In this document: in pieces, positions 1 through 64,000 of the stretch
How the letters are laid out: every line of letters begins with the position of its first letter
How positions within the stretch are numbered: the stretch's first letter is position 1
DNA from: Escherichia coli
GTDB taxonomy: Bacteria; Pseudomonadota; Gammaproteobacteria; Enterobacterales; Enterobacteriaceae
Assembly: GCF_030013595.1 (NCBI RefSeq)
Contig: NZ_CP122768.1
Reading direction: 5' to 3' (one strand)
Length of the DNA: 64,000 nucleotides
Translations under genes and position numbers: made by a program
Notes under the pieces: model-generated
Told to the model about the DNA's origin: nothing
Database searches by the model: none
What the model saw: the letters and a program-made list of their open reading frames with translations, nothing else

Positions 1-2495
1 CGCATCCGGCAAACTGGCTGACGTTACAACGTTTAAACGATACCCAGTATGAAGCCCGCGTACCGGTGAGCAATTCCTTTGCGCCTAACATCACTTTTTC
101 GGTGCTGTATACCCGTAACGGTCAGTACAGTTTTCAGAACGCCGGGATCAAAGTTGCCGTTCCCCAGCTGGATATCCGGGTGAAAACGGACAAAACCCAT
201 TACCAGCCTGGTGAACTGGTTAATGTCGAATTAACCTCGTTGCTGAAAGGTAAACCTGTTTCTGCGCAGCTAACGGTTGGCGTGATCGATGAAATGATCT
301 ACGCGCTGCAACCGGAAATCGCGCCGAATATCGGCAAATTTTTCTATCCGCTGGGGCGTAACAATGTGCGTACCAGCTCCAGTCTGTCGTTTATCAGCTA
401 CGACCAGGCGCTCTCCAGCGAGCCGGTTGCGCCTGGCGCGACTAACCGCAGCGAGCGGCGAGTAAAAATGCTTGAACGTCCACGGCGTGAAGAGGTGGAT
501 ACCGCGGCATGGATGCCGTCACTCACAACCGATAAACAAGGCAAAGCGTATTTCACGTTCCTGATGCCTGATTCGTTAACCCGCTGGCGCATTACCGCGC
601 GTGGGATGAGCGGCGACGGGTTGGTCGGGCAGGGGAGTGCTTATCTGCGTTCGGAAAAAAATCTCTACATGAAGTGGAGTATGCCAACGGTGTATCGCAT
701 GGGCGACAAACCGGCAGCAGGACTGTTTATCTTCAGTCAGCAGGATAACGAACCGGTGGCGCTGGTGACTAAATTTGCAGGCGCTGAGATGCGCCAGACG
801 CTGACGCTGCACAAAGGGGCGAATTATATTTCGCTGACGCAGAACATTCAGCAATCTGGCTTGTTAAGCGCAGAACTGCAACAAAATGGGCAAGTGCAGG
901 ACAGCATTAGCACAAAACTGTCTTTTGTGGATAACAGCTGGCCCGTTGAACAGCAGAAAAATGTCATGCTCGGCGGTGGCGATAACGCGCTGATGTTGCC
1001 CGAGCAGGCGAGCAATATCCGGCTACAAAGTAGTGAAACGCCGCAGGAGATTTTCCGTAACAATCTTGATGCGTTAGTCGATGAACCGTGGGGTGGCGTG
1101 ATCAACACCGGTAGCCGTCTGATCCCGCTCAGTCTCGCCTGGCGTTCGCTTGCCGATCATCAAAGTGCCGCCGCTAACGACATTCGTCAGATGATTCAGG
1201 ATAACCGTCTGCGGCTGATGCAACTGGCGGGGCCCGGAGCGCGCTTTACCTGGTGGGGTGAAGATGGCAATGGTGACGCCTTCCTTACGGCATGGGCATG
1301 GTACGCCGACTGGCAGGCCAGCCAGGCGCTCGGCGTAACGCAGCAACCGGATTACTGGCAACATATGCTCGACAGTTATGCCGAGCAGGCAGATAACATG
1401 CCGTTATTGCATCGCGCGCTGGTGCTGGCGTGGGCACAGGAGATGAATCTGCCGTGCAAAACGTTGTTGAAAGGGTTGGATGAAGCTATCGCCCGGCGCG
1501 GAACTAAAACTGAAGATTTCTCTGAGGAAGACACCCGCGATATCAATGACAGCCTGATCCTCGATACACCGGAATCTCCACTAGCAGATGCGGTGGCAAA
1601 CGTCTTAACCATGACGTTGCTGAAAAAAGCGCAGTTGAAGTCCACGGTGATGCCACAGGTTCAGCAATATGCGTGGGATAAAGCGGCAAACAGCAATCAG
1701 CCGCTGGCGCACACGGTTGTGCTGCTCAATAGCGGGGGCGACGCTACCCAGGCGGCTGCTATTTTAAGTGGTTTGACCGCTGAGCAATCTACTATTGAGC
1801 GCGCGCTGGCCATGAACTGGCTGGCGAAATATATGGCGACAATGCCTCCAGTTGTGTTGCCTGCGCCTGCGGGCGCATGGGCCAAACATAAGTTAACTGG
1901 AGGGGGCGAATACTGGCGTTGGGTTGGTCAGGGCGTGCCGGACATTCTCTCTTTTGGTGACGAATTATCGCCGCAAAATGTGCAGGTCCGCTGGCGTGAA
2001 CCGGCAAAAACGGCTCAACAAAGTAACATTCCGGTGACCGTTGAACGCCAGTTGTATCGGCTTATCCCCGGTGAAGAAGAGATGAGCTTTACTCTGCAGC
2101 CGGTGACCAGCAATGAGATTGACAGCGATGCGCTGTATCTCGATGAAATCACGCTTACCAGCGAGCAGGATGCAGTTCTGCGCTATGGTCAGGTGGAAGT
2201 ACCGCTCCCGCCGGGAGCCGATGTTGAGCGCACAACATGGGGCATTTCGGTCAATAAACCCAACGCCGCGAAACAGCAGGGGCAATTGCTGGAAAAAGCG
2301 CGAAATGAAATGGGCGAACTGGCCTATATGGTGCCGGTGAAAGAACTGACGGGAACGGTCACTTTCCGCCATTTGCTGCGCTTCTCGCAAAAAGGGCAAT
2401 TCGTTCTGCCTCCTGCTCGTTATGTGCGTTCCTATGCACCTGCACAGCAAAGTGTTGCGGCAGGGAGCGAATGGACCGGGATGCAGGTGAAATAA
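1..2495 (+). CDS. yfaS: alpha-2-macroglobulin family protein YfaS, C-terminal part (5' end outside window)
   Basis: Reading frame of ORF 66..2495 stays open back to window position 1; followed by yfaQ/yfaP homologs in conserved order; identity recalled from E. coli synteny. Confidence 0.8.
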
Positions 2496-4145
2496 GTGAA
2501 CTGGCGCAGAATCGTCTGGCTATTGGCGTTGGTTACTCTGCCAACGCTTGCGGAGGAGACGCCGTTACAACTGGTGCTGCGCGGTGCGCAGCACGATCAA
2601 CTGTATCAGCTGTCGTCATCAGGCGTGACCAAAGTCTCAGCATTACCTGACATGCTCACCACGCCGTTAGGGAGTTTGTGGAAACTGTATGTTTACGCCT
2701 GGCTGGAGGATACCCATCAACCGGAGCAGGCCTACCAGTGTCGTGGAAACTCCCCGGAAGAGGTTTATTGTTGTCAGGCTGGGGAGAGCATAACGCGCGA
2801 TACCGCGCTGGTACGTTCCTGTGGGCTCTATTTTGCGCCGCAGCGGTTGCATATTGGCGCAGATGTGTGGGGGCAATACTGGCAACAGCGTCAGGCACCT
2901 GCGTGGTTAGCGTCTCTTACTACGCTGAAGCCAGAAACCTCGGTAACGGTTAAATCACTGCTTGATTCATTAGCGACGTTACCCGCGCAAAACAAAGCTC
3001 AGGAAGTCTTACTGGATGTGGTGCTGGACGAGGCGAAAATCGGTGTCGCATCTATGCTCGGTAGTCGGGTACGGGTGAAAACCTGGAGCTGGTTTGCCGA
3101 TAATAAACAGGAAATCCGTCAGGGTGGTTTTGCTGGCTGGTTAACCGATGGTACACCGCTGTGGGCTACTGGCAGTGGCACCAGCAAAACGGTACTAACC
3201 CGTTATGCGACGGTGCTTAATCGAGTTTTGCCAGTGCCGACGCAGGTTGCCAGTGGGCAATGTGTAGAGGTGGAACTGTTTGCCCGCTATCCGCTGAAGA
3301 AAATCACAGCGGAAAAGAGTACGACGGCAGTAAAACCCGGCGTACTTAATGGGCGCTATCGTGTGACGTTTACTAATGGTAACCACATTACGTTTGTCAG
3401 CCACGGTGAGACGACCTTACTGAGCGAAAAGGGCAAACTGAAATTGCAGTCGCATCTTGATCGTGAAGAGTACGTTGCCAGAGTTCTGGATCGCGAGGCG
3501 AAAAGTACGCCCCCTGAGGCAGCGAAAGCCATGACCGTGGCGATTCGCACTTTTTTACAGCAAAACGCCAATCGGGAAGGCGATTGCCTGACCATCCCCG
3601 ACAGTAGCGCCACGCAGCGTGTTTCTGCTTCGCCAGCGACCACGGGGGCGCGAACGATGACCGCCTGGACGCAGGATCTCATCTATGCGGGCGATCCGGT
3701 TCATTATCACGGCAGTCGCGCTACCGAAGGGACGCTTTCCTGGCGGCAAGCCATGGCCCAGGCGGGGCAGGGGGAGCGTTACGACCAGATACTCGCGTTT
3801 GCTTATCCCGACAACAGCCTTAGCCGCTGGGGAGCGCCACGCTCAACCTGCCAGTTATTACCCAAAGCGAAAGCCTGGCTGGCGAAAAAAATGCCGCAGT
3901 GGCGGCGTATATTACAAGGTGAGACGGGGTACAACGAACCAGACGTGTTTGCGGTTTGCCGTTTAGTCTCAGGTTTCCCCTATACCGATCGGCAGCAGAA
4001 ACGGCTGTTTATTCGTAACTTCTTTACGCTTCAGGATCGGCTCGATTTAACCCATGAGTATCTGCATCTGGCCTTTGATGGTTATCCCACCGGGCTTGAT
4101 GAGAACTATATCGAAACGCTGACCCGACAATTATTAATGGACTAA
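2496..4145 (+). CDS. yfaQ: DUF2300-type secreted protein YfaQ
   Basis: 549 aa ORF with N-terminal signal peptide, GTG start abutting yfaS stop; length and position match E. coli yfaQ. Confidence 0.8.
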   Translation: MNWRRIVWLLALVTLPTLAEETPLQLVLRGAQHDQLYQLSSSGVTKVSALPDMLTTPLGSLWKLYVYAWLEDTHQPEQAYQCRGNSPEEVYCCQAGESITRDTALVRSCGLYFAPQRLHIGADVWGQYWQQRQAPAWLASLTTLKPETSVTVKSLLDSLATLPAQNKAQEVLLDVVLDEAKIGVASMLGSRVRVKTWSWFADNKQEIRQGGFAGWLTDGTPLWATGSGTSKTVLTRYATVLNRVLPVPTQVASGQCVEVELFARYPLKKITAEKSTTAVKPGVLNGRYRVTFTNGNHITFVSHGETTLLSEKGKLKLQSHLDREEYVARVLDREAKSTPPEAAKAMTVAIRTFLQQNANREGDCLTIPDSSATQRVSASPATTGARTMTAWTQDLIYAGDPVHYHGSRATEGTLSWRQAMAQAGQGERYDQILAFAYPDNSLSRWGAPRSTCQLLPKAKAWLAKKMPQWRRILQGETGYNEPDVFAVCRLVSGFPYTDRQQKRLFIRNFFTLQDRLDLTHEYLHLAFDGYPTGLDENYIETLTRQLLMD

Positions 4146-4149
4146 TGCT

Positions 4150-4926
4150 ATGCGAAAGATTTTTCTTCCGTTGTTACTGGTGGCGCTTTCGCCTGTTGCC
4201 CATGGCGAAGGTGTGCAGGAAGTCGAGATTGATGCACCGCTCTCTGGCTGGCATCAGGCAGAGGGCGAAGATGCCAGTTTTTCACAATCGATCAATTACC
4301 CGGCGTCGTCCGTCAACATGGCAGATGATCAAAATATCTCAGCGCAGATCCGCGGCAAAATAAAGAATTATGCTGCGGCGGGTAAAGTTCAGCAGGGCCG
4401 GCTGGTGGTCAACGGTGCCAGTATGCCGCAGAGAATTGAATCCGATGGTTCATTTGCACGCCCTTATATTTTCACTGAAGGCAGCAACAGCGTGCAGGTC
4501 ATCAGCCCGGATGGGCAAAGCCGACAAAAAATGCAGTTTTACTCAACGCCGGGCGCTGGAGCGATCCGCGCGCGTTTACGGCTGGTTCTCTCCTGGGACA
4601 CGGACAATACCGATCTCGACCTTCACGTTGTTACGCCCGATGGCGAACACGCCTGGTACGGTAACACCGTGCTGAAAAACAGTGGTGCACTGGATATGGA
4701 TGTCACGACGGGGTACGGACCCGAGATCTTCGCCATGCCAGCGCCAGTTCACGGACGTTATCAGGTGTATATCAACTACTATGGCGGACGCAGCGAAACG
4801 GAATTGACGACCGCCCAACTGACGCTGATCACCGATGAAGGATCGGTCAATGAGAAACAGGAAACATTTATTGTACCGATGCGTAATGCTGGCGAGCTGA
4901 CGCTGGTGAAAAGTTTTGACTGGTGA
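4150..4926 (+). CDS. yfaP: DUF2135-type secreted protein YfaP
   Basis: 258 aa ORF with signal peptide, 4 bp after yfaQ stop; synteny. Confidence 0.8.
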   Translation: MRKIFLPLLLVALSPVAHGEGVQEVEIDAPLSGWHQAEGEDASFSQSINYPASSVNMADDQNISAQIRGKIKNYAAAGKVQQGRLVVNGASMPQRIESDGSFARPYIFTEGSNSVQVISPDGQSRQKMQFYSTPGAGAIRARLRLVLSWDTDNTDLDLHVVTPDGEHAWYGNTVLKNSGALDMDVTTGYGPEIFAMPAPVHGRYQVYINYYGGRSETELTTAQLTLITDEGSVNEKQETFIVPMRNAGELTLVKSFDW

Positions 4927-4961
4927 TTAATGGGGTTACCTTCGCCGTCGATGTTCAAGAA

Positions 4962-4996
4962 AACGCCCGATAACTTTCGCTATCGGGTGTTTTTAT
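4962..4996. terminator. bidirectional rho-independent terminator between yfaP and atoB
   Basis: hairpin cccgata...tatcggg flanked by A-run and T-run between convergent genes. Confidence 0.6.
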
Positions 4997-4999
4997 TGA

Positions 5000-6184
5000 T
5001 TAATTCAACCGTTCAATCACCATCGCAATTCCCTGGCCGCCACCAATGCACAGTGTTGCCAGCCCCAGCGTTTTATCGTGTGCCTGCATGGCATGTAATA
5101 GTGTGACCAGAATACGAGCACCACTGGCACCGATAGGATGCCCGAGCGCGATGGCCCCGCCGTTGACATTCACTTTCTCAGAATCAAAGCCCAGGGTTTT
5201 CCCAACGGCAAGGAACTGTGCAGCAAATGCTTCATTAGCCTCAATGAGATCAATATCCGCCAGTTGCAGCCCCGCCAGTTGTAACGCTTTTTGCGTGGCA
5301 GGTACTGGCCCCATACCCATCAATGCGGGGGGCACGCCACCGCTGGCATAACTTTTAATGCGAGCCAGGGGGGTAAGGCCTGCTGCCAGCGCCGCAGATT
5401 CTTCCATAATCACCAGAGCGGCAGCACCGTCGTTAATACCAGACGCGTTCCCGGCGGTGACTGTTCCTGCTTTATCGAAGGCCGGGCGCAATGCGCCTAA
5501 CGCTTCAGTCGTAGAATCCGCTTTCGGGAATTCGTCTTGACTGAAGACGAAGGTTTTCTTCCGGGTGACAACATTTACCGGGACGATTTCGGCTGTAAAA
5601 GCACCGGACTCAATTGCGGCTGCCGCTTTACGCTGTGAATGTAGCGCCAGTTCATCCTGCATTTCTCGGGTAATTCCGTACTCTTTGGCCACGTTCTCGG
5701 CGGTAATCCCCATATGATAACCATGGGTGGCGCACATCAGACCATCGCGCAGGATTACGTCATAAACCTGTCCGTCTCCAAGACGATAACCAGCGCGTGC
5801 TTTTGCATCGAGTAAGTAGGGCGCTAAACTCATATTTTCCATACCCCCCGCCACAATGCTTTGCGCCTGACCTGCCTGAATTGCCTGGGCGGCAAGCGCC
5901 ACACTTTTAAGACCCGAACCACACACTTTATTGACCGTGAATCCGCATACCGTTTCTGCCAGCCCGCTTTTTAACAGTGCCTGACGTGCCGGATTTTGCC
6001 CCAACCCGGCTTGCAACACGTTACCCATAATCACTTCATCAATGTGTAGTGAATCGATTTTTGCACGTTCAATGGCGGCTTTAATTACTGTCGCCCCCAG
6101 GTCGATGGCGCTGGTGGAAGCGAGTGAACCGTTAAAACTACCGATAGCAGTACGTACCGCACTGACGATGACACAATTTTTCAT
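5000..6184 (-). CDS. atoB: acetyl-CoA acetyltransferase (thiolase II)
   Basis: 394 aa thiolase with active-site Cys context (VNKVCGSGL), C-terminal CIGGGQG; last gene of ato operon. Confidence 0.93.
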
Positions 6185-6214
6185 TTTTTATTCCTTCTGT
6201 CTGTAGGGTTGCCG

Positions 6215-7537
6215 TCAGAACAGCGTTAAACCAATGACGAAAATGACGCCGGAGAAGAGCAGGGCAGTGATGCAATAGCCCATGATGTCGCGGACACCGA
6301 GTCCGGCGATTGCCAGTGCTGGCAGCGCCCAGAATGGTTGTGCCATGTTCATCCATTGCTCGCCGTAGGCGATCGCCATTACCGATTTACCGAGATCAGC
6401 GCCCAGCGCCTGGGCTGCGGGTATCACGAAAGGTCCCTGAATAACCCAGTGACCGCCGCCAGACGGAACGGCGAAGTTAATCAGTGCAGAACTAAAAAAG
6501 GTCATTACCGGGAAGGTGTCTTTGTTCGCAACATTGATGAAGAATTCGGTAATGAGTCCGCCCAGACCGGAATGCTCCATCATCAGTTGGATGCCAGCGT
6601 AGAAGGGGAATTGCACCAGAATACCGGCAGTACTGCGTGCTGCCGCGCTGATAGCACGCATATAAGCCATTGGCGTTTTATGTAGCAGCAGACCCGCAAT
6701 CATAAACATCAGGTTGACGGTATTGATGGTGATGTTGAAGCCATGTTCGCTGAAGTACATCGCAAGGTAAGCGATACCGAGTGCGCCGATGATCAACGTC
6801 AGAATGCGGCTTTCTTCCAGTCGCTCGGATGGTGGGGCATCTTTCGGTAGCTGCTTTTGGAAATCAGCCTCTTCCATGAGTAGTTTCGGATCGATACTCA
6901 CCACGTCAGACGGTTTTGGCATCATCATGCGGGTGATAAATGGCATCACCACAATCAACGCCACAGTGATGAAAATGTTAAAACCACTGAACAGAGTATC
7001 GCCCACCGGGATCAGCCCGGCGATATGCTCAACCGGGTTGCCCGGTGTTGCAGCCAACAGAGGCATTGAGCCAGAGAAACCGCCACCCCAGGTGAGAAAA
7101 CCAATGTAGGCGCAGGCAATGAGCAACGGATAATCAGAACCGGGTACTCGGCGGGCGACTTCACGGGCAAACATTGCGCCGACAACCAAACCAAATCCCC
7201 AGTTGATGACACAAGCGACTGAACCGAAGAAAGTAACCAGCATGACGCCCTGTACGGGCGTCTTTGCGGCGGAGGCGGCAGTACGCAGCAAACTTTTTAC
7301 CGGAGCAGAGCTGGCAAGGGCATGACCGGTAACGATGATAAGCGCCATCTGCATACCAAACGCCAGCAAGTTCCAGAAACCGTCACCCCACATTTTCACC
7401 ATGCTGATCGGCGTTTGTGGTGTTAACCAAAGCGCGATCACGAAAGTTAGCAATGTCAGCAACATGGCAAAGATCAGTGGATCGGGAAGCCACCGGCTGA
7501 CAAAACGCGTCATAAAACGCGATATGCGACCAATCAT
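6215..7537 (-). CDS. atoE: short-chain fatty acid transporter
   Basis: 440 aa polytopic membrane protein between atoA and atoB. Confidence 0.9.
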   Translation of the reverse strand: MIGRISRFMTRFVSRWLPDPLIFAMLLTLLTFVIALWLTPQTPISMVKMWGDGFWNLLAFGMQMALIIVTGHALASSAPVKSLLRTAASAAKTPVQGVMLVTFFGSVACVINWGFGLVVGAMFAREVARRVPGSDYPLLIACAYIGFLTWGGGFSGSMPLLAATPGNPVEHIAGLIPVGDTLFSGFNIFITVALIVVMPFITRMMMPKPSDVVSIDPKLLMEEADFQKQLPKDAPPSERLEESRILTLIIGALGIAYLAMYFSEHGFNITINTVNLMFMIAGLLLHKTPMAYMRAISAAARSTAGILVQFPFYAGIQLMMEHSGLGGLITEFFINVANKDTFPVMTFFSSALINFAVPSGGGHWVIQGPFVIPAAQALGADLGKSVMAIAYGEQWMNMAQPFWALPALAIAGLGVRDIMGYCITALLFSGVIFVIGLTLF

Positions 7538-8184
7538 AAATCACCCCGTTGCGTATTCAGATCGGCGGCGACTTCAAACCGAGCTTCTGTTTTGGCACGC
7601 ACGGTGGCTAAATCACACCCGTCGGCAATTTCGGTGAGCCACATTTTGCCGTCAATAAAACGAAAGACAGCCAGTTCAGTAACCAGCATATGCACCGCAT
7701 GTTGCGCAGTGAGTGGCATGGTGCAGCGGCGCAAAATTTTTGCTGAACCATCTTTGGCACAATGTTCCATGGCGATGATCACTTTGCGCGACCCGGTCAC
7801 CAGATCCATCGCGCCACCCATACCGGGCACCATTTTCCCAGGCACTACCCAGTTCGCGAGGTTTGCTTCTTCGTCTACTTGCAAACCGCCGAGCACGCAG
7901 GCATCAATATGACCGCCGCGGATTAGCGCAAATGACATGGCGCTATCAAACATGGCTGCACCGGGTAAAACACCGCACGGTTGCCCGCCAGCGTTCACCA
8001 GATCTGGATGCGCTGTCGTGACCGGGCCTAAACCGAGGAAGCCGTTTTCCGATTGCAGAGTGATATGAATACCCTCCGGTAAATAATTGGCGACCATTGT
8101 GGGTAAACCGATCCCTAAGTTAACGATGTCACCATCACGAAGCTCTTGCGCCACACGGCGCGCAATACGTTGTTTCGCATCCAT
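7534..8184 (-). CDS. atoA: acetate CoA-transferase subunit beta
   Basis: 216 aa CoA-transferase subunit, overlapping stop/start with atoE. Confidence 0.92.
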   Translation of the reverse strand: MDAKQRIARRVAQELRDGDIVNLGIGLPTMVANYLPEGIHITLQSENGFLGLGPVTTAHPDLVNAGGQPCGVLPGAAMFDSAMSFALIRGGHIDACVLGGLQVDEEANLANWVVPGKMVPGMGGAMDLVTGSRKVIIAMEHCAKDGSAKILRRCTMPLTAQHAVHMLVTELAVFRFIDGKMWLTEIADGCDLATVRAKTEARFEVAADLNTQRGDL

Positions 8185-8846
8185 TATTTGCTCTCCTGTG
8201 AAACGATGATGTGGTCGATAACGGCACCAGGGGTGACAATATGGTCAGGTTGCAGCTCGCCGGTTTCGACCAGTTCATCCGGCTCTACCAGCGTGATATC
8301 AGCCGCAAGGGCTATCAGGGGGTTAAAGTTGCGGGCGCTAAGGTGATAGGTCAGGTTGCCAAGTGTGTCGCAACGATGAGCGCGAATTAGCGCCAGGTCG
8401 GCGCGCAGCGGGCGTTCGAGCAGCCAGGTTTTACCGTCGAGTGTCAGTGTCTGTTTGCCTTCCTCTACGACGGTGCCGACACCCGTTGGTGTGAGAAAAC
8501 CACCAAGTCCAGCTCCACCACAGCGAATTTGCTCGATTAGCGTACCTTGCGGCACCAGAACGACGTCCATCTCACCAGATATCATGCGCCGACCTGTTTC
8601 CGGGTTGGTGCCGATATGTGAAGCAATCACTTTGCGGACTCGACCATTGACGATGAGCGGACCGATGCCAGTATCAACAAACGCGGTATCATTGGCTATC
8701 AATGTCAGGTCGCGAACACCAGATTCCAGTAATGCTTCAACCAGGCGGGATGGAGTGCCAATCCCCATAAATCCGCCCACCATGATGGTCATGCCGTCAC
8801 GAAAGAAGCCGGTGGCATCTTGTAATGTCATCAATTTTGTTTTCAT
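8184..8846 (-). CDS. atoD: acetate CoA-transferase subunit alpha
   Basis: 220 aa CoA-transferase subunit, first gene of atoDAEB. Confidence 0.92.
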
Positions 8847-8891
8847 TTTTTATCCCTCTTGCATACACCGTTGTGGGTACAGTCAGGGAAT

Positions 8892-8908
8892 AGCAAGGGG
8901 AGTGCCAG
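8892..8908 (-). promoter_or_regulatory. sigma54 (-24/-12) promoter of atoDAEB
   Basis: minus-strand TGGCACtccccTTGCT (GG-N10-GC) about 45 bp upstream of the atoD start; atoC encodes a sigma54 activator. Confidence 0.7.
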
Positions 8909-8989
8909 AATGAGATTATTGGATTTTGTTATTTAACTAATTGAATATGAAGGGATAAATTGGATGGGGATTTATAAGGAGAATGAGCG

Positions 8990-9030
8990 GCTATGCAGAA
9001 AATTGCGCACTGTGCAAATTTCTGCATAGC
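8990..9030. promoter_or_regulatory. AtoC enhancer-like inverted repeat
   Basis: near-perfect 41 bp palindrome gctatgcagaaaattgcgcac/tgtgcaaatttctgcatagc about 90 bp upstream of the sigma54 element. Confidence 0.7.
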
Positions 9031-9041
9031 AAGTTTTGGCG

Positions 9042-10427
9042 TTATACATCCGCCGGATCGATACCGTATTCCTGCAGTTTATACATCAATGCACGGCGAC
9101 TGATGCCCAGCATTAAAGCAGTGCGGGTTCGGTTTCCTTCTTGTTGTTCCAGCACTTCCATAATGATGCGTTTTTCGACGCGTTTAATTTCCTCTTTTAA
9201 ATTACGCTCACCGACAGGGGCTGTTTTTGCCTCACCAGCATTACAGACTGGCTGACGAATCTGTGGCGGAAGATCCTCAGAAAAAATGATCGGGCCTGAG
9301 TTCATCACGACGGCGCGTTCAATAACGTTGGAAAGCTCTCGAATATTTCCCGGCCATGACCAGGCGGTAAGCAGTGACATTGCCATCGGATCGATGTCGA
9401 TAATATCGCGCTGATTCTCACTACTGAATTTTTGCAAAAAGTGATTAGCTAACAGGGAAATATCTTCCCGGCGATCGCGCAGAGGCGGCAGTATTAAATG
9501 AATAACGTTAAGGCGATAAAAGAGATCTTCACGGAAGGTGCCTTCTTTTACCATTGCCTGCAAGTCACGGTTGGTGGCAGCAATGATGCGGATATCAACT
9601 TTTATGGTCTGATGGCCGCCAATCCGTTCAAATTCCCGTTCCTGCAGAATGCGTAGTAATTTGGCTTGCAGTACGAGCGGCATTTCGCCAATTTCGTCGA
9701 GGAGCAGAGTACCTTCGTTGGCACGTTCAAATAATCCCTGACGCAAGGTTTGTGCACCAGTAAATGCACCTTTTTCATGACCAAACAGTTCACTTTCGAG
9801 CAACGATTCCGGCAGCGCCGCGCAGTTGACTTTAATGAACGGCCCCTTTGCCCGCCGCGAATTGTAGTGAATCGCTCTGGCAATCAACTCTTTCCCGGTG
9901 CCGCTTTCACCGCTAATCAAGACGCTGGCCTGAGAAAGGGCAATTTTGGCGGTGTCTTTGCAGATGTCCATCATCGCCGGGCTGTTGGTGAGAATGTGCC
10001 CCCATTGCCAGCTGGTGCTCAGTGCCTGGTGCAGATGGCGGATCTCTTTTTTCATTGACTGGAGTTGTAAAGCGCGCTGAACGATTAAATTCAACTCATC
10101 GAGATCAAACGGTTTGATAACATAGTCGAAGGCTCCGCAGCGTAGCGCTTCGACGGCGTTTTCCACTTCAGCATAGGCCGTCATCAGAATAACGGGTGTC
10201 CGGGTCTCATTACTGCGCATCTCCTTGAGTGCCTTGATGCCGTCCATCTCTGGCATGCGGATATCCATCAACACCACGTCAGGGTGAATATCAGCAAACA
10301 GGTGTAATGCTGTGCGTCCGTTGTTCGCACAATGTGTTTCGAAACCTTGTAGTGCAAAAGCGGTGCTCAGCATACGGCGAACATTATCTTCATCATCCAC
10401 AATAAGGATGCGATTAATAGCAGTCAT
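9042..10427 (-). CDS. atoC: NtrC-family sigma54-dependent response regulator AtoC
   Basis: 461 aa with receiver domain, AAA+ GESGTGKE Walker A, GAFTGA motif and C-terminal HTH. Confidence 0.93.
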   Translation of the reverse strand: MTAINRILIVDDEDNVRRMLSTAFALQGFETHCANNGRTALHLFADIHPDVVLMDIRMPEMDGIKALKEMRSNETRTPVILMTAYAEVENAVEALRCGAFDYVIKPFDLDELNLIVQRALQLQSMKKEIRHLHQALSTSWQWGHILTNSPAMMDICKDTAKIALSQASVLISGESGTGKELIARAIHYNSRRAKGPFIKVNCAALPESLLESELFGHEKGAFTGAQTLRQGLFERANEGTLLLDEIGEMPLVLQAKLLRILQEREFERIGGHQTIKVDIRIIAATNRDLQAMVKEGTFREDLFYRLNVIHLILPPLRDRREDISLLANHFLQKFSSENQRDIIDIDPMAMSLLTAWSWPGNIRELSNVIERAVVMNSGPIIFSEDLPPQIRQPVCNAGEAKTAPVGERNLKEEIKRVEKRIIMEVLEQQEGNRTRTALMLGISRRALMYKLQEYGIDPADV

Positions 10428-12250
10428 ACAGTCTGATTTCCCTGCGGGTTGATCGGTAAAATAAGGGTGAAGGTTGCGCCGTAGCCCGGCAAACTGGCGA
10501 CGCGAATATCACCCTGATGGGCATTAATGATGCGTTGACTTAACGCCAGACCAAGCCCGGTTCCTGAGGCTTTGGTGGTGAAAAAGGGATCGAAGATCTT
10601 TTTTTGCAGCGAGAGATCAATGCCACAGCCGTTGTCCTCTATCGAAATGGCCTGTTGTGAGTCGCTGTATTGCCAGGTTTGAATGCGAATTTTCCCTCGT
10701 GCGCTGATAGCCTGGACGGCATTGATCAGGATATTCAGTAGTACCTGTTTGAGCAGTTCACGATCGGCGTTAATCGGGTTTAATTCATTATCCAGTTCGC
10801 TTATGAAGTCGACCCGCGCTTGTACGCCGGCGGTTTGTACCAGTACCAGAGTTTCTTCAACCAATGCATTGAGACTGACTTGTTGCCATTGACTGTGGCG
10901 TGGACGTGAAAATTCGAGCAATTGCTGAATAACTTTGTTAATTGAATCGATTTCTTTGAGTACTACGGACAGATATTCCTGATGTATTAGGTCGCTGGTT
11001 TGTTGGCGCAAGATCTGTACATAACCACGAATAGCCGTTAGCGGATTACGTACTTCATGCGCGACGCCAGCCATCAGCTCACCCAGTGTAGCGAGGCGTT
11101 CTGCTTGCGCCATGCGGCGCTGGGTTTCTTTGCGGGCAGTTAAATCAGAGAAAATCACCAAAGCACCTATCATTTCACCATGCGTGTTATGAATACGACT
11201 GGTAGTGACACTGAGTTCAATGGTGCGGTCACGGCCTGGAAAACTGATCTCCAGCGCCACATGTTCGGTGCCATGTTCCAGCGTATCCAGTACGGGACTG
11301 TAGAACTGAGTATTGTCGAATAACATGGAGTAAGGCTGCCCTACCAGTTCATGACGTTGATAGCCAGTGATGACTTCTGCTGCCGGGTTCATGGTGGTTA
11401 CATCACCCTGGCGGTCAATGGCAATGACGCCATCGGCAGCGTTTTCAATAATCAGATCGTTAAGTGTCCGCGTTTCACGCAGTGCCTGGGCGAGGTTGTT
11501 AACACTCTGACTGATTTGCCCCATTTCACCGGGCAATTGTGGTAATCGAGTGGGAATATTTTGCGCCAGAGTCGAGAGGCCATCGGTGATGATATCAATA
11601 TTGGCGCTCAGGCGACGGGAGAAAAGGACAATCAACAGCAGGCTTATCAGCAAACCGGCGGTGAGCACAATGATAATCCTCACATCCATTTTCCAGGCCT
11701 GGCGGCGAATATCTTCGGTTAATTCATTGGCCCAGATATAGCCGAGGATTTCACCATTACGCTCAATGGGGATCATTGAATTCAAAATATCGCCGCGCAC
11801 CTGCCTGCCTGAATAAACCAAAGGGGTATTTGTACGCATGACTTCGCGACCAGGATGATCTGCGGCAATGGTAACGCCGACATTATTTTGATATAGCGCT
11901 GAAGGCGCGTAGGTGATTATCGCATCCAGCGTTTTGTTGTAATAACCAGCGCCGATGCCAGGGAAGGCGTGAGTGATATTTTCGGTAATGGGGGCAAGTT
12001 CTGCATTTAATGCGCGGATACGCTCCTCACGTGGTAAGTCGATGTAGAGATCATAGCGATCGCCTAGTGCCTGATTAAGCAGGTTGACCACGGCAGAAAG
12101 TTTTTTCTCTTTTTCAGATAAGACTGCTGAACGTCCTTCCGTTTCTACGATATAACCAATAGTAAGCGTTGGGACAATGACCATCAGGATTGCCATCAGG
12201 ATCATTTGATTGCGTAAGCGGCGTGGATAAATCCACTTCATATAATGCAT
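10424..12250 (-). CDS. atoS: sensor histidine kinase AtoS
   Basis: TM, HAMP, PAS and HisKA/HATPase domains; overlaps atoC start; ATG at 12250 gives 608 aa (an in-frame GTG at 12262 is an alternative start). Confidence 0.9.
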   Translation of the reverse strand: MHYMKWIYPRRLRNQMILMAILMVIVPTLTIGYIVETEGRSAVLSEKEKKLSAVVNLLNQALGDRYDLYIDLPREERIRALNAELAPITENITHAFPGIGAGYYNKTLDAIITYAPSALYQNNVGVTIAADHPGREVMRTNTPLVYSGRQVRGDILNSMIPIERNGEILGYIWANELTEDIRRQAWKMDVRIIIVLTAGLLISLLLIVLFSRRLSANIDIITDGLSTLAQNIPTRLPQLPGEMGQISQSVNNLAQALRETRTLNDLIIENAADGVIAIDRQGDVTTMNPAAEVITGYQRHELVGQPYSMLFDNTQFYSPVLDTLEHGTEHVALEISFPGRDRTIELSVTTSRIHNTHGEMIGALVIFSDLTARKETQRRMAQAERLATLGELMAGVAHEVRNPLTAIRGYVQILRQQTSDLIHQEYLSVVLKEIDSINKVIQQLLEFSRPRHSQWQQVSLNALVEETLVLVQTAGVQARVDFISELDNELNPINADRELLKQVLLNILINAVQAISARGKIRIQTWQYSDSQQAISIEDNGCGIDLSLQKKIFDPFFTTKASGTGLGLALSQRIINAHQGDIRVASLPGYGATFTLILPINPQGNQTV

Positions 12251-12416
12251 GCTGAAATCCACTAGTCTTGTCCGGTATATGACGATTATCAGAGGTTAAG
12301 GTGATGATTTCTCGGCGGTGTATCATATTCCAGAGAAGAGAGAACATTGCGGTAACACGCTTTTACCGCTACCTTAACCACACTCCATCGGTCACCTGAG
12401 GCGGAGCTTCGCCCCT

Positions 12417-15266
12417 TTGAAATACCTTGCTTCTTTTCGTACAACCCTGAAAGCCTCGCGCTACATGTTCAGAGCATTGGCGTTAGTGCTCTGGCTGTTG
12501 ATTGCTTTTTCATCCGTTTTTTACATCGTTAATGCGTTACATCAGCGAGAATCGGAAATTCGTCAGGAATTTAATCTGAGTTCCGATCAGGCTCAGCGCT
12601 TTATTCAACGTACCTCTGATGTGATGAAAGAGCTGAAGTACATCGCTGAAAATCGCTTATCGGCAGAAAACGGTGTGCTTTCCCCGCGTGGACGAGAAAC
12701 GCAGGCGGATGTGCCTGCGTTTGAACCGCTGTTTGCCGACTCCGATTGTTCCGCAATGAGTAACACCTGGCGAGGCTCTCTGGAGTCATTGGCGTGGTTT
12801 ATGCGCTACTGGCGCGATAATTTTTCTGCGGCTTACGATCTCAACCGGGTATTTTTAATCGGCAGCGATAACCTCTGCATGGCCAATTTCGGTCTGCGTG
12901 ATATGCCAGTGGAACGCGATACCGCGTTGAAAGCGTTGCATGAACGCATCAATAAATATCGAAATGCACCACAAGATGATAGCGGCAGTAACCTCTACTG
13001 GATCAGCGAAGGTCCGCGCCCTGGCGTCGGGTATTTTTACGCGTTGACGCCAGTTTATCTGGCGAACCGGTTGCAGGCGCTTTTGGGTGTCGAGCAGACC
13101 ATCCGGATGGAGAACTTTTTCTTACCTGGTACGTTGCCGATGGGGGTTACCATTCTTGATGAAAATGGTCATACCCTGATTTCGCTTACCGGACCAGAAA
13201 GCAAAATTAAGGGCGATCCTCGCTGGATGCAGGAACGCTCCTGGTTTGGCTATACGGAAGGGTTCCGGGAGCTGGTGCTGAAGAAAAATCTGCCACCCTC
13301 ATCGCTAAGCATCGTGTATTCGGTGCCGGTTGATAAGGTGCTGGAACGCATTCGCATGTTGATCCTTAACGCAATTTTGCTGAATGTGCTTGCCGGAGCT
13401 GCATTGTTTACTCTCGCGCGGATGTACGAGCGACGTATTTTCATTCCGGCGGAAAGCGACGCCCTGCGACTGGAAGAACATGAGCAGTTTAATCGCAAGA
13501 TTGTCGCCTCCGCGCCAGTGGGTATCTGCATTTTGCGTACCGCTGATGGCGTCAATATTTTAAGTAACGAACTGGCGCATACCTATCTCAATATGCTTAC
13601 GCATGAGGATCGCCAACGACTGACGCAAATTATCTGTGGGCAGCAGGTCAATTTTGTTGATGTCCTGACCAGCAACAATACCAATCTGCAAATCAGCTTC
13701 GTCCATTCGCGCTATCGTAATGAAAACGTGGCCATTTGTGTGCTGGTGGATGTTTCTTCGCGCGTGAAGATGGAAGAGTCGTTGCAGGAGATGGCACAAG
13801 CAGCGGAACAGGCGAGCCAGTCAAAATCGATGTTCCTTGCCACCGTCAGTCATGAGCTGCGAACGCCGCTGTATGGCATTATCGGTAACCTGGATCTGTT
13901 GCAAACCAAAGAGTTACCGAAAGGCGTCGATCGTCTGGTGACGGCAATGAACAACTCTTCCAGCCTGTTGTTGAAAATTATCAGCGATATTCTCGATTTC
14001 TCGAAAATTGAATCAGAACAGTTGAAGATCGAACTGCGTGAGTTTTCACCGCGTGAAGTGATGAACCATATCACCGCCAACTATTTACCGCTGGTGGTAC
14101 GCAAGCAGCTAGGCTTGTACTGCTTTATTGAACCGGATGTGCCAGTGGCCTTAAATGGCGACCCGATGCGTTTACAGCAGGTCATCTCCAACCTGTTGAG
14201 TAACGCCATAAAATTCACCGATACCGGCTGTATAGTTTTGCATGTTCGCGCTGATGGCGATTATCTCTCTATCCGCGTTCGCGATACCGGCGTGGGGATT
14301 CCGGCGAAAGAAGTGGTGCGCTTGTTTGATCCCTTCTTCCAGGTCGGAACGGGCGTACAGCGTAACTTCCAGGGGACCGGTCTGGGGCTGGCGATTTGTG
14401 AAAAACTGATCAGCATGATGGACGGCGACATCTCGGTAGATTCAGAACCGGGAATGGGCAGCCAGTTTACCGTGCGTATTCCGTTGTACGGCGCTCAGTA
14501 CCCGCAGAAAAAAGGCGTGGAAGGGTTGAGTGGTAAACGCTGCTGGCTGGCGGTCCGCAATGCGTCGCTCTGTCAGTTCCTGGAAACCAGTTTGCAGCGC
14601 AGCGGCATCGTCGTTACAACATACGAAGGGCAGGAACCGACTCCCGAAGATGTGTTAATCACTGACGAGGTAGTGAGTAAAAAATGGCAGGGCAGAGCGG
14701 TAGTGACCTTCTGTCGTCGCCATATTGGTATTCCGCTGGAGAAAGCGCCAGGGGAGTGGGTACACAGTGTGGCTGCCCCGCATGAGCTACCGGCATTGTT
14801 GGCGCGTATTTATTTGATCGAGATGGAGAGCGACGATCCTGCTAACGCTCTGCCGTTAACGGACAAAGCGGTCAGCGATAATGACGATATGATGATTCTG
14901 GTCGTGGATGATCATCCGATTAACCGACGTCTGCTGGCAGATCAGTTGGGATCGTTGGGTTATCAATGTAAAACCGCGAATGATGGCGTCGATGCGCTTA
15001 ATGTACTTAGCAAGAATCATATTGATATCGTGCTTAGCGACGTCAACATGCCAAATATGGATGGTTACCGCTTGACGCAACGCATTCGTCAGTTGGGACT
15101 GACGTTGCCGGTAATCGGAGTAACTGCTAATGCGTTGGCTGAAGAGAAGCAGCGGTGTCTGGAGTCCGGTATGGACAGCTGCCTGTCGAAGCCGGTAACG
15201 CTGGATGTGATAAAACAGACGCTAACGGTATATGCCGAGAGGGTCAGGAAATCGCGGGATTCGTAG
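12417..15266 (+). CDS. rcsC: hybrid sensor kinase RcsC
   Basis: 949 aa with H-box SHELRTPL, HATPase domain and C-terminal receiver domain. Confidence 0.93.
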   Translation: MKYLASFRTTLKASRYMFRALALVLWLLIAFSSVFYIVNALHQRESEIRQEFNLSSDQAQRFIQRTSDVMKELKYIAENRLSAENGVLSPRGRETQADVPAFEPLFADSDCSAMSNTWRGSLESLAWFMRYWRDNFSAAYDLNRVFLIGSDNLCMANFGLRDMPVERDTALKALHERINKYRNAPQDDSGSNLYWISEGPRPGVGYFYALTPVYLANRLQALLGVEQTIRMENFFLPGTLPMGVTILDENGHTLISLTGPESKIKGDPRWMQERSWFGYTEGFRELVLKKNLPPSSLSIVYSVPVDKVLERIRMLILNAILLNVLAGAALFTLARMYERRIFIPAESDALRLEEHEQFNRKIVASAPVGICILRTADGVNILSNELAHTYLNMLTHEDRQRLTQIICGQQVNFVDVLTSNNTNLQISFVHSRYRNENVAICVLVDVSSRVKMEESLQEMAQAAEQASQSKSMFLATVSHELRTPLYGIIGNLDLLQTKELPKGVDRLVTAMNNSSSLLLKIISDILDFSKIESEQLKIELREFSPREVMNHITANYLPLVVRKQLGLYCFIEPDVPVALNGDPMRLQQVISNLLSNAIKFTDTGCIVLHVRADGDYLSIRVRDTGVGIPAKEVVRLFDPFFQVGTGVQRNFQGTGLGLAICEKLISMMDGDISVDSEPGMGSQFTVRIPLYGAQYPQKKGVEGLSGKRCWLAVRNASLCQFLETSLQRSGIVVTTYEGQEPTPEDVLITDEVVSKKWQGRAVVTFCRRHIGIPLEKAPGEWVHSVAAPHELPALLARIYLIEMESDDPANALPLTDKAVSDNDDMMILVVDDHPINRRLLADQLGSLGYQCKTANDGVDALNVLSKNHIDIVLSDVNMPNMDGYRLTQRIRQLGLTLPVIGVTANALAEEKQRCLESGMDSCLSKPVTLDVIKQTLTVYAERVRKSRDS

Positions 15267-15269
15267 GAC

Positions 15270-15345
15270 GGATAAGGCGTTTACGCCGCATCTGGCATTC
15301 AGTGCAAATGCCAGATGCGACGCTGACGCGTCTTATCTGGCCTAC
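15270..15345. repeat. REP/BIME-like palindromic unit between rcsC and rcsB
   Basis: gccagatgcgacgctgacgcgtcttatctggcctac type sequence with inverted copy. Confidence 0.6.
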
Positions 15346-15351
15346 AGATGA

Positions 15352-16002
15352 TTAGTCTTTATCTGCCGGACTTAAGGTCACAGAAGAGAGATAATTCAGC
15401 AGGGCGATATCGTTCTCGACACCCAGCTTCATCATCGCAGATTTCTTCTGGCTACTGATGGTTTTAATACTGCGGTTCAGCTTTTTAGCGATCTCGGTCA
15501 CCAGGAAGCCTTCCGCAAACAGGCGCAGAACTTCACTCTCTTTTGGCGAGAGACGCTTGTCACCGTAACCACCAGCACTGATTTTTTCCAACAGGCGAGA
15601 AACGCTTTCCGGGGTAAATTTCTTCCCTTTCTGCAGCGCGGCGAGAGCTTTCGGCAGATCGGTCGGTGCACCTTGTTTCAGCACGATCCCTTCGATATCC
15701 AGATCCAATACCGCACTAAGAATCGCCGGGTTGTTGTTCATGGTCAGAACGATGATCGACAGGCTTGGGAAATGGCGCTTGATGTACTTGATTAAGGTAA
15801 TGCCATCGCCGTACTTATCGCCAGGCATGGAGAGATCGGTAATCAACACATGCGCATCCAGTTTCGGCAGGTTGTTGATCAGTGCTGTAGAGTCTTCAAA
15901 TTCGCCGACAACATTCACCCACTCAATTTGCTCAAGTGATTTGCGAATACCGAACAAGACTATCGGATGGTCATCGGCAATAATTACGTTCATATTGTTC
16001 AT
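15352..16002 (-). CDS. rcsB: response regulator RcsB
   Basis: 216 aa receiver plus LuxR-type HTH; start set at MNNMNVII (ORF track start at 16047 is an in-frame upstream extension). Confidence 0.93.
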   Translation of the reverse strand: MNNMNVIIADDHPIVLFGIRKSLEQIEWVNVVGEFEDSTALINNLPKLDAHVLITDLSMPGDKYGDGITLIKYIKRHFPSLSIIVLTMNNNPAILSAVLDLDIEGIVLKQGAPTDLPKALAALQKGKKFTPESVSRLLEKISAGGYGDKRLSPKESEVLRLFAEGFLVTEIAKKLNRSIKTISSQKKSAMMKLGVENDIALLNYLSSVTLSPADKD

Positions 16003-16018
16003 GTAATAGGCTACCTTG

Positions 16019-18691
16019 CTACAGCAAGCTCTTGACATAACTGTCAATGTCGCTGATGTATTTTTCTATTCCTGGAACATCCTTTTCACGAATCAGATGT
16101 TCCAGCGTTTCACATAACTGCTTGCCGGGTACCAGATTTAGCATGGCAAACACGCCTTTAAGACGATGAGCCGTTTGGGCTAACGCAGCAAAGTCACTGG
16201 TTGCTGCTTCAGTATACAGCCTCTTAACATCATCCGGTACTGTGTCTACAAAGAGCGCATAATAGCCGCTGGCATGGAGTTGCGCATTTTCATCTCCGCC
16301 CAGAGGCGATTCTGTCACCTCTTCCTGCGCCAGTTGCACTTCAATTAATTGTAAGACCGCTTCCTGCATAGCGTTGCTCATATTGAAGTTGACGCACAAT
16401 TGACCAGGCCCAATTTCCCGTACGCCAGACTCATCATCGCTTAAAAGCAAGCCAGAGGCAGTAAGATTAGACGGATTATCCGTTAAAAAGATATCATAAT
16501 CTTGACTAATTAATCTTTCATCGGGTGTGATACAGGTTGCACCCCAATTTTCTAACTGGCGAGTGACAATATTCCGAATTTCTGCCGAAGTAACATCCAC
16601 CATTACGCAGACATCATCCAGTAATCGCTCTTCTTCCTCTTCAACTTCCGGGTCAGCTGCGAGCATTTTGATATGCACAGAGTAGCGTGTACCAAGCCCA
16701 TCCCGCGTTTTGATGTTTAAATGACCGCCCAGTTTACGCGCCAGTTGATCGCTCAGCCAGAATGCCAGCGGGTCCGCCTTGCCATAGCGATCGTTTTGGG
16801 TCTGGTTGATAAACGGGAAGTGCAAATTATCCATTTCATGAATGCTTACGCCTTCTCCGGTGTCCAGAATGCGGAACGTCAGGCGGTCTTCGGAGGACTC
16901 ATCCTGATCAACCTCAAGGGTGATTTTTCCCAATTGCGTTGAGGTCACGGCATATTGCATCAGTAGCAGCAAAATACGTCGTAAGGCATCGCGATCGCCG
17001 CGGCGCATATCGTGTGCTTTCAGATGATTGTTAATCAGCAGTTGCAGACCTTTACGCTTGATGGCAGGCAACACTGAAGGCACAACTTCATCAATCAAAT
17101 CCTGCACGGAGAACAGCACCGTCTCACTTTTCCAGCTATCGTCCGCAAGCATGTTCGCTAACTGTATTTCATCGACCAGCCGCACCAGCACATCAGCCTG
17201 ATTCGCCAGTTGTTTGCTTTCCGGGGCGTTGAGTTTAGCCGCGCTCTCCGCCAGGGACTGTGCGGGTTCTTTCAGCGCATCGCCAATGTTTTTCATAAAG
17301 GTCATCCGCCCCTGCTGGTTTTTCTCATACAGACGCTGCGCCTGCTTGAGTTTCTTGTTTACCAGCACTTCGCGATCCTGATCGCGAATAATGAAAATTT
17401 GTGTGCGCGGCGCGACCTGGCTGCGGAACATGCGGATCTCATACAGCTCGTTATTGATCGTCGCCTGAATAATCCCCTGATGCTGTTCCGCCATGGTGGT
17501 GATGTTTTGCAGATTCAAATGCGGCAGCAAATGATCGGCAATTTTGTTACTTATGACAGTGCGGTTCGATTCCTGATCGTGAACCAGCAGGCCGAGCGGC
17601 AGCAGTGAGACTATCTCTTCATTGATTGCCCGTAAAATGCGCAATTCGTTATTGACCGCCGTGTTGGGTAGACTTTCTGTACTGCGACTGGAGAAATGGC
17701 GGAATGTGGTATAGCCAAATAACGCCAGCGCCAGCAAACCGATGTTCAGCAGCAGTGGCAGCAGAATGTTTTGCAACGTATCTAGCAATAAGGTGCCATA
17801 AGGAACCTGCCAGACCAGGCGCATATCGGTAGAGTTGAGTGCCGAGGAGATTTCAATCTTCGTACTGTTAAAGTGGATACTGACGCTATCCGTCCCTTCT
17901 TTCTCATTATCATTGTTTCCCGTTGCCGTCGCGTCTGGCTCAAGGCGGAAACTGTCCAGCGGCATACCCGGTGGGATCAAATCATTAATCGGCAGATCAA
18001 AAGCCACGACCGTTGCCAGATGTCCTGGCTGGTTAAAGGTAGTACGCAAGGTAAAGTAATGACCGTTCTGCCAGGCCAGGCGGCGCATGTTAGAAAAGCT
18101 TTCGCGTTCATCGAGGGCGTTGGCCTGTTGCAACATCTCTGCACGACGTGAATCAACAATGTCGCTGACGGTCGATTCTTTAAATCCGGAGGTGAGATCT
18201 TTGAGGGGCAGGGTTGAGATCAGCACCAGACTGTTATCCTGACCATTCAGGTAATACATCGACCATGGTACATTTTCTGCGCCCCACAACGTGTCAAGAT
18301 AAGTGGACATCCGTTGAGTCATCTCAAGCGTTGAGTTGTCGTGAGAGCCAAAGATTAACGCTTCCGTTTTGCGACGAGGTTTTTCCAGATAGTAGACATC
18401 CTGTTTCAGGCGCGTCTCTTGTAAACCTTCGCCGGAGGAGGGGGAGGTCGTCGCGGCAATGTTGTCGTAGATCTGCCAGGTCACGTAACGCCAGGTATCG
18501 ACGCGCTTTTGGATAGCGTGGGTAATGTCGACAATCTGGTAACTTTTATCTTTCAGCCAGGCGTTAACGGCGCTTTGTACCATTACCCCCATCGTCACCA
18601 GTAACACAATGATCAACAGTAAAAAGAAGCGGGTAATGCTCCCCGGTAGGAGTGAAAAGCGGGTCGTGGCCGTTGTCTCTTTCTGACGCAT
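16019..18691 (-). CDS. rcsD: phosphotransfer intermediate protein RcsD
   Basis: 890 aa membrane protein with degenerate kinase domain and C-terminal HPt-like domain, upstream of rcsB. Confidence 0.92.
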   Translation of the reverse strand: MRQKETTATTRFSLLPGSITRFFLLLIIVLLVTMGVMVQSAVNAWLKDKSYQIVDITHAIQKRVDTWRYVTWQIYDNIAATTSPSSGEGLQETRLKQDVYYLEKPRRKTEALIFGSHDNSTLEMTQRMSTYLDTLWGAENVPWSMYYLNGQDNSLVLISTLPLKDLTSGFKESTVSDIVDSRRAEMLQQANALDERESFSNMRRLAWQNGHYFTLRTTFNQPGHLATVVAFDLPINDLIPPGMPLDSFRLEPDATATGNNDNEKEGTDSVSIHFNSTKIEISSALNSTDMRLVWQVPYGTLLLDTLQNILLPLLLNIGLLALALFGYTTFRHFSSRSTESLPNTAVNNELRILRAINEEIVSLLPLGLLVHDQESNRTVISNKIADHLLPHLNLQNITTMAEQHQGIIQATINNELYEIRMFRSQVAPRTQIFIIRDQDREVLVNKKLKQAQRLYEKNQQGRMTFMKNIGDALKEPAQSLAESAAKLNAPESKQLANQADVLVRLVDEIQLANMLADDSWKSETVLFSVQDLIDEVVPSVLPAIKRKGLQLLINNHLKAHDMRRGDRDALRRILLLLMQYAVTSTQLGKITLEVDQDESSEDRLTFRILDTGEGVSIHEMDNLHFPFINQTQNDRYGKADPLAFWLSDQLARKLGGHLNIKTRDGLGTRYSVHIKMLAADPEVEEEEERLLDDVCVMVDVTSAEIRNIVTRQLENWGATCITPDERLISQDYDIFLTDNPSNLTASGLLLSDDESGVREIGPGQLCVNFNMSNAMQEAVLQLIEVQLAQEEVTESPLGGDENAQLHASGYYALFVDTVPDDVKRLYTEAATSDFAALAQTAHRLKGVFAMLNLVPGKQLCETLEHLIREKDVPGIEKYISDIDSYVKSLL

Positions 18692-19002
18692 TCGTGTTTA
18701 TGACCTGTTAAAACTTCGCGAAGTGATAGGGCAGTATAAAGGGTACAGTGTGAAATTCCAGACTCTTACCTGATTGATGATTCTCTATTCTCCCGTGATA
18801 TTTATCATCCTGCATTGGGGAAAATAGATGTACAAGCGCCATTTTGCTGTACAAATAACCTACAAAAAGCCCAACGAAATTAATTGCAAATAAACGAAGA
18901 TTGCTGGAAATTATGCTGATGTTAATTGTTTGTGAAATAGTTAACAAGCGTTATAGTTTTTCTGTGGTAGCACAGAATAATGAAAAGTGTGTAAAGAAGG
19001 GT

Positions 19003-19095
19003 AAAAAAAACCGGATGCGAAGCATCCGGTTGAAATAGGGGTAAACAGACATTCAGAAATGAATGACGGTAATAAATAAAGTTAATGATGATAGC
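19003..19095 (-). ncRNA. micF: MicF antisense small RNA
   Basis: minus-strand sequence GCTATCATCATTAACTTTATTTATTACCGTCATTCATTTCTGAATGTCTG... ending in hairpin plus U-run, divergent from ompC. Confidence 0.88.
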
Positions 19096-19250
19096 GGGAG
19101 TTATTCTAGTTGCGAGTGAAGGTTTTGTTTTGACATTCAGTGCTGTCAAATACTTAAGAATAAGTTATTGATTTTAACCTTGAATTATTATTGCTTGATG
19201 TTAGGTGCTTATTTCGCCATTCCGCAACAATCTTAAAAAGTTCCCTTCTA

Positions 19251-19315
19251 TTTACATTTTGAAACATCTATAGCGATAAATGAAACATCTTAAAAGTTTT
19301 AGTATCATATTCGTG
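19251..19315 (+). promoter_or_regulatory. OmpR binding region (C1-C3 type sites) of ompC promoter
   Basis: tandem TTTACATTTTGAAACATCTA / ...TGAAACATCTTAAAAG repeats about 115-180 bp upstream of ompC ATG. Confidence 0.7.
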
Positions 19316-19414
19316 TTGGATTATTCTGCATTTTTGGGGAGAATGGACTTGCCGACTGATTAATGAGGGTTAATCAGTATGCAGTGGCATAAAAAAGCAA
19401 ATAAAGGCATATAA

Positions 19415-20557
<1,143 letters not shown>

Positions 20558-20574
20558 TCTCGATGGATATCGAA

Positions 20575-20598
20575 CAAAGGGCCTGCGGGCCCTTTTTT
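20575..20598 (+). terminator. ompC rho-independent terminator
   Basis: aaagggcctgcgggccctttttt hairpin plus T-run just after ompC stop. Confidence 0.8.
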
Positions 20599-20668
20599 CA
20601 TTGTTTTCAGCGTACAAACACAGTTTTTTGGTGTACTCTTGCGACCGTTCGCATGAGGATAATCACGT

Positions 20669-21724
20669 ATGGAAATAAGCTTTACCCGCGTGGCACTGCT
20701 GGCTGCCGCGCTCTTCTTTGTTGGTTGCGATCAAAAACCACAACCCGCCAAAACCCACGCTACTGAAGTTACCGTCCTTGAAGGCAAAACTATGGGTACC
20801 TTCTGGCGTGCCAGCATTCCGGGCATTGACGCCAAACGCAGTGCCGAACTTAAAGAAAAGATTCAAACCCAGCTGGACGCCGACGATCAGCTGCTTTCGA
20901 CCTATAAAAAAGATTCCGCGCTGATGCGATTTAACGACTCGCAAAGTTTATCGCCGTGGCCGGTAAGTGAAGCGATGGCCGATATCGTCACTACCTCGCT
21001 ACGCATTGGCGCGAAGACCGATGGCGCGATGGATATAACCGTCGGGCCGCTGGTGAATCTGTGGGGTTTCGGTCCGGAACAACAGCCGGTTCAAATTCCG
21101 AGCCAGGAACAGATCGATGCGATGAAAGCCAAAACCGGCTTACAGCACCTGACGGTGATTAATCAGTCCCACCAGCAATATCTGCAAAAAGACCTGCCGG
21201 ATTTATATGTCGATCTCTCTACCGTCGGTGAAGGTTATGCGGCGGATCACCTGGCACGCTTGATGGAGCAGGAAGGGATTTCCCGCTATCTGGTGTCGGT
21301 GGGCGGCGCGCTGAACAGCCGTGGTATGAACGGTGCAGGCCAGCCGTGGCGGGTAGCGATTCAAAAACCAACCGCTCAGGAAAATGCGGTTCAGGCGGTG
21401 GTGGATATCAACGGTCATGGCATTAGCACCTCTGGCAGCTACCGTAACTATTACGAACTGGACGGCAAACGTCTTTCCCATGTTATCGATCCGCAAACCG
21501 GGCGTCCCATCGAACACAATCTGGTATCCGTGACGGTGATTGCTCCGACGGCGCTGGAAGCCGATGCCTGGGATACTGGCTTGATGGTACTCGGGCCGGA
21601 GAAAGCCAAAGAGGTTGTTCGCCGGGAAGGGCTGGCGGTTTATATGATCACCAAAGAAGACGATAGCTTTAAAACCTGGATGTCACCACAGTTTAAAAGC
21701 TTCCTTGTCAGCGAAAAAAATTAA
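20669..21724 (+). CDS. apbE: FAD:protein FMN transferase (lipoprotein ApbE)
   Basis: 351 aa with lipobox (FFVGC). Confidence 0.9.
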   Translation: MEISFTRVALLAAALFFVGCDQKPQPAKTHATEVTVLEGKTMGTFWRASIPGIDAKRSAELKEKIQTQLDADDQLLSTYKKDSALMRFNDSQSLSPWPVSEAMADIVTTSLRIGAKTDGAMDITVGPLVNLWGFGPEQQPVQIPSQEQIDAMKAKTGLQHLTVINQSHQQYLQKDLPDLYVDLSTVGEGYAADHLARLMEQEGISRYLVSVGGALNSRGMNGAGQPWRVAIQKPTAQENAVQAVVDINGHGISTSGSYRNYYELDGKRLSHVIDPQTGRPIEHNLVSVTVIAPTALEADAWDTGLMVLGPEKAKEVVRREGLAVYMITKEDDSFKTWMSPQFKSFLVSEKN

Positions 21725-21730
21725 AGCGCA
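21715..21730 (+). promoter_or_regulatory. Ada box upstream of ada
   Basis: AAAAAATTAAAGCGCA upstream of ada start, matching the AAAGCGCA Ada-binding motif. Confidence 0.6.
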
Positions 21731-21797
21731 AGATTGTTGGTTTTTGCGTGATGGTGACCGGGCAGACTAAAGGCTATCCTTAACCAAGGAGCTGATT

Positions 21798-22862
21798 ATG
21801 AAAAACGCCACATGCTTAACTGACGATCAACGCTGGCAATCTGTCTTAGCCCGCGACCCGAATGCCGACGGCGAATTCGTTTTCGCCGTGCGCACCACGG
21901 GTATCTTTTGCCGTCCGTCTTGCCGCGCCAGACATGCCTTGCGGGAAAATGTCTCCTTCTACGCAAATGCCAGCGAGGCACTCGCCGCCGGATTTCGCCC
22001 CTGCAAACGTTGTCAGCCAGACAAAGCCAATCCCCGGCAACATCGCCTTGATAAAATTACCCACGCCTGCCGACTGCTGGAACAGGAAACGCCTGTAACG
22101 CTGGAGGCCTTAGCCGATCAGGTGGCGATGAGTCCGTTCCATCTGCATCGATTGTTTAAAGCCACCACCGGGATGACACCGAAAGCCTGGCAACAGGCCT
22201 GGCGCGCTCGCCGTTTGCGCGAGTCGTTAGCGAAAGGGGAGAGCGTGACTACATCTATTCTTAACGCCGGATTCCCCGACAGCAGCAGTTACTACCGCAA
22301 AGCCGACGAAACGCTGGGCATGACGGCTAAACAATTCCGTCACGGTGGCGAAAATCTGGCGGTGCGTTACGCGCTGGCTGATTGTGAGCTGGGCCGTTGC
22401 CTGGTGGCAGAAAGCGAGCGGGGGATTTGCGCGATATTGCTGGGCGATGATGACGCGACACTAATCAGCGAGTTGCAGCAGATGTTTCCCGCTGCCGACA
22501 AAGCGCCTGCCGATCTGACGTTTCAGCAACATGTGCGTGAAGTGATCGCCAGCCTCAATCAACGCGATACGCCGCTGACGTTACCGCTGGATATTCGCGG
22601 CACTGCTTTTCAGCAACAAGTCTGGCAGGCACTGCGCACGATACCTTGTGGTGAAACCGTCAGTTATCAGCAACTGGCGAACGCCATCGGCAAACCGAAA
22701 GCGGTACGTGCCGTTGCCAGCGCCTGTGCCGCCAACAAGCTGGCTATCATAATACCCTGTCATCGGGTGGTCCGTGGTGATGGCACACTTTCCGGTTACC
22801 GCTGGGGCGTGTCGCGCAAAGCGCAACTGCTGCGCCGCGAAGTTGAAAATGAGGAGAGGTAA
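21798..22862 (+). CDS. ada: bifunctional transcriptional activator / O6-methylguanine-DNA methyltransferase Ada
   Basis: 354 aa with N-terminal Cys cluster, AraC-type HTH and C-terminal PCHRV active site. Confidence 0.95.
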   Translation: MKNATCLTDDQRWQSVLARDPNADGEFVFAVRTTGIFCRPSCRARHALRENVSFYANASEALAAGFRPCKRCQPDKANPRQHRLDKITHACRLLEQETPVTLEALADQVAMSPFHLHRLFKATTGMTPKAWQQAWRARRLRESLAKGESVTTSILNAGFPDSSSYYRKADETLGMTAKQFRHGGENLAVRYALADCELGRCLVAESERGICAILLGDDDATLISELQQMFPAADKAPADLTFQQHVREVIASLNQRDTPLTLPLDIRGTAFQQQVWQALRTIPCGETVSYQQLANAIGKPKAVRAVASACAANKLAIIIPCHRVVRGDGTLSGYRWGVSRKAQLLRREVENEER

Positions 22863-23512
22863 TGTTGGATCTGTTTGCCGATGCTGAACCGTGGCAAGAG
22901 CCACTGGCGGCTGGAGCGGTGATTTTACGGCGTTTTGCTTTTAACGCTGCGGAGCAACTGATCCGCGATATTAATGATGTTGCCAGCCAGTCGCCGTTTC
23001 GCCAGATGGTCACTCCAGGCGGATATACCATGTCGGTGGCGATGACCAACTGTGGGCATCTGGGCTGGACGACCCATCGGCAAGGTTATCTCTATTCGCC
23101 CATTGATCCGCAAACAAATAAACCGTGGCCCGCCATGCCACAAAGCTTTCATGATTTATGTCAACGTGCGGCTACGGCGGCGGGCTATCCAGATTTCCAG
23201 CCAGATGCTTGTCTTATCAACCGCTACGCTCCTGGCGCGAAACTGTCGCTGCATCAGGATAAAGACGAACCGGATCTGCGCGCGCCGATTGTTTCTGTTT
23301 CTCTGGGCTTACCCGCGATTTTTCAATTTGGCGGCCTGAAACGAAATGATCCGCTAAAACGTTTGTTGTTGGAACATGGCGATGTGGTGGTATGGGGCGG
23401 TGAATCGCGGCTGTTTTATCATGGCATTCAACCGTTGAAAGCGGGGTTTCATCCACTCGCCGGCGACTGCCGCTACAACCTGACATTCCGGCAGGCAGGT
23501 AAAAAAGAATAA
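22862..23512 (+). CDS. alkB: alpha-ketoglutarate-dependent dioxygenase AlkB
   Basis: 216 aa, start overlaps ada stop. Confidence 0.95.
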   Translation: MLDLFADAEPWQEPLAAGAVILRRFAFNAAEQLIRDINDVASQSPFRQMVTPGGYTMSVAMTNCGHLGWTTHRQGYLYSPIDPQTNKPWPAMPQSFHDLCQRAATAAGYPDFQPDACLINRYAPGAKLSLHQDKDEPDLRAPIVSVSLGLPAIFQFGGLKRNDPLKRLLLEHGDVVVWGGESRLFYHGIQPLKAGFHPLAGDCRYNLTFRQAGKKE

Positions 23513-23587
23513 AAATAAGAATTATTATTGCTGTGTGCGCGAAGATGTTTAAACTGCGGGCTGTAATTCATTGTCCGGGTTTTCTGC

Positions 23588-25231
23588 ATGGAACTTCTTG
23601 TACTTGTCTGGCGGCAGTATCGCTGGCCATTTATCAGTGTGATGGCGCTAAGCCTCGCCAGTGCGGCTTTAGGCATTGGCTTAATTGCTTTTATCAATCA
23701 GCGCCTTATCGAAACGGCGGATACCAGTCTGCTGGTGTTGCCGGAGTTTCTGGGATTATTGCTGCTGTTGATGGCAGTCACTCTCGGATCGCAACTGGCG
23801 CTCACCACTTTGGGGCATCACTTCGTTTACCGACTGCGTAGTGAATTTATCAAGCGGATTCTCGATACTCACGTTGAGCGCATTGAACAACTCGGTAGCG
23901 CCTCGTTGCTGGCGGGATTAACCAGCGATGTGCGCAATATCACCATTGCTTTTGTGCGTCTGCCGGAACTGGTGCAGGGGATCATCCTCACTATCGGTTC
24001 CGCGGCGTACTTGTGGATGCTGTCGGGCAAAATGTTGCTGGTAACGGCTATCTGGATGGCAGTCACCATCTGGGGCGGTTTTATACTGGTGGCGCGGGTG
24101 TACAAACATATGGCGACCCTGCGTGAAACCGAAGATAAGCTGTACACGGATTTTCAAACCGTACTCGAAGGGCGCAAAGAGCTGACTCTGAACCGTGAAC
24201 GCGCCGAGTATGTGTTTAACAACCTCTACATTCCTGATGCGCAAGAATATCGCCATCATATTATCCGCGCAGACACCTTCCATCTTAGTGCCGTGAACTG
24301 GTCAAACATCATGATGCTGGGCGCAATCGGTCTGGTGTTCTGGATGGCGAACAGTCTCGGTTGGGCTGATACCAACGTTGCCGCGACCTATTCGTTGACG
24401 CTGTTATTCCTGCGTACGCCGCTGCTTTCGGCGGTTGGTGCATTACCGACGCTGCTGACGGCGCAGGTGGCGTTTAACAAGCTGAACAAATTCGCACTCG
24501 CGCCTTTCAAAGCAGAGTTTCCGCGCCCACAGGCGTTTCCCAACTGGCAAACGCTGGAGCTGCGTAACGTGACGTTTGCTTATCAGGATAACGCGTTTTC
24601 CGTTGGGCCGATTAACCTCACCATCAAACGTGGCGAGCTGCTGTTTCTGATTGGCGGCAACGGTAGCGGAAAATCGACGCTGGCGATGTTGCTGACGGGC
24701 TTGTATCAGCCACAAAGCGGCGAAATCTTGCTGGATGGCAACCCTGTCAGCGGCGAACAACCGGAAGATTATCGCAAACTGTTTTCGGCAGTGTTTACCG
24801 ATGTCTGGCTGTTCGATCAACTGTTGGGGCCGGAGGGTCAACCCGCTAACCCGCAACTGATTGAGAAGTGGCTGGTGCAGCTGAAAATGGCTCATAAGCT
24901 TGAGTTAAGCAACGGGCGTATTGTTAACCTGAAGTTATCAAAAGGGCAGAAAAAACGCGTCGCGCTGTTGCTGGCGCTGGCAGAAGAACGCGATATTATC
25001 CTGCTGGATGAATGGGCGGCGGATCAGGATCCACACTTCCGTCGTGAGTTTTATCAGGTGTTGCTGCCGCTGATGCAGGAGATGGGTAAAACTATTTTCG
25101 CCATCAGTCATGATGATCATTACTTTATCCACGCCGACCGCCTGCTGGAAATGCGCAACGGGCAACTTAGCGAGCTGACGGGCGAAGAGCGCGATGCCGC
25201 TTCGCGTGATGCTATTGCCCGGACGGCATAA
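23588..25231 (+). CDS. yojI: ABC transporter permease/ATPase YojI
   Basis: 547 aa fused TMD-NBD with Walker [10 protein letters not shown] and signature SKGQKKR. Confidence 0.9.
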
Positions 25232-25436
25232 TATTACGACGCTGACCTGGCGGACTGCTGCCGCCAGGTCAATATGCTAAAAATCCCTTCATTTCTAATA
25301 ACCCTATAATTAATCAACGAAATTATAATGTTTCTAAAATTAGAATATAATTTATAAACATTATTTAAATGTTGTTACTTAAGTGTTACCGTTGATGCCG
25401 CGCAAATCTCACCTGCAATAAAGCGACTAAAAGTAA

Positions 25437-27095
<1,659 letters not shown>

Positions 27096-27099
27096 TGAT

Positions 27100-27235
27100 A
27101 TGCCACATCCGGCATGGTATGCCGGATGTGGCTTATGCTGATAAGACGCGCCATCGTCGCATCAGTCAACCGGCTCGGGCGTTAGATGTCGGATGCGGCG
27201 TGACCGCCTTATCCGACCTACGGGGTGCCGCACTT
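27100..27235. repeat. hairpin plus REP/BIME element downstream of mqo
   Basis: gccacatccggcatggtatgccggatgtggc hairpin followed by gatgtcggatgcggcgtgaccgccttatccgacctac REP-like unit. Confidence 0.6.
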
Positions 27236-27244
27236 CACAGCAGT

Positions 27245-27733
27245 TTAGCGAACTACCGCGTTGTCAATTTTCTCTTCCGCCTTCCAGATGCGGTATTTCA
27301 CATCCACATTGTCTGGCGTATACACCACGATCGGCAGCTTGCTGTTGTAACGCAGCATTCCAGCATCGCCCAGATACGCGGTGACAAATTTCTTCTCTTT
27401 TTTGCCATCCGGGCAGGCCATCATCGTGGAAACCGGGGAACTGACTTTATCAAAGACATAATAATCATAGCCCCAGCCTTCCAGCGTTTTGCTTTCCAGC
27501 TTCCCGCCGAGACGATGCAAATTGCAATCGACTTCCAGCGTCTGACCGATTAACAGTTCTACTTTCAGGGTAGATTCATCTTTTTGCGGGGTTAACTGAA
27601 TCACCTGACGCTTCATGCCTTTTTCAGCTTGTGGATAAGGCGCGATTTTTTCCAGTGGCTGGACACTCTCTGCCGCCCAGGCGGAAGTGGTGGCGAAAGC
27701 GGCAAACAATACTGCAGGTAGAATGGTCTTCAT
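27245..27733 (-). CDS. eco: ecotin (periplasmic serine protease inhibitor)
   Basis: 162 aa with signal peptide. Confidence 0.93.
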
Positions 27734-27992
27734 TTTTTTGCTTTCCTTCTTTATTTATAGGTTTTCACCGATGATGTCGCTGAAGGTTAACATATTCATC
27801 AGATTTATTAATTTGCTTTATGAATAACTTAAAGAACATTCAGACAATTTTACCTGCTCTTTTAGTGTTAAATTCTGATGAGGGAGCAAACCGACATAAA
27901 TATCTCTGGTGAATTAATCGCTATATAAATATGTTTATAACCATTTGAAATGTGAGCAAAAGCCAGTTTTTGCCACGCTTCCCGCCACTCTT

Positions 27993-28006
27993 TTGATCCT
28001 GCTACA
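27993..28006 (+). promoter_or_regulatory. candidate FNR half-site match in napF control region
   Basis: TTGATcctgCTACA, centred about 20 bp upstream of the NarP-like 7-2-7 site; weak match to TTGAT-N4-ATCAA. Confidence 0.35.
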
Positions 28007-28011
28007 GGTTT

Positions 28012-28027
28012 TACCCCGATCGGGGTA
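28012..28027 (+). promoter_or_regulatory. NarP/NarL 7-2-7 heptamer pair in napF promoter
   Basis: perfect palindrome TACCCCGATCGGGGTA about 115 bp upstream of napF start. Confidence 0.6.
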
Positions 28028-28140
28028 TGCATCTTTGACACATCCTTTAATATCTTAGCGGCTATAAAAATGGCTTATTAATTATGCGGTTTATTTGGTC
28101 GCTCTCAATTTTCAGAGCGCGTTAATGATGGAAGGTCAAT

Positions 28141-28635
28141 GTGAAGATTGATGCATCCCGTCGGGGCATACTCACTGGTCGCTGGCGCAAAGCCAGTAAC
28201 GGTATCCGTCCGCCCTGGTCCGGTGATGAATCTCATTTTCTGACCCATTGCACCCGCTGCGACGCCTGTATTAATGCTTGTGAAAACAACATTCTGCAAC
28301 GCGGCGCGGGCGGCTATCCGAGCGTTAACTTCAAAAATAACGAGTGCAGCTTCTGTTACGCCTGCGCGCAGGCTTGCCCCGAATCGCTATTTTCTCCGCG
28401 CCACACCAGGGCCTGGGATTTGCAGTTCACCATTGGGGACGCGTGCCTGGCGTATCAGTCAGTTGAATGCCGCCGCTGTCAGGATAGCTGTGAGCCAATG
28501 GCAATTATCTTTCGCCCGACGCTCTCCGGGATCTACCAGCCGCAACTTAATAGCCAACTTTGCAACGGATGTGGAGCATGTGCAGCCAGCTGTCCGGTAT
28601 CAGCCATAACTGCGGAGTATCTCCATGCACACTAA
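28141..28635 (+). CDS. napF: ferredoxin-type protein NapF
   Basis: 164 aa with multiple CxxCxxCxxxCP 4Fe-4S motifs; GTG start. Confidence 0.93.
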   Translation: MKIDASRRGILTGRWRKASNGIRPPWSGDESHFLTHCTRCDACINACENNILQRGAGGYPSVNFKNNECSFCYACAQACPESLFSPRHTRAWDLQFTIGDACLAYQSVECRRCQDSCEPMAIIFRPTLSGIYQPQLNSQLCNGCGACAASCPVSAITAEYLHAH

Positions 28636-28888
28636 CTGGCAAGTTTGCAGCCTGGTCGTGCAGGCCAAAAGCGAACGAATTTCAGACATCAGCACCCAAC
28701 TGAACGCCTTTCCCGGCTGTGAAGTTGCTGTCAGCGACGCGCCGAGCGGTCAGTTGATTGTGGTGGTGGAAGCAGAAGACAGCGAAACGCTGATTCAAAC
28801 CATTGAGTCAGTACGCAACGTAGAGGGCGTGCTGGCGGTGTCGCTGGTTTATCACCAGCAGGAAGAGCAAGGTGAGGAAACACCATGA
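28625..28888 (+). CDS. napD: NapA chaperone NapD
   Basis: 87 aa, overlapping napF and napA. Confidence 0.92.
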
Positions 28889-31371
28889 AACTCAGTCGTC
28901 GTAGCTTTATGAAAGCTAACGCCGTTGCGGCCGCTGCGGCGGCTGCCGGTCTCAGCGTGCCGGGCGTTGCCCGCGCCGTTGTTGGTCAGCAGGAAGCCAT
29001 TAAATGGGATAAAGCGCCGTGCCGTTTCTGCGGTACTGGTTGCGGCGTTCTGGTCGGAACGCAGCAGGGGCGTGTGGTGGCCTGTCAGGGCGACCCGGAC
29101 GCACCGGTTAACCGTGGTCTGAACTGCATTAAGGGCTATTTCCTGCCCAAAATCATGTACGGTAAAGACCGTTTGACGCAGCCGCTTCTGCGTATGAAAA
29201 ACGGTAAATATGACAAAGAAGGCGAATTTACCCCAATCACCTGGGATCAGGCCTTCGATGTGATGGAAGAGAAATTCAAAACCGCCCTGAAAGAAAAAGG
29301 GCCGGAATCGATCGGTATGTTCGGTTCTGGTCAGTGGACTATCTGGGAAGGTTATGCCGCGTCCAAGCTGTTTAAAGCGGGATTCCGTTCGAACAACATC
29401 GACCCGAACGCGCGTCACTGTATGGCGTCGGCGGTAGTTGGCTTTATGCGTACCTTTGGTATGGATGAGCCGATGGGCTGCTATGACGACATCGAGCAGG
29501 CTGATGCGTTTGTGCTGTGGGGCGCGAACATGGCGGAGATGCACCCGATCCTCTGGTCGCGCATCACTAACCGTCGTCTCTCCAACCAGAACGTCACCGT
29601 GGCGGTGCTTTCTACCTACCAGCATCGTAGCTTCGAGCTGGCGGATAACGGCATCATCTTTACGCCGCAATCAGACCTGGTGATCCTGAACTACATCGCC
29701 AACTATATCATTCAAAACAATGCGATAAATCAGGACTTCTTTAGCAAACACGTTAACCTGCGCAAAGGGGCGACGGACATCGGCTACGGTTTACGTCCGA
29801 CCCATCCGCTGGAAAAAGCAGCGAAGAATCCGGGTTCTGATGCTTCCGAACCGATGAGCTTTGAAGATTACAAAGCCTTCGTTGCTGAGTATACGCTGGA
29901 AAAAACCGCTGAAATGACCGGCGTGCCGAAAGACCAGTTAGAACAACTGGCGCAGCTGTATGCCGATCCGAACAAGAAAGTCATCTCCTACTGGACGATG
30001 GGCTTCAACCAGCATACTCGTGGCGTGTGGGCCAACAACCTGGTCTACAACCTGCACCTGCTGACCGGCAAAATTTCCCAGCCGGGTTGCGGTCCGTTCT
30101 CCCTGACCGGGCAGCCTTCCGCGTGTGGTACTGCGCGTGAAGTGGGCACCTTTGCTCACCGTCTGCCTGCGGACATGGTGGTAACTAACGAGAAACATCG
30201 TGATATCTGCGAGAAGAAGTGGAATATCCCGAGCGGCACCATTCCGGCGAAAATCGGTCTGCATGCGGTAGCACAAGACCGTGCGCTGAAAGACGGCAAG
30301 CTGAATGTTTACTGGACCATGTGTACCAACAACATGCAGGCCGGGCCGAACATCAATGAAGAGCGTATGCCGGGCTGGCGCGATCCGCGCAACTTCATCA
30401 TCGTCTCCGATCCGTATCCGACAGTCAGTGCGCTGGCCGCCGACTTGATCCTGCCGACCGCAATGTGGGTAGAGAAAGAGGGGGCTTACGGTAACGCCGA
30501 ACGCCGTACTCAGTTCTGGCGTCAGCAGGTACAGGCACCGGGCGAAGCGAAATCGGATCTCTGGCAGTTAGTCCAGTTCTCCCGCCGCTTCAAAACAGAA
30601 GAAGTATGGCCGGAAGAGCTGCTGGCGAAGAAACCGGAACTGCGTGGCAAAACGCTGTACGAAGTGCTGTATGCCACCCCCGAAGTGAGCAAATACCCGG
30701 TATCCGAACTGGCGGAAGATCAGCTGAACGATGAATCCCGCGAGCTGGGCTTCTATCTGCAAAAAGGGCTGTTCGAAGAGTACGCATGGTTTGGTCGCGG
30801 TCACGGTCACGATCTCGCGCCGTTCGATGACTACCACAAAGCGCGCGGTCTGCGCTGGCCGGTGGTGAACGGTAAAGAAACGCAGTGGCGTTACAGCGAA
30901 GGTAACGACCCGTACGTGAAAGCGGGCGAAGGCTACAAGTTCTACGGTAAACCGGATGGCAAAGCGGTGATCTTCGCACTGCCATTCGAACCGGCGGCGG
31001 AAGCACCGGATGAAGAGTACGACCTGTGGCTCTCTACCGGACGCGTTCTGGAGCACTGGCACACCGGCAGTATGACTCGCCGTGTACCGGAACTGCACCG
31101 CGCCTTCCCGGAAGCGGTCCTGTTTATTCACCCGCTGGATGCGAAAGCGCGCGATCTGCGTCGTGGCGACAAAGTGAAAGTGGTTTCTCGCCGTGGCGAA
31201 GTGATCTCGATTGTCGAAACGCGCGGTCGTAACCGTCCGCCGCAGGGCCTGGTATACATGCCGTTCTTCGACGCCGCACAGCTGGTTAACAAACTGACGC
31301 TGGACGCGACCGATCCGCTCTCGAAAGAGACGGACTTCAAGAAGTGCGCGGTCAAACTGGAGAAGGTGTAA
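28885..31371 (+). CDS. napA: periplasmic nitrate reductase catalytic subunit NapA
   Basis: 828 aa with twin-arginine signal (SRRSFMK) and molybdopterin oxidoreductase features. Confidence 0.96.
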
Positions 31372-31377
31372 GCCATT

Positions 31378-32073
31378 ATGTCCCGGTCAGCGAAACCTCA
31401 AAATGGTCGCCGCCGCTTTCTGCGCGATGTCGTTCGCACAGCAGGCGGGCTGGCTGCCGTGGGTGTGGCGCTGGGGTTACAACAGCAAACCGCACGCGCA
31501 TCTGGCGTGCGGTTGCGCCCGCCCGGAGCCATAAACGAGAACGCCTTTGCCAGTGCCTGTGTGCGTTGCGGTCAGTGTGTTCAGGCTTGCCCTTACGACA
31601 CCTTAAAACTGGCGACGCTGGCCTCTGGCCTGTCGGCGGGCACGCCATATTTTGTTGCACGGGATATTCCTTGCGAAATGTGTGAGGACATTCCGTGCGC
31701 CAAAGTGTGCCCGAGCGGTGCGCTGGATCGTGAGATCGAATCGATCGACGACGCGCGGATGGGGCTGGCGGTGCTGGTGGATCAGGAAAACTGTCTCAAC
31801 TTTCAGGGGCTGCGCTGCGATGTTTGTTATCGCGAATGCCCGAAAATTGATGAGGCCATCACCCTGGAGCTGGAGCGCAACACGCGTACCGGTAAGCACG
31901 CCCGCTTTCTGCCGACGGTTCACAGCGACGCCTGTACCGGTTGCGGTAAGTGCGAAAAAGTGTGCGTGCTGGAACAACCGGCAATCAAGGTGTTACCGCT
32001 GTCACTAGCGAAAGGGGAGTTAGGTCACCATTACCGCTTCGGCTGGCTGGAGGGGAACAATGGCAAATCGTAA
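31378..32073 (+). CDS. napG: ferredoxin-type protein NapG
   Basis: 231 aa with Tat-like signal and 4Fe-4S cysteine motifs. Confidence 0.93.
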
Positions 32074-32923
32074 ACGTGACGCCGGGCGCGAGGCGCTGGA
32101 GAAAAAAGGCTGGTGGCGCAGCCACCGTTGGCTGGTGTTACGTCGCCTTTGTCAGTTCTTCGTGCTGGGGATGTTTTTGAGCGGTCCGTGGTTTGGTGTG
32201 TGGATCTTGCACGGCAACTACAGCAGTAGCCTGTTATTCGACACCGTTCCGCTGACCGATCCGCTGATGACGCTGCAAAGTCTTGCCAGCGGTCATCTGC
32301 CTGCCACGGTGGCGTTGACCGGTGCGGTAATTATCACCGTGCTCTACGCGCTGGCAGGAAAGCGATTATTTTGCAGCTGGGTCTGCCCGCTGAACCCGAT
32401 TACCGACTTAGCGAACTGGTTACGCAGGCGCTTTGACCTCAATCAGTCTGCGACGATCCCTCGCCACATTCGCTACGTGCTGTTGGTGGTCATTCTGCTG
32501 GGATCGGCCTTAACCGGCACGCTCATCTGGGAATGGATCAACCCCGTTTCCCTGATGGGGCGCAGTCTGGTAATGGGATTCGGCAGCGGCGCGCTGCTTA
32601 TTCTCGCGCTGTTTTTATTTGATCTACTGGTCGTTGAACACGGCTGGTGCGGGCACATTTGTCCGGTTGGCGCGCTGTATGGCGTGCTGGGTAGCAAAGG
32701 TGTCATTACCGTTGCGGCCACCGATCGGCAGAAATGTAACCGCTGTATGGATTGTTTTCATGTTTGCCCGGAACCGCATGTGCTACGTGCCCCGGTGCTG
32801 GATGAACAAAGCCCGGTGCAGGTCACCAGCCGCGATTGCATGACGTGCGGTCGCTGCGTGGATGTCTGTTCTGAGGATGTATTTACAATAACTACACGAT
32901 GGAGTTCGGGAGCGAAATCATGA
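32060..32923 (+). CDS. napH: membrane ferredoxin-type protein NapH
   Basis: 287 aa, TM segments plus C-terminal Cys clusters. Confidence 0.93.
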
Positions 32924-33369
32924 AAAGCCATGACCTGAAGAAAGCGCTGTGTCAATGGACGGCGATGCTGGCCCTGGTGGTGAGCGGCGCGGTTTGGGCG
33001 GCTAATGGCGTCGATTTTAGCCAGTCGCCGGAAGTATCCGGGACGCAGGAAGGGGCCATTCGGATGCCAAAAGAGCAGGATCGGATGCCGCTGAACTATG
33101 TGAATCAGCCGCCAATGATCCCGCATAGCGTTGAAGGTTATCAGGTAACGACCAATACCAACCGCTGCTTGCAGTGCCACGGTGTCGAAAGCTATCGCAC
33201 CACTGGCGCGCCGCGCATCAGTCCTACTCACTTTATGGACAGCGACGGCAAAGTGGGCGCGGAAGTGGCTCCGCGTCGTTATTTCTGTCTGCAATGTCAC
33301 GTACCGCAGGCCGATACCGCGCCAATCGTGGGGAATACCTTTACCCCGTCAAAAGGTTACGGGAAATAA
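32920..33369 (+). CDS. napB: diheme cytochrome c NapB
   Basis: 149 aa from MKSHDLKK with two CxxCH motifs (ORF track start at 32899 is an upstream extension). Confidence 0.92.
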   Translation: MKSHDLKKALCQWTAMLALVVSGAVWAANGVDFSQSPEVSGTQEGAIRMPKEQDRMPLNYVNQPPMIPHSVEGYQVTTNTNRCLQCHGVESYRTTGAPRISPTHFMDSDGKVGAEVAPRRYFCLQCHVPQADTAPIVGNTFTPSKGYGK

Positions 33370-33378
33370 GAGGTTATT

Positions 33379-33981
33379 ATGGGAAATTCTGACCGTAAGC
33401 CTGGTCTGATTAAGCGCCTGTGGAAATGGTGGCGTACTCCCAGCCGTCTGGCGCTGGGGACGCTGCTGTTGATCGGCTTTGTTGGCGGCATCGTCTTCTG
33501 GGGCGGCTTTAACACCGGGATGGAAAAAGCCAATACCGAAGAGTTCTGCATTAGCTGCCACGAAATGCGTAACACGGTGTATCAGGAATACATGGATTCC
33601 GTGCACTACAACAACCGTAGCGGCGTTCGTGCGACCTGTCCGGATTGTCACGTTCCGCACGAGTTTGTGCCGAAGATGATACGCAAGCTCAAAGCAAGTA
33701 AAGAGCTGTATGGTAAAATTTTTGGCGTTATTGACACGCCGCAGAAATTTGAAGCTCATCGCCTGACGATGGCACAGAATGAGTGGCGGCGCATGAAGGA
33801 CAATAACTCGCAGGAGTGCCGTAACTGTCACAACTTCGAGTATATGGATACAACCGCCCAGAAATCGGTTGCCGCGAAGATGCATGACCAGGCGGTGAAA
33901 GATGGGCAAACCTGTATTGATTGCCATAAAGGGATAGCGCACAAGCTGCCCGATATGCGCGAAGTCGAGCCAGGTTTTTAA
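33379..33981 (+). CDS. napC: tetraheme cytochrome c NapC
   Basis: 200 aa, N-terminal TM anchor, four CxxCH motifs. Confidence 0.94.
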   Translation: MGNSDRKPGLIKRLWKWWRTPSRLALGTLLLIGFVGGIVFWGGFNTGMEKANTEEFCISCHEMRNTVYQEYMDSVHYNNRSGVRATCPDCHVPHEFVPKMIRKLKASKELYGKIFGVIDTPQKFEAHRLTMAQNEWRRMKDNNSQECRNCHNFEYMDTTAQKSVAAKMHDQAVKDGQTCIDCHKGIAHKLPDMREVEPGF

Positions 33982-33993
33982 CAGGGTTATTGC

Positions 33994-34617
33994 GTGGGTA
34001 TGCTTGAAGCCAGAGAGTTACTTTGCGAGCGGGATGAACGAACCTTATTTAGTGGCTTGTCATTTACGCTGAACGCAGGAGAGTGGGTACAAATCACCGG
34101 TAGCAACGGCGCGGGGAAGACAACGCTTCTCCGTTTGCTGACGGGGTTGTCTCGCCCTGATGCGGGTGACGTTCTCTGGCAAGGGCAGCCCTTGCATCAG
34201 GTACGCGACAGCTACCATCAAAACCTGTTATGGATAGGCCATCAGCCGGGGATCAAAACCCGGCTGACGGCGTTAGAAAATCTGCACTTTTATCATCGCG
34301 ATGGCGATACCGCACAATGTCTGGAAGCCCTGGCGCAGGCCGGGCTTGCCGGATTCGAAGATATTCCGGTAAATCAACTTTCTGCCGGGCAACAACGCCG
34401 CGTCGCTTTAGCGCGTCTGTGGCTAACCCGTGCCACGTTATGGATCCTCGACGAGCCTTTTACCGCGATTGACGTTAACGGCGTCGATCGTCTGACCCAG
34501 CGTATGGCGCAGCATACGGAGCAGGGGGGGATTGTGATTCTGACTACCCACCAGCCGCTCAACGTTGCTGAAAGTAAAATTCGCCGCATTTCACTGACGC
34601 AAACGAGGGCCGCATGA
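33994..34617 (+). CDS. ccmA: heme exporter ATP-binding protein CcmA
   Basis: 207 aa ABC ATPase with Walker [13 protein letters not shown] start. Confidence 0.93.
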
Positions 34618-35276
34618 TGTTCTGGCGCATTTTCCGTCTTGAGCTGCGCGTAGCGTTTCGCCATAGCGCCGAAATCGCCAACCCGCTGTGGTTCTTCCTG
34701 ATTGTCATTACCCTTTTTCCGCTCAGTATCGGTCCGGAGCCGCAACTGCTGGCGCGTATTGCGCCGGGCATTATCTGGGTTGCTGCGCTGCTTTCATCCT
34801 TGCTGGCACTGGAGCGTCTGTTCCGTGACGATTTGCAGGACGGCAGTCTTGAACAATTGATGTTGTTGCCGTTACCCTTGCCCGCCGTTGTGCTGGCGAA
34901 GGTGATGGCGCACTGGATGGTAACCGGTCTGCCGTTACTTATCCTTTCGCCCCTGGTAGCAATGCTACTGGGAATGGATGTTTATGGCTGGCAAGTGATG
35001 GCGCTGACGCTACTGCTGGGAACGCCTACGCTTGGCTTTCTCGGAGCACCGGGCGTGGCGCTGACAGTGGGACTTAAGCGCGGTGGTGTGCTGCTCAGCA
35101 TTCTCGTATTACCGCTGACTATCCCATTACTCATCTTTGCCACCGCCGCGATGGACGCGGCTTCTATGCATTTGCCCGTTGATGGGTATCTGGCAATTTT
35201 AGGCGCGTTGCTGGCAGGCACCGCGACATTAAGTCCTTTTGCGACGGCGGCAGCGTTACGAATCAGCATTCAATAA
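34614..35276 (+). CDS. ccmB: heme exporter permease CcmB
   Basis: 220 aa membrane protein overlapping ccmA stop. Confidence 0.93.
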
Positions 35277-35317
35277 CGCTGGATTACTGATTTTTGTTCG
35301 AGTCTGGTATCGAAACT

Positions 35318-36055
35318 ATGTGGAAAACACTGCATCAACTGGCGATCCCACCACGGCTGTATCAAATCTGTGGCTGGTTTATACCGTGGCTGGCAATTGC
35401 CAGTGTGGTCGTGCTTACCGTCGGCTGGATCTGGGGATTCGGCTTTGCTCCGGCTGATTATCAGCAGGGAAATAGCTACCGCATTATCTACCTGCATGTG
35501 CCTGCGGCGATCTGGTCGATGGGCATTTATGCATCAATGGCGGTGGCGGCTTTTATTGGCCTTGTCTGGCAGATGAAAATGGCCAACCTGGCGGTGGCGG
35601 CGATGGCCCCCATTGGTGCCGTGTTTACCTTTATTGCCCTGGTTACCGGCTCTGCATGGGGAAAACCGATGTGGGGCACCTGGTGGGTATGGGATGCACG
35701 CCTGACTTCTGAACTGGTGCTGCTGTTTCTGTATGTTGGTGTAATTGCCCTGTGGCACGCCTTCGACGACCGCCGTCTGGCGGGCCGTGCGGCAGGTATT
35801 CTGGTGCTGATTGGCGTGGTGAATCTGCCGATTATTCATTACTCCGTGGAGTGGTGGAACACCCTGCATCAGGGATCAACGCGGATGCAGCAAAGTATCG
35901 ATCCGGCGATGCGTTCGCCGCTGCGCTGGTCGATTTTTGGCTTCCTGCTGCTGTCTGCCACGCTGACGCTGATGCGGATGCGTAATTTAATTTTGCTGAT
36001 GGAAAAACGCCGTCCGTGGGTGAGTGAACTGATACTGAAAAGAGGCCGTAAATGA
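35318..36055 (+). CDS. ccmC: heme exporter protein CcmC
   Basis: 245 aa from MWKTLHQ, with WGxxWxWD tryptophan-rich motif. Confidence 0.92.
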   Translation: MWKTLHQLAIPPRLYQICGWFIPWLAIASVVVLTVGWIWGFGFAPADYQQGNSYRIIYLHVPAAIWSMGIYASMAVAAFIGLVWQMKMANLAVAAMAPIGAVFTFIALVTGSAWGKPMWGTWWVWDARLTSELVLLFLYVGVIALWHAFDDRRLAGRAAGILVLIGVVNLPIIHYSVEWWNTLHQGSTRMQQSIDPAMRSPLRWSIFGFLLLSATLTLMRMRNLILLMEKRRPWVSELILKRGRK

Positions 36056-36261
36056 CCCCTGCATTTGCTTCCTGGAATGAATTTTTCGCAATGGGCGGTT
36101 ACGCCTTTTTTGTCTGGCTGGCGGTGGTGATGACCGTTATTCCGCTGGTGGTTTTGGTCGTGCACTCGGTGATGCAGCATCGCACAATTCTGCGTGGTGT
36201 GGCGCAACAGCGGGCGCGTGAGGCGCGTTTACGTGCTGCGCAACAGCAGGAGGCTGCATGA
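36052..36261 (+). CDS. ccmD: heme exporter protein CcmD
   Basis: 69 aa single-TM protein, overlapping neighbours. Confidence 0.9.
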
Positions 36262-36737
36262 ATATTCGCCGTAAAAACCGCTTGTGGATTGCCTGTGCTG
36301 TGTTGGCAGGTTTGGCGCTGACCATCGGTCTGGTGCTGTATGCGCTGCGCTCGAATATCGATCTCTTTTATACGCCGGGGGAAATTCTCTACGGCAAGCG
36401 TGAAACTCAGCAGATGCCGGAAGTCGGTCAGCGTCTGCGCGTTGGCGGGATGGTGATGCCGGGTAGCGTGCAGCGCGATCCCAATTCGCTGAAAGTGACC
36501 TTCACCATTTACGATGCTGAAGGCTCAGTGGATGTTTCTTACGAAGGCATTTTGCCGGATCTGTTCCGTGAAGGGCAGGGCGTTGTGGTGCAGGGCGAGC
36601 TGGAAAAAGGCAATCATATCCTCGCGAAAGAAGTGCTGGCGAAACATGATGAAAACTACACGCCGCCAGAAGTTGAGAAAGCGATGGAAGCTAACCACCG
36701 TCGCCCGGCGAGTGTTTATAAGGACCCAGCATCATGA
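36258..36737 (+). CDS. ccmE: cytochrome c-type biogenesis heme chaperone CcmE
   Basis: 159 aa membrane-anchored protein. Confidence 0.93.
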
Positions 36738-46562: not shown

Positions 46563-47156
46563 TCATGCCCCCGCGAGGCTTGCAACGTTAATTTTAACCA
46601 GGCGACGGGGAGGGATTTTGAAAGCACTAAGCCAGTTATTCGGATCCCCCTGATATTCAGTAATCCGCCGTCCGGCTTCATCCATTCTTACGGTTTTACG
46701 CAAATAGCCCGGCGTATTTTCCACAGCCCACTGAACACTGTCTTTTGCAGCCTGGTAAATCTGATCTTCCAGCACCGCCAGCGTTGCAGAATCTGAAACG
46801 GAACGAATATCCACATCACTGAATTTTTTAGCCAGCTTCTGTGCACCAATTAATGCACGCTTGCGGTAATCCATCGACTTTTCACCAGCAAACGGGGCTG
46901 GAGCGCGACGGCCCATATTGCTGTATGCGGAATCCGCTTTAGCCTGGGCTTCTGCCAGTGAGGATTCATCTTCGACTGACGCGACGATGTTTTTATTCGC
47001 GTCATCCTCGTCCGCTTTTGTGAAATCCTGTGCGGGGATCGCATTCAGAATTTCGATAATCTCCTGCGGAGTGCTGCCCTGCGACTCTGACAGAGCGTTA
47101 ACCACCTCCATCAGTTTTAATCGCAAATCTTCTTTGCTTGCTGGCATTTTTACCAC
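46563..47156 (-). CDS. hypothetical protein (island cargo)
   Basis: 197 aa ORF, acidic central region; no motif I can assign. Confidence 0.55.
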   Translation of the reverse strand: MVKMPASKEDLRLKLMEVVNALSESQGSTPQEIIEILNAIPAQDFTKADEDDANKNIVASVEDESSLAEAQAKADSAYSNMGRRAPAPFAGEKSMDYRKRALIGAQKLAKKFSDVDIRSVSDSATLAVLEDQIYQAAKDSVQWAVENTPGYLRKTVRMDEAGRRITEYQGDPNNWLSAFKIPPRRLVKINVASLAGA

Positions 47157-47186
47157 CTCTCTTTTTTCACCAAAAAATCACGACCA

Positions 47187-47384
47187 TCAGGCCGGACGTT
47201 CTACGGGATAAAGCGCCCGCTGCATTAAACGCCGGGCGACCTCATGAATGCTCGGAGCAATCCCCAGCGGAGAATTGCGGCGTTCCTCGTCCTGGATGCG
47301 CTGTAATGCTTCAATCTGATCACGAGCGAGTAAAACGGGTTTCACGCTGGCTTTTCTCATAGTCATATCTCCTGAACAAAACAA
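47187..47384 (-). CDS. hypothetical small protein, possibly ribbon-helix-helix-like
   Basis: 65 aa ORF with KPVLLARDQIEALQRI segment; start codon uncertain. Confidence 0.4.
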   Translation of the reverse strand: MFCSGDMTMRKASVKPVLLARDQIEALQRIQDEERRNSPLGIAPSIHEVARRLMQRALYPVERPA

Positions 47385-47532
47385 TGATTATGATTGCACA
47401 AACTGAAATAACGATCTACATCATTGCAATTTATGAAACAATAACGCATGATGATCGCGTTCTTCCCATTGACTTCAATCACCTGAAAAACAAAGCCCGC
47501 AACACTTCTGGCTGCGGGTTTTTTACTGGCAC

Positions 47533-47560
47533 AAAAAAGCCGGGAAAAATCCCGGCCTCC
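47533..47560 (-). terminator. terminator after PerC-like gene
   Basis: minus-strand hairpin gccgggatttttcccggc followed by T-run, directly after stop at 47562. Confidence 0.6.
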
Positions 47561-47561
47561 G

Positions 47562-47849
47562 TCACTGACTGCAATTTTTCGATCCAGGGTATTTCCTGAA
47601 TGCCTTACCATTGGGCTGATGTAATCCCATCCCGGCATGTGCCCGGCTGATGGTTTCGCGCATTTCCCCGAAATTATCCTGCCTTGCTGGTGGGCGTGCT
47701 GCCTTGCGGATACATTCCGCGCGACGTTTTGCCGCCTGTTCCCGTGCCTTGTCATCATTCGCCAGCATGATGACCTCAGCCCACCGCGCCGCCGCTCTCC
47801 GGTACAGACCACGCGCTTCCAGTGCTTCCGCTTTGCTGTCGTGAATCAT
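47562..47849 (-). CDS. PerC-family transcriptional regulator-like protein
   Basis: 95 aa with AEALEARGLYRRAAARWAEV motif typical of PerC-like proteins on E. coli mobile elements. Confidence 0.6.
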   Translation of the reverse strand: MIHDSKAEALEARGLYRRAAARWAEVIMLANDDKAREQAAKRRAECIRKAARPPARQDNFGEMRETISRAHAGMGLHQPNGKAFRKYPGSKNCSQ

Positions 47850-48388
47850 GCGCCTGTTTTCTCCTTTGCTGCCCGGCGCTGACGTTTGCGCTTCTCATTC
47901 AGCGCCACCAGCCGCGTTTCTGCGTCCTGTTGTTCCTGTGGTGTCACCTCGCCGCACGGCTGGCCTTTCAGGTCGTAGCGTACCCCACCAGCCATTAAGG
48001 CGCGGTAATAGCGCGGACACTGCGCATAAGATGCCAGCGTCGCACGCAATGCCCCTGGACCGAATGCCAGCCCCCTGACGGCGAGATCCTGCATCAGGTC
48101 GTCGAATATCCCCACCTTAAGCGGCTTCGGTGCTTCCCGGCTGAATAATTCAGGCCACAACTCAGTGAGGCGGTTAACGCGCCTGCGGTTTTTGCGCTGG
48201 CGTTTGGTCATATGCCGCCACGGTGTCGCCCCTGTGGGCTTCTGCTGCGCTTTCTGGTTACCGGGCATCACTTTATGCGCCGATGTGGTTTTATCCTGCT
48301 CCTGCGCCGCCTGCGTCGTTTTCTGCGGCGTGCCGTAAATGCCTTTCGGTTTTCTGTTAATGGTCAGCTTAGTCATGCTTTGCCCCAT
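47846..48388 (-). CDS. ProQ/FinO-domain RNA-binding protein
   Basis: 180 aa; LTELWPELF...PKPLKVGIFDDL...YAQCPRYYRAL...RYDLKGQPCGEV closely resembles ProQ/FinO domain signature. Confidence 0.7.
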   Translation of the reverse strand: MGQSMTKLTINRKPKGIYGTPQKTTQAAQEQDKTTSAHKVMPGNQKAQQKPTGATPWRHMTKRQRKNRRRVNRLTELWPELFSREAPKPLKVGIFDDLMQDLAVRGLAFGPGALRATLASYAQCPRYYRALMAGGVRYDLKGQPCGEVTPQEQQDAETRLVALNEKRKRQRRAAKEKTGA

Positions 48389-48537
48389 CGTTTTTACTGG
48401 TTGCTACGTTGCCCAACGGCACTGACACAACATTCTGTTTTCATTTTTAACATTCCTGATTTTTTAATTCCTCACCTGCTGCACAGTGAAAATTTATGAA
48501 GTTAATAACAATATGATTTTAAATGTATTTTTAAGTA

Positions 48538-48858
48538 CTCACTTTTTAATCCTTATATATACGCAAAAGTGAGGTAAATAGTTAAGTTTTAGTTAATATC
48601 TTGCATGGTGTGTTTTTTAACCTACCTGTTATTTTTATTACCTCATTTCTATTAACTCACCATTCCTCACTTTTGTTCCTCACTTTTTATTATTCTTGTT
48701 CTGCTCCTCAGTCGTTTTCTTTATTGTTGTAATCTGTTGTTTTGCAATGTGTTTTTAACTCCTCACTTTTTGACCTATATACAGGTGAGAAAGTGAGGAG
48801 TGGCGTTGATTTTTTGTTAAATTACCCGCCATCCTCACTTTTGCTCCTCACTTTTTAC
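48538..48858. repeat. iteron array in AT-rich region (putative island replication origin)
   Basis: at least 8 copies of TCCTCACTTTT in both orientations directly after the replication gene stop. Confidence 0.75.
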
Positions 48859-50270
48859 AGTGGGCGCACATAATCACCGTCAATAGCGATTACGCCGTCG
48901 CTTTCCAGCTTGTACAGCCAGCGCCGGAAGTGTTTCATCTCATACCCCAGCTTTTTCATATCATCGCGGAGAAGGGCGATAGTGCACGCCTCCCCGTGTG
49001 CTGTTCGCGTTCTGATGCACTGCCATAGCGCAGCGTGATTTTCCGTCTTGTTCCCGGCCTCCTCGATGCGTTCCAGTTCAACAGGTGGGCGCGGCTTATC
49101 CACAACCACCAGCGACGTGATTAACTCCCCGTCAGTGTCGGTAAAAAGCTCCACCACGCGTAAATCATATGCAGCCTCTTTCAGTTCCTCCGCGTCCTTC
49201 ATTTTGGTGCAGGAGATAACCAGGGCTTCACTGTCCGCACCTTCACGGCGAATACGGTATTCAGCGTCCAGAGATGCACGAAATGCACTGGAACCACGCG
49301 CCCCTTTTGTTTCATCCTTGCCGGAATGGTGAACCACCAGTACCGTGGCCCCTGTGCGTCGTTTCAGTTCGTCACATCCACGGATAAACGCCCCCATATC
49401 CCGCGCGTCATTTTCATCATTACCGCCAAAGCAACGCGCCAGCGTATCCAGAATAATCATGCGTACCGGTTTACCCGTTTCCCGTTCAACCTGACGGGAA
49501 GCGATGACCATTTCATCAACATCAAGCGGGACCGCCGGAAAAATCGGGCGGTTTACCAGGTACAGATTTTTCACCCGTTCATCATTAACGATTTCCCATG
49601 CTTTGATACGACGAGGAACACCGATCCCGCCCTCACCAACGACATACATAACCGCACCATGTACAACCCTGCGACCTCCCCAGTGGCGACCAGTGGCAAC
49701 ATGACACGCCCAGGAACACGCGAGGAACGATTTATAGGAACCGCTCGCGCCGTATGTGCTGCACAACGAATTAGCCGGAATCACGCCCTTAACGACATAA
49801 TCAAGCTGTGTGTCGTATCCTGCAGATCCAATACTCATTGGTAGCGTGGTTTTTCGCTGGCTGTATTGCTCGTCAGTAAGTATTTCCCCGCGCTCTGCCT
49901 GTTCGCGGATCCGTTGCAGGTAGTCGTGCCAGTTCTCCAGCTTCTGGCTGTGCATTCCCTCAGGGTAATAATTCGCATCCCGTACACCTGCCGCCGCCAG
50001 TTTTTGCCCGATGGCATTAATATTTGACGGCTTGATGTGGCCTGCCTTGTACAGCCGGACACAATAGCGACCATCGTCGATAATTTTCAGGTCTGCCAGT
50101 TCGTCAAGCTGGCTGTCTCCCAGCCATACAGGCGGAACATTGTCGCCAGCAAGTCGCCCGTCCTGTTCCTGCCATTGTTTCGCGTGCGCCCAGGCATCAC
50201 TACCCGCAAAAATAATGACTTCGGTCATTTTGTCGTGTGGCTGTTTTTTTAAGTTCGGTGCCAGTTTCAT
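48855..50270 (-). CDS. replication initiator ATPase/helicase (RecA-fold, primase-associated type)
   Basis: 471 aa with Walker A GASGSYKS and Walker B-like RMIILDTL; followed by iterons. Confidence 0.7.
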   Translation of the reverse strand: MKLAPNLKKQPHDKMTEVIIFAGSDAWAHAKQWQEQDGRLAGDNVPPVWLGDSQLDELADLKIIDDGRYCVRLYKAGHIKPSNINAIGQKLAAAGVRDANYYPEGMHSQKLENWHDYLQRIREQAERGEILTDEQYSQRKTTLPMSIGSAGYDTQLDYVVKGVIPANSLCSTYGASGSYKSFLACSWACHVATGRHWGGRRVVHGAVMYVVGEGGIGVPRRIKAWEIVNDERVKNLYLVNRPIFPAVPLDVDEMVIASRQVERETGKPVRMIILDTLARCFGGNDENDARDMGAFIRGCDELKRRTGATVLVVHHSGKDETKGARGSSAFRASLDAEYRIRREGADSEALVISCTKMKDAEELKEAAYDLRVVELFTDTDGELITSLVVVDKPRPPVELERIEEAGNKTENHAALWQCIRTRTAHGEACTIALLRDDMKKLGYEMKHFRRWLYKLESDGVIAIDGDYVRPL

Positions 50271-50566
50271 TTTGTGCCCCTGAATGCGTTAATCATGTTT
50301 TTCATTTTCTGAATATTTGCCCGTGCCTTTGCGTTGCTGGTGGGCTGTTTGCGTGGTGTGGCCTGTATCAGTGAAAAATCACGCCGGAACTGATAAACAG
50401 GCATCACGCAGTCGTAGCTGTACCCATCACGGCGGTAAGTAACGCACCGTCCGGCAATACTTTTAATCGTTACCGTGCCGCCGTAGTTATCCCGGAAAAT
50501 ATCGCCGGGGCGGATTTCAGGCCGAGGGAGACCACTGGCAGTAAAGCCAGAATTTTTCTTTTTCAT
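50267..50566 (-). CDS. hypothetical protein
   Basis: 99 aa ORF, start overlaps upstream gene stop (operon). Confidence 0.5.
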   Translation of the reverse strand: MKKKNSGFTASGLPRPEIRPGDIFRDNYGGTVTIKSIAGRCVTYRRDGYSYDCVMPVYQFRRDFSLIQATPRKQPTSNAKARANIQKMKNMINAFRGTK

Positions 50567-50570
50567 GGTT

Positions 50571-50771
50571 TTATTTTCCTGTCAGCAGTTCCGGTTTTAT
50601 TTCCGCACGAATACAGAGTTCAGAAAAAAATTCAGGAGAACCAACAATCTCATTACTTTTCAGTCGGCATTGTGATTTCACTTTCCCTTTATCCAGGTAA
50701 ACCAGTATGCGTCCGGTGAAATCATCTGGCACACTCAGGGTAATTGTCATTGTTGCTTGCTGATTATCCAT
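50571..50771 (-). CDS. hypothetical small protein, single copy of a ~55 aa repeated domain
   Basis: 66 aa; motif DDFTGRILVYLDKGKV...GSPEFFSEL homologous to both halves of the upstream 121 aa protein. Confidence 0.55.
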   Translation of the reverse strand: MDNQQATMTITLSVPDDFTGRILVYLDKGKVKSQCRLKSNEIVGSPEFFSELCIRAEIKPELLTGK

Positions 50772-51129
50772 GATTCACCCCCTGAATAACCTGATAACCG
50801 CAACTGGTCAGCAATTCGATAAATTCCGGCAGTGTTCCGAAACAGCAATCATCTCGCAGCCGTTCTCGGGATACTTCAACGCCGTTTTCGTAGTGACTCA
50901 CCATGCGTCCGGTAAAATGCAGATCATCATCGTGATGGCTCGTTAACGGCTTAATCAGTCGCGCACGTTCTGCCAGCTCCAGCAATGCTTCAACGCTTCC
51001 GGCAATTGCACCATCCGGCAGGTGATAATTACTTGCCACGCGTCCATTCTCCACGTTAACCAGTAGCTGCCCGGTGAATTTCTCATCAAACTGAATGCTG
51101 TTAAGGTCAGAAATTGACAGGTTAATCAT
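50764..51129 (-). CDS. hypothetical protein, tandem duplication of the same ~55 aa domain
   Basis: 121 aa; EKFTGQLLVNVENGRV...GSVEALLEL and LHFTGRMVSHYENGVEV...GTLPEFIELL. Confidence 0.55.
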   Translation of the reverse strand: MINLSISDLNSIQFDEKFTGQLLVNVENGRVASNYHLPDGAIAGSVEALLELAERARLIKPLTSHHDDDLHFTGRMVSHYENGVEVSRERLRDDCCFGTLPEFIELLTSCGYQVIQGVNHG

Positions 51130-51325
51130 GGCGTACCTCCTGGCGAATACGGGCAGCGAATACCATCACGCAGCCATCAGGAGATTGCTGACGCGCTTCC
51201 TGTTCGCTGGTGGCCTCAATGGTAATCACGCGCGGTTGTGCCGTGCTCAGGGCGATAAAACGCCAGATGTATTTATTCAGGTTGTGCGAGTCCCGCCCTT
51301 GCGGGTGTGTGGTATGATTTCTCAT
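51122..51325 (-). CDS. hypothetical small protein, first gene of island operon
   Basis: 67 aa with SD gaggt before ATG at 51325; overlaps next gene start (ATGATTAA). Confidence 0.45.
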   Translation of the reverse strand: MRNHTTHPQGRDSHNLNKYIWRFIALSTAQPRVITIEATSEQEARQQSPDGCVMVFAARIRQEVRHD

Positions 51326-51420
51326 AGCTACCTCGATACTCTTTCTATCGTTGGTGGTTAGAAGCCCCGTTACTGCTCCAACAGTGCGGGGTTTCGTCGT
51401 TTCTGTGCCTTGCATTAACA

Positions 51421-51505
51421 AGGTGTAAGACACAATGTAAAATACAAGTGTCTTACACGTCAAGCCTTCAAAATAATTTTTTTTCGTGTATATTGTCTTA
51501 CACCA
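51421..51505. promoter_or_regulatory. operator cluster: three copies of GTGTAAGACAC / GTGTCTTACAC
   Basis: ggtgtaagacac (51421), gtgtcttacacg (51449), ttgtcttacacc (51493) between divergent island transcription units. Confidence 0.6.
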
Positions 51506-51524
51506 ACAACATAAGGAGTTAGAC

Positions 51525-51704
51525 ATGGCAACAGGTCCAAAGAATGCAAAATCACAATCTGTAACTGCACGTATTGCCCATGAAATTATTGAAGGCATGG
51601 AAAACGTGAAAGAAGAAGGCGAAAGTACAGGGCAGTTTATAAGTGCAGCCATGCGCGGCGAGATCAAACGCCGCCAGCGCCGCAAGGCCAAAGAGCAGGA
51701 ATAG
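51525..51704 (+). CDS. small DNA-binding regulator, ribbon-helix-helix-like (candidate island repressor)
   Basis: 59 aa from MATGPKN with RBS aaggag; SVTARIAHEIIEGM resembles an RHH beta-strand/helix; divergent from operon. Confidence 0.5.
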   Translation: MATGPKNAKSQSVTARIAHEIIEGMENVKEEGESTGQFISAAMRGEIKRRQRRKAKEQE

Positions 51705-51805
51705 CCCACCAGCAAGCCAGCACACTGATCACATTGCCAACCGGATGTAATCACGGCATAGTAATCATCTCTCTTGCGTTGGGGATAACGCGCAATTAGT
51801 GTTGA

Positions 51806-51836
51806 AGGGCCACCGTAGCGGGTGGCCTTTTCTTTG
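51806..51836 (+). terminator. rho-independent terminator
   Basis: ggccaccgtagcgggtggcc hairpin plus ttttcttt. Confidence 0.55.
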
Positions 51837-51986
51837 CCTGTTATCCGGCAATTGTGGCGCTTCGCCACACGGTTGATATAATTCCCCTGCACTGATCCAT
51901 TTTTTTCGCAGCAGGTTAATTGTTCGCAAGGGCGCTCCGGTAACGGGGCGCTTTTTGTTATGTTCATCGCGTTACGCCTCACACCA

Positions 51987-52193
51987 TTACGCAGCCGTTC
52001 CGCGCGCTTCTTCCTCGCGCTCTTTCAGCCAGGCCAGCACTTCATCTTCATACCAGCCAACACGACGCAGACCGATTTTGAATCCTTTCGGGAATTTTCC
52101 GGCGTTGATCATGTCCTGTAGCGAACTGTCTGCCTTGATGCGCAGAATATTTTTTACTTCCTGACGGGTAAGAATTTTTCTGATTACTTCCAT
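51987..52193 (-). CDS. alpA: AlpA-family phage regulatory protein (excisionase/activator-like)
   Basis: 68 aa; ...GKFPKGFKIGLRRVGWYEDEVLAWL matches the AlpA HTH signature. Confidence 0.75.
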   Translation of the reverse strand: MEVIRKILTRQEVKNILRIKADSSLQDMINAGKFPKGFKIGLRRVGWYEDEVLAWLKEREEEARGTAA

Positions 52194-52261
52194 CGTGTTT
52201 TACCTCATTAATCCGGCGTATTCCGGTGATAAATACGGTAAAACAGGGCAGGGCGGGAAAA

Positions 52262-52295
52262 ACAGTACCCACCGTTTTAAAACGGTACCCACTGT
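52262..52295. promoter_or_regulatory. palindrome ACCGTTTTAAAACGGT flanked by GTACCCAC repeats upstream of alpA
   Basis: perfect 16 bp palindrome 52271..52286 about 80 bp upstream of alpA start. Confidence 0.4.
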
Positions 52296-52325
52296 TTTTT
52301 ATCTCATTGATTTCGCTTTCTTTTT

Positions 52326-52358
52326 GCAAAAAAATAGCGACCGCAAGGGCCGCTATTG
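52326..52358 (-). terminator. terminator after the 80 aa ORF
   Basis: minus-strand hairpin atagcggcccttgcggtcgctat followed by T-run. Confidence 0.55.
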
Positions 52359-52361
52359 TGA

Positions 52362-52604
52362 TTACCGCTTCCACTTCTTAGGTCGCCCACCGCATTTAAG
52401 GCTGGTGGGTCTCAGCACCTTGTCGATGCTTTCAGCCAGATTTTTCGATGCGCCACGCGAGCGCAAAAAACTGACTACCTCGTGTTTTGTGGGGGCTGTT
52501 GATTTGTCTTCCGGATCGTACGTTGACCAGAATTCACGATTTGCCATTAAGGCCAACTGAAGACCTTCACCATAGGCAGGGGATACCTTTTCATTGAAAA
52601 ACAC
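52362..52604 (-). CDS. hypothetical small protein between int and alpA
   Basis: 80 aa ORF followed directly by a terminator; basic C-terminus. Confidence 0.4.
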   Translation of the reverse strand: MFFNEKVSPAYGEGLQLALMANREFWSTYDPEDKSTAPTKHEVVSFLRSRGASKNLAESIDKVLRPTSLKCGGRPKKWKR

Positions 52605-52720
52605 CTGGATAGCTCCTTGAATTTCATGATTTGGGTGACTCCTCTCTGTATTGGGTGGGTTGTGGCGATTATACGATGGTTTAGCATGGTTTGCATCGCT
52701 TTTACTGGTTTTTTGTACAG

Positions 52721-53962
52721 TTATACGGCACGGATACCCCTTTTACCACTGGCTATGGTCACTCCAGTTGCTGCGGCCTCTACAAATTCCCCCCACCAGC
52801 GCATAAGCACCACGCGCTTTTCCAGGTAGTTACTTCGGTTATATGCTCGCCTTACCTCGTTCGTGTCCACGTGTGCGAGTGCGGCCTCGATTACGTCCGG
52901 CTCGAATCCTTCCTCGTTCGCTGCTGTACTGAATATGGCGCGTAATCCGTGAGACACCAGCACACCAGCGTAACCCATCCGGCGTAATGCAGCGTTAGCG
53001 GTCTGGCTGCTCATTGGTAGCATTGGATTTTTAAGGCTGGGAAAAACATGTTCCCTGTGTGCGCTGATTGGCTTCATGGTTTCCAGTACAGCCATAGCCT
53101 GACCGCAAAGGGGGATCACATGGTCACGGCGCATCTTCATGCGTCCGGCTGGAATCGTCCAGGTTTCGGCATCGAGATCTATTTCTTCCCAGCGTGCGGC
53201 GGCTGCTTCGGCTGGGCGTGCTACGGTCAACAGTTGCCACTCGATCAGCAATCTGGTTTGCCGTTCTATGCTGGCGACCGATAAATCGTGCATTAGCTGC
53301 GGTAGCTGTTCCGGTCGGATGGTTGGCATGTGCTTTTTGGTGGGTGAGGGAAATGCCTTGCGGACGTTAGCAGCGGTGTTGATGTCAATCAGCCCACTGT
53401 TGGCGGCAAAATCCATCACTTCATTGATGCGCTGCAAAACGCGTTTCAGTGTTTCCAGGTTGCCGCGTGCTTTAATGGGGGTGAGTATCTCAACAAAGCG
53501 GCGAGCGGTGAGGGTATCTATTGGCGTGTTTCCGATGTACGGGAATACGTATTTTTCCAGGGATCGCCAGATATCCTTAATCGTGTTGTAAGCCAGATTC
53601 TGGCCTTTTTTCATCTCGTACCAGTCCGAGGCAACTTTTTCGAACGTGTTGCCCTTTTTCCGACTCTCTGCTTCACGTTTCCGGCGTTCGTGGTCCTGTG
53701 GGTCAACTCCCTTCGCTATGAGTGACCTGTATTCATTCCGTCGTTCTCTGGCATCGGACAGGGAAACATCATTCAGCGATCCGAGGCTGATGATAGTCCG
53801 TTTTTTATCTGCCGGGCGGTAGTACGTAAAACGCCAGATTTTTGATCCGGAGGGTTTCACCAGAAGAAATAATCCTCCGCCATCCTGCAGGGTGTATTCC
53901 TTTTCCCCTGGTCGTGCGTTTTTGATCTCCGTAATAGTTAGTGGGGTGGTTTTTCGTGCCAT
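52721..53962 (-). CDS. int: tyrosine-type site-specific integrase (P4-like)
   Basis: 413 aa; N-terminal arm-binding-like domain, C-terminal catalytic region with HGLRA...RRAYNRSNY; adjacent to tRNA. Confidence 0.9.
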   Translation of the reverse strand: MARKTTPLTITEIKNARPGEKEYTLQDGGGLFLLVKPSGSKIWRFTYYRPADKKRTIISLGSLNDVSLSDARERRNEYRSLIAKGVDPQDHERRKREAESRKKGNTFEKVASDWYEMKKGQNLAYNTIKDIWRSLEKYVFPYIGNTPIDTLTARRFVEILTPIKARGNLETLKRVLQRINEVMDFAANSGLIDINTAANVRKAFPSPTKKHMPTIRPEQLPQLMHDLSVASIERQTRLLIEWQLLTVARPAEAAAARWEEIDLDAETWTIPAGRMKMRRDHVIPLCGQAMAVLETMKPISAHREHVFPSLKNPMLPMSSQTANAALRRMGYAGVLVSHGLRAIFSTAANEEGFEPDVIEAALAHVDTNEVRRAYNRSNYLEKRVVLMRWWGEFVEAAATGVTIASGKRGIRAV

Positions 53963-53978
53963 GTTTTTTTACTCATCG

Positions 53979-54053
53979 GTAGCTATATGCCTGGTCGTAG
54001 CTATACGGCTTTAGCTACACGCTGGACCGTATAGCTAAACGTGTAGCTAAAAA
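53979..54053 (+). repeat. cluster of five GTAGCTA(T/A)A-type repeats (putative integrase arm sites), including the 25 bp copy at 54029..54053
   Basis: gtagctata, cgtagctatacgg, ttagctacacg, gtatagctaaacg, gtgtagctaaaaa. Confidence 0.6.
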
Positions 54054-54171
54054 ATCCGGTTATAACCCTATCTTACCGATTCAATCCGGCGACTGAAAAC
54101 AACAAAAAAGCCCGTTAATCAGTAAATTAACGGGCTTTCAATAGGTTACCGATGCTGTCCGATATTCGATT

Positions 54172-54248
54172 TGGTCGGCACGAGAGGATTTGAACCTCCG
54201 ACCCCCGACACCCCATGACGGTGCGCTACCAGGCTGCGCTACGTGCCG
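54172..54248 (-). tRNA. proL: tRNA-Pro (anticodon GGG)
   Basis: minus-strand 77 nt CGGCACGTAGCGCAGCCTGGTAGCGCACCGTCATGGGGTGTCGGGGGTCGGAGGTTCAAATCCTCTCGTGCCGACCA. Confidence 0.95.
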
Positions 54249-54322
54249 ACTCGTGGCTGTTAATACTACCGTTTTCCACACCGATTGCAAGTAAGATATT
54301 TTGCTAACTGATTTATAATTAA

Positions 54323-64000: not shown

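What the first reader, a model, noticed from the sequence alone, without database searches (positions are those of the whole stretch)
25325..25374. AT-rich inverted repeat upstream of mqo
ATAATGTTT ... AAACATTAT arms flank a 32 bp AT-rich spacer about 75 bp upstream of the mqo start. It may be a regulator binding site.
Basis: seen in the sequence. Interest (0 to 1): 0.15.

Follow-up and report, generated by a model that had tools for sequence, protein, structure and literature searches.

The report
Chance symmetry in known mqo promoter
The inverted repeat is real, but it sits in the AT-rich upstream half of the already mapped, ArcA-repressed E. coli mqo promoter, only its promoter-proximal arm is conserved in related genera, and it is most likely an incidental symmetry rather than a regulator's binding site.

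Summary
The window is E. coli, with yojI followed by mqo, and it is identical to K-12 across the promoter. The repeat exists: ATAATGTTT at 25325-33 and AAACATTAT at 25356-64. The spacer is 22 bp, not 32. The repeat ends at 25364, not 25374. It lies 85 bp, not 75 bp, from the ATG. It extends to 14-nt arms (13 of 14 complementary, 12-bp gap).

A perfect 9-nt repeat appears in 6-11% of shuffles of this tract. The 14-nt form appears in 0.2-1%.

Published data place it. The mqo start site (Kim 2012) is window 25400, so the arms lie at -75 to -62 and -49 to -36. The ChIP-supported ArcA operator (Park 2013; mqo derepressed 31.8-fold in an arcA mutant) is 25361-25392 and overlaps the right arm by 4 bp.

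Across 37 orthologous promoters, the right arm lies in a deeply conserved block. The left arm's informative TG (25329-30) is lost in Citrobacter and the Enterobacter group. No compensating change occurs and no repeat is conserved in position.

Best reading: part of a UP-element-like, H-NS-prone AT tract flanking the ArcA operator, with incidental symmetry. Low interest; already known.

The parts
25325..25338 (.). Left arm of the inverted repeat, ATAATGTTTCTAAA (perfect 9-nt core 25325-33); -75 to -62 from the mqo start site
   Evidence: Invariant within sampled Escherichia, but the TG at 25329-30 is lost in Citrobacter and the Enterobacter group.
25339..25350 (.). 12-bp central gap, ATTAGAATATAA
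25351..25364 (.). Right arm, TTTATAAACATTAT (perfect 9-nt core 25356-64); -49 to -36. It lies inside a block conserved in all genera (T.TAAACA[A/T]TATTTAAA).
   Evidence: the 9-nt arm matches E. coli at 100% in Escherichia, 90% in Citrobacter and 86% in the Enterobacter group.
25341..25362 (+). UP-element-like A/T tract at the canonical -59 to -38 position (91% A+T)
   Evidence: 11 of 14 specified positions match NNAAAWWTWTTTTNNNAAANNN at exactly -59..-38. Function is inferred.
25364..25369 (+). Probable -35 hexamer TTTAAA (17-bp spacer to the -10)
   Evidence: My reading from the mapped start site. 87-100% conserved.
25361..25392 (+). Published three-repeat ArcA site, TTATTTAAATGTTGTTACTTAAGTGTTACCGT (-39 to -8)
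   Evidence: Park 2013 Tables S4 and S6. Coordinates converted using the K-12 identity shown.
25372..25389 (+). Core ArcA box, TTGTTACTTAAGTGTTAC
   Evidence: 20.5 bits in Park 2013 Table S3. 20.6 bits with a matrix I rebuilt from 114 other boxes.
25384..25392 (+). Probable extended -10, TGT-TACCGT
   Evidence: Inferred from the start site at 25400. Overlapped by ArcA repeat 3.
25400..25400 (+). mqo transcription start site (G); 49-nt 5' UTR
   Evidence: Kim 2012 supplementary table: start site at 2304825 on the minus strand, 10 reads, upstream 51-mer ending ...GATGCCG.
25449..27095 (+). mqo coding sequence (malate:quinone oxidoreductase, 548 aa)
23588..25231 (+). yojI coding sequence (microcin J25 efflux ABC transporter), the upstream neighbour

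Best explanation
The repeat is an incidental symmetry inside the AT-rich upstream half (-75 to -36) of the sigma70 promoter of mqo. That promoter has a weak core: -35 TTTAAA, a 17-bp spacer and an extended -10 TGT-TACCGT.

I infer three roles for the ~90% A+T tract at -38 to -60. It acts as a UP-element-like contact for the RNA polymerase alpha C-terminal domains during aerobic expression. It is the DNA most likely responsible for the H-NS binding reported for this spacer. It also flanks the ArcA-P operator (-39 to -8), which shuts the promoter off anaerobically.

The right arm is conserved because it belongs to this promoter-proximal block: the UP-proximal subsite, the edge of the -35 and the weak first ArcA repeat. 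The left arm is Escherichia-specific sequence with no separate role as the partner of a palindrome.

Shown: the location, the start site, ArcA ChIP and regulation, and the conservation pattern. Inferred: the UP-element and H-NS roles and the hexamer assignments.
For: The window is E. coli and is identical to K-12 across 25272-25452. The start site at 25400 comes from Kim 2012. The ArcA site at -39..-8, the ChIP peak and the 31.8-fold derepression in the arcA mutant come from Park 2013. My independent matrix gives 20.6 bits for 25372-89.

The ArcA ChIP peak centres convert to window 25394 and 25404. That is 50-60 bp downstream of the repeat's centre at 25344.5.

The UP consensus matches 11 of 14 positions at exactly -59..-38. 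G+C is 12-23% across 25280-25400. Both a sigma70 holoenzyme SELEX peak and an H-NS SELEX site are reported in the yojI-mqo spacer.

Conservation: the right 9-nt arm matches E. coli at 100%, 90% and 86% in Escherichia, Citrobacter and the Enterobacter group. The left 9-nt arm matches at 100%, 74% and 23%. TG 25329-30 is lost while CA 25359-60 is kept. Other genera have different inverted repeats at other positions. A 9-nt repeat is expected in 6-11% of shuffles.
Against: The extended 14-nt form is uncommon in shuffles (0.2-1%). The single strand folds better than all 200 shuffles (z = -3.1). Both 9-nt arms are invariant in all sampled Escherichia species. Two lineages (L002, L036) carry C25334A, which makes the 14-nt arms perfect. 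The arm centres are 31 bp apart, about three helical turns, so they face the same side of the helix. None of the published binding data has the resolution to exclude a protein on the repeat. The UP-element and H-NS roles are untested for this promoter.
Confidence: 0.6

Rival explanations
1. Extended ArcA operator. Each arm begins ATGTTT(C/A)TAAA, a weak ArcA half-site (the consensus repeat is ATGTTAA). ArcA-P oligomers nucleated on the strong box at 25372-89 would spread upstream onto these convergent half-sites, strengthening anaerobic repression.
For: Half-site scores are 5.7 bits (25328-34, +) and 7.1 bits (25355-61, -). The corresponding 18-mers score 8.0 and 9.6 bits. The weakest accepted box in the part of Park's Table S3 that was read scores 9.1 bits. 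The left-arm TGTT (25329) lies 44 bp, which is 4 x 11 bp, upstream of the TGTTA of repeat 2 (25373), so it is in ArcA phase. Citrobacter carries a strong second ArcA box on the minus strand, up to 18.1 bits, aligned with window 25314-31 and overlapping the left arm's position.
Against: 41% of composition-matched shuffles reach 9.6 bits. ArcA binds direct repeats, not inverted ones (Park 2013). Park's repeat-extension analysis stopped at three repeats, 25361-92. The ChIP peak centres lie on the mqo side of the box, away from the repeat. The E. coli sequence aligned with the Citrobacter box scores only 5.1 bits.
Confidence: 0.15
2. Operator for an unidentified regulator that binds as a dimer of dimers and is specific to Escherichia. 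It would recognise ATAATGTTT on the same helical face three turns apart.
For: 14-nt arms with 13 of 14 complementary, and perfect in L002 and L036. Rare in shuffles. The arms are invariant within Escherichia, and the 96-nt stretch 25300-25395 is identical in 4518 of 5421 E. coli genomes. The arm centres are 31 bp apart.
Against: No conservation of symmetry and no covariation outside Escherichia. The whole ~125-bp promoter is equally conserved within Escherichia, so arm invariance carries no specific information. There is no acceptable match to the IHF, Fis, CRP, FNR, Lrp, PhoP, NarL, Cra, RcsAB or Nac consensus. Only one weak 2-mismatch arm-like match occurs elsewhere in the 64-kb window, against 0.69 expected by chance. 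The held literature names no such regulator of mqo.
Confidence: 0.12
3. Weak Fur site. The arms contain the Fur hexamer unit (tATAATg and cATTATt), and Fur represses mqo directly.
For: Hou 2023 lists mqo as a new direct Fur target, with log2 fold change -1.74 (listed as Down) and a ChIP-seq peak upstream. The best match to the 19-bp Fur box is 12 of 19 at 25347-65.
Against: The ChIP enrichment is only 1.21-fold, against 19.3-fold upstream of yojI and 51.8-fold at cirA. The two hexamer-like units are 30 bp apart rather than adjacent as in a Fur box. A 12-of-19 match in 90% A+T DNA is weak.
Confidence: 0.05
4. Structural element: either a cruciform in supercoiled DNA or an RNA hairpin at the 3' end of yojI read-through transcripts.
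For: The single strand folds to -7.4 kcal/mol, z = -3.1, and no shuffle of 200 folds as well.
Against: The stem is all A-T or A-U with an internal loop, which is very weak. The terminator scan finds nothing. A G+C-rich hairpin with compensatory changes already follows yojI at 25243-71. Rfam finds nothing above threshold. The stem is not conserved outside Escherichia.
Confidence: 0.04

Closest known systems
The ArcA-repressed mqo promoter of E. coli K-12 (start site from Kim et al. 2012; ArcA site from Park et al. 2013)
   Same: This is the same locus with identical sequence. The repeat occupies -75 to -36 of that promoter. Its last 4 bp are the first 4 bp of the published 32-bp ArcA site.
   Different: The published operator is three direct repeats at 11-bp spacing, downstream of the repeat. 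The papers read here that deal with this promoter (Park 2013, Kim 2012, Shimada 2014) do not mention the inverted repeat, and it is not needed to explain the known regulation.
UP elements (A/T-rich -40 to -60 alpha-CTD contact sites, e.g. rrnB P1; consensus from established knowledge, Estrem et al. 1998)
   Same: Position (-59 to -38), 91% A+T, and an 11-of-14 match to the consensus in the canonical register. It sits next to a weak core promoter that would benefit from it.
   Different: No alpha-CTD dependence has been measured for mqo. The left arm (-75 to -62) lies upstream of a canonical UP element.
H-NS-bound AT-rich promoter-upstream tracts
   Same: 10-23% G+C over about 100 bp. The spacer is flagged as containing an H-NS SELEX site.
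   Different: Only 8 of 10 matches to the high-affinity TCGATAAATT motif. The SELEX-chip resolution covers the whole spacer. No hns-dependent regulation of mqo was found in the literature searched.
Palindromic operators of dimeric repressors or activators (CRP, FNR, Fur type)
   Same: Two-fold symmetry, with arms on one face of the helix.
   Different: The arm spacing (22-bp spacer, 31 bp centre to centre) is far larger than in those families. No consensus match. The symmetry is not conserved in orthologous promoters.

Membership tests
ArcA operator (ArcA box) | Two or more direct repeats resembling TGTTA at 11-bp centre-to-centre spacing, scoring well above background with the ArcA matrix | tested here: not met
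   For the repeat itself, the arms are inverted and 31 bp apart. The best 18-mers score 8.0 and 9.6 bits, a level reached by 41% of composition-matched shuffles. The adjacent 25372-89 does meet the criterion (20.6 bits), but it lies outside the repeat.
ArcA operator (ArcA box) | ArcA occupancy in vivo and ArcA-dependent expression | tested here: inconclusive
   From the literature: a ChIP-chip/ChIP-seq peak at mqo and 31.8-fold derepression. The peak centres (window 25394 and 25404) lie 50-60 bp from the repeat's centre, and the resolution cannot assign or exclude the repeat.
UP element | A/T-rich sequence at -40 to -60 matching NNAAAWWTWTTTTNNNAAANNN | tested here: met
   11 of 14 positions match at exactly -59..-38 (25341-62), 91% A+T.
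UP element | Stimulation of transcription that depends on the alpha C-terminal domain | not testable with these tools
   Needs in vitro transcription with alpha-CTD-truncated RNA polymerase.
Fur box | 19-bp palindrome GATAATGATAATCATTATC (adjacent inverted hexamers) | tested here: not met
   The best match is 12 of 19. The ATAAT and ATTAT units of the arms are 30 bp apart. ChIP enrichment is 1.21-fold.
Palindromic operator of a dimeric regulator | Symmetry retained, or compensated, in orthologous promoters | tested here: not met
   TG 25329-30 matches E. coli at 23% and 8% in Citrobacter and at 0% in the Enterobacter group, while CA 25359-60 is 95-100% conserved. No inverted repeat is conserved in position outside Escherichia.
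Intrinsic terminator | G+C-rich stem followed by a T-run | tested here: not met
   The scan found none. The stem is entirely A-T.
H-NS binding region | Extended AT-rich tract with demonstrated H-NS binding | tested here: inconclusive
   The composition criterion is met. Binding is reported only at spacer level by genomic SELEX. The high-affinity motif matches 8 of 10.
Known RNA families (Rfam 15) | Match at or above the family's gathering score | tested here: not met
   There are only two sub-threshold matches (23 bits against gathering scores of 45-49) in 25150-25550.

The most novel reading that the evidence does not exclude
The 40-bp palindrome is an Escherichia-specific operator. It would bind either an unidentified regulator or ArcA-P in an unusual convergent half-site arrangement. 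It would have been created when a 6-bp self-complementary flip (AACATT in Citrobacter, AATGTT in Escherichia) re-oriented a half-site of what is a strong second ArcA box in Citrobacter.
Probability: 0.1. Interest if true: 0.3.

Novelty: already known. Interest (0 to 1): 0.1.

Why it matters
It matters little. mqo regulation by ArcA is well documented, and the repeat adds no demonstrated layer to it. The useful result is negative and precise. The real operator is the direct-repeat ArcA site immediately downstream. The repeat lies in the UP-like AT tract, and its symmetry is not conserved.

If the minority reading were true, it would give a small example of promoter rewiring between Escherichia and Citrobacter by re-orientation of a response-regulator half-site.

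Tried and rejected
- **Consensus scans.** I scanned 25270-25420 for IHF, Fis, CRP, FNR, Fur, Lrp, H-NS, PhoP, NarL, Cra, RcsAB and Nac motifs. Only weak matches typical of AT-rich DNA appeared.
- **ArcA matrix.** Scanning the arms gave chance-level scores.
- **Rfam.** Nothing above threshold in the intergenic region.
- **Terminator scan.** No hits.
- **FnrS duplex.** A full-length FnrS-mqo duplexfold was uninformative, because shuffled controls gave the same energy.
- **Second start-site dataset.** The Thomason 2015 paper is not held. The stored Cappable-seq supplements do not contain the region. The K. pneumoniae start site for KPN_02629 is not in the stored part of the Kim 2012 supplements.
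- **Literature searches.** Searches for mqo with ChIP-exo, SELEX, H-NS, ChIP-seq and regulon found no regulator other than ArcA, Fur (weak) and H-NS (spacer level).
- **Shimada 2014 promoter.** TTGATG-16-TGCAAT (25392-97 and 25414-19) is a best-sequence-match assignment within a SELEX peak, not a mapped start. If it is used, the repeat sits at about -101 to -62 and the conclusion does not change.
- **The 41-bp-spaced direct repeat** (25305-32 and 25346-73, 75% identity). I judged it a likely chance match in AT-rich DNA.
- **One empty script call**.

Full report
**1. What is in the sequence**

The window around the finding is the E. coli yojI-mqo intergenic region. yojI is 23588-25231 (+) and mqo is 25449-27095 (+). 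The 217-bp spacer differs from K-12 MG1655 at a single base, at about 25264 in the yojI hairpin, so K-12 data transfer directly.

The arms are present as spelled: ATAATGTTT at 25325-33 and AAACATTAT at 25356-64.
- The spacer is 22 bp, not 32.
- The repeat ends at 25364, not 25374.
- It ends 85 bp, not about 75 bp, before the ATG.

The symmetry extends inward to 14-nt arms, ATAATGTTTCTAAA at 25325-38 and TTTATAAACATTAT at 25351-64. These are 13 of 14 complementary with a 12-bp gap. The 40 bp are 10% G+C. They lie in a tract of 12-23% G+C spanning about 25280-25400.

**2. Is it more than chance?**

| Repeat class | 217-bp spacer shuffles | 116-bp AT core shuffles |
|---|---|---|
| Perfect 9-nt, spacer <=40 | 5.9% | 11.2% |
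| 14-nt, <=1 mismatch | 0.18% | 1.0% |

These figures come from dinucleotide-preserving shuffles. The whole window has 32 perfect >=9-nt inverted repeats and 9 distinct repeats of the 14-nt class; several of the latter are G+C-richer hairpins. As single-stranded DNA the segment folds to -7.4 kcal/mol (z = -3.1). The reported 9-nt repeat is therefore unremarkable. The extended form is modestly unusual but was selected post hoc.

**3. Where it sits relative to mapped features**

- **Start site.** Kim et al. 2012 (PMC3415461, supplementary table) map the mqo start site at 2304825 in U00096.2 (minus strand, 10 reads, 49-nt 5' UTR). The upstream 51-mer ends ...GTTACCGTTGATGCCG. This is window 25400.
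- **Arm positions.** The arms lie at -75..-62 and -49..-36.
- **ArcA.** Park et al. 2013 (PMC3798270, Tables S1, S3-S6) report an ArcA ChIP-chip/ChIP-seq peak at mqo and an 18-bp ArcA box, ttgttacttaagtgttac, scoring 20.5 bits. They also report a three-direct-repeat site, TTATTTAAATGTTGTTACTTAAGTGTTACCGT, at -39 to -8, lower anaerobic sigma70 occupancy, and 31.8-fold higher mqo expression in an arcA mutant.
- **Conversion.** In window coordinates the site is 25361-25392. It shares only 25361-64 with the right arm.
- **Independent score.** A matrix rebuilt from 114 other Park boxes scores 25372-89 at 20.6 bits.
- **Peak centres.** The ChIP peak centres convert to 25394 and 25404, which is 50-60 bp on the mqo side of the repeat's centre.
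- **Core promoter (my reading).** From the start site I read -35 TTTAAA (25364-69), a 17-bp spacer and an extended -10 TGT-TACCGT (25384-92). This is an inference.
- **SELEX.** Shimada et al. 2014 (PMC3946193) found sigma70 holoenzyme binding in this spacer by genomic SELEX and flag an H-NS site in it. Their proposed TTGATG-16-TGCAAT (25392-97 and 25414-19) is a best sequence match, not a mapped start.

**4. Conservation**

A scan of one genome per species with Mqo returned orthologous loci from Escherichia (4), Citrobacter (13) and Enterobacter, Lelliottia, Leclercia and relatives (20). I aligned the 260 nt upstream of the ATG and measured identity to the E. coli base:

| Segment | Escherichia | Citrobacter | Enterobacter group |
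|---|---|---|---|
| Left 9-nt arm | 1.00 | 0.74 | 0.23 |
| Right 9-nt arm | 1.00 | 0.90 | 0.86 |
| -35 TTTAAA | 1.00 | 0.87 | 0.99 |
| ArcA box | 0.99 | 0.91 | 0.43 |

The low ArcA-box figure in the Enterobacter group reflects an 11-bp difference equal to one TGTTAC repeat.

The decisive positions are the only G/C-bearing pairs of the repeat. T25329 and G25330 match E. coli at 0.23 and 0.08 in Citrobacter and at 0 in the Enterobacter group. Their partners C25359 and A25360 are 0.95-1.00 everywhere. T25361 is Escherichia-specific, because most other genera have AAACAATAT. There is therefore no covariation.

A search for the best inverted repeats in each orthologue finds the E. coli repeat only in Escherichia. 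Other genera have different 10-14-nt repeats at other positions in the same AT tract. This shows how readily such symmetries arise in this kind of DNA.

Within E. coli, the 96 nt at 25300-25395 are identical in 4518 of 5421 complete genomes. Sampled variants fall outside the 9-nt arms. The whole promoter is equally conserved within the genus, so this says nothing specific about the repeat. Two lineages (L002, L036) carry C25334A, which makes the 14-nt arms perfect.

**5. What might bind**

- **ArcA.** Each arm starts with an ArcA-like half-site (ATGTTTC on +, 5.7 bits; ATGTTTA on -, 7.1 bits). The corresponding 18-mers score 8.0 and 9.6 bits. However, 41% of composition-matched shuffles do as well, and ArcA uses direct repeats.
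- **Citrobacter second box.** The Citrobacter freundii complex has a strong second ArcA box on the minus strand, ATGTTATTAATACGTTGA, up to 18.1 bits. It aligns with window 25314-31, where E. coli scores 5.1 bits. The difference includes AACATT (Citrobacter) against AATGTT (Escherichia), which is a self-reverse-complementary flip made by two substitutions. In those genera mqo is preceded by a divergent SulP-family gene rather than by the 3' end of yojI. The box may therefore serve that gene.
- **Fur.** Hou et al. 2023 (PMC10219339) call mqo a new direct Fur target. The upstream ChIP-seq enrichment is only 1.21-fold, against 19.3-fold upstream of yojI. The best Fur-box match is 12 of 19.
- **Other consensus motifs.** IHF, Fis, CRP, FNR, Lrp, PhoP, NarL, Cra, RcsAB and Nac give nothing convincing.
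- **UP element.** The UP consensus matches 11 of 14 positions at exactly -59..-38.
- **RNA and terminators.** Rfam and the terminator scan are negative.

**6. Conclusion**

The best-supported reading (confidence about 0.6) is as follows. The repeat is an incidental symmetry within the AT-rich, UP-element-like and H-NS-prone upstream half of the known ArcA-repressed mqo promoter. Its right arm is conserved because it belongs to the promoter-proximal block. Its left arm is lineage-specific.

The rivals, with approximate confidence:
- spread of ArcA-P onto convergent weak half-sites (0.15);
- an unidentified Escherichia-specific regulator (0.12);
- a weak Fur site (0.05);
- a structural element (0.04).

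It is not supported in that the palindrome shows no sign of being the recognition unit. Novelty is nil for the locus, and interest is low.

Noticed in passing
window 25243-25271: A G+C-rich hairpin lies 12 nt after the yojI stop codon (TGACCTGGCGG / CCGCCAGGTCA, 11-bp stem, 7-nt loop, no T-run). Escherichia relatives show compensatory changes: L002 has TAACC...GGTTA, E. albertii has CTGGTGG...CCACCAG, and K-12 has a G.T wobble. It is probably the yojI 3'-end or terminator structure.
   Followed up: partly
window 25409-25417 (+10 to +18 of the mqo 5' UTR) and 25433-25439: The block TCACCTGCA is 97-100% conserved from Escherichia to the Enterobacter group, more than the surrounding UTR. TCACCTGC is the exact complement of nt 1-8 of FnrS (GCAGGTGA). 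AAGTAAG at the Shine-Dalgarno sequence complements FnrS CTTACTT. mqo is listed among putative FnrS targets (predicted or previously reported) in PMC10993149. The chance expectation for an 8-mer match is about 0.13, so this is only suggestive.
   Followed up: partly
L009 2356-2373 (Citrobacter werkmanii), aligned with window 25314-25331: The Citrobacter freundii complex carries a strong second ArcA box on the minus strand (ATGTTATTAATACGTTGA, up to 18.1 bits) that E. coli lacks (5.1 bits). Escherichia has AATGTT where Citrobacter has AACATT, a 6-bp self-reverse-complementary flip.
   Followed up: partly
L009 978-2222 (-) and 38-1015 (+); similar in Enterobacter loci: Outside Escherichia, mqo is preceded by a divergently transcribed SulP-family transporter gene and an mgtE-like gene instead of the 3' end of yojI. 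The ancestral intergenic region was therefore a divergent promoter region. Sequence homology with E. coli starts near window 25293.
   Followed up: partly
window 25379-25389 versus Enterobacter-group loci (L014-L038): The Enterobacter group lacks 11 bp, equal to one TGTTAC repeat of the ArcA box. This would shift the -35 by one helical turn onto the other TTTAAA of the conserved block.
   Followed up: no
window 27098-27136: An 18-nt-arm hairpin (ATATGCCACATCCGGCAT / ATGCCGGATGTGGCTTAT, 3-nt loop) lies directly after the mqo stop codon. It is probably the mqo terminator or a REP-like element.
   Followed up: no
upstream of yojI (about window 23500, not examined): Hou 2023 reports a strong Fur ChIP-seq peak (19.3-fold) upstream of yojI, far stronger than the 1.21-fold signal upstream of mqo.
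   Followed up: no
L086 (E. coli P276M, NZ_CP044293.1): One complete genome shows only 83.5% identity over the 96-nt promoter segment, with clustered substitutions and indels. This is out of line with 5420 other genomes and may be an assembly-quality artefact.
   Followed up: no

What the first reader, a model, noticed from the sequence alone, without database searches (positions are those of the whole stretch)
48538..48858. Iteron-type origin downstream of the replication ATPase gene
At least eight copies of TCCTCACTTTT in both orientations lie in a strongly AT-rich stretch directly after, and overlapping, the 3' end of the 471 aa RecA-fold ATPase gene. This is the classical architecture of an autonomous replicon origin.
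Basis: partly seen in the sequence, partly recalled or inferred. Interest (0 to 1): 0.45.

Follow-up and report, generated by a model that had tools for sequence, protein, structure and literature searches.

The report
Replication origin of a phage satellite
The repeats are real and mark the replication origin of a roughly 10-kb phage-satellite island (a PICI) in the E. coli chromosome, which is a known kind of origin; in this copy, however, the initiator protein carries the "wrong" DNA-reading residue for its own repeats.

Summary
Eight copies of TCCTCACTTTT (five exact, three with one mismatch; six on +, two on -) lie in 48536-48855, against about 0.8 expected in the whole window. The stretch has 33% GC against 52% overall and abuts the stop codon of the 471-aa gene.

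The region is the ori of a ~10-kb PICI integrated at yejM/tRNA-Pro, not of a plasmid. Its Rep is 86% identical to that of the published EcCI042, whose rep-proximal region has the same iterons in the same layout. Rep combines a RepA(RSF1010)-like helicase core with a C-terminal winged helix.

One result appears to be new. Across more than 60 relatives the iterons come in two alleles, GTGAGG and GTGGGG. These covary almost perfectly with one residue at the start of the recognition helix (N447 with A, H447 with G). The rule also held in most distant homologues examined.

The window is the only intact exception, with H447 facing A-type iterons. A single crossover at 48940-48959 with a cq9-type mosaic island explains it. 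Whether this mismatched pair still replicates is untested.

Verdict: a known kind of origin and a new member of it, of moderate interest.

The parts
48855..50270 (-). rep: 471-aa initiator-helicase. It has an N-terminal domain shared among PICI Reps (~1-131), a RepA/RecA-fold ATPase (~150-390) and a C-terminal winged helix (~410-471).
   Evidence: PF13481 AAA_25, E = 2e-44. phrog_2850 matches full length. 86% identical to the EcCI042 Rep. AF2 model pLDDT 92.5. Foldseek top hits are RSF1010 RepA 1olo/1g8y/1nlf, TM 0.70-0.74. The N-terminal domain is 62% identical to that of EcCICFT073 Pri-Rep.
48858..49043 (-). Codons 410-471: the winged-helix origin-binding domain (H1 410-424, H2 431-440, recognition helix H3 448-457, beta-hairpin wing 461-470).
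   Evidence: AF2 secondary structure. The domain-only model matches winged-helix DNA-binding domains (DtxR/IdeR, LexA, Fur, MCM and Rpa2 WH), TMq 0.6-0.69.
48930..48932 (-). Codon 447 (CAC, His), the residue that covaries with the iteron allele. It is discordant in this copy.
   Evidence: Mutual information 0.885 of a possible 0.995, next-best column 0.33; 58 of 59 distinct proteins obey the rule. Exact-pattern counts are N+A 30, H+G 30, H+A 1, N+G 0. The nearest relatives have AAC/Asn here.
48940..48959 (.). Inferred crossover interval. To its left the window equals the cq9-type island; to its right it equals the ETEC6335-type island.
   Evidence: No differences from cq9 over 45414-48959 and none from ETEC6335 over 48940-50640.
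48660..48857 (.). Conserved core ori (about +1 to +195 from the rep stop codon).
   Evidence: Iteron positions +2>, +15>, +58<, +66<, +87>, (~+142>), +170>, +183> recur in both iteron alleles. A module breakpoint lies at about 48656 (partial hits to query 257-501).
48832..48855 (+). Tandem iteron pair (48832-48842 and 48845-48855) abutting the rep stop codon; 13-nt pitch.
   Evidence: family D4.
48760..48799 (.). Inverted iteron pair (48760-48770 on +, 48789-48799 on -) around a TATATAC centre, plus a half-site AGGTGAG at 48783-48789.
   Evidence: (I3: 22-nt arms, 86% complementary).
48688..48759 (.). T/AT-rich spacer between the two iteron sets of the core ori (GC 0.31); the inferred unwinding region.
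   Evidence: The role is inferred by analogy with published PICI and SaPI oris.
48664..48687 (+). Distal tandem iteron pair of the core ori (48664-48674 and 48677-48687).
48389..48659 (.). Optional AT-rich extension (GC 0.295, minimum 0.20). It holds a second inverted iteron pair (48536-48546 on +, 48565-48575 on -) and a weak copy at 48468-48478.
   Evidence: It is present in only a minority of relatives (WIN, L025, L062). Its inverted-repeat module resembles the core one (I1).
50267..50566 (-). DUF4222 gene immediately upstream of rep, conserved next to both Rep types.
   Evidence: PF13973, E = 2.7e-24. Annotated context.
51987..52193 (-). AlpA-family regulator of the island.
   Evidence: PF05930. 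AlpA controls induction of EcCICFT073 (PMC6092414).
52721..53962 (-). Tyrosine integrase of the island.
   Evidence: PF00589, PF22022 and PF13356.
54038..54053 (.). att direct repeat AACGTGTAGCTAAAAA (integrase-proximal), lying between int and tRNA-Pro (54172-54248).
   Evidence: 16-nt exact repeat shared with 44057-44072. tRNA-Pro. yejM/yejL lies beyond it.
44057..44072 (.). att direct repeat at the distal end of the island; the island spans about 44057-54053 (~10.0 kb).
   Evidence: yejO lies beyond it.

Best explanation
The region is the replication origin (ori) of an integrated phage-inducible chromosomal island (PICI) of the EcCI042 type. Shown here: the iterons are real, they hold fixed positions directly 3' of rep across a large family, they are more conserved than the spacers, and their sequence tracks one residue of Rep's C-terminal winged helix. 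Inferred mechanism: after helper-phage induction and excision, Rep binds the 10-11-nt iterons (consensus TCCTCACTTTT, read as AAAAGTGAGG in the rep direction) through the recognition helix of its winged-helix domain. Residue 447, at the start of that helix, reads the fourth base of the GTG[A/G]G core. Rep bound at the two iteron sets (48760-48855 and 48664-48687) then melts the AT-rich spacer between them (48688-48759). Its own RepA-like hexameric helicase core loads there without DnaA or a separate loader, as described for SaPI Reps. This Rep has no Toprim/primase domain, so priming is presumably done by the host; that step is not shown. In this particular copy Rep carries His447, which everywhere else pairs with GTGGG iterons, while all its iterons are GTGAG. 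The pair is probably a recent recombinant, and its efficiency is unknown.
For: Statistics of the repeats. AT-richness. The context is a PICI: integrase, AlpA, DUF4222, rep, ProQ/FinO and PerC all on one strand; 16-nt att repeats; ~10 kb; the yejM/tRNA-Pro/yejO site. Rep is 86% identical to that of the published EcCI042, and EcCI042's rep-proximal region has CCTCACTTTT iterons in the same layout. [quoted passage not shown] The layout is conserved in 63 distinct oris; iteron columns score 0.90 against 0.71 for spacers, p about 1e-8. Residue 447 covaries with the iteron allele: MI 0.885 of 0.995, 58 of 59 distinct proteins, 8-17 inferred switches on Rep trees. Collection-wide pattern counts are 30, 30, 1 and 0. 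In distant homologues, 3 of 3 informative N-type proteins have GTGAG, 3 of 4 H-type have GTGG and 1 is mixed, and the one K-type has GTGGG. Residue 447 sits at the N-cap of recognition helix H3 of a confidently modelled winged helix. The ATPase core matches the RSF1010 RepA helicase. There are no DnaA boxes in the ori. The iteron block stays with rep whatever gene lies downstream, whether ProQ, SSB or a hypothetical gene.
Against: No experiment has tested this ori or any RepA-type PICI ori. The tested EcCICFT073 replicon uses an unrelated SF3 (D5-type) helicase and TCTACC iterons, and EcCI042 gave no detectable transfer in the published assay (Table 1). Codon 447 lies only about 75 nt from the first iteron, so part of the covariation could reflect linkage; against that, the physically closer residues 448-471 covary far less. 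The window's own Rep breaks the rule, so either the rule is not absolute or this ori is poorly served by its Rep. The unwinding site and the source of priming are inferred, not shown.
Confidence: 0.85

Rival explanations
1. The origin is genuine by descent but crippled in this copy. The crossover that gave Rep the His447 recognition residue left it mismatched with its GTGAG iterons. The island would then replicate poorly on its own, or only with an N447 Rep supplied in trans by a co-resident PICI.
For: Among 59 distinct Rep proteins the window is the only H+A case. Scans of the viral and metagenome collections found H+A only in pseudogene remnants: L095, L164 and cq9. No identical copy exists in 5,426 complete E. 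coli genomes; the best hits have N447. The recombinant origin is traceable. Asn reading A and His or Lys reading G fits general protein-DNA readout preferences (established knowledge). E. coli genomes carry up to 3 such modules.
Against: His can contact adenine in some complexes. Binding is multivalent, with 8 or more sites and a hexameric protein, so a single weakened contact may be tolerated. SaPI Rep1 showed low discrimination between oris in vitro (PMC9371898). There is no functional test.
Confidence: 0.35
2. The repeats are operator sites for a transcription regulator that controls the downstream ProQ/FinO-PerC operon, or terminates rep transcription, and are not an origin.
For: They lie in the 466-nt gap between rep and the next gene on the same strand. 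Origin iterons in other systems often also act in autoregulation (general knowledge).
Against: The repeat block keeps its register with the rep stop codon while the downstream gene changes among ProQ, SSB and hypothetical genes. It covaries with a residue of Rep, not of any regulator. No sigma-70-like promoter or terminator was found on the relevant strand. The published PICI ori sits at the same position.
Confidence: 0.05
3. The repeats form a packaging (cos/pac) site or recombination (att arm) site of the island.
For: PICIs do carry cos sites and integrase arm sites somewhere in the element (PMC6092414).
Against: The att repeats lie at 44057 and 54038, 4-5 kb away. The published PICI cos sequences bear no resemblance to the iterons. 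The covariation is with Rep, not with the integrase or TerS.
Confidence: 0.02

Closest known systems
EcCI042 rep-ori module (E. coli 042 PICI; one of the four Pri-Rep alleles in Fillol-Salom et al. 2018, PMC6092414)
   Same: Rep is 86% identical and of the same length class. The same CCTCACTTTT iterons occur directly 3' of rep: a tandem pair at the stop codon, an inverted pair around a TATAC centre, and distal direct copies. The island architecture is the same: int, AlpA-like HTH, Icd-like, DUF4222, rep, PerC.
   Different: The window has an extra ~270-nt AT-rich extension with a second inverted pair. It sits at a different att site (yejM/tRNA-Pro rather than tqsA), has ProQ/FinO rather than SSB downstream, and has a different morphogenesis module. 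Its Rep has H447, whereas EcCI042 has N447.
EcCICFT073 Pri-Rep/ori, the experimentally validated Gram-negative PICI replicon
   Same: The ori lies immediately 3' of rep, with short iterons in both orientations and an AT-rich centre. The first ~131 residues of Rep are 62% identical. The upstream DUF4222 gene is the same.
   Different: Its helicase is the D5_N/DUF5906/Pox_D5 (SF3) type rather than AAA_25/RepA. Its iterons are TCTACC-type.
SaPI Rep/ori (S. aureus pathogenicity islands; Ubeda et al., Qiao et al. 2022, PMC9371898)
   Same: Rep is both initiator and self-loading helicase. A C-terminal winged helix reads the iterons. Six to twelve iterons lie immediately downstream of rep, around an AT-rich centre, with iterons in opposite orientations.
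   Different: SaPI Reps are AAA+ (SF3/MCM-like) 3'-5' helicases, whereas this Rep has a RecA-fold RepA/SF4-like core. SaPI iterons are 5-6 nt; these are 10-11 nt. There is no sequence homology.
RSF1010 (IncQ) RepA helicase
   Same: It is the closest solved structure to the ATPase core (1g8y, 1nlf, 1olo), with sequence E = 0.005 and TM 0.70-0.74.
   Different: RSF1010 RepA has no origin-binding domain and depends on a separate initiator (RepC) and primase (RepB'). This protein carries its own winged helix and an unrelated N-terminal domain, and the island has no repC or repB homologue nearby.
Classical iteron plasmid origins (pSC101, F, R6K, RK2, P1)
   Same: Repeated initiator-binding sites lie next to an AT-rich unwinding region, and a winged-helix domain reads the repeats.
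   Different: Those iterons are 17-22 bp direct repeats in helical phase, accompanied by DnaA boxes, and their Rep is a non-ATPase WH1-WH2 protein that recruits host DnaB. Here the repeats are 10-11 nt at 13-nt pitch in both orientations, there is no DnaA box, and the initiator is itself a helicase.

Membership tests
Gram-negative PICI replication module (Fillol-Salom et al. 2018) | The ori lies immediately 3' of the replication initiator gene. | tested here: met
   The first iteron ends on the stop codon, and all 8 lie within 320 nt downstream.
Gram-negative PICI replication module (Fillol-Salom et al. 2018) | Two sets of iterons flank an AT-rich region. | tested here: met
   The sets at 48760-48855 and 48664-48687 flank a 72-nt spacer of GC 0.31. 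A further inverted pair lies in a 20-30% GC extension.
Gram-negative PICI replication module (Fillol-Salom et al. 2018) | The host element is a PICI: ~8-12 kb, with int and alpA, unidirectional transcription, and a dedicated att site. | tested here: met
   The int, AlpA, DUF4222, rep, ProQ and PerC genes are all on the - strand. 16-nt direct repeats lie 9,981 nt apart. The site is yejM/tRNA-Pro/yejO, listed as a PICI att site in Table S1. The published att core sequence for that site was not found.
Gram-negative PICI replication module (Fillol-Salom et al. 2018) | Rep is homologous to a described PICI Pri-Rep allele. | tested here: met
   86% identity to the EcCI042 Rep over its full length. 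The N-terminal domain is 62% identical to that of EcCICFT073 Pri-Rep.
Gram-negative PICI replication module (Fillol-Salom et al. 2018) | The rep-ori segment drives autonomous replication, and deleting the ori abolishes it. | not testable with these tools
   This has been shown only for EcCICFT073, which has a different helicase class.
Gram-negative PICI replication module (Fillol-Salom et al. 2018) | A helper phage induces excision, replication and packaging. | not testable with these tools
   There are no experimental data for this island.
SaPI-type self-loading Rep helicase/initiator | A C-terminal winged-helix domain recognises the iterons. | tested here: met
   The AF2 topology is H-H-H-beta-beta, and winged-helix DNA-binding domains are the best structural matches. 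Iteron-residue covariation maps to the start of H3. Binding itself is inferred.
SaPI-type self-loading Rep helicase/initiator | An AAA+ (SF3/MCM-like) ATPase core. | tested here: not met
   The core is AAA_25, a RecA-fold RepA-like domain. The system therefore works like a SaPI Rep but is not a member of that protein family.
IncQ RepA helicase system | A RepA-like hexameric RecA-fold helicase core. | tested here: met
   1g8y at E = 0.005 over residues 153-326; Foldseek TM 0.70-0.74. The hexameric state was not tested.
IncQ RepA helicase system | A separate initiator (RepC) binds 20-bp direct iterons, and there is a dedicated primase (RepB'). | tested here: not met
   No such genes are in the island. 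The origin-binding domain is fused to the helicase.
Classical plasmid iteron origin (RepE/TrfA/Pi type) | 17-22-bp direct repeats in helical phase, DnaA boxes, and a non-ATPase WH1-WH2 initiator. | tested here: not met
   The repeats are 10-11 nt, at 13-nt pitch, in both orientations. No DnaA box with up to 1 mismatch lies in 48380-48860. The initiator carries an ATPase.
Satellite phage P4 ori/crr with alpha protein | An alpha-type primase-SF3 helicase and type I iterons (TGTTCACC). | tested here: not met
   Rep is an AAA_25 protein with no primase or D5 domains. The iteron sequence is different. The P4 iteron sequence is quoted from memory.

The most novel reading that the evidence does not exclude
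A single residue at the N-cap of the Rep recognition helix (position 447) acts as the switch that sets origin specificity in this large family of satellite initiator-helicases: Asn reads GTGAG, and His or Lys reads GTGGG. All 6-12 iterons of an ori flip together with that residue, which would create mutually exclusive replicon 'types' among co-resident satellites. The window would then hold a natural mismatched intermediate, an intact Rep that picked up His447 from a decayed gene remnant by one crossover and now faces Asn-type iterons. That would offer a ready-made test case for how initiator and origin co-evolve.
Probability: 0.4. Interest if true: 0.5.

Novelty: new member of a known kind. 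Interest (0 to 1): 0.35.

Why it matters
The origin itself is an expected part of a known class of phage satellite, so it mainly serves correct annotation. In RefSeq relatives the region is unannotated or carries a spurious 50-aa ORF. Three points go further.

First, the RepA-type PICI replicon occurs in about 12% of complete E. coli genomes (648 of 5,426), yet no experiment on it turned up; the published replication test used EcCICFT073, which has a different helicase class.

Second, the one-residue, one-base covariation gives a precise and cheap-to-test hypothesis for how these initiators tell their own origin from that of a co-resident satellite.

Third, the window carries the only intact discordant pair found in any collection searched. 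Its ancestry can be traced to a crossover with a pseudogene remnant, so it is a natural experiment on the tolerance of initiator-origin recognition.

Tried and rejected
1. The published att core for the yejM site (TTTGTAGTTATACG...) gave no match with up to 2 mismatches. The island is bounded by a different 16-nt repeat.

2. The sigma-70 promoter and intrinsic terminator scan of 48300-48950 found nothing relevant on the - strand, so it gives no support to an operator or terminator reading.

3. A DnaA-box search found none in the ori. The perfect box at 49096-49104 lies inside rep and may be chance or a by-product of coding.

4. Rfam found only the tRNA, so there is no known RNA element in the ori.

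5. Pfam and NCBIfam gave no assignment for the Rep N-terminal domain, so its function remains unknown. I did not model or fold-search it separately.

6. I first considered a short gene-conversion patch as the source of H447, because only two changes 7 nt apart separate the window from ETEC6335. I replaced this with a single-crossover model once the 3.5 kb of perfect identity with cq9 to the left became clear.

7. The distant homologue P0017 showed no recognisable iterons downstream and is uninformative. P0024 had a mixed TGAGGAA/TGGGGAA set and does not fit the rule cleanly.

8. The metagenome scan for other H+A pairs returned only a cq9-type remnant and one unrelated chance hit.

9. ED1a, the fourth published Pri-Rep allele, was not in the collection, so it was not compared.

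Full report
**1. The observation**

The motif TCCTCACTTTT, allowing one mismatch, occurs 9 times in the 64-kb window, and 8 of those fall in 48536-48855. Five are exact (48664, 48677, 48760, 48832, 48845, all on +). Three have one mismatch (48536 on +; 48565 and 48789 on -). Dinucleotide-preserving shuffles give 0.8 matches for the whole window and never reach 9.

A weight matrix built from the 8 copies shows that the informative core is 11 nt. It recovers the same 8 sites plus one weak one. The 5-nt core CTCAC/GTGAG is 15 times denser in the rep-proQ gap than in the window as a whole.

The copies are arranged as inverted pair, tandem pair, inverted pair, tandem pair, with spacings of 29, 99, 13, 83, 29, 43 and 13 nt. 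GC is 0.33 over the stated interval against 0.516 for the window, and it falls to 0.20 at 48480-48535.

The adjacent gene (48855-50270, - strand, 471 aa) is an AAA_25 protein. The last iteron ends on the first + strand base of its stop codon, so the 'overlap' with the gene is trivial.

**2. Context: the element is a phage satellite**

All on the - strand lie a tyrosine integrase (52721-53962), an AlpA-family regulator (51987-52193), two phrog_340 genes, DUF4222 (50267-50566) and rep. The repeats follow, then ProQ/FinO, PerC, a DUF2213 protease-like gene and a small HTH/TerS-like gene.

A tRNA-Pro lies beside the integrase. A 16-nt direct repeat (AACGTGTAGCTAAAAA at 44057 and 54038) brackets about 10.0 kb. 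Beyond these repeats lie the core genes yejO and yejM/yejL.

This is the gene order, size, one-directional transcription and attachment site described for Gram-negative phage-inducible chromosomal islands (PICIs) (PMC6092414).

**3. Relation to described PICIs**

[quoted passage not shown] It also shows that the EcCICFT073 rep-ori segment maintains a temperature-sensitive plasmid, whereas the delta-ori and delta-rep versions do not.

I retrieved EcCICFT073. Its Pri-Rep is a D5_N/DUF5906/Pox_D5 (SF3) protein, and its ori carries about 11 TCTACC-type iterons in both orientations. The published EcCI042 instead has a 'helicase RepA family' Rep that is 86% identical to the window's. Its 200-nt rep-proximal gap contains CCTCACTTTT iterons in the same layout. 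The window's ori is therefore an allele of the EcCI042-type PICI ori.

DNA matching the Rep C-terminus plus ori occurs in 648 of 5,426 complete E. coli genomes, and 795 of the 796 matching places are chromosomal.

**4. Comparative anatomy**

I examined 80 IMG/VR loci (Rep 65-97% identical) plus E. coli loci. In these, iterons sit at nearly fixed distances from the rep stop codon: +2>, +15>, +58<, (+66<), +87>, about +142>, +170> and +183>. This conserved core corresponds to window 48660-48855, with a T/AT-rich spacer at 48688-48759 (GC 0.31).

Across 63 distinct core oris, iteron columns are more conserved than spacer columns (0.90 against 0.71, Mann-Whitney p about 1e-8). This holds even though one iteron column is polymorphic.

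The core keeps its register with rep while the downstream gene changes among ProQ, SSB and a hypothetical gene. Partial BLAST hits break at about 48656. Rep and ori therefore move as one cassette.

The window and a few relatives also carry a ~270-nt AT-rich extension (48389-48659) with a second inverted pair. It resembles a partial duplicate of the core's inverted-repeat module and is evidently not essential to the family.

**5. The Rep protein**

AlphaFold2 with a 61-sequence alignment gives a confident model (pLDDT 92.5). It shows an alpha/beta N-terminal domain (about 18-126), a RecA-fold ATPase (about 150-390) and a C-terminal H-H-H-beta-beta domain (410-470).

The ATPase core is closest to the RSF1010 RepA hexameric helicase, both by sequence (E = 0.005) and by fold (TM 0.70-0.74). 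Modelled alone (pLDDT 86.8), the C-terminal domain best matches winged-helix DNA-binding domains: DtxR/IdeR and LexA (including DNA complexes), Fur, and the MCM and Rpa2 winged helices. TMq is 0.6-0.69 and rmsd about 2-2.5 Å, though the E-values are weak.

The N-terminal 131 residues are 62% identical to the N-terminus of EcCICFT073 Pri-Rep, while the rest of the two proteins is unrelated. Many distant relatives carry a Zn-ribbon/Toprim primase in that position. This Rep has none, so priming is presumably left to the host (inference).

**6. Direct evidence that Rep reads the iterons**

De novo k-mer analysis showed two iteron alleles that differ at one base: AAAAGTGAGG (as in the window) and AAAAGTGGGG.

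I scored every Rep alignment column against the iteron allele. Position 447 stands alone, with mutual information 0.885 of a possible 0.995; the next column reaches 0.33. Asn447 pairs with GTGAG in 26 distinct proteins and His447 with GTGGG in 32, with one exception. After the E. coli loci were added, the counts were N/A 30, H/G 33 and H/A 1.

Parsimony on Rep trees implies 8-17 switches of iteron type, matched by 9-18 switches at residue 447. The coupling appears in at least four different C-terminal sequence backgrounds.

Residues 448-471 are physically closer to the ori than 447 yet covary much less, so linkage alone does not explain the pattern.

Exact-pattern scans of the whole IMG/VR collection gave N+A 30, H+G 30, H+A 1 and N+G 0.

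The rule also held in most distant homologues (28-57% identical; the nine examined lie in islands carrying an integrase and/or an AlpA/HTH regulator). P0002, P0004 and P0013 (Asn) have GTGAG iterons. P0020, P0016 and P0026 (His) have GTGG iterons. P0006 (Lys) has GTGGGGG. P0024 (His) is mixed and P0017 is uninformative.

Residue 447 is the N-cap of the recognition helix H3. Asn reading A and His or Lys reading G matches the usual amino-acid/base readout preferences (established knowledge). Together this is strong comparative evidence that the winged helix binds the iterons. It also indicates that residue 447 reads the fourth base of the GTG[A/G]G core, although direct contact is inferred rather than shown.

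**7. The window is the exception**

Its Rep has His447 (CAC, 48930-48932), while all 11 CTCAC/GTGAG cores in the gap are A-type and none is G-type.

The nearest relative, ETEC6335, differs over ori plus rep (1,886 nt) at only 48932 (which gives N447) and 48939 (synonymous). At both positions the window carries the haplotype of the H-type alleles.

Strain cq9 carries a mosaic island. A primase-type rep with its own TCTACC ori is followed by a 136-codon RepA remnant (a pseudogene with His447) and then an orphan A-type ori.

The window is identical to cq9 from 45414 to 48959 without a single difference. It is identical to ETEC6335 from 48940 to 50640. ETEC6335 differs from the window at seven sites further left, between 47337 and 48128. 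One crossover within 48940-48959 between a cq9-type and an ETEC6335-type island therefore explains the window. By it, an intact Rep acquired its last ~32 codons, including His447, from a segment that in cq9 belongs to a dead gene.

The only other H+A cases found are cq9-type remnants: L095 in IMG/VR and L164 in metagenomes. No complete E. coli genome has the window's combination. Whether His447 still serves GTGAG iterons is untested. I put the chance that this copy is functionally impaired at about one in three.

**8. Mechanism (best explanation, confidence 0.85 for the ori assignment)**

On induction, Rep binds the iterons through its winged helix. Rep assembled on the two iteron sets opens the AT-rich spacer. 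The RepA-like helicase core then loads itself there without DnaA (there are no DnaA boxes) and without a separate loader, as proposed for SaPI Reps (PMC9371898).

Shown here: the repeats, their conservation, the covariation and the domain folds. Inferred: binding, the melting site, hexamer loading and the source of priming.

**9. Rivals**

An operator or terminator role is unlikely (0.05). The block follows rep rather than the downstream genes, covaries with Rep, and no promoter or terminator signal was found.

A packaging or att role is very unlikely (0.02).

Chance is excluded.

**10. Novelty and score**

The kind of element is known, and the closest described case, EcCI042, shares the iterons. 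This is therefore a new member of a known kind.

The residue-447/iteron rule and the mismatched recombinant did not appear in the literature I could search, and both are directly testable. They raise interest somewhat but do not change the category. Interest: 0.35.

Noticed in passing
L001 (E. coli cq9) 9001-10180; also L095 and L164: These are mosaic PICIs with two origins in tandem. An EcCICFT073-type ori (11 TCTACC iterons) lies next to a primase-type rep. It is followed by a 136-codon RepA pseudogene remnant and an orphan CCTCAC-type ori that is 100% identical to the window's.
   Followed up: yes
window 1-131 of Rep (49878-50270, - strand) vs L005 10242-10640: The N-terminal ~131 residues of the RepA-type Rep are 62% identical to the N-terminus of the unrelated D5/SF3-type EcCICFT073 Pri-Rep. 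This is a shared PICI-specific module of unknown function with no Pfam match. In distant relatives, Zn-ribbon/Toprim primase domains precede the AAA_25 helicase instead.
   Followed up: partly
L018 (IMG/VR) first 70 nt after rep; L016: Iteron copy number varies. L018 has six tandem G-type iterons at 13-nt pitch next to the stop codon, an expansion. L016 retains only the first two iterons, so its ori is truncated.
   Followed up: no
window 49096-49104 (+): A perfect DnaA box (TTATCCACA) lies inside the rep coding sequence, about 240 nt from the ori. DnaA-like 9-mers with up to 1 mismatch are about twice as frequent in the window as in shuffles (23 against 11.6). The significance is unknown.
   Followed up: no
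window 44057-44072 and 54038-54053: The island is bounded by a 16-nt direct repeat, AACGTGTAGCTAAAAA. This differs from the att core published for PICIs at the same yejM/tRNA-Pro site (TTTGTAGTTATACG...), suggesting a distinct integrase/att allele at that locus.
   Followed up: partly
L091 1541-1693 and L092 1525-1677 (equivalent to about window 48680-48832): RefSeq annotates a 50-aa 'hypothetical protein' (WP_001372362.1) lying entirely within the iteron region. It is probably an annotation artefact over the ori.
   Followed up: no
window 48389-48659: The AT-rich extension carries a second inverted iteron pair (48536/48565) that looks like a diverged copy of the core inverted module (37-nt arms, 73% match). 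It is present in only a few family members, and BLAST hits to the left and right halves of the region occur independently.
   Followed up: partly
window 51122-51982 (- strand): A 286-aa ORF listed mechanically here is probably spurious. In annotated relatives this stretch holds small genes on both strands (YlcI/YnfO-like, Icd-like) and non-coding DNA.
   Followed up: no
window 45845-47156 (- strand): The DUF2213 protein (217 aa) and the following 197-aa protein match consecutive parts of one 545-aa PHROG (phrog_6216), as if a protease-scaffold fusion were split into two genes. This morphogenesis module differs from the capsid and decoration genes of EcCICFT073 and EcCI042.
   Followed up: no

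What the first reader, a model, noticed from the sequence alone, without database searches (positions are those of the whole stretch)
50571..51129. Adjacent small proteins built from one ~55 aa domain present three times
The 121 aa protein contains two tandem copies of a domain with pattern F-T-G-x-[LIM]-[LV]-x-x-[LV]-[ED]-x-G-x-V ... G-[ST]-x-[EP]-x-[LF]-x-E-L. The next gene (66 aa) is a single copy of the same domain. Tandem paralogous small proteins at the head of a satellite operon suggest an interaction module, such as helper-phage protein binding or regulation. I do not recognise the domain.
Basis: seen in the sequence. Interest (0 to 1): 0.5.

Follow-up and report, generated by a model that had tools for sequence, protein, structure and literature searches.

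The report
Rem-type antirepressor paralogues in a satellite
Two adjacent small genes in an E. coli phage satellite carry three copies of one ~50-residue domain that belongs to the Rem family, whose E. coli K-12 member switches off a prophage repressor, so the satellite probably uses them to wake up resident (helper) prophages.

Summary
The 121-aa ORF (50764-51129, minus strand) holds two copies and the 66-aa ORF (50571-50771) one copy of a ~50-residue domain (shuffle z 6.5-15). Both genes are under purifying selection.

The domain is not unknown. It matches PHROG 340. Close homologues carry precomputed hits to Pfam PF27490 "Rem". A profile-profile comparison with the group of E. coli K-12 Rem gives 99.1% probability. 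Rem is a published antirepressor of the short, non-cleavable repressor DicA. It was found through similarity to the Salmonella Gifsy/Fels antirepressors, which bind repressor dimers.

The genes lie in a ~10-kb PICI-type satellite in the operon icd-like, 121 aa, 66 aa, DUF4222, RepA helicase, ori. They form a discrete swappable cassette (50573-51126) in a variable slot. About half of related satellites carry other small genes there. In distant relatives the domain is the C-terminal module of Bro-N, Rha, ORF6N and AntA proteins.

Best reading: these are early-expressed antirepressors that inactivate repressors of resident or helper prophages, the functional analogue of P4 epsilon. The tandem protein may act as a single-chain dimer. 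Activity and targets are inferred, not shown.

The parts
50944..51129 (-). Copy 1 of the Rem-type domain (residues 1-62 of the 121-aa protein)
   Evidence: Pairwise z-scores. PHROG 340 E 9.5e-29 with 2 stretches. AF2 strands 20-27 and 30-37, short strand 42-44, helix 46-55.
50764..50943 (-). Copy 2 of the Rem-type domain (residues 63-121 of the 121-aa protein, plus stop)
   Evidence: strands 74-81 and 84-91, short strand 96-98, helix 100-109. Natural in-register chimeras of copy 1 and copy 2 exist.
50571..50771 (-). 66-aa protein: one copy of the Rem-type domain. Its start overlaps the stop of the 121-aa gene by 8 nt (ATGGATAA).
   Evidence: PHROG 340 E 4.8e-17. AF2 pLDDT 83.3: hairpin 21-27/30-37, helix 46-55. 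hhalign of A6 vs the Rem group 99.1%.
50573..51126 (-). The replaceable cassette: both genes together, sitting in a variable slot
   Evidence: blastn against related satellites loses homology at window 51122-51127 and regains it at 50572-50591. L170 has a 100% identical DUF4222 but other genes in the slot.
51122..51325 (-). Icd-like (host cell division inhibitor-like) gene, first gene of the operon. Its stop overlaps the 121-aa start (ATGATTAA).
   Evidence: NCBIfam NF033153 E 9.2e-20. RefSeq annotation of the 98.8% identical locus.
51434..51463 (-). Sigma-70-like promoter candidate for the icd operon, in a divergent control region
   Evidence: Consensus scan, 9 of 12 matches. The total number of sites in the region is no higher than in shuffles, so this is weak evidence.
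51486..51704 (+). Divergent YlcI/YnfO-family small gene
   Evidence: NCBIfam NF041551 E 2.1e-18.
50267..50566 (-). DUF4222 protein (99 aa, pI 10.5), conserved right flank of the slot. Overlaps the helicase start (ATGA).
   Evidence: Pfam PF13973 E 2.7e-24. pI.
48855..50270 (-). RepA-family (AAA_25) replicative helicase of the satellite
   Evidence: Pfam PF13481 E 2e-44. PHROG 2850.
48530..48856 (.). Iterons (TCCTCACTTTTT-like), the probable replication origin just 3' of the helicase gene
   Evidence: Direct-repeat families D1 and D8. PICI origins lie downstream of pri/rep (PMC6092414, PMC10111431).
51987..52193 (-). AlpA-family regulator
   Evidence: Pfam PF05930 E 4.5e-08.
52721..53962 (-). 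Tyrosine integrase of the satellite
   Evidence: NCBIfam NF007246 E 2.8e-168; Pfam Phage_integrase.
54028..54053 (.). Right att direct repeat, about 120 nt from tRNA-Pro(GGG) at 54172-54248
   Evidence: 26-nt repeat, 96% identical to the copy at 44047-44072. tRNA.
44047..44072 (.). Left att direct repeat. The island is therefore about 10 kb.

Best explanation
The 121-aa protein (two tandem copies) and the 66-aa protein (one copy) are members of the Rem family of small prophage antirepressors (Pfam PF27490). They are encoded in a swappable cassette in the early icd-to-replicase operon of a ~10-kb PICI-type satellite of E. coli.

Proposed mechanism:
1. When the operon is switched on, the proteins bind one or more prophage repressors of the short, non-cleavable DicA/GfoR type, directly and stoichiometrically.
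2. Binding takes the repressors off their operators.
3. This derepresses resident (helper) prophages independently of repressor cleavage.

This is the role epsilon plays for satellite P4 against the P2 C repressor. Epsilon sits at the equivalent position in the P4 left operon.

The tandem protein would act as a covalently linked dimer matching a repressor dimer. Gifsy antirepressor-repressor complexes are A2B2. Three diverged copies would widen the range of repressors hit.

Shown here: paralogy, family membership, operon position, cassette behaviour and the domain architectures of relatives.
Inferred: antirepressor activity, direct binding, the identity of the targets and the single-chain-dimer idea.
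For: (1) Three significant copies under purifying selection.

(2) Family membership.
- PHROG 340 matches at E 1e-28 and 5e-17.
- Precomputed Pfam PF27490 hits on homologues 82% identical to the 121-aa protein (P0022, P0024).
- PF27490 is named 'Rem' on a two-copy Hafnia homologue.
- My domain profile, run against 1.84 billion proteins, retrieves P0319 at E 8.4e-4. P0319 is 64% identical to K-12 Rem.
- A second-round profile scores K-12 Rem at 37.3 bits.
- hhalign of the domain alignment A6 against the Rem-group alignment A7 gives probability 99.1%, E 1.8e-18, over 54 columns in register. The control against the HicB N-terminal domain gave 0.5%.

(3) Function of the family.
- Ectopic Rem derepresses the DicA-controlled dicB promoter 165-fold (PMC10448788).
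- Rem was found from the GfoA/FsoA antirepressors.
- Those antirepressors bind repressors, release them from DNA and form apparent A2B2 complexes (PMC3121763).

(4) Domain architectures. The domain is the C-terminal module of Bro-N, Rha, ORF6N and AntA proteins, which are the classical antirepressor-type architectures.

(5) Position.
- The layout AlpA, Icd-like, [cassette], DUF4222, replicase parallels P4 vis, cI/kil, epsilon, orf151, cnr, alpha.
- Phage members sit in the early-left operon of phages with cleavable CI-like repressors. FsoA does the same in Fels-1.

(6) Accessory, specificity-like behaviour.
- The cassette is exchangeable, with sharp boundaries at the gene ends.
- Copy number varies from 0 to 3 among satellites.

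(7) Composition. The proteins are acidic (pI 4.9, net charge -9 for the 121-aa protein). No conserved catalytic-type residues were seen. This fits a protein binder.
Against: - No experiment or complex prediction links these proteins to any repressor.
- Only one Rem-family member (K-12 Rem) has been tested, and direct Rem-DicA binding was not shown in that paper.
- Direct similarity to the Gifsy-1 ORF at the gfoA position is weak: 8.6 bits, hhalign probability 10%.
- There is no LexA box at the operon promoter, unlike the Gifsy antirepressor operons.
- About half of related satellites lack the domain, so it is dispensable for the satellite life cycle.
- PICI induction in E. coli is described as helper-driven through alpA (PMC6092414), not satellite-driven.
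- In phages the gene is always followed by an overlapping ParE-like gene. That would also fit an antitoxin-like role.
- The local Pfam copy lacks PF27490, so that HMM was not run on the window proteins themselves.
- Fold searches gave no match that could corroborate a mechanism.
Confidence: 0.55

Rival explanations
1. Antidote or chaperone for an adjacent small basic protein. The acidic domain proteins neutralise the product of a translationally coupled neighbouring gene, in the manner of a type II antitoxin. The partner would be the ParE-like protein in phages and DUF4222 or the Icd-like division inhibitor in satellites.
For: - In 79 of 80 phage loci the 84-aa member is followed by a 72-aa ParE_like gene (PF24732, E 2.6e-20, weak HigB similarity) that overlaps it by 29 nt.
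- In the satellite the neighbours are basic (DUF4222 pI 10.5, Icd-like pI 9.3) and the domain proteins are acidic.
- The gene junctions are overlapping or 4 nt apart.
- K-12 rem lies next to relBE-hokD.
Against: - The supposed partners belong to unrelated families in the two contexts.
- L170 keeps a 100% identical DUF4222 and a 98.5% identical Icd without any copy of the domain.
- The phage loci are one closely related lineage (74-100% identity), so the adjacency is a single observation.
- hhalign to the HicB antitoxin N-domain gives 0.5%.
- The one tested family member acts on a repressor, not on a toxin (PMC10448788).
Confidence: 0.12
2. Replication accessory factor. The proteins would be a Cnr-like regulator or loader that binds the RepA helicase or DUF4222 and tunes satellite replication. 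In P4, cnr sits just upstream of alpha.
For: The genes share a tightly coupled operon with DUF4222 and the RepA helicase, directly upstream of the ori iterons. P4 cnr occupies a comparable position.
Against: - Related satellites with the same DUF4222 and similar RepA lack the domain.
- Phage members lie in the early-left operon, far from the replication genes, whereas DUF4222 travels with replication genes without the domain.
- There is no similarity to Cnr.
Confidence: 0.06
3. Modulator of Bro-N/Rha/ORF6N/AntA regulators. The free-standing domain would be the oligomerisation or partner-binding module of these proteins. It would act as a competitor or dominant-negative against full-length regulators of the helper or satellite, rather than binding a CI-type repressor.
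For: - The domain is the C-terminal module of Bro-N, Rha, ORF6N and AntA proteins.
- PICIs have a dynamic zone of domain-swapping Bro-network genes between alpA and the replication genes (PMC10111431).
- Related islands carry AntA or ORF6N/ANT genes just upstream.
Against: - Several fusion proteins are singletons from short contigs, and P0051 could be a deletion product.
- K-12 Rem works alone on a DicA-controlled promoter (PMC10448788).
- Antirepressor-type fusion partners fit the main explanation equally well.
Confidence: 0.12
4. Other early accessory function against the host or competitors, for example an anti-defence protein or an inhibitor of a host process, unrelated to repressors.
For: - The genes sit in a variable slot filled with alternative small genes of unknown function.
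- The proteins are acidic and small, with variable N-termini.
- An accessory or immune hot spot next to the PICI pri gene has been described (PMC11364771).
Against: - No PADLOC hit.
- Homology to a tested antirepressor gives a more specific explanation.
Confidence: 0.1

Closest known systems
Rem (b1561) of the E. coli K-12 Qin cryptic prophage; Pfam PF27490 'Rem'
   Same: - Same domain: hhalign 99.1%, reciprocal profile hits and precomputed PF27490 hits on close homologues.
- Small, free-standing, prophage-borne protein of Enterobacterales.
   Different: - K-12 Rem has an extra N-terminal hairpin plus one full domain. The window has a clean tandem duplication plus a third copy in a second gene.
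- Rem lies in a lambdoid prophage near relBE-hokD. These genes lie in a satellite's early replication operon.
- Identity to Rem is low. BLASTP finds only an 18-residue stretch.
Gifsy/Fels small antirepressors GfoA, GfhA, GftA and FsoA of Salmonella (Lemire et al. 2011, PMC3121763)
   Same: - Small proteins that inactivate short, non-cleavable repressors by direct binding, and can act in trans on heteroimmune prophages.
- FsoA lies in the early-left operon of a phage with a cleavable repressor, as the phage members of this family do.
- Rem was identified from them by PSI-BLAST.
   Different: - Direct similarity tested here is weak: the Gifsy-1 ORF after the dinI homologue scores 8.6 bits, with hhalign probability 10%.
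- The Gifsy genes are LexA-controlled behind dinI. No LexA box is present here.
Epsilon (helper derepression protein) of satellite P4
   Same: - Same position in a satellite early operon, between the vis/alpA plus immunity/kil(icd) region and the replicase.
- Same proposed job: binding the helper's repressor.
   Different: No detectable sequence similarity. The resemblance is a functional and positional analogy only.
Bro-N / KilA-N / Rha / ORF6N / AntA network of domain-shuffled phage regulators
   Same: The domain occurs as the C-terminal module of Bro-N, Rha, ORF6N and AntA proteins. PICIs carry a dynamic zone of such genes (PMC10111431).
   Different: The window proteins have no N-terminal DNA-binding domain. 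They are the bare module, present once or twice per protein.

Membership tests
Rem family (Pfam PF27490) | Match to the family's profile HMM | tested here: inconclusive
   - The local Pfam copy lacks PF27490, and no Pfam hit was found for the window proteins.
- Precomputed PF27490 hits exist on P0022 and P0024, both 82% identical to the 121-aa protein.
- A 'weak' PF27490:Rem hit exists on the Hafnia two-copy homologue.
- The HMM itself was not run on the window proteins.
Rem family (Pfam PF27490) | Homology to the founding member, E. coli K-12 Rem | tested here: met
   - hhalign A6 vs A7 (K-12 Rem first): probability 99.1%, E 1.8e-18, 54 columns.
- The library-wide profile search retrieves P0319, the representative of the Rem cluster, at E 8.4e-4.
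- A second-round HMM scores K-12 Rem at 37.3 bits.
- Caveat: the more distant rows of A7 were themselves found with my profile.
Rem family (Pfam PF27490) | Antirepressor activity: derepression of a DicA-type repressed promoter | not testable with these tools
   Known only for K-12 Rem: 165-fold derepression of dicBp (PMC10448788).
Gifsy-type small antirepressors (GfoA/GftA/FsoA) | Sequence homology to GfoA | tested here: inconclusive
   - The Gifsy-1 ORF after the dinI homologue (STM2621.1n, 73 aa) is the second-best of 358 ORFs with the family HMM (E 0.039, 8.6 bits).
- It shows 36-42% identity over 36 residues to phage-type members.
- hhalign probability is 10%, though the alignment is in register.
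- The identification of this ORF as gfoA rests on its position, as described in PMC3121763.
Gifsy-type small antirepressors (GfoA/GftA/FsoA) | LexA-controlled operon headed by a dinI homologue | tested here: not met
   - No CTGT-N8-ACAG site (up to 1 mismatch) lies near the operon promoter at 51325-51500.
- The operon starts with icd-like, not dinI.
- FsoA is also not LexA-controlled, so this feature is not universal in the group.
Gifsy-type small antirepressors (GfoA/GftA/FsoA) | Direct binding to a short non-cleavable repressor dimer (A2B2 complex) | not testable with these tools
   PMC3121763. The structure tool returns no complex information.
P4 epsilon | Sequence homology to epsilon | tested here: not met
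   hmmsearch and BLASTP against P4 epsilon, orf151 and cnr give nothing significant.
HicB-like antitoxin N-terminal domain | Profile homology to HicB N-domains | tested here: not met
PICI-type phage satellite (context) | ~10-15 kb island with int, alpA, a replication gene followed by ori iterons, att repeats, and a few morphogenesis or packaging genes, all in one direction | tested here: met
   - Int, AlpA, RepA helicase, ProQ/FinO, PerC and DUF2213.
- Iterons at 48530-48856 and 26-nt att repeats 9981 nt apart.
- tRNA-Pro nearby.
- Mobilisation by a helper was not tested.

The most novel reading that the evidence does not exclude
A Gram-negative PICI actively wakes up its helper. The tandem 'single-chain dimer' Rem-type antirepressor and its single-copy paralogue would inactivate several heteroimmune DicA/GfoR-type repressors without the SOS response. 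The slot between icd and DUF4222 would then be a hot spot where satellites swap helper-specificity cassettes. This would reverse the usual picture, in which the helper induces the PICI, and extend the P4-epsilon strategy to PICIs by an unrelated protein family.
Probability: 0.3. Interest if true: 0.65.

Novelty: new variant of a known kind. Interest (0 to 1): 0.45.

Why it matters
Every database source read here calls these proteins 'hypothetical' or 'prophage protein'. Linking them to the Rem/GfoA antirepressors turns them into a testable hypothesis: that E. coli PICI satellites carry their own helper-derepression module, in a swappable slot.

The cassette DNA is found in 398 of 5426 complete E. 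coli genomes.

If true, this would add satellites to the 'prophage crosstalk' network of trans-acting antirepressors. It would help explain which prophages a given island can exploit. It would also provide natural single-chain and chimeric variants for mapping how this small fold recognises repressors.

Tried and rejected
- Pfam, NCBIfam and PADLOC scans of the two proteins, and of all members of alignment A3 at E up to 10, gave nothing.
- A PDB sequence search with the domain profile gave only chance hits to RNF4 and LOV domains.
- tblastn against phages gave weak hits. The hit under 'exodeoxyribonuclease VIII' is on the opposite strand from that gene, so I dismissed it.
- Structure prediction: the AF2 model of the 121-aa protein is mediocre (pLDDT 66.6). 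The single-domain model is good (pLDDT 83.3).
- HicB N-domain idea, from the shared beta-beta-beta-alpha order and a 'PD..G.T.EA' look: hhalign 0.5%, rejected.
- Rfam search for a C4/isrK-type immunity RNA upstream of icd: none at E up to 0.1.
- P4 epsilon, orf151 and cnr homology: none.
- Search for a further divergent copy next to DUF4222 in Klebsiella phages: none.
- LexA box at the operon promoter: none.
- Plasmids: only 2 records carry the domain.
- Literature searches for DUF4222, PF27490 and phrog_340 found nothing functional.
- The Tai immune systems next to PICI pri are a different gene family. They are noted only for the hot-spot parallel.

Full report
**1. Observation**

The minus strand holds a 121-aa ORF at 50764-51129 and a 66-aa ORF at 50571-50771. 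I split the 121-aa protein at residue 62 and aligned the pieces locally with BLOSUM62.
- copy1/copy2: score 56
- copy1/66-aa protein: score 79
- copy2/66-aa protein: score 47

The shuffle means were about 20 with sd about 4, giving z of 8.7, 15.1 and 6.5. None of 2000 shuffles reached the observed score.

Across 25-26 natural alleles, pN/pS is 0.24 for the 121-aa gene and 0.42 for the 66-aa gene. Both are therefore real, constrained coding genes.

**2. Context**

The window matches E. coli UMNF18 at 100% identity over the cassette. The genes lie in an island of about 10 kb, bounded by 26-nt direct repeats at 44047-44072 and 54028-54053, next to tRNA-Pro(GGG).

Reading the minus strand, the island encodes, in order:
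- a tyrosine integrase (52721-53962)
- AlpA (51987-52193)
- an Icd-like protein (51122-51325, NF033153, E 9e-20)
- the 121-aa and 66-aa genes
- DUF4222 (50267-50566)
- a RepA/AAA_25 helicase (48855-50270)
- ProQ/FinO, PerC and a DUF2213 protein

Iterons follow the helicase gene directly at 48530-48856. RefSeq annotation of a 98.8% identical locus agrees and calls both genes 'hypothetical protein'. This is the organisation of Gram-negative PICI satellites (PMC6092414, PMC10111431).

The operon is tightly coupled.
- icd stop and 121-aa start overlap (ATGATTAA).
- 121-aa stop and 66-aa start overlap (ATGGATAA).
- 4 nt separate the 66-aa gene from DUF4222.
- DUF4222 and the helicase overlap (ATGA).

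A promoter-like site sits upstream of icd in a divergent region. A YlcI/YnfO-family gene lies on the other strand.

**3. The genes are a swappable cassette**

Among 80 IMG/VR satellites fetched with the domain, the usual arrangement is a two-copy gene followed by a one-copy gene. Loci with one copy, or with two single-copy genes, also occur. Icd, DUF4222 and RepA stay constant.

Among 80 satellites fetched with DUF4222 instead, about half have no copy at all. The stretch between icd and DUF4222 varies from 193 to 1254 nt.

blastn of the window against such satellites loses homology at window 51122-51127 and regains it at 50572-50591. These are exactly the outer ends of the two genes.

L170 is the clearest case. 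Its DUF4222 is 100% identical and its Icd 98.5% identical, yet the slot holds 78-aa and 82-aa helical proteins instead. The alternative occupants belong to PHROGs 5146, 2196, 3672, 1478, 24341 and 2512, all of unknown function.

The cassette DNA occurs in 398 of 5426 complete E. coli genomes, and 194 of these have at least 80% coverage.

Natural variants fuse copy 1 to copy 2, or copy 1 to the 66-aa protein, in register at several different points. Examples are P0046, P0033, P0038, P0048 and P0094. Several occur on multiple contigs. This fits a modular fold.

**4. What the domain is**

The local Pfam and NCBIfam copies give nothing. PHROG 340 (unknown function) matches both proteins, at E 9.5e-29 with two stretches and at E 4.8e-17.

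Single-copy members of 76-89 aa occur in temperate phages of Klebsiella, Escherichia, Citrobacter, Salmonella and Enterobacter. They sit in the early-left operon between the CI-like repressor and int.

The exhaustive profile search of 1.84 billion representatives found only 134 clusters at E up to 1e-3. Every cluster for which an organism name was read comes from Enterobacterales. Hafnia, Cedecea, Serratia and Xenorhabdus are added to the genera above.

In some relatives the domain is the C-terminal module of a larger protein:
- Bro-N (P0234)
- Rha (P0313)
- ORF6N (P0315, a Xenorhabdus RefSeq protein)
- AntA (P0051)
- a DnaG-type zinc ribbon (Citrobacter koseri, 16 cluster members)

The decisive lead came from a Hafnia PICI-like island with the order ORF6N/ANT..., 94 aa, 120-aa two-copy protein, DUF4222, AAA_25, capsid, protease, portal. 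There the precomputed annotation names the family: PF27490 'Rem'. The same accession had appeared on two homologues 82% identical to the 121-aa protein.

I then tested the link to E. coli K-12 Rem (b1561, Qin prophage, 83 aa).
- One of my library-wide hits, P0319 (E 8.4e-4), is 64% identical to Rem.
- A second-round HMM scores Rem at 37.3 bits. It resolves Rem into an extra N-terminal hairpin plus one full domain.
- hhalign between my 54-sequence domain alignment and a Rem-group alignment gives 99.1% probability, E 1.8e-18, over 54 columns.
- The same method gave 0.5% for HicB, which I had suspected from the strand-strand-strand-helix order.

**5. What the family does**

Ragunathan et al. 2023 (PMC10448788) showed that ectopic Rem derepresses the DicA-controlled dicB promoter 165-fold. 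It causes filamentation dependent on DicB and DicF.

DicA is a short CI-like repressor that lacks the cleavage site. Rem was found by PSI-BLAST starting from the Salmonella antirepressors GfoA and FsoA.

Lemire et al. 2011 (PMC3121763) reported the following for those small proteins.
- They bind their repressors and remove them from DNA.
- They form complexes of apparent A2B2 size.
- They act in trans on heteroimmune prophages.
- FsoA lies in the early-left operon of Fels-1, a phage whose own repressor is cleavable.

The phage members of the present family sit in the same situation: early-left operon, with an HTH_3 plus Peptidase_S24 repressor.

My direct test against the Gifsy-1 ORF that follows the dinI homologue is only suggestive. 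It ranks second of 358 ORFs at 8.6 bits, and hhalign gives 10%, in register.

**6. Mechanism proposed**

The two proteins are Rem-type antirepressors made early from the satellite's icd-to-replicase operon. They would bind and inactivate repressors of resident (helper) prophages.

Satellite P4 does this with epsilon. The epsilon gene sits at the equivalent place: vis, cI/kil, epsilon, orf151, cnr, alpha. There is no sequence similarity between epsilon and this domain.

Several features fit a protein-binding specificity module:
- the acidic composition
- the lack of conserved catalytic-type residues
- the antirepressor-type fusion partners
- the exchangeable-cassette behaviour

The tandem protein could be a single-chain version of the antirepressor dimer. 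The AF2 single-domain model (pLDDT 83.3) is a long hairpin plus a helix. It looks incomplete as a monomer, which fits an oligomer. This last step is inference.

**7. Caveats and rivals**

Nothing here shows binding or identifies a target.
- The operon has no LexA box.
- Half of related satellites lack the domain.
- E. coli PICIs are described as induced by their helper through alpA (PMC6092414).

In the one phage lineage sampled, the gene is followed in 79 of 80 loci by an overlapping ParE-like gene. K-12 rem lies beside relBE-hokD. An antidote role therefore cannot be excluded. However, the presumed partners differ between contexts, and L170 keeps identical neighbours without the domain.

A Cnr-like replication role is unlikely for the same reason. 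In addition, in phages DUF4222 travels with the replication genes without the domain.

A competitor role against Bro-network regulators and a generic accessory or anti-defence role remain possible.

**8. Novelty**

The family is catalogued (PHROG 340, Pfam Rem) and one member has a published function. What is new here is a variant:
- a clean tandem duplication plus a third paralogue
- residence in a PICI early operon as an exchangeable cassette
- the implied satellite-to-helper derepression

Interest is moderate. The result converts 'hypothetical proteins' present in several percent of E. coli genomes into a specific hypothesis that is cheap to test.

Noticed in passing
window 50573-51126 and loci L170, L202, L225, L247: The stretch between icd-like and DUF4222 is a variable slot of 193-1254 nt. 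It is filled in different satellites by unrelated small genes (PHROGs 5146, 2196, 3672, 1478, 24341, 2512), all of unknown function. Translational coupling to icd is preserved in at least L170, L202, L225 and L247.
   Followed up: partly
proteins P0046, P0033, P0038, P0042, P0044, P0048, P0094 (homologues of window 50571-51129): Natural in-register chimeras fuse copy 1 to copy 2, or to the 66-aa protein, at several different junctions (FTG, AG, GSVE, within the helix). Some occur on several contigs. L084 fuses the domain to the tail of the 78-aa helical slot protein.
   Followed up: partly
L002 3418-4882; L085-L088; L090-L169: Klebsiella and E. coli temperate phages carry a conserved early-left cassette: 74 aa, 121 aa (unrelated, PHROG 1737), 84-aa Rem-type protein, 72-aa ParE_like (PF24732, overlapping by 29 nt), 146 aa. 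Gene callers often miss the ParE-like ORF.
   Followed up: partly
window 50267-50566; L085 1061-1249; L089 (P4) 7440-7895: DUF4222 sits immediately upstream of the replication gene both in satellites (RepA helicase) and in phages (HTH_36 initiator). P4 ORF151 shows a weak N-terminal resemblance to it (26% over 50 residues, E 0.2).
   Followed up: no
window 48530-48856: Five copies of a TCCTCACTTTTT-like iteron lie just 3' of the helicase gene. This is the probable satellite origin.
   Followed up: no
window 44913-45146: [quoted passage not shown] It could be a packaging or operator site.
   Followed up: no
window 51486-51704 (+) and 51415-51494: A YlcI/YnfO-family gene is transcribed divergently from the icd operon, with facing promoter-like sites. 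This may be the island's own switch.
   Followed up: no
L250/L251 (Citrobacter koseri): A 132-aa protein consists of a DnaG zinc ribbon plus the Rem-type domain. It lies in an int, AlpA, Bro-N island that is followed directly by lambda-like tail genes (L, K, I, J). The arrangement looks like a helper-embedded PICI.
   Followed up: no
L257 (Gifsy-1) 33513-34076 and 36665-36886: With the family HMM, the two best-scoring Gifsy-1 ORFs are STM2616 (187 aa, annotated as similar to an antirepressor; E 2.8e-4) and the 73-aa ORF after the dinI homologue, which is the gfoA position (E 0.039).
   Followed up: partly
PHROG 2512: This PHROG matches residues 33-111 of the 121-aa protein (E 1e-22). It also matches the unrelated-looking 78-aa and 77-aa slot proteins. 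It is probably a chimeric family built from fused or read-through ORFs.
   Followed up: no
window 41282-43873 (+), 40315-40992 (-), 39228-40280 (+), 54323-56083 (-): The flanking genes are an AIDA/pertactin-type autotransporter just left of the island, a NarL/LuxR-type response regulator, ccmH, and a YejM-like DUF3413/sulfatase protein to the right of tRNA-Pro.
   Followed up: no

What the first reader, a model, noticed from the sequence alone, without database searches (positions are those of the whole stretch)
51325..51704. Divergent repressor-operator switch with three GTGTAAGACAC palindromic half-sites
A 59 aa ribbon-helix-helix-like protein on the plus strand is transcribed divergently from the island operon that starts at 51325. 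The 200 bp between them contains an inverted pair and a third copy of GTGTAAGACAC. This looks like the master regulatory switch of the island. Whether this protein or AlpA is the key regulator is not known from sequence.
Basis: partly seen in the sequence, partly recalled or inferred. Interest (0 to 1): 0.5.

Follow-up and report, generated by a model that had tools for sequence, protein, structure and literature searches.

The report
Small repressor switch of a phage satellite
A 59-residue DNA-binding protein of a previously uncharacterised family, with three matching binding sites over two back-to-back promoters, is probably the missing repressor of a common class of phage-parasitising islands in E. 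coli and its relatives.

Summary
The 10-mer TGTCTTACAC occurs three times in the 64 kb window, all within 81 bp (0.12 expected). The sites lie between a 59-aa gene (51525-51704, +) and the leftward operon that starts at 51325.

In 58 of 61 related loci analysed, including the prototype satellite EcCICFT073, the three-site layout is the same. Each site reads xTG-N5-CAx.
- Two sites cover the spacer and start site of the leftward promoter.
- One site abuts the -10 of the small gene's own promoter.

The central 5 bp differ between loci but match among the three sites of one locus. They track residues 12 and 14 of the predicted DNA-reading strand, giving 12 residue-pair classes and about 20 distinct cores.

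Best reading: a dimeric RHH repressor shuts off the early and replication operon, limits its own synthesis, and sets the immunity type of the island.

I also found a conserved, structured antisense RNA candidate over the ribosome-binding site of the operon's first gene.

No experiment supports any of this yet. How it connects to AlpA and to helper-phage induction is inference.

The parts
51525..51704 (+). Gene for the 59-aa YlcI/YnfO-family ribbon-helix-helix protein, the candidate repressor. Predicted strand is residues 10-18; helices are 19-28 and 35-58.
51423..51433 (.). Site S1, GTGTAAGACAC. It lies immediately downstream of the -10 of the leftward promoter and covers the predicted start site.
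51448..51458 (.). Site S2, GTGTCTTACAC. It fills the spacer of the leftward promoter and overlaps the last base of its -35. It starts at -77 from the ATG in 58 of 61 loci analysed.
51493..51503 (.). Site S3, TTGTCTTACAC. It overlaps the last two bases of the -10 of the small gene's own promoter and its start site. It starts at -32 from the ATG in the 58 canonical loci (-35 in one of them).
51434..51463 (-). Predicted leftward promoter P_L: -35 TTGACG at 51463-51458, an 18-nt spacer, and -10 TACATT at 51439-51434. It drives the Icd-like to primase operon.
   Evidence: The promoter scan found it. The -35 reads TTGAnn in 56 of 57 unique related regions.
51467..51494 (+). Predicted rightward promoter P_R of the small gene: -35 TTCAAA, a 16-nt spacer, and -10 TATATT at 51489-51494.
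   Evidence: The promoter scan found it. The -10 is TATACT in 45 of 57 unique regions, but the -35 is poor.
51805..51836 (+). GC hairpin followed by TTTTCTTT. Likely the intrinsic terminator of the small gene.
   Evidence: Fold of 51705-51965 and direct reading of the sequence.
51325..51402 (+). Candidate cis-antisense RNA of about 75 nt. It has a 5' hairpin (51325-51360) whose complement holds the operon's Shine-Dalgarno sequence, then a terminator hairpin (51361-51395) with a U-rich tail.
   Evidence: MFE is -35.2 kcal/mol with z = -6.1. Of 15 pairs, 92.5% of cells are paired and 11 pairs show compensatory changes; slid controls give 29-40%. Strand test: 29 G-U and 11 mismatches on the + strand, against 1 G-U and 39 mismatches on the - strand. 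It matches no Rfam family.
51310..51318 (+). Extended -10, TGGTATGAT. Candidate promoter of the antisense RNA, inside the first codons of the Icd-like gene.
   Evidence: A TAnnnT hexamer was found 4-10 nt before the start codon in all 46 unique upstream regions, at a shared offset (4 or 10 nt) in 45 of them. It is kept through variable amino acids (H, S, C, D, F), which always use a T-ending codon.
51122..51325 (-). First gene of the leftward operon, an Icd-like protein of 67 aa.
   Evidence: NCBIfam NF033153, E = 9e-20.
51987..52193 (-). alpA, which converges on the small gene. No - strand terminator was detected between it and the operon.
   Evidence: Pfam Phage_AlpA, E = 4.5e-8. Terminator scan.

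Best explanation
The window holds a 10-kb PICI-type phage satellite: int, alpA, primase, PerC and a terS-like gene, bounded by 26-nt att repeats next to tRNA-Pro.

Its 59-aa YlcI/YnfO-family protein is a ribbon-helix-helix dimer. The two-stranded beta ribbon reads an 11-bp site, xTG-N5-CAx. The invariant R16 probably contacts the conserved outer TG/CA bases, and the variable residues 12 and 14 probably read the central 5 bp.

Dimers on S2 (promoter spacer) and S1 (start site) would block RNA polymerase at the strong leftward promoter. This keeps the Icd-like, DUF4222 and primase operon silent while the island is integrated. A dimer on S3 would limit the protein's own synthesis. The central 5 bp and residues 12 and 14 together define the island's immunity type.

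A cis-antisense RNA over the ribosome-binding site of the first operon gene probably adds a post-transcriptional lock.

Induction probably comes from the helper-activated alpA promoter upstream. Its transcript runs antisense through the repressor gene and on into the operon.

Shown by computation: the fold, the site layout and the site-protein covariation. Inferred: binding itself, the sign of regulation, the existence of the antisense RNA, and the link to AlpA.
For: Non-random sites: three copies within 81 bp against 0.12 expected.

RHH fold:

Conserved geometry: in 58 of 61 loci analysed, S3 is at -32 (-35 in one), S2 at -77, and S1 lies 22-25 or 35-36 bp further out, with one locus at 45.

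The three sites change together. Core mismatches within a locus total 39 of 270, against 157 +/- 10.6 when sites are shuffled among 27 classes (0 of 20,000 shuffles).

The cores track the protein. Core distance correlates with residues 12+14 (rho 0.56) more strongly than with other strand residues (0.26), the helices (0.31) or spacer DNA (0.11). Pairs with the same residues 12/14 differ at 0.35-1.5 core bases. Pairs with different residues differ at 3.2-4.0, at every level of helix divergence.

Other proteins are unlikely binders. The same operator and strand occur with AlpA proteins 34-97% identical, or with no detectable AlpA, and with different first operon genes.

Promoter elements are conserved around the sites.

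The gene is under purifying selection, dN/dS 0.23.

The module is present in EcCICFT073. For that island the literature states that a global repressor is unclear and that expression of ORF3 depends on alpA (PMC6092414).
Against: - There is no binding, expression or genetic data for any member of the family.
- Over-expressing AlpA alone induces EcCICFT073 (PMC6092414). Repression by this protein must therefore be bypassable, and 'master' is not established.
- The protein and its sites are physically linked, so part of the covariation reflects shared descent. The within-locus agreement of three sites is the part that descent cannot explain.
- Residues 12 and 14 do not fully determine the core: the K,S pair goes with two unrelated cores.
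- P_R has a poor -35, so S2 could also act positively on it.
Confidence: 0.7

Rival explanations
1. The protein does bind the three sites but is not the quiescence repressor. It is either a Cro-like or dual regulator made during induction, or mainly a self-regulator that activates P_R from S2 and represses it from S3. The antisense RNA and the absence of AlpA would then be what keeps the operon silent.
For: P_R has a good -10 but a poor -35. S2 lies just upstream of that -35, a position from which some regulators activate. AlpA alone is sufficient for induction (PMC6092414). The antisense RNA candidate is well supported.
Against: Two of the three sites sit on core elements of P_L, the spacer and the start site, in every locus. 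That is the classic layout for occlusion. The small gene has its own promoter, faces away from the operon, and has its own terminator, as maintenance repressors do.
Confidence: 0.15
2. The repeats are bound by a different factor, such as AlpA, the Icd-like protein, the replication initiator or a host protein. The small protein would then have an unrelated role.
For: PHROGs labels the Icd-like family 'transcriptional repressor'. AlpA is a DNA-binding regulator encoded nearby.
Against: The site cores follow residues 12 and 14 of the small protein. They do not follow AlpA, which is 34-97% identical or undetected within a single operator class. They do not follow the first operon gene either, which has different N-terminal types within one class. 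The iteron-like repeats that fit an origin lie elsewhere, at 48530-48856.
Confidence: 0.04
3. The protein is the RHH antitoxin of a toxin-antitoxin pair, or a partition or packaging adaptor like ParG or omega. This would echo lambdoid YlcI, which sits next to cos. The sites would then serve as an autoregulated TA operator or a centromere-like array.
Against: In this window a terminator follows the gene directly and no + strand partner ORF exists. The island encodes no ParA-like ATPase. The sites coincide with promoter elements rather than forming an array. This subfamily is absent from 50,697 phage genomes.
Confidence: 0.05

Closest known systems
Phage P22 immI region: the RHH repressors Mnt and Arc, the divergent promoters Pant and Pmnt, and the sar antisense RNA (from my own knowledge of the P22 literature)
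   Same: Small RHH repressors bind operators that overlap back-to-back divergent promoters. A short cis-antisense RNA covers the ribosome-binding region of the regulated operon. The module is a secondary immunity system of a mobile element.
   Different: There is no detectable sequence similarity. This module has one repressor and three sites instead of two repressors with one operator each. The sites are single 11-bp units rather than 17- to 21-bp operators bound by tetramers. The regulated operon encodes replication functions, not an antirepressor.
Omega repressor of plasmid pSM19035 (PDB 1irq, 2bnw) and CopG-family RHH regulators
   Different: Omega uses arrays of 7 to 10 contiguous heptads. 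Here there are three separated 11-bp sites with an outer TG/CA dyad. This protein also has a longer helix 2 with an invariant basic segment, EIKRRQR.
Stl/Rpr master repressors of Gram-positive PICIs (SaPIs)
   Same: The proposed role is the same: a satellite-encoded repressor, transcribed divergently from the replication and packaging operon, keeps the island silent.
   Different: Stl proteins are large, mostly HTH proteins that are inactivated by binding a helper-phage protein, and they are co-oriented with int. Here the protein is a 59-aa RHH that converges on alpA and int. No inducer interaction is known, and induction runs through the activator AlpA (PMC6092414).
Satellite P4 immunity: CI RNA with seqA/seqC, and the upstream late promoter P_LL reading through vis (from PMC10111431 and my own knowledge)
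   Same: The gene order matches: int, an alpA/vis homologue, an immunity region, then the primase operon. An upstream helper-activated promoter could override a locally silenced early promoter.
   Different: P4 immunity relies on a sense-strand processed RNA. Rfam's C4 and isrK models find nothing here. This island has a protein repressor plus a candidate antisense RNA.
YlcI and YnfO of the E. coli K-12 cryptic prophages DLP12 and Qin (DUF3950)
   Same: They belong to the same NCBIfam family, NF041551, and show the same strand-helix-helix pattern.
   Different: Their function is unknown. Lambdoid ylcI lies next to cos, divergent from nohD, not next to int and alpA. The satellite subfamily has no tblastn match in phage genomes.

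Membership tests
Ribbon-helix-helix (Arc/MetJ/CopG) superfamily | Strand-helix-helix fold of about 45 residues | tested here: met
Ribbon-helix-helix (Arc/MetJ/CopG) superfamily | Obligate dimer with an antiparallel two-stranded ribbon formed by the N-terminal strands | tested here: inconclusive
Ribbon-helix-helix (Arc/MetJ/CopG) superfamily | Gly-x-Ser/Thr/Asn turn at the start of helix 2 | tested here: met
   G32-E33-S34-T35 lies between the helices. E33 and S34 are invariant and G32 is at least 90% conserved in 42 homologues.
Ribbon-helix-helix (Arc/MetJ/CopG) superfamily | Sequence-specific DNA recognition by alternate residues of the strand | tested here: met
   This is computational evidence only. 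Positions 13, 15 and 17 are hydrophobic or small. Positions 10 and 16 are invariant (S and R). Positions 12 and 14 are hypervariable and predict the operator core. Physical binding cannot be tested with these tools.
Ribbon-helix-helix (Arc/MetJ/CopG) superfamily | Detectable sequence similarity to a solved or curated RHH family | tested here: not met
   No Pfam hit. No PDB sequence or profile hit below E = 0.8. Foldseek finds nothing.
NCBIfam NF041551 YlcI/YnfO family | HMM score above the curated cut-off | tested here: met
   66.8 bits against a cut-off of 30, E = 1.2e-18. RefSeq annotates the E. coli homologues with this name.
Gram-negative PICI (EcCICFT073 type) | An island of about 10-15 kb with int, alpA and pri, mostly unidirectional genes, specific att sites, and no lysis or tail genes | tested here: met
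   Integrase is at 52721-53962, alpA at 51987-52193, and an AAA_25 primase at 48855-50270. PerC, ProQ/FinO and terS-like genes are also present. The 26-nt att repeats at 44047 and 54028 give 9,981 bp next to tRNA-Pro. EcCICFT073 has the same order of genes.
Gram-negative PICI (EcCICFT073 type) | Induction, replication and packaging that depend on a helper phage | not testable with these tools
   This needs experiments. Published data exist for EcCICFT073 only (PMC6092414).
PICI master repressor (Stl/Rpr) | Deleting the repressor derepresses the island, and a helper-phage protein relieves repression | not testable with these tools
   No genetic data exist. The literature states that a global repressor in Gram-negative PICIs is unclear.
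PICI master repressor (Stl/Rpr) | Homology to, or the architecture of, Stl/Rpr proteins (larger, HTH-containing, co-oriented with int) | tested here: not met
   The protein is a 59-aa RHH with no HTH, and its gene converges on alpA and int.
Type II toxin-antitoxin RHH antitoxin | A co-transcribed toxin gene directly downstream or upstream | tested here: not met
   A terminator hairpin begins about 100 bp after the stop codon, at 51805-51836. There is no + strand ORF of 40 aa or more before alpA, apart from ones antisense to alpA.
P1 C4 / P4 CI immunity RNA | A match to Rfam C4 or isrK in the leader of an icd-like or eta-like gene | tested here: not met
   Nothing but tRNA-Pro reaches significance in 44000-54500 at E of 1 or less. 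The conserved structure also favours the antisense strand.

The most novel reading that the evidence does not exclude
The YlcI/YnfO-type RHH protein, together with the cis-antisense RNA, is the long-sought immunity module of Gram-negative PICIs. It silences the replication operon and defines many non-cross-reacting immunity types through a simple two-residue, five-base-pair code. It is switched off when helper-activated alpA transcription runs antisense through its gene. This would explain why no repressor was found in EcCICFT073: the ORF carries a late-added RefSeq locus tag and was probably missing from the annotation then in use. It would also supply a natural set of orthogonal miniature repressor-operator pairs.
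Probability: 0.4. Interest if true: 0.75.

Novelty: new member of a known kind. Interest (0 to 1): 0.62.

Why it matters
Gram-negative PICIs are widespread. This module is in 1263 of 5426 complete E. coli genomes, including Nissle 1917 and O157:H7. These islands move virulence and defence genes and are being developed as delivery vehicles.

Their regulation is known only through the activator AlpA. The founding paper states that a global repressor is unclear (PMC6092414). A specific, testable repressor candidate, present in the prototype island, would close that gap.

It would also give a function to the YlcI/YnfO (DUF3950) family. The apparent recognition code, with 12 residue-pair classes and about 20 distinct operator cores, is a ready-made set of small orthogonal repressor-operator pairs.

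Tried and rejected
- Pfam scan of the 59-aa protein: no family.
- PDB sequence and profile searches: only chance hits.
- Literature searches for YlcI, YnfO and DUF3950, and for a PICI repressor: nothing on function.
- C4/CI-type immunity RNA upstream of the icd-like gene: rejected. There is no Rfam hit, and the structure favours the opposite strand.
- A trans target for the conserved leader motif TTGGTGGTTAGAAG elsewhere in the window: none beyond chance.
- tblastn of the protein against 50,697 phage genomes: no match.
- An exact match of tRNA-Pro sequence at the far end of the island: none. The att repeat lies outside the tRNA.
- Whether co-resident islands avoid sharing a specificity class: about 1 of 24 pairs share a class against about 11% expected. 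This is a hand count and is not significant.
- The K-12 ylcI upstream region: no comparable three-site layout was seen on reading the sequence. That gap holds cos.

Full report
**Setting**

The finding lies inside a 9,981-bp island. The island is bounded by 26-nt direct repeats at 44047-44072 and 54028-54053. It sits next to tRNA-Pro(GGG) at 54172-54248 and yejM.

All long genes of the island are on the - strand:
- integrase, 53962-52721
- AlpA, 52193-51987 (Pfam Phage_AlpA)
- an Icd-like protein, 51325-51122
- two phrog_340 paralogues
- a DUF4222 protein
- an AAA_25 primase, 50270-48855
- a ProQ/FinO-domain protein
- PerC
- two head-related proteins
- a terS-like protein

This is the gene order of Gram-negative phage-inducible chromosomal islands (PICIs). 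The closest E. coli islands are about 90% identical over the regulatory region and sit at the same tRNA-Pro/yejM site.

The only + strand gene of the island is 51525-51704. It encodes 59 aa, has AAGGAG 7 nt upstream of the ATG, and is separated by 199 bp from the start of the Icd-like gene.

GTGTAAGACAC is exact at 51423-51433 (+) and 51448-51458 (-). A third copy at 51493-51503 (-) matches 10 of 11 bases. The common 10-mer TGTCTTACAC occurs three times in the window, all within 81 bp. Shuffles expect 0.12 copies, and 0 of 100 shuffles reach three.

**What the protein is**

Pfam finds nothing. NCBIfam places the protein in the YlcI/YnfO family (NF041551, 66.8 bits against a cut-off of 30). PHROGs places it in phrog_949, function unknown. 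The held literature has nothing on the function of this family.

Forty-two homologues show a strand-helix-helix pattern:
- S10 and R16 are invariant.
- Positions 13, 15 and 17 are hydrophobic or small.
- Positions 12 and 14 are hypervariable.
- A G-E-S-T turn lies between the two helices.
- A basic segment, EIKRRQR, is invariant or nearly so.

The gene is under purifying selection, with median dN/dS of 0.23.

**Comparative evidence: the core of the case**

A scan of one genome per species returned 68 loci across Enterobacterales, plus Gilliamella. In 58 of the 61 loci with enough upstream sequence, the layout is the same:
- Site S3 starts at -32 from the ATG (-35 in one locus).
- Site S2 starts at -77, so the S2-S3 distance is fixed at 45 bp.
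- Site S1 lies 22-25 or 35-36 bp further upstream, with one locus at 45 bp.

Every site has the form xTG-N5-CAx. The central five bases differ between loci:
- TCTTA in this window
- AAATA or ACATA
- AATCG
- TCAGC
- AATGC
- GCACC
- AACAC
- TCGGA
- TGGCC
- ACTCC-type cores, and others

Within a locus, the three sites carry the same core. Summed over 27 non-redundant classes, S1 and S2 differ from S3 at 39 of 270 core positions. When sites are shuffled among classes the figure is 157 +/- 10.6 (0 of 20,000 shuffles reach 39). Shared descent cannot produce three sites that change together. Selection for recognition by one factor can.

That factor tracks the small protein:

| Compared with operator-core distance | Spearman rho |
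|---|---|
| Residues 12 + 14 | 0.56 |
| Other strand residues | 0.26 |
| Helices | 0.31 |
| Spacer DNA | 0.11 |

Pairs of loci with the same residues 12 and 14 differ at 0.35-1.5 core bases. Pairs with different residues differ at 3.2-4.0. This holds at every level of divergence in the rest of the protein.

The same operator class occurs with AlpA proteins 34-97% identical, or with none detectable, and with different first operon genes. This argues against AlpA or the Icd-like protein as the binder.

S1 and S2 are inverted in some classes and direct in others, sometimes for the same strand sequence. That is what one expects of a symmetric dimer on a pseudo-palindromic site with an asymmetric centre, as described for the omega repressor.

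**Position relative to promoters**

On the - strand, the scan finds TTGACG (51463-51458), an 18-nt spacer, and TACATT (51439-51434). The -35 reads TTGAnn in 56 of 57 unique related regions, and its last base is the first base of S2. A TAnnnT-type -10 follows at 17 +/- 1 nt in most regions. So S2 fills the spacer, and S1 covers the -10 edge and the start site. In the 35-bp class, S1 covers about +5 to +15.

On the + strand, the -10 is TATATT here (51489-51494) and TATACT in 45 of 57 regions. S3 begins at its fifth base. The -35 is poor.

This layout predicts occlusion of the leftward promoter by two dimers and negative autoregulation by one. The sign of regulation is inferred from position, not shown.

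The 100-nt leader of the leftward operon contains two hairpins conserved in 35 diverse loci. Of 15 pairs, 92.5% of cells are paired and 11 pairs carry compensatory changes. Slid controls give 29-40%.

Counting wobble pairs separates the strands. On the sense leader there are 39 mismatches and 1 G-U. On the opposite (+) strand there are 11 mismatches and 29 G-U. The structure is therefore selected in a + strand RNA.

On that strand the elements come in this order:
1. A TAnnnT hexamer sits inside the first codons of the leftward gene. It was found in all 46 unique regions, at a shared offset in 45 of them. It is kept through variable amino acids, which always use T-ending codons. In this window it is the extended -10 TGGTATGAT at 51310-51318.
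2. A hairpin follows whose complement holds the operon's Shine-Dalgarno sequence.
3. A GC-rich hairpin with a U-rich tail ends the unit.

The window version, 51324-51402, folds at -35.2 kcal/mol with z = -6.1. No Rfam family matches it, including C4 and isrK.

I read this as a cis-antisense RNA of about 75 nt that blocks translation of the first operon gene. It is a prediction: no transcript data were available.

**Link to what is known**

The prototype island EcCICFT073 (NC_004431.1, 1377930-1388654) has the same module: int, an HTH/AlpA gene, a YlcI/YnfO gene on the opposite strand (C_RS30120), then an Icd-like gene, DUF4222, primase and the rest. Its sites are GTGTGGCCCAC twice plus CTGTCCCCCAC, and its strand sequence is SQALKARV.

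The locus tags of the small gene and of the Icd-like gene are late additions. This suggests they were absent from the annotation used earlier.

The paper that defined these islands reports four things (PMC6092414):
- AlpA is an activator.
- AlpA over-expression suffices for induction.
- Helper phages switch on alpA.
[quoted passage not shown]"

Later surveys describe integration, Bro, replication and late zones and mention immunity RNAs, but not this protein (PMC10111431).

In this window, alpA converges on the small gene. Both hairpin terminators between the two genes have their T-rich tails on the + strand only. An alpA transcript could therefore run antisense through the repressor gene and on into the operon. 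This resembles the P4 late promoter that overrides local immunity. It would reconcile a resident repressor with the sufficiency of AlpA, but it is inference.

**Distribution**

The 379-bp module matches 1263 of 5426 complete E. coli genomes, with up to six copies per genome, including Nissle 1917 and O157:H7. The protein has no tblastn match in 50,697 phage genomes.

The lambdoid members that gave the family its name sit in a different context. K-12 ylcI lies beside cos, divergent from nohD.

**Verdict**

The three repeats are full sites for an RHH dimer, not half-sites.
- The recognition logic can be read from natural variation.
- The module belongs to a widespread class of satellites for which no repressor had been identified.
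- The kind of system is classical: an RHH repressor with divergent promoters and an antisense RNA, closest in logic to P22 immI. I therefore file it as a new member of a known kind.
- Binding, the sign of regulation, the antisense RNA and the route of induction all await experiment.

Noticed in passing
window 51310-51402 (+): Candidate cis-antisense RNA of about 75 nt over the ribosome-binding site of the Icd-like gene. It has two hairpins with compensatory changes in 35 loci. G-U counts favour the + strand. The unit ends in a terminator-like hairpin and begins after a conserved TAnnnT hexamer inside the first codons. It matches no Rfam family.
   Followed up: yes
window 44047-44072 and 54028-54053: A 26-nt direct repeat (25 of 26 identical) bounds a 9,981-bp island. 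The right copy lies about 120 bp from tRNA-Pro, not inside it.
   Followed up: partly
window 48530-48856 (and 47149-47166): Five copies of a TCCTCACTTTTT-type repeat. Four of them are spaced 83-141 bp apart just downstream of the primase gene. This is probably the island's replication origin.
   Followed up: no
window 44913-45146: Three copies of TTGACACTTTTT(CGCG), inside longer 39-nt repeats, at the far end of the island beside the terS-like gene. This may be a packaging site or a promoter array.
   Followed up: no
window 51873-51962 (+): A perfect TATAAT at 51877-51882 is followed by a strong + strand terminator at 51928-51955, between the repressor gene and alpA. It may encode a second small + strand RNA, antisense to the region just downstream of alpA.
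   Followed up: no
L073 2252-3380 (E. coli K-12 DLP12, NC_000913.3 580251-581379): The name-giving family member ylcI is divergent from the terminase gene nohD, and the lambda-type cos site lies in the 388-bp gap. This context is quite different from the satellites.
   Followed up: partly
L071 10243-10653 (E. coli CFT073, NC_004431.1 1380242-1380652): In EcCICFT073 the repressor gene and the Icd-like gene carry late-added locus tags (C_RS30120, C_RS30125). A further 57-aa ORF (C_RS30800) follows the repressor gene on the same strand. It has no counterpart in the window.
   Followed up: no
loci L005/L020/L043/L050, L018/L037/L054/L060, L019/L063/L065 and others: Genomes with several copies of the module (Xenorhabdus mauleonii, X. 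innexi, Pectobacterium brasiliense and others) almost always carry different strand and operator classes. This is suggestive of heteroimmune co-resident satellites, but it is a hand count and not statistically significant.
   Followed up: partly
window 50571-51129 (-): Two adjacent paralogous genes (phrog_340, 121 and 66 aa) contain three copies of a diverged 37-nt segment (50686, 50882, 51044). Their function is unknown.
   Followed up: no
window 47562-48388 (-): The island carries a ProQ/FinO-domain RNA-binding protein next to a PerC-family regulator. The ProQ-like protein could act on the island's structured RNAs.
   Followed up: no

What the first reader, a model, noticed from the sequence alone, without database searches (positions are those of the whole stretch)
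52262..52295. Perfect 16 bp palindrome upstream of alpA
ACCGTTTTAAAACGGT flanked by GTACCCAC direct repeats sits about 80 bp upstream of the alpA start. It is a likely binding site for a host or helper-phage factor controlling island induction. It is not a LexA box.
Basis: seen in the sequence. Interest (0 to 1): 0.3.

Follow-up and report, generated by a model that had tools for sequence, protein, structure and literature searches.

The report
Tandem operator upstream of alpA switch
A conserved pair of 20-bp protein-binding-type sites sits in front of alpA, the master switch gene of a phage-parasitic island in E. coli; it most likely gates the island's induction, but which protein binds it is still unknown.

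Summary
The sequence is there as described: ACCGTTTTAAAACGGT at 52271-52286, with GTACCCAC on both sides, centred 85 nt before the alpA start. A perfect 16-bp palindrome alone is not rare; about one is expected per 64 kb and this window has five. The better description is two tandem 20-bp units (52259-78 and 52279-98, 18/20 identical). The element lies in a ~10-kb PICI-type satellite island at tRNA-Pro, between a terminator and alpA. Two island subfamilies have saturated synonymous sites and 35-50% identical flanking DNA. Even so, the arms of the alpA-proximal unit are invariant, and some relatives lack exactly one 20-bp unit. The motif occurs only in this module. It is absent from the other ~5,050 E. 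coli genomes, from phage lambda and from 50,697 phage records. It always accompanies a small upstream gene (orf80) from an unnamed, widespread family that sits between int and alpA. I conclude it is an island-private operator gating alpA transcription. The binder is unresolved: Orf80 is slightly favoured, and AlpA autoactivation is the main rival. A host or helper-phage factor is not supported. It is not a LexA box.

The parts
52259..52278 (-). alpA-proximal 20-bp operator unit. In gene orientation it reads AAAACGGT-GGGT-ACTGTTTT.
   Evidence: The arms are invariant in the 16 aligned upstream variants (representatives of 25 distinct ones) and in every printed variant. Only spacer positions vary: GGGT, GAGT, GGGA, TGGT.
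52279..52298 (-). Distal 20-bp operator unit. In gene orientation it reads AAAACAGT-GGGT-ACCGTTTT.
   Evidence: The arms vary on one side only in relatives and the spacer varies freely. The unit is precisely absent in VG35A2 (L009), L079/L175 and L184.
52271..52286 (.).
   Evidence: It is broken by T->A in subfamily 2 and absent from single-unit variants.
52333..52357 (-). Intrinsic terminator ending the int-orf80 transcript (stem-loop followed by T7 at 52326-52332).
   Evidence: In subfamily 2 a different hairpin plus T-run sits at the same place, so structure is conserved but sequence is not.
52362..52604 (-). orf80, a small protein with an uncertain start; the conserved core is 52362-52565. 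It is a stand-alone copy of an unnamed ~60-aa domain ending in a basic GGRPKKWKR tail.
   Evidence: 396 homologs, mostly the C-terminus of 200-250-aa proteins. No Pfam, PHROG, NCBIfam or PDB family. dN 0.19 with saturated dS. AF2 pLDDT 86, three helices. It co-occurs with the operator in 53 of 53 loci.
51987..52193 (-). alpA, the master activator gene of the island (68 aa).
   Evidence: Role taken from PMC6092414 and PMC11773190.
52194..52251 (-). Second conserved block: the alpA leader and/or core promoter. It contains the CCGG-N6-CCGG hairpin (52213-52226), the SD GAGG (52203-52206) and a candidate -10 TACCGT (52235-52240).
   Evidence: Identity between subfamilies is 0.75-0.95. The block is homologous to the P4 vis leader and to leaders of distant alpA genes. 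PWM scan.
52196..52245 (-). Inverted repeat (arms 52196-52213 and 52228-52245) that would sequester the alpA SD if transcribed.
   Evidence: 93% of cells are paired and one compensatory pair separates the subfamilies.
52301..52329 (-). Weak promoter-like pair just upstream of the distal unit: TTGCAA at 52324-52329, 17 nt, TGAGAT at 52301-52306.
   Evidence: PWM scan. Subfamily 2 has a promoter-like pair at the same position (TTTATA-17-CAATAT). The consensus scan found no promoter at all.
52721..53962 (-). P4-type tyrosine integrase of the island.
54172..54248 (-). tRNA-Pro(GGG), the integration site of the island.

Best explanation
The feature is a bipartite DNA operator private to this island module. 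It consists of two tandem 20-bp sites, spaced two helical turns apart so they face the same side of the DNA. It lies between the int-orf80 terminator and alpA, and it gates transcription initiation of alpA, the master switch of a PICI-type phage satellite.

My favoured mechanism is that the binder is the island's own small Orf80 protein. Orf80 is made constitutively on the int transcript and is encoded immediately upstream. Two copies or dimers would occupy the two units and keep the weak alpA promoter shut. If the promoter is the TTGCAA-17-TGAGAT pair, the units cover about -4 to +36. Helper-phage infection would relieve this block, and AlpA positive feedback would then lock the island on.

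Shown here: the anatomy, the sequence-level conservation, the unit copy-number variation, the privacy of the motif, and the strict linkage with orf80.

Inferred, not shown: that a protein binds at all, that the protein is Orf80, the sign of regulation, and the transcription start.
For: (1) Selection on sequence. alpA dS is about 1.0 and orf80 synonymous sites are saturated between the two subfamilies. Flanking intergenic DNA is 35-53% identical, but the operator is 72-90% identical. The proximal-unit arms are invariant in the 16 aligned upstream variants and in all variants printed. Changes in the distal unit are one-sided and not compensatory. The neighbouring terminator, by contrast, kept its structure and lost its sequence. 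This pattern fits protein recognition rather than RNA folding.

(2) The 20-bp unit is the module. At least two independent relatives have lost exactly one unit.

(3) The motif is private. It occurs only upstream of this alpA allele group, in 373 of 5,426 E. coli genomes. It is absent from 50,697 phage records and from lambda. In metagenomes it turns up only in the same alpA context or as chance-like hits. It has no second copy within the island.

(4) Link to Orf80.
- The operator is present in 53 of 53 loci that have orf80, and in 0 of 25 alpA loci that lack it, even though those AlpA proteins are 65-73% identical.
- The order int -> orfX -> alpA holds in all 10 distinct distant contexts that retain DNA downstream.
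- orf80 is under purifying selection.
- Its fold is a three-helix bundle with weak HTH or winged-helix-like matches, followed by a basic G-R-P tail.
- ACCCACC/GGTGGG and GGTACC cores recur in orfX-alpA spacers of distant islands whose AlpA proteins look very different by eye. They are not in the alpA loci lacking orfX that I read.

(5) A weak promoter-like pair sits at the same position in both subfamilies, right before the distal unit.

(6) The leader hairpin shows one compensatory pair. This suggests transcription starts upstream of 52246.
Against: - No binding data exist.
- orf80, the operator and the alpA allele are physically contiguous, so their co-occurrence may reflect common descent only.
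- The family-wide core motif was defined after looking at the data. It is absent from subfamily 2's distal unit, and the k-mer test was only suggestive: a 7-mer present in 5 loci arises in 11% of shuffles.
- The candidate promoter is weak, at 3.5-7 of about 17 bits, and the consensus scan found none. A weak promoter fits activation better than repression.
- Published work on other PICIs shows AlpA activates its own promoter.
- Locus L140 has a GTGGTTACCGT-like core without any orfX.
Confidence: 0.35

Rival explanations
1. AlpA autoactivation site. AlpA binds the two units, which would be centred about -40.5 and -60.5 from a start near 52228 (-10 TACCGT at 52235-52240, no -35 hexamer). It activates its own weak promoter, giving the positive feedback described for other PICIs. 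The helper phage supplies only the first trigger.
For: - AlpA activates PalpA in EcCICFT073, and a delta-alpA mutant of EcCIMP1 reaches lower reporter levels (PMC6092414 and PMC11773190).
- AlpA is a bona fide winged-helix DNA binder.
- No consensus sigma-70 promoter is present, as expected for an activator-dependent promoter.
- In P4 the homologous leader is preceded by an activator dyad at a similar distance: 64 nt from the hairpin, against 62 nt for the distal unit here.
- Other alpA alleles each carry their own upstream repeat arrays.
- All operator-bearing alleles share the motif KADS(S/T)LQ.
- L140 has a similar core without orfX.
Against: - The experimentally studied EcCICFT073 has a different alpA allele (62 aa) and a different upstream region, with 10-bp direct repeats and no dyad.
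- L134 AlpA is 73% identical with an almost identical recognition helix, yet it lacks the AAAAC dyads.
- Similar cores recur next to AlpA proteins that look very different by eye.
- No copy of the motif lies near the att site, which would be expected if AlpA also acts as the excisionase.
- Xis-type winged-helix proteins usually bind direct repeats (my own knowledge, not tested here).
Confidence: 0.28
2. One reading: the dyads are the docking site of a helper-phage-encoded or host transcription factor that switches alpA on during helper infection. This would resemble P2 Ogr or P4 delta acting at the P4 PLL promoter.
For: - Helper phages induce alpA transcription in Gram-negative PICIs through an unidentified factor, even without AlpA.
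- The alpA leader is homologous to the P4 vis leader, which follows the helper-activated PLL promoter (the role of PLL is from my own knowledge).
- The regulatory region upstream of a conserved alpA is swapped between lineages, as if tuned to different helpers.
Against: - The factor's own sites should exist in phage or host DNA, but nothing similar occurs outside the module in 5,426 E. coli genomes with their prophages, in 50,697 phage records or in lambda.
- The ~75 non-alpA matches in the viral collection lie mostly in low-GC, unrelated contigs, and their number matches my estimate of chance.
- There is no TGT-N12-ACA motif and no match to a host regulator consensus that I could recall.
Confidence: 0.12
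3. RNA-level element. The palindrome is transcribed and forms a hairpin ending in U5. It would act as a leader attenuator or as a second terminator that insulates alpA from int read-through. It might work together with the SD-sequestering hairpin downstream.
For: - The leader folds with a z-score of -2.66, and the palindrome forms a 10+7-bp hairpin.
- The terminator scan flagged 52270-52287.
- The conserved G/T asymmetry of the proximal unit would be a G-U wobble in the sense RNA.
- The downstream hairpin has one compensatory pair.
Against: - The arms are conserved in sequence with no compensatory changes, and variation in the distal arms breaks pairs.
- The stem is AU-rich and the U-run is part of the stem.
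- A strong canonical terminator already lies 35 nt upstream.
- No Rfam family matches.
Confidence: 0.1
4. There is no function: a chance palindrome or slipped-strand duplication carried along with the island.
For: 16-bp perfect palindromes are expected about once per 64 kb. Copy number varies between relatives.
Against: The arms are invariant across lineages with saturated synonymous divergence, while the surrounding DNA has randomised.
Confidence: 0.03

Closest known systems
Bacteriophage-satellite P4 late promoter PLL with the vis (alpA-homolog) leader
   Same: The regulator gene belongs to the same family and follows a homologous leader (small CCGG-type hairpin, ACGAGGTA SD, long-range pairing onto the SD). 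A dyad-symmetric element lies about 60 nt upstream of that hairpin. Icd-like genes lie downstream.
   Different: The P4 dyad is TGT-N12-ACA, a single copy bound by the helper's Ogr or P4 delta (my own knowledge). Here there are two tandem 8-N4-8 dyads of unrelated sequence. In P4 the region also holds ori and faces Psid. Here the ori is elsewhere, and the element follows int-orf80 and a terminator.
PalpA of the E. coli PICI EcCICFT073 (Fillol-Salom 2018, PMC6092414)
   Same: The island type and gene order are the same. alpA is the helper-induced, self-activating master switch, and its promoter region lies between int and alpA.
   Different: The alpA allele is different (62 aa). There is no orf80. 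The upstream DNA carries five 10-bp-spaced ACAAC-type direct repeats instead of dyads. No binding site has been defined there either.
SaPI Stl repressor and its operators (Gram-positive PICIs)
   Same: If Orf80 is the binder, the logic would match: an island-encoded repressor holds the island silent and the helper phage relieves it.
   Different: Stl is a divergently transcribed, large HTH repressor. No homology was seen here. Repression by Orf80 is not shown. Gram-negative PICIs are reported to rely on an activator.
Lambda-type tandem operators (OR/OL)
   Same: They are adjacent dyad-symmetric sites of unequal conservation, spaced by whole helical turns, at the promoter of a switch gene.
   Different: Lambda has 17-bp sites in three copies, with a known CI/Cro binder. 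Here the sites are 20 bp in one or two copies, with unrelated sequence and an unknown binder.

Membership tests
Gram-negative PICI (phage-inducible chromosomal island) | Integrase at one end, next to a specific att site, pointing inward | tested here: met
   P4-type int at 52721-53962 lies next to tRNA-Pro at 54172-54248. The same site is used in relatives.
Gram-negative PICI (phage-inducible chromosomal island) | alpA downstream of int in the same orientation | tested here: met
   alpA at 51987-52193 is on the minus strand and matches PF05930 with 33.3 bits against a cut-off of 21.
Gram-negative PICI (phage-inducible chromosomal island) | Replication module (primase or helicase) followed by an ori | tested here: met
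   An AAA_25 RepA-type helicase lies at 48855-50270. TCCTCACTTTT-type iterons (4 to about 6 copies) lie just downstream at 48530-48857.
Gram-negative PICI (phage-inducible chromosomal island) | Induction, excision and packaging depend on a helper phage | not testable with these tools
   This needs experiments. Only the gene content fits: a TerS-like protein, PerC, and capsid or protease-like proteins.
LexA (SOS) box | CTGT-N8-ACAG dyad | tested here: not met
   Reading 52194-52330 on both strands shows ACAG...CTGT in the wrong order and spacing.
P2 Ogr / P4 delta-dependent late promoter | TGT-N12-ACA dyad centred near -55 | tested here: not met
   P4 PLL has TGTAAGACAGCCTGAACA. No TGT-N12-ACA occurs in 52194-52330.
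P2 Ogr / P4 delta-dependent late promoter | Leader of the vis/alpA gene homologous to the P4 leader | tested here: met
   Both have the CCGG hairpin, TTAACGAGGTA and CGATG.
Intrinsic (rho-independent) terminator | GC-rich stem-loop followed by a free U-run, with structure rather than sequence conserved | tested here: not met
   The stem is AU-rich and the U-run is paired. The arms are conserved in sequence without covariation. The true terminator at 52333-52357 behaves the opposite way.
Tandem dyad operator for a dimeric DNA-binding protein | Dyad symmetry within each site | tested here: met
   Each unit is 8-N4-8 with 7 of 8 arm positions symmetric.
Tandem dyad operator for a dimeric DNA-binding protein | Sites spaced by whole helical turns and conserved under selection | tested here: met
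   The spacing is 20 bp in all two-unit variants, and the arms are conserved despite dS of about 1.
Tandem dyad operator for a dimeric DNA-binding protein | Overlap with or defined distance to a mapped promoter, and a demonstrated cognate protein | not testable with these tools
   No TSS data are available. There are two incompatible promoter candidates. No binding assay was possible.
Pseudomonas aeruginosa AlpA antiterminator system (name collision) | Q-like AlpA protein of more than 140 aa and an ABE GGGACG between -35 and -10 | tested here: not met
   The protein here has 68 aa and the PF05930 fold. GGGACG/CGTCCC is absent from 52194-52330.

The most novel reading that the evidence does not exclude
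The operator and Orf80 would together form the missing 'gatekeeper' of many Gram-negative PICI and P4-like islands. Orf80 belongs to an unnamed family of about 400 detected members that always sits between int and alpA. In this reading it is an island-encoded DNA-binding protein that holds the alpA promoter shut through GGTGGGTA-type cores flanked by A/T tracts, and the helper phage's still-unknown inducer counteracts it. That would be the functional counterpart of SaPI Stl, in a group of satellites currently thought to lack a repressor.
Probability: 0.2. Interest if true: 0.75.

Novelty: new member of a known kind. Interest (0 to 1): 0.42.

Why it matters
How helper phages switch on Gram-negative PICIs has been open since 2018. 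alpA is known to be induced, but neither the inducer nor any cis element has been defined. This work gives three practical handles for the tRNA-Pro family, which is present in about 7% of complete E. coli genomes:
- a precisely bounded, selection-validated 40-bp element;
- natural one-unit variants;
- a candidate partner protein.

The element can serve directly as bait for pull-downs, as a target for mutagenesis, and as a marker for this regulatory module. If Orf80 is the binder, a widespread unnamed protein family gains a function.

Tried and rejected
- The genome-contig scan with AlpA returned only four unrelated distant loci. The word-indexed protein search reached no further than about 67% identity.
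- The viral-collection scan for the 8-N4-8 pattern gave about 75 non-alpA matches. They are mostly in low-GC jumbo-phage or unrelated contigs, and their number is close to my estimate for chance. The enterobacterial-GC ones (L010, L085, L101) carry TTGACA as spacer in front of capsid genes and look unrelated.
- Rfam shows nothing in the alpA leader and no P4 CI-like RNA.
- P. aeruginosa AlpA and its ABE is a different protein family with the same name.
- The divergent YlcI/YnfO-like gene (51486-51704) was rejected as binder because its presence does not track the operator.
- An ori role was rejected because iterons lie next to the helicase gene.
- An integrase arm-site role was rejected because the arm repeats near the att site are TAGCTAYA.
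- CP4-57 yfjH is on the opposite strand and was not pursued.
- EcCIMP1 is a different island, at tRNA-Thr.
- Nissle's island at roxA has the operator, but CFT073's EcCICFT073 at the same site does not.
- The profile scan with the broad orfX alignment failed. The WPWG subgroup added no new loci.
- Searches for the PDB entry 8C3T and for P4 Vis binding sites found no usable paper.

Full report
**Observation**

The + strand reads AAAAACAGTACCCACCGTTTTAAAACGGTACCCACTGTTTTT at 52258-52299.
- The 16-bp perfect palindrome is at 52271-52286.
- The GTACCCAC copies are at 52265-72 and 52285-92.
- alpA (68 aa, PF05930) starts at 52193 on the minus strand, so the palindrome centre is 85 nt upstream.

The palindrome alone is not statistically special. 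The window holds five perfect palindromes of >=16 bp, and 74% of Markov simulations contain one.

The repeat finder shows a larger structure:
- arms of 22 nt at 82% complementarity;
- two tandem 20-mers (52259-78 and 52279-98) with 18 of 20 positions identical.

Each 20-mer is an 8-N4-8 dyad, AAAACRGT-N4-ACYGTTTT. That pattern occurs exactly twice in 64 kb. Allowing up to 3 mismatches gives 6 matches against 0.89 expected.

**Context**

The element lies in a ~10-kb island inserted at tRNA-Pro(GGG), between yejM and narP. Genes run on the minus strand in this order:
- a P4-type integrase;
- a small ORF (orf80), followed by a canonical intrinsic terminator at 52333-52357;
- the element itself, then alpA;
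- Icd-like remnants;
- a DUF4222 protein and a RepA-type helicase, followed by iterons;
- ProQ/FinO-like and PerC-like proteins;
- protease and scaffold-like proteins;
- a TerS-like protein.

This is the four-zone layout of Gram-negative PICIs (PMC6092414, PMC10111431), with P4-like touches.

**Comparative evidence**

Related modules occur in 373 of 5,426 complete E. coli genomes and in many IMG/VR and metagenome contigs. I extracted 25 distinct upstream variants falling into two main subfamilies.

Between the subfamilies:
- alpA has dS of about 1.0 and dN of 0.14-0.20;
- the orf80 core has saturated synonymous sites and dN of 0.19.

Neutral DNA should therefore be randomised. The intergenic DNA is indeed only 35-53% identical, and the terminator has been replaced by a different hairpin. 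Two islands of conservation remain:
- the operator, at 72-90% identity;
- a 58-nt block just before the ATG, at 75-95% identity.

Within the operator:
- the arms of the alpA-proximal unit are invariant, and only spacer positions vary;
- the distal unit shows one-sided arm changes and a free spacer;
- the central T->A change in subfamily 2 destroys the 'perfect' palindrome;
- at least two independent lineages (VG35A2; L079/L175 and L184) lack exactly one 20-bp unit.

Sequence-level conservation without compensatory change, next to a terminator that kept only its structure, argues for protein recognition of DNA rather than an RNA hairpin.

**Who binds?**

The motif is private to the module.
- BLAST of the 46-nt element finds the same 373 genomes and nothing else, despite thousands of prophages in that collection.
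- It finds no significant match in 50,697 phage records.
- Lambda has only a chance-level 3-mismatch hit.
- Of 42 exact metagenome matches to the proximal unit, 33 lie next to an AlpA homolog (29 of them with orf80 as well), and 9 are isolated hits in unrelated contigs.
- The island has no second copy, including near the att site.

This weakens the host or helper-factor reading and points to an island-encoded binder. There are two candidates.

*AlpA.* It activates its own promoter in EcCICFT073 and EcCIMP1. However:
- EcCICFT073 turned out to carry a different allele and a different upstream region, with direct 10-bp repeats;
- AlpA proteins 65-73% identical to this one, with near-identical recognition helices, lack the dyads.

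*Orf80.*
- The operator is present in 53 of 53 loci with orf80, and in 0 of 25 alpA loci without it. The three parts are contiguous, so linkage confounds this result.
- Orf80 is a stand-alone copy of a ~60-aa domain (FWSTYDPxDxxTAPxK...LRP...GGRPKK). The domain was found in 396 proteins, mostly at the C-terminus of 200-250-aa proteins.
- The family is absent from Pfam, PHROGs, NCBIfam and PDB sequences.
- In all ten distinct distant contexts that retained downstream DNA, the order is int -> orfX -> alpA.
- In distant islands whose AlpA proteins look very different by eye, the orfX-alpA spacer again contains GGTGGG/ACCCACC and GGTACC cores (L134, L267, L269, L270, L372, L375).
The k-mer test is only suggestive, because the motif was defined post hoc.

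I therefore slightly favour Orf80 (0.35) over AlpA (0.28).

**Sign of regulation and promoter**

No consensus sigma-70 promoter exists in 51800-52800. A PWM scan gives two weak candidates.
- TTGCAA-17-TGAGAT sits just upstream of the distal unit. Subfamily 2 has TTTATA-17-CAATAT at the same position. This places the units at about -4 to +36, which is a repressor geometry.
- A -10 TACCGT at 52235-52240 places the unit centres at about -40.5 and -60.5, which is an activator geometry.

The leader is homologous to the P4 vis leader. There, from my own knowledge, the helper-activated PLL promoter has a TGT-N12-ACA dyad at -55. That dyad is 64 nt from the conserved hairpin, against 62 nt for the distal unit here.

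An inverted repeat covering the SD shows one compensatory pair between subfamilies. This hints that transcription starts upstream of 52246 and so favours the first candidate. None of this is decisive, and TSS mapping is needed.

**Comparison with known systems and novelty**

The element works like a classical tandem operator and sits where P4 has its late-promoter dyad. It is not a LexA box, not an Ogr/delta site, not the P. aeruginosa ABE and not a terminator (see the membership tests). No paper in the searchable library defines a cis element or inducer for alpA in Gram-negative PICIs.

I rate it a new member of a known kind. Interest is moderate, because it makes an open question experimentally approachable. 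It would rise substantially if Orf80-family proteins prove to be the missing PICI gatekeepers.

Noticed in passing
window 48530-48857: There are 4 to about 6 TCCTCACTTTT-type iterons in the 466-nt gap downstream of the RepA-type helicase gene. This is probably the island's replication origin.
   Followed up: partly
window 52196-52245: An 18-nt inverted repeat would lock the alpA Shine-Dalgarno into a hairpin. One compensatory base-pair change separates the island subfamilies, and the P4 vis leader has an analogous GCUACC...GGUAGC pairing. This may be a translational control layer.
   Followed up: partly
window 52362-52604 (orf80); loci L213, L267-L271, L373, L375: orf80 belongs to an unnamed domain family (396 hits; no Pfam, PHROG, NCBIfam or PDB match) that is consistently encoded between int and alpA. 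Full-length members (200-250 aa) have an extra, confidently folded N-terminal domain (AF2 pLDDT about 95) joined by a disordered linker.
   Followed up: partly
window 53963-54171: Five copies of TAGCTA(T/C)A lie between tRNA-Pro and int. They are probably integrase arm-type sites. I found no direct repeat of >=12 nt of the tRNA end at the far side of the island, so the left boundary is unmapped.
   Followed up: partly
window 51486-51704 (+) and 51928-51955: The only divergently oriented island gene encodes a YlcI/YnfO-family protein (NF041551). A plus-strand terminator follows it, just past the alpA stop. Its presence varies among related islands and does not track the operator.
   Followed up: partly
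L136:2740-3000; L211 (CFT073):1488-1552; L138:2740-2800: Other alpA alleles carry their own upstream repeat arrays: six AAAACTTCCA repeats, five ACAAC-type repeats at 10-bp spacing (EcCICFT073), and TTGCAC x5. The regulatory region before alpA seems to be swapped as a cassette.
   Followed up: no
window 47562-48388: The island encodes a PerC-family activator and a ProQ/FinO-family RNA-binding protein side by side. Either could affect host gene expression.
   Followed up: no
window 28012-28027, 38296-38313, 40914-40929, 41189-41204: There are four other perfect palindromes of 16-18 bp in the window, in the chromosomal nap/ccm-narP region. They were not examined.
   Followed up: no
L006 (Nissle 1917) vs L211 (CFT073), roxA-pepT locus: Two closely related strains carry different PICIs at the same site. 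Nissle has the orf80 + operator + 68-aa alpA module with a truncated int. CFT073 has a 62-aa alpA allele without orf80.
   Followed up: partly

What the first reader, a model, noticed from the sequence alone, without database searches (positions are those of the whole stretch)
53979..54053. GTAGCTA-type repeats at both island ends, including a 24/25 identical 25 bp direct repeat
Five GTAGCTA(T/A)A-like motifs lie just upstream of the int start. The distal end carries two more, including a near-identical 25 bp copy at 44048..44072 of the sequence at 54029..54053. Their placement just inside both junctions matches arm-type integrase binding sites and helps define the element boundaries.
Basis: seen in the sequence. 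Interest (0 to 1): 0.4.

Follow-up and report, generated by a model that had tools for sequence, protein, structure and literature searches.

The report
Integrase arm-binding repeats of a satellite island
The short repeats at both ends of this 10-kb mobile island are very probably the docking sites that its own integrase uses to fold the island ends together for insertion and excision, which is an ordinary, long-known feature of phage P4-type elements.

Summary
A doubled 12-nt repeat (CGTATAGCTAAA-CGTGTAGCTAAA) lies at 54028-54051, and a 25/26 copy lies at 44047-44072. Three more copies, inverted, sit between the first pair and the int start. They lie 120 nt and 61 nt inside the junctions of a 10.2-kb PICI-like satellite inserted at tRNA-Pro (proL); E. 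coli K-12 has the empty site.

The integrase has an arm-DNA-binding N-domain (Pfam PF13356; PDB 3JU0 and 3JTZ). The layout matches the 'attP arm sequence repeats' annotated in phage P4.

In related islands the repeat sequence changes (TAGCTA, TAACTA, GGGACTAG, TGACTACACC), but it always changes at both ends together. Its distances to the crossover stay fixed, while its distance to the int ATG varies.

All 29 residues that separate the two proL integrase classes lie in the arm-binding domain (residues 1-85). AlpA does not separate the classes.

This is a new member of a known kind. No binding experiment exists. Interest is low to moderate.

The parts
54040..54051 (+). Arm-type site 5 (CGTGTAGCTAAA). 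It is the core-proximal half of the int-side doubled motif.
   Evidence: Exact match to the 12-mer consensus. It starts 121 nt from the tRNA CCA end in the window, L001, L003, L005, L009-L012 (122 in L007; 132 in L004, which has an 11-nt insertion).
54028..54039 (+). Arm-type site 4 (CGTATAGCTAAA). It is the second half of the int-side doubled motif.
   Evidence: Position +133 from the tRNA end is conserved.
54010..54021 (-). Arm-type site 3 (CGTGTAGCTAAA), inverted relative to sites 4 and 5.
   Evidence: Position +151 is conserved in both motif classes.
53996..54007 (-). Arm-type site 2 (CGTATAGCTACG, 2 mismatches), inverted.
   Evidence: Position +165/166 is conserved, and the site is a perfect CGTATAACTAAA in L003 and L004.
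53978..53989 (-). Possible weak fifth site (CATATAGCTACC, 3 mismatches), 15 nt upstream of the int ATG.
   Evidence: It is absent in L003-L008. Its position (+183) coincides with a fifth site at +184 in the class B islands L010 and L011.
44047..44058 (+). Arm-type site 6 (CGTATAGCTTAA), first half of the distal doubled motif.
   Evidence: It lies 61 nt from the ACGAGAG core copy, the same distance as in the six islands with a tRNA-type distal junction that were scanned for this motif.
44059..44070 (+). Arm-type site 7 (CGTGTAGCTAAA), second half of the distal doubled motif.
54170..54176 (.). Int-side copy of the crossover segment TTTGGTC. It overlaps the 3' CCA end of proL.
   Evidence: Three-way alignment with the empty K-12 site.
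43972..43985 (.). Distal junction: the crossover copy TTTGGTC followed by ACGAGAG, a truncated copy of the tRNA 3' end that lacks 3 nt.
   Evidence: Variable deletions at this spot are reported for PICIs at tRNA-Pro (PMC10111431).
54172..54248 (-). tRNA-Pro(GGG), proL, the integration target.
   Evidence: ARAGORN. K-12 annotation.
52721..53962 (-). int, a 413-aa P4-family tyrosine integrase. Residues 8-94 form the arm-DNA-binding domain.
   Evidence: Pfam PF13356, PF22022 and PF00589. PDB 3JU0 at E=4e-20 and 3JTZ at E=2e-12.
51987..52193 (-). alpA, the likely excisionase and transcriptional regulator of the island.
   Evidence: Pfam Phage_AlpA. PHROG 'excisionase and transcriptional regulator'.
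54106..54139 (-). Hairpin with a T-run between the core and the arm sites. It is a terminator for proL supplied by the island and forms part of the P-arm spacer.
   Evidence: The stem is kept through paired base changes in related islands.
43979..44128 (.). Distal att arm that travels with the integrase type rather than with the cargo.
   Evidence: L086 has the same cargo from about window 44129 onward, but a different integrase and a different distal arm.

Best explanation
The repeats are the arm-type binding sites of the island's own P4-family tyrosine integrase.

When the island is excised and circular, its two ends join into one attP of about 300 bp. In order, this contains: the int start; two or three inverted 12-mers; a doubled 12-mer centred about 133 nt from the crossover; a spacer holding a terminator hairpin; the crossover TTTGGTC at the CCA end of proL; a 61-nt A/T-rich spacer; and a second, co-oriented doubled 12-mer centred about 84 nt from the crossover.

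Each integrase subunit binds a core site with its C-terminal domains and a 12-mer (CGTRTARCTAAA) with its N-terminal domain. This bridges the arms to the core and assembles the complex that integrates into proL or excises from it. AlpA is the likely directionality factor.

The int-side sites fill the roughly 90 nt upstream of the int ATG. Bound integrase therefore probably also represses its own promoter, as shown for KplE1 IntS.

Shown here: the anatomy, the junctions, the domain content, and the co-variation and fixed spacing across relatives. Inferred: the binding itself, the roles of individual sites, the AlpA role and autoregulation.
For: Junctions:
- The junctions and the empty site are mapped against K-12. 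The island sits at tRNA-Pro.

Integrase:
- Int has Arm-DNA-bind_3 at E=7e-24. Its N-terminus matches the solved arm-type binding domains 3JU0 and 3JTZ.

P4 comparison:
- The P4 record annotates 12-nt 'attP arm sequence repeats' in the same layout. There is a tandem pair on the int side, an inverted copy at the int start, the core, then a co-oriented tandem pair.

Concerted change at both ends:
- The motif becomes CGTATAACTAAA in L003 and L004.
- It becomes CTAGTCCYAAA in L011.
- It becomes TGACTACACC in L086. That island shares the cargo but has another integrase at another site, and has no CGTRTARCTAAA at all.

Geometry:
- Int-side sites start at +121, +133, +151 and +165/166 from the tRNA end in both motif classes. 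The distal pair starts 73 nt and 61 nt from the core copy in six islands.
- The distance to the ATG ranges from -89 to -53.

Conservation:
- Site columns are far better conserved than their surroundings: 30/48 invariant against 16/132, Fisher p=7e-11.

Which protein tracks the motif:
- All 29 alignment columns that separate class A from class B integrases lie in residues 1-85, and none lie in 96-413.
- AlpA identity does not separate the classes, and its helix-turn-helix region is class-invariant.
- The P-arm spacer is 87-88% identical between classes, while the site block is only 51-53% identical.

Population:
- The 31-mer occurs in 91 of 5426 E. coli genomes. The median is two places per genome, and 89 of the 91 best matches are at least 99% identical.
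- The surrounding 472 nt is only 90-99% identical in most of the same genomes.
Against: - There is no binding or recombination experiment for this island or its close relatives.
- The int-side sites and the N-domain coding region are adjacent. Their joint replacement could be one linked recombination patch rather than co-adaptation. Only the matching distal pair argues beyond linkage.
- Class B rests on three intact integrases, which are not independent of each other.
- No sigma-70-like int promoter was found by consensus scan, so the autoregulation step is only an analogy.
- The 3-nt deletion in the distal tRNA fragment could mean that this copy excises poorly.
- Tandem repeats about one helical turn apart are also typical of excisionase sites (PMC7498355 abstract).
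Confidence: 0.85

Rival explanations
1. The doubled motifs are binding sites for the island's AlpA excisionase/regulator, or for another island-encoded DNA-binding protein, rather than for the integrase.
For: - Mageeney et al. left exactly this open for the analogous doubled motif of HE-PICIs (PMC10111431).
- Directionality-factor sites are typically direct repeats about one helical turn apart (PMC7498355 abstract).
- AlpA is encoded in the island.
Against: - AlpA does not track the motif class. Class B AlpAs are 67-71% identical to the window's, which is the same as for distant class A members (66-68%).
- Only 5 of 79 AlpA columns separate the classes, and none of them lies in the helix-turn-helix region.
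- By contrast, 29 class-separating columns lie in the Int N-domain.
- The motif occurs on both arms and in inverted copies, as in P4.
Confidence: 0.07
2. The int-side cluster is mainly an operator array that controls the int promoter. The distal copy is incidental or only a secondary use.
For: - The sites fill the roughly 90 nt upstream of the int ATG, and in L009 and L012 they reach the ATG itself.
- In KplE1, the overlap of attL with the intS promoter gives negative autoregulation by IntS and TorI (PMC2951348).
Against: - The sites keep a fixed distance to the crossover, not to the ATG.
- The distal pair is conserved in sequence and spacing in every island whose far end was reachable. No gene start is nearby.
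- No promoter consensus was found.
- This reading is compatible with the main explanation as an added role, not a replacement for it.
Confidence: 0.05
3. The repeats are chance similarity or a relic of duplication at the island ends, and have no function.
For: The short word GTAGCTAWA is not enriched over the window as a whole.
Against: - The expected number of 25/26 repeat pairs is about 4e-5 per window, and the cluster probability is about 1e-8.
- The sequences between the repeats and the core are unrelated on the two arms, so this is not one long duplication.
- The repeats are conserved and co-vary across species.
- The 31-mer is at least 99% identical in 89 of the 91 genomes that carry it.
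Confidence: 0.01
4. The repeats are sites for a host architectural protein such as IHF or Fis.
For: Host bending proteins are standard parts of tyrosine-integrase complexes (PMC2951348 introduction).
Against: - Within E. coli and close relatives, the motif is replaced by unrelated sequences when the integrase type changes. A host factor with fixed specificity would not allow this.
Confidence: 0.02

Closest known systems
Phage P4 attP arm repeats. They are annotated in NC_001609 as 'attP arm sequence repeat'. From my own knowledge, they were described by Pierson & Kahn, J Mol Biol 1987.
   Same: - Both have 12-nt units.
- Both have a tandem 12+12 pair on the int side, centred about 133 nt from the core centre.
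- Both have a co-oriented tandem pair on the other side of the core (about 75 nt in P4, about 84 nt here).
- Both have inverted copy or copies next to or over the int start.
- In both, int is read away from the core and the target is a tRNA 3' end.
- Both integrases carry the same arm-DNA-binding domain family.
   Different: - The motif sequence is unrelated (ATGCCCCCAA in P4).
- The target is leuX, not proL.
- P4 has one inverted copy where this island has two or three, and a further copy inside int that is absent here.
- The element here is a PICI-like satellite with a RepA-type helicase, not P4 itself.
Doubled motif tgTGTATTGCa x2 in the attP of helper-embedded PICIs (Mageeney et al. 2023, PMC10111431).
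   Same: - A tandem doubled motif with 12-nt period.
- Two co-oriented copies, precisely placed 81+/-2 and 132+/-2 bp from the attP centre. Here the distances are about 84 and about 133.
- The elements are PICI satellites with AlpA.
- The same paper reports variable deletions in the tRNA-Pro fragment at PICI junctions, which I also see here.
   Different: - A different integrase clade, motif and target (prophage late genes).
- The authors reported that their motif was not found in other PICIs.
- They could not decide between Int arm domains and AlpA. The N-domain co-variation here favours Int.
KplE1 (CPS-53) IntS/TorI module at argW (Panis et al. 2010, PMC2951348).
   Same: The integrase gene sits next to the tRNA junction, with arm-type sites overlapping its own promoter region. 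Negative autoregulation was shown there.
   Different: - A different integrase lineage and a different site arrangement.
- TorI sites were mapped experimentally. Nothing has been mapped here.
Lambda Int arm sites P1, P2 and P'1-P'3 (my own knowledge, and the introduction of PMC2951348).
   Same: The same principle of a two-specificity integrase that bridges arm and core sites. Both have multiple sites on both arms in mixed orientation.
   Different: - The arm-binding domain belongs to a different Pfam family.
- int is not adjacent to and facing away from the core in the same way.
- The number and spacing of sites differ.

Membership tests
Arm-type sites of a heterobivalent tyrosine integrase (P4-type attP) | The cognate integrase has a separate N-terminal arm-DNA-binding domain. 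| tested here: met
   Pfam PF13356 covers residues 8-94 at E=7e-24. PDB 3JU0 and 3JTZ, the solved arm-type binding domains, match at E=4e-20 and 2e-12.
Arm-type sites of a heterobivalent tyrosine integrase (P4-type attP) | Repeated short sites lie on both sides of the crossover, inside the element, and differ in sequence from the core. | tested here: met
   Four or five sites lie 120-190 nt from the int-side junction, and two lie 61-85 nt from the distal junction. The junctions were mapped against the empty K-12 site.
Arm-type sites of a heterobivalent tyrosine integrase (P4-type attP) | The sites are specific to the integrase type: they change with the integrase and not with the target or the cargo. 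| tested here: met
   - Same proL target but a different motif in L009-L011.
- Same cargo but a different integrase and motif in L086.
- Same motif but a different core in L008.
- Class-specific residues lie only in Int residues 1-85.
Arm-type sites of a heterobivalent tyrosine integrase (P4-type attP) | Fixed spacing and phasing relative to the crossover. | tested here: met
   Starts are at +121, +133, +151 and +165/166 on the int side, and at 73 and 61 nt on the distal side, across relatives. The one exception, L004, is shifted by 11 nt, about one helical turn.
Arm-type sites of a heterobivalent tyrosine integrase (P4-type attP) | The integrase N-domain physically binds the sites, and recombination requires them. 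| not testable with these tools
   This needs gel shift or footprinting, and attP mutagenesis.
Phage-inducible chromosomal island (PICI-like satellite) | About 10-15 kb, with int, alpA and a primase/helicase replication module, few or no structural genes, and site-specific insertion with an empty site in other strains. | tested here: met
   - The island is 10.2 kb.
- It encodes int, alpA, a RepA-type helicase (AAA_25), ProQ, PerC, a protease-like DUF2213 protein and a TerS-like N-terminus.
- The empty site is in K-12. RefSeq annotation of near-identical islands agrees.
Phage-inducible chromosomal island (PICI-like satellite) | Induction, packaging and transfer by a helper phage. | not testable with these tools
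   No experiment is available, and no helper was identified.
Integrase promoter overlapped by att sites (KplE1-type autoregulation) | The int promoter lies within the arm-site region, and Int represses it. | tested here: inconclusive
   The sites occupy the whole region upstream of the ATG. No promoter consensus was found, and there are no expression data.

The most novel reading that the evidence does not exclude
Satellites that compete for the same target (proL) have diversified into at least three arm 'dialects' (TAGCTA, TAACTA, GGGACTAG). They did so by swapping a cassette made of the arm sites plus the integrase N-domain, while keeping the core-binding and catalytic part.

This would make co-resident or competing islands orthogonal: one island's integrase could neither excise, integrate nor repress another's. 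On this reading the arm sites act as an identity or immunity code, not just scaffolding.
Probability: 0.2. Interest if true: 0.5.

Novelty: new member of a known kind. Interest (0 to 1): 0.28.

Why it matters
The repeats fix the functional ends of this island. attP spans roughly 53978-54176 joined to 43972-44128.

They also give a 12-mer consensus (CGTRTARCTAAA) and a spacing rule. With these, the att arms of proL satellites could be annotated in hundreds of E. coli genomes.

The co-variation with the integrase N-domain, and the lack of it with AlpA, gives computational evidence on a point left open for PICI doubled motifs in 2023: which protein reads them.

Beyond that, this is the expected anatomy of a P4-family recombination module.

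Tried and rejected
- **Short pattern.** GTAGCTAWA with one mismatch is not enriched window-wide. I replaced it with the 12-mer and with cluster and repeat statistics.
- **Promoter scan.** The sigma-70 consensus scan of 53850-54330 found no int promoter, so autoregulation stays an analogy.
- **Literature.** A search for a PICI at proL found nothing in the library. A search for HAI7/HPI arm-domain papers found only a citing paper. A search for P4 Vis/Int arm binding found no primary paper. Statements about Pierson & Kahn 1987 and the P4 Int/Vis work therefore rest on my own knowledge plus the P4 GenBank annotation.
- **Missing distal arms.** No distal arm could be found for L006, L009, L010 and L012-L017. 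For L006, L010, L012, L014 and L015 the held sequence ends soon after int; for L009, L013, L016 and L017 no copy lay within the 10-kb flank, perhaps because the island is longer.
- **Distal spacers across classes.** L007 and L011 were too diverged at the distal spacer to say anything.
- **TAGCTA versus TAACTA.** I considered this a specificity switch and rejected it. Both forms are mixed within single islands (L003, L005, L006, L008, L012), so position 7 is simply R.
- **Pseudogenes.** L007 and L015 integrases carry stops or frameshifts and were excluded from the residue analysis.

Full report
**The observation**

The repeat finder reports 44047-44072 and 54028-54053 as a 26-nt direct repeat with 25/26 identity (D12).

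TAGCTA occurs 12 times in the window. Five copies fall within 70 nt upstream of int and one lies at 44063. A Poisson estimate for such a cluster is about 1e-8, and the expected number of >=25/26 repeat pairs in 64 kb is about 4e-5. The bare 9-mer with one mismatch is not enriched window-wide (18 found, 14.5 expected). The signal is therefore the clustering and the long repeat.

Reading the flanks gives a 12-nt unit, CGTRTAGCTAAA. There are four exact copies and three copies with 1-2 mismatches. One of these (CGTTTAGCTATA, 54030-54041, minus strand) is only the palindromic overlap of site 4. All seven lie at the two island ends.

With the 12-mer the orientations are:
- 54028-54039 and 54040-54051 read on the + strand.
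- 54010-54021, 53996-54007 and the weak 53978-53989 read on the - strand.
- 44047-44058 and 44059-44070 read on the + strand.

**The element**

The only tRNA in the window is tRNA-Pro(GGG) at 54172-54248 on the minus strand. It lies between yejO (41282-43873) and yejM/lapC. In E. coli K-12 these three genes are adjacent.

A three-way alignment with K-12 places the junctions at two copies of TTTGGTC, at 43972-43978 and 54170-54176. The second copy is the CCA end of proL. This gives a 10.2-kb insert.

The distal junction continues with ACGAGAG, a copy of the tRNA 3' end that lacks 3 nt. Related islands carry different small deletions at this spot. Mageeney et al. 2023 report this for PICIs at tRNA-Pro (PMC10111431).

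The insert encodes the following:
- a 413-aa integrase (53962 to 52721) with Arm-DNA-bind_3, Phage_int_M and Phage_integrase domains;
- AlpA;
- a RepA-type primase-helicase;
- ProQ and PerC;
- a protease-like DUF2213 protein;
- a protein with a TerS-like N-terminus.

Near-identical islands are annotated the same way in pig ETEC genomes. The element is a PICI-like satellite. The integrase N-terminus matches the solved arm-type binding domains of the HAI7 and HPI integrases (3JU0 at E=4e-20; 3JTZ at E=2e-12).

**Layout compared with P4**

The GenBank record of phage P4 annotates 12-nt 'attP arm sequence repeats'. These comprise:
- an inverted copy over the int start;
- a tandem pair 16-39 nt upstream of int;
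- the 20-nt core 112 nt further on;
- a co-oriented tandem pair 53 nt beyond the core.

The window has the same plan. Inverted copies lie next to the int start. A tandem pair lies 120 nt from the tRNA end. After joining the ends, a co-oriented tandem pair lies 61 nt beyond the ACGAGAG core copy.

The centres lie about 133 nt and about 84 nt from the crossover. That is close to P4 (about 133 and 75) and to the doubled motif of helper-embedded PICIs (132+/-2 and 81+/-2).

**Relatives**

About 450 of 5426 complete E. coli genomes carry this int-plus-arm region at proL. Of these, 89 are at >=90% identity and 361 are at about 70%.

In two of the 70% islands (L003, L004) the surrounding DNA has diverged, but the 12-mers persist at the same places on both arms, now mostly as CGTATAACTAAA. 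L004 has six perfect copies.

A scan of one genome per species with the integrase protein gave relatives of 53-86% identity. Every one has the same plan upstream of int. The motif falls into classes:
- Class A: CGTRTARCTAAA. Found in E. albertii, Enterobacteriaceae bacterium LSJC7, Edwardsiella hoshinae, Pantoea stewartii and a contig binned to Paenochrobactrum.
- Class B: CTAGTCCYAAA. Found in Erwinia psidii, Escherichia sp., Citrobacter and Rosenbergiella, all at the same proL target.
- Class C: GGTAC-type motifs, at ssrA.

Wherever the far end of the island was within reach (eight islands), a copy of that island's own doubled motif lies there in direct orientation.

A natural module swap gives the sharpest control. 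L086 shares the cargo of the window island from about 44129 onward, but it has a different integrase and sits in yifB. It has no CGTRTARCTAAA anywhere. Instead it carries its own doubled motif, TGACTACACC with 12-nt period, at both ends.

Conversely, L008 keeps the class A motif but has a different, non-tRNA core.

**Geometry**

Measured from the tRNA CCA end, the int-side sites start at +121, +133, +151 and +165/166 in class A and class B alike. Some lineages have a further site at +183/184, and the window's weak site is one of these.

The distal pair starts 73 and 61 nt before the CTCTCGT core copy in all six islands measured. The distance from the pair to the int ATG ranges from -89 to -53.

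The single exception to the int-side spacing, L004, is shifted by 11 nt, which is one helical turn. The sites are therefore positioned relative to the crossover, not relative to the gene start.

In an alignment of eight class A arms, 30 of 48 site columns are invariant against 16 of 132 other columns (Fisher p=7e-11).

Within E. coli, the 31-mer spanning the pair occurs in 91 genomes. The median is two places per genome, and 89 of the 91 best matches are at least 99% identical. The surrounding 472 nt is only 90-99% identical in most of these genomes.

**Which protein reads the repeats**

I compared eight intact class A integrases with three class B integrases. All 29 alignment columns that separate the classes lie in residues 1-85, and none lie in residues 96-413. 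Identity to the window protein is 53-57% in the N-domain but 83-85% in the rest for class B.

AlpA does not separate the classes. Class B AlpAs are 67-71% identical to the window's, the same as distant class A members. Only 5 of 79 columns separate the classes, and none lies in the helix-turn-helix region.

At the DNA level, class A L012 and class B L010/L011 are 87-88% identical in the 120-nt spacer between core and pair. Identity drops to 51-53% in the site block and 60-61% in the N-domain coding region, then returns to 76-83% in the rest of int.

One caveat applies. The int-side sites and the N-domain coding region are contiguous, so their joint replacement could be a single linked patch. 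The matching change of the distal pair lies beyond the conserved spacer and the core. That change is what argues for functional coupling.

**Mechanism**

The 12-mers are arm-type sites bound by the integrase N-domain. They bridge the arms to the core in the integrative and excisive complexes, as in lambda and P4.

The int-side sites cover the entire region upstream of the int ATG, and in L009 and L012 they reach the ATG. Int binding therefore probably also represses int. This was shown for KplE1 IntS, where attL overlaps the promoter (PMC2951348). I recall the same being reported for P4 Int and Vis (my own knowledge). A consensus scan found no promoter, so this step is inferred.

AlpA is the likely directionality factor. 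An element next to the int-side pair is shared by both motif classes: CAGCCGGAWTTTTT when read with int on the plus strand (AAAAATCCGGTTAT on the window's + strand). It resembles ATCCGGATTT beside the P4 pair. This element is a candidate site for AlpA or for a host factor, but that is speculation.

**Novelty**

This is a new member of a known kind. The architecture has been known for P4 since the 1980s and was seen again in HE-PICIs in 2023. Those authors did not find their motif in other PICIs, and they left open whether Int or AlpA reads it.

What is added here:
- the 12-mer for the proL satellites;
- the fixed-slot geometry shared by unrelated motif classes;
- computational evidence that the Int N-domain, not AlpA, tracks the motif.

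The most novel reading not excluded is that swapping the cassette of arm sites plus N-domain makes satellites that compete for proL mutually orthogonal. I give that about 0.2.

Noticed in passing
window 54106-54139 (- strand): A hairpin followed by a T-run lies just downstream of proL, inside the island. The island replaces the native proL terminator (the hairpin at 43935-43965 in the left flank) with its own. The stem differs in L003, L004 and L006-L012 but stays paired.
   Followed up: partly
window 43972-43985; L001, L003, L004, L005 and L011 distal junctions: The tRNA 3' fragment at the distal junction lacks 2-4 nt relative to attB, and the deletion differs between islands (CTCTCGTG-ACCAAA, CTCTCGTGCC-AAA, CTCTCGTGGACCAAA). 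This matches the 'DNA damage' of PICI tRNA-Pro fragments reported in PMC10111431. It may affect excision.
   Followed up: partly
window 48538-48857: A dense set of direct and inverted TCCTCACTTTT repeats lies immediately downstream of the primase-helicase gene (48855-50270, - strand). They are candidate replication-origin iterons.
   Followed up: no
window 44885-45146: At least five copies of TTGACACTT(TTT) lie within longer 16-40 nt repeats, in the non-coding stretch next to the TerS-like gene (45147-45674). Their function is unknown: they could be regulator sites, promoters or a packaging signal.
   Followed up: no
window 44154-44188 and 44265-44299; 44340-44365: A 35-nt direct repeat (83% identical) and a G-rich stretch (GACGGGGCGGGCGGTCC) lie in about 650 nt without genes at the island's distal end. 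This may be a cos or packaging region.
   Followed up: no
window 52258-52299: A 42-nt near-perfect palindrome (AAAAACAGTACCCACCGTTTT / AAAACGGTACCCACTGTTTTT) lies about 65-105 nt upstream of alpA. It is a candidate operator controlling island induction.
   Followed up: no
window 54052-54066; L006-L012 and L085 (P4) 3966-3980: An element next to the int-side pair, CAGCCGGAWTTTTT in int orientation, is kept in both motif classes. It resembles ATCCGGATTT beside the P4 pair. It is a candidate site for the class-invariant AlpA/Vis protein or for a host factor.
   Followed up: partly
L004 (NZ_AP027159.1) between the tRNA end and the arm sites: An 11-nt insertion shifts all four int-side sites by one helical turn (+132, +144, +162 and +176 instead of +121, +133, +151 and +165). 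This would preserve their face on the helix.
   Followed up: partly
L008 (Edwardsiella hoshinae NZ_BAUC01000010.1) about 9780-9800 and about 20330: This island has the class A arm motif and a 77% identical integrase, but it is not at a tRNA 3' end. Its junction repeat is GCGAT(C/A)CTTCAGTAGTA.
   Followed up: no
L086 (NZ_CP122719.1) and L087 (NZ_CP028757.1): The same cargo (helicase, ProQ, PerC, DUF2213) occurs with unrelated integrases at other chromosomal sites (yifB in L086; near dinD in L087). This shows modular exchange of the whole int-att module among these satellites.
   Followed up: partly
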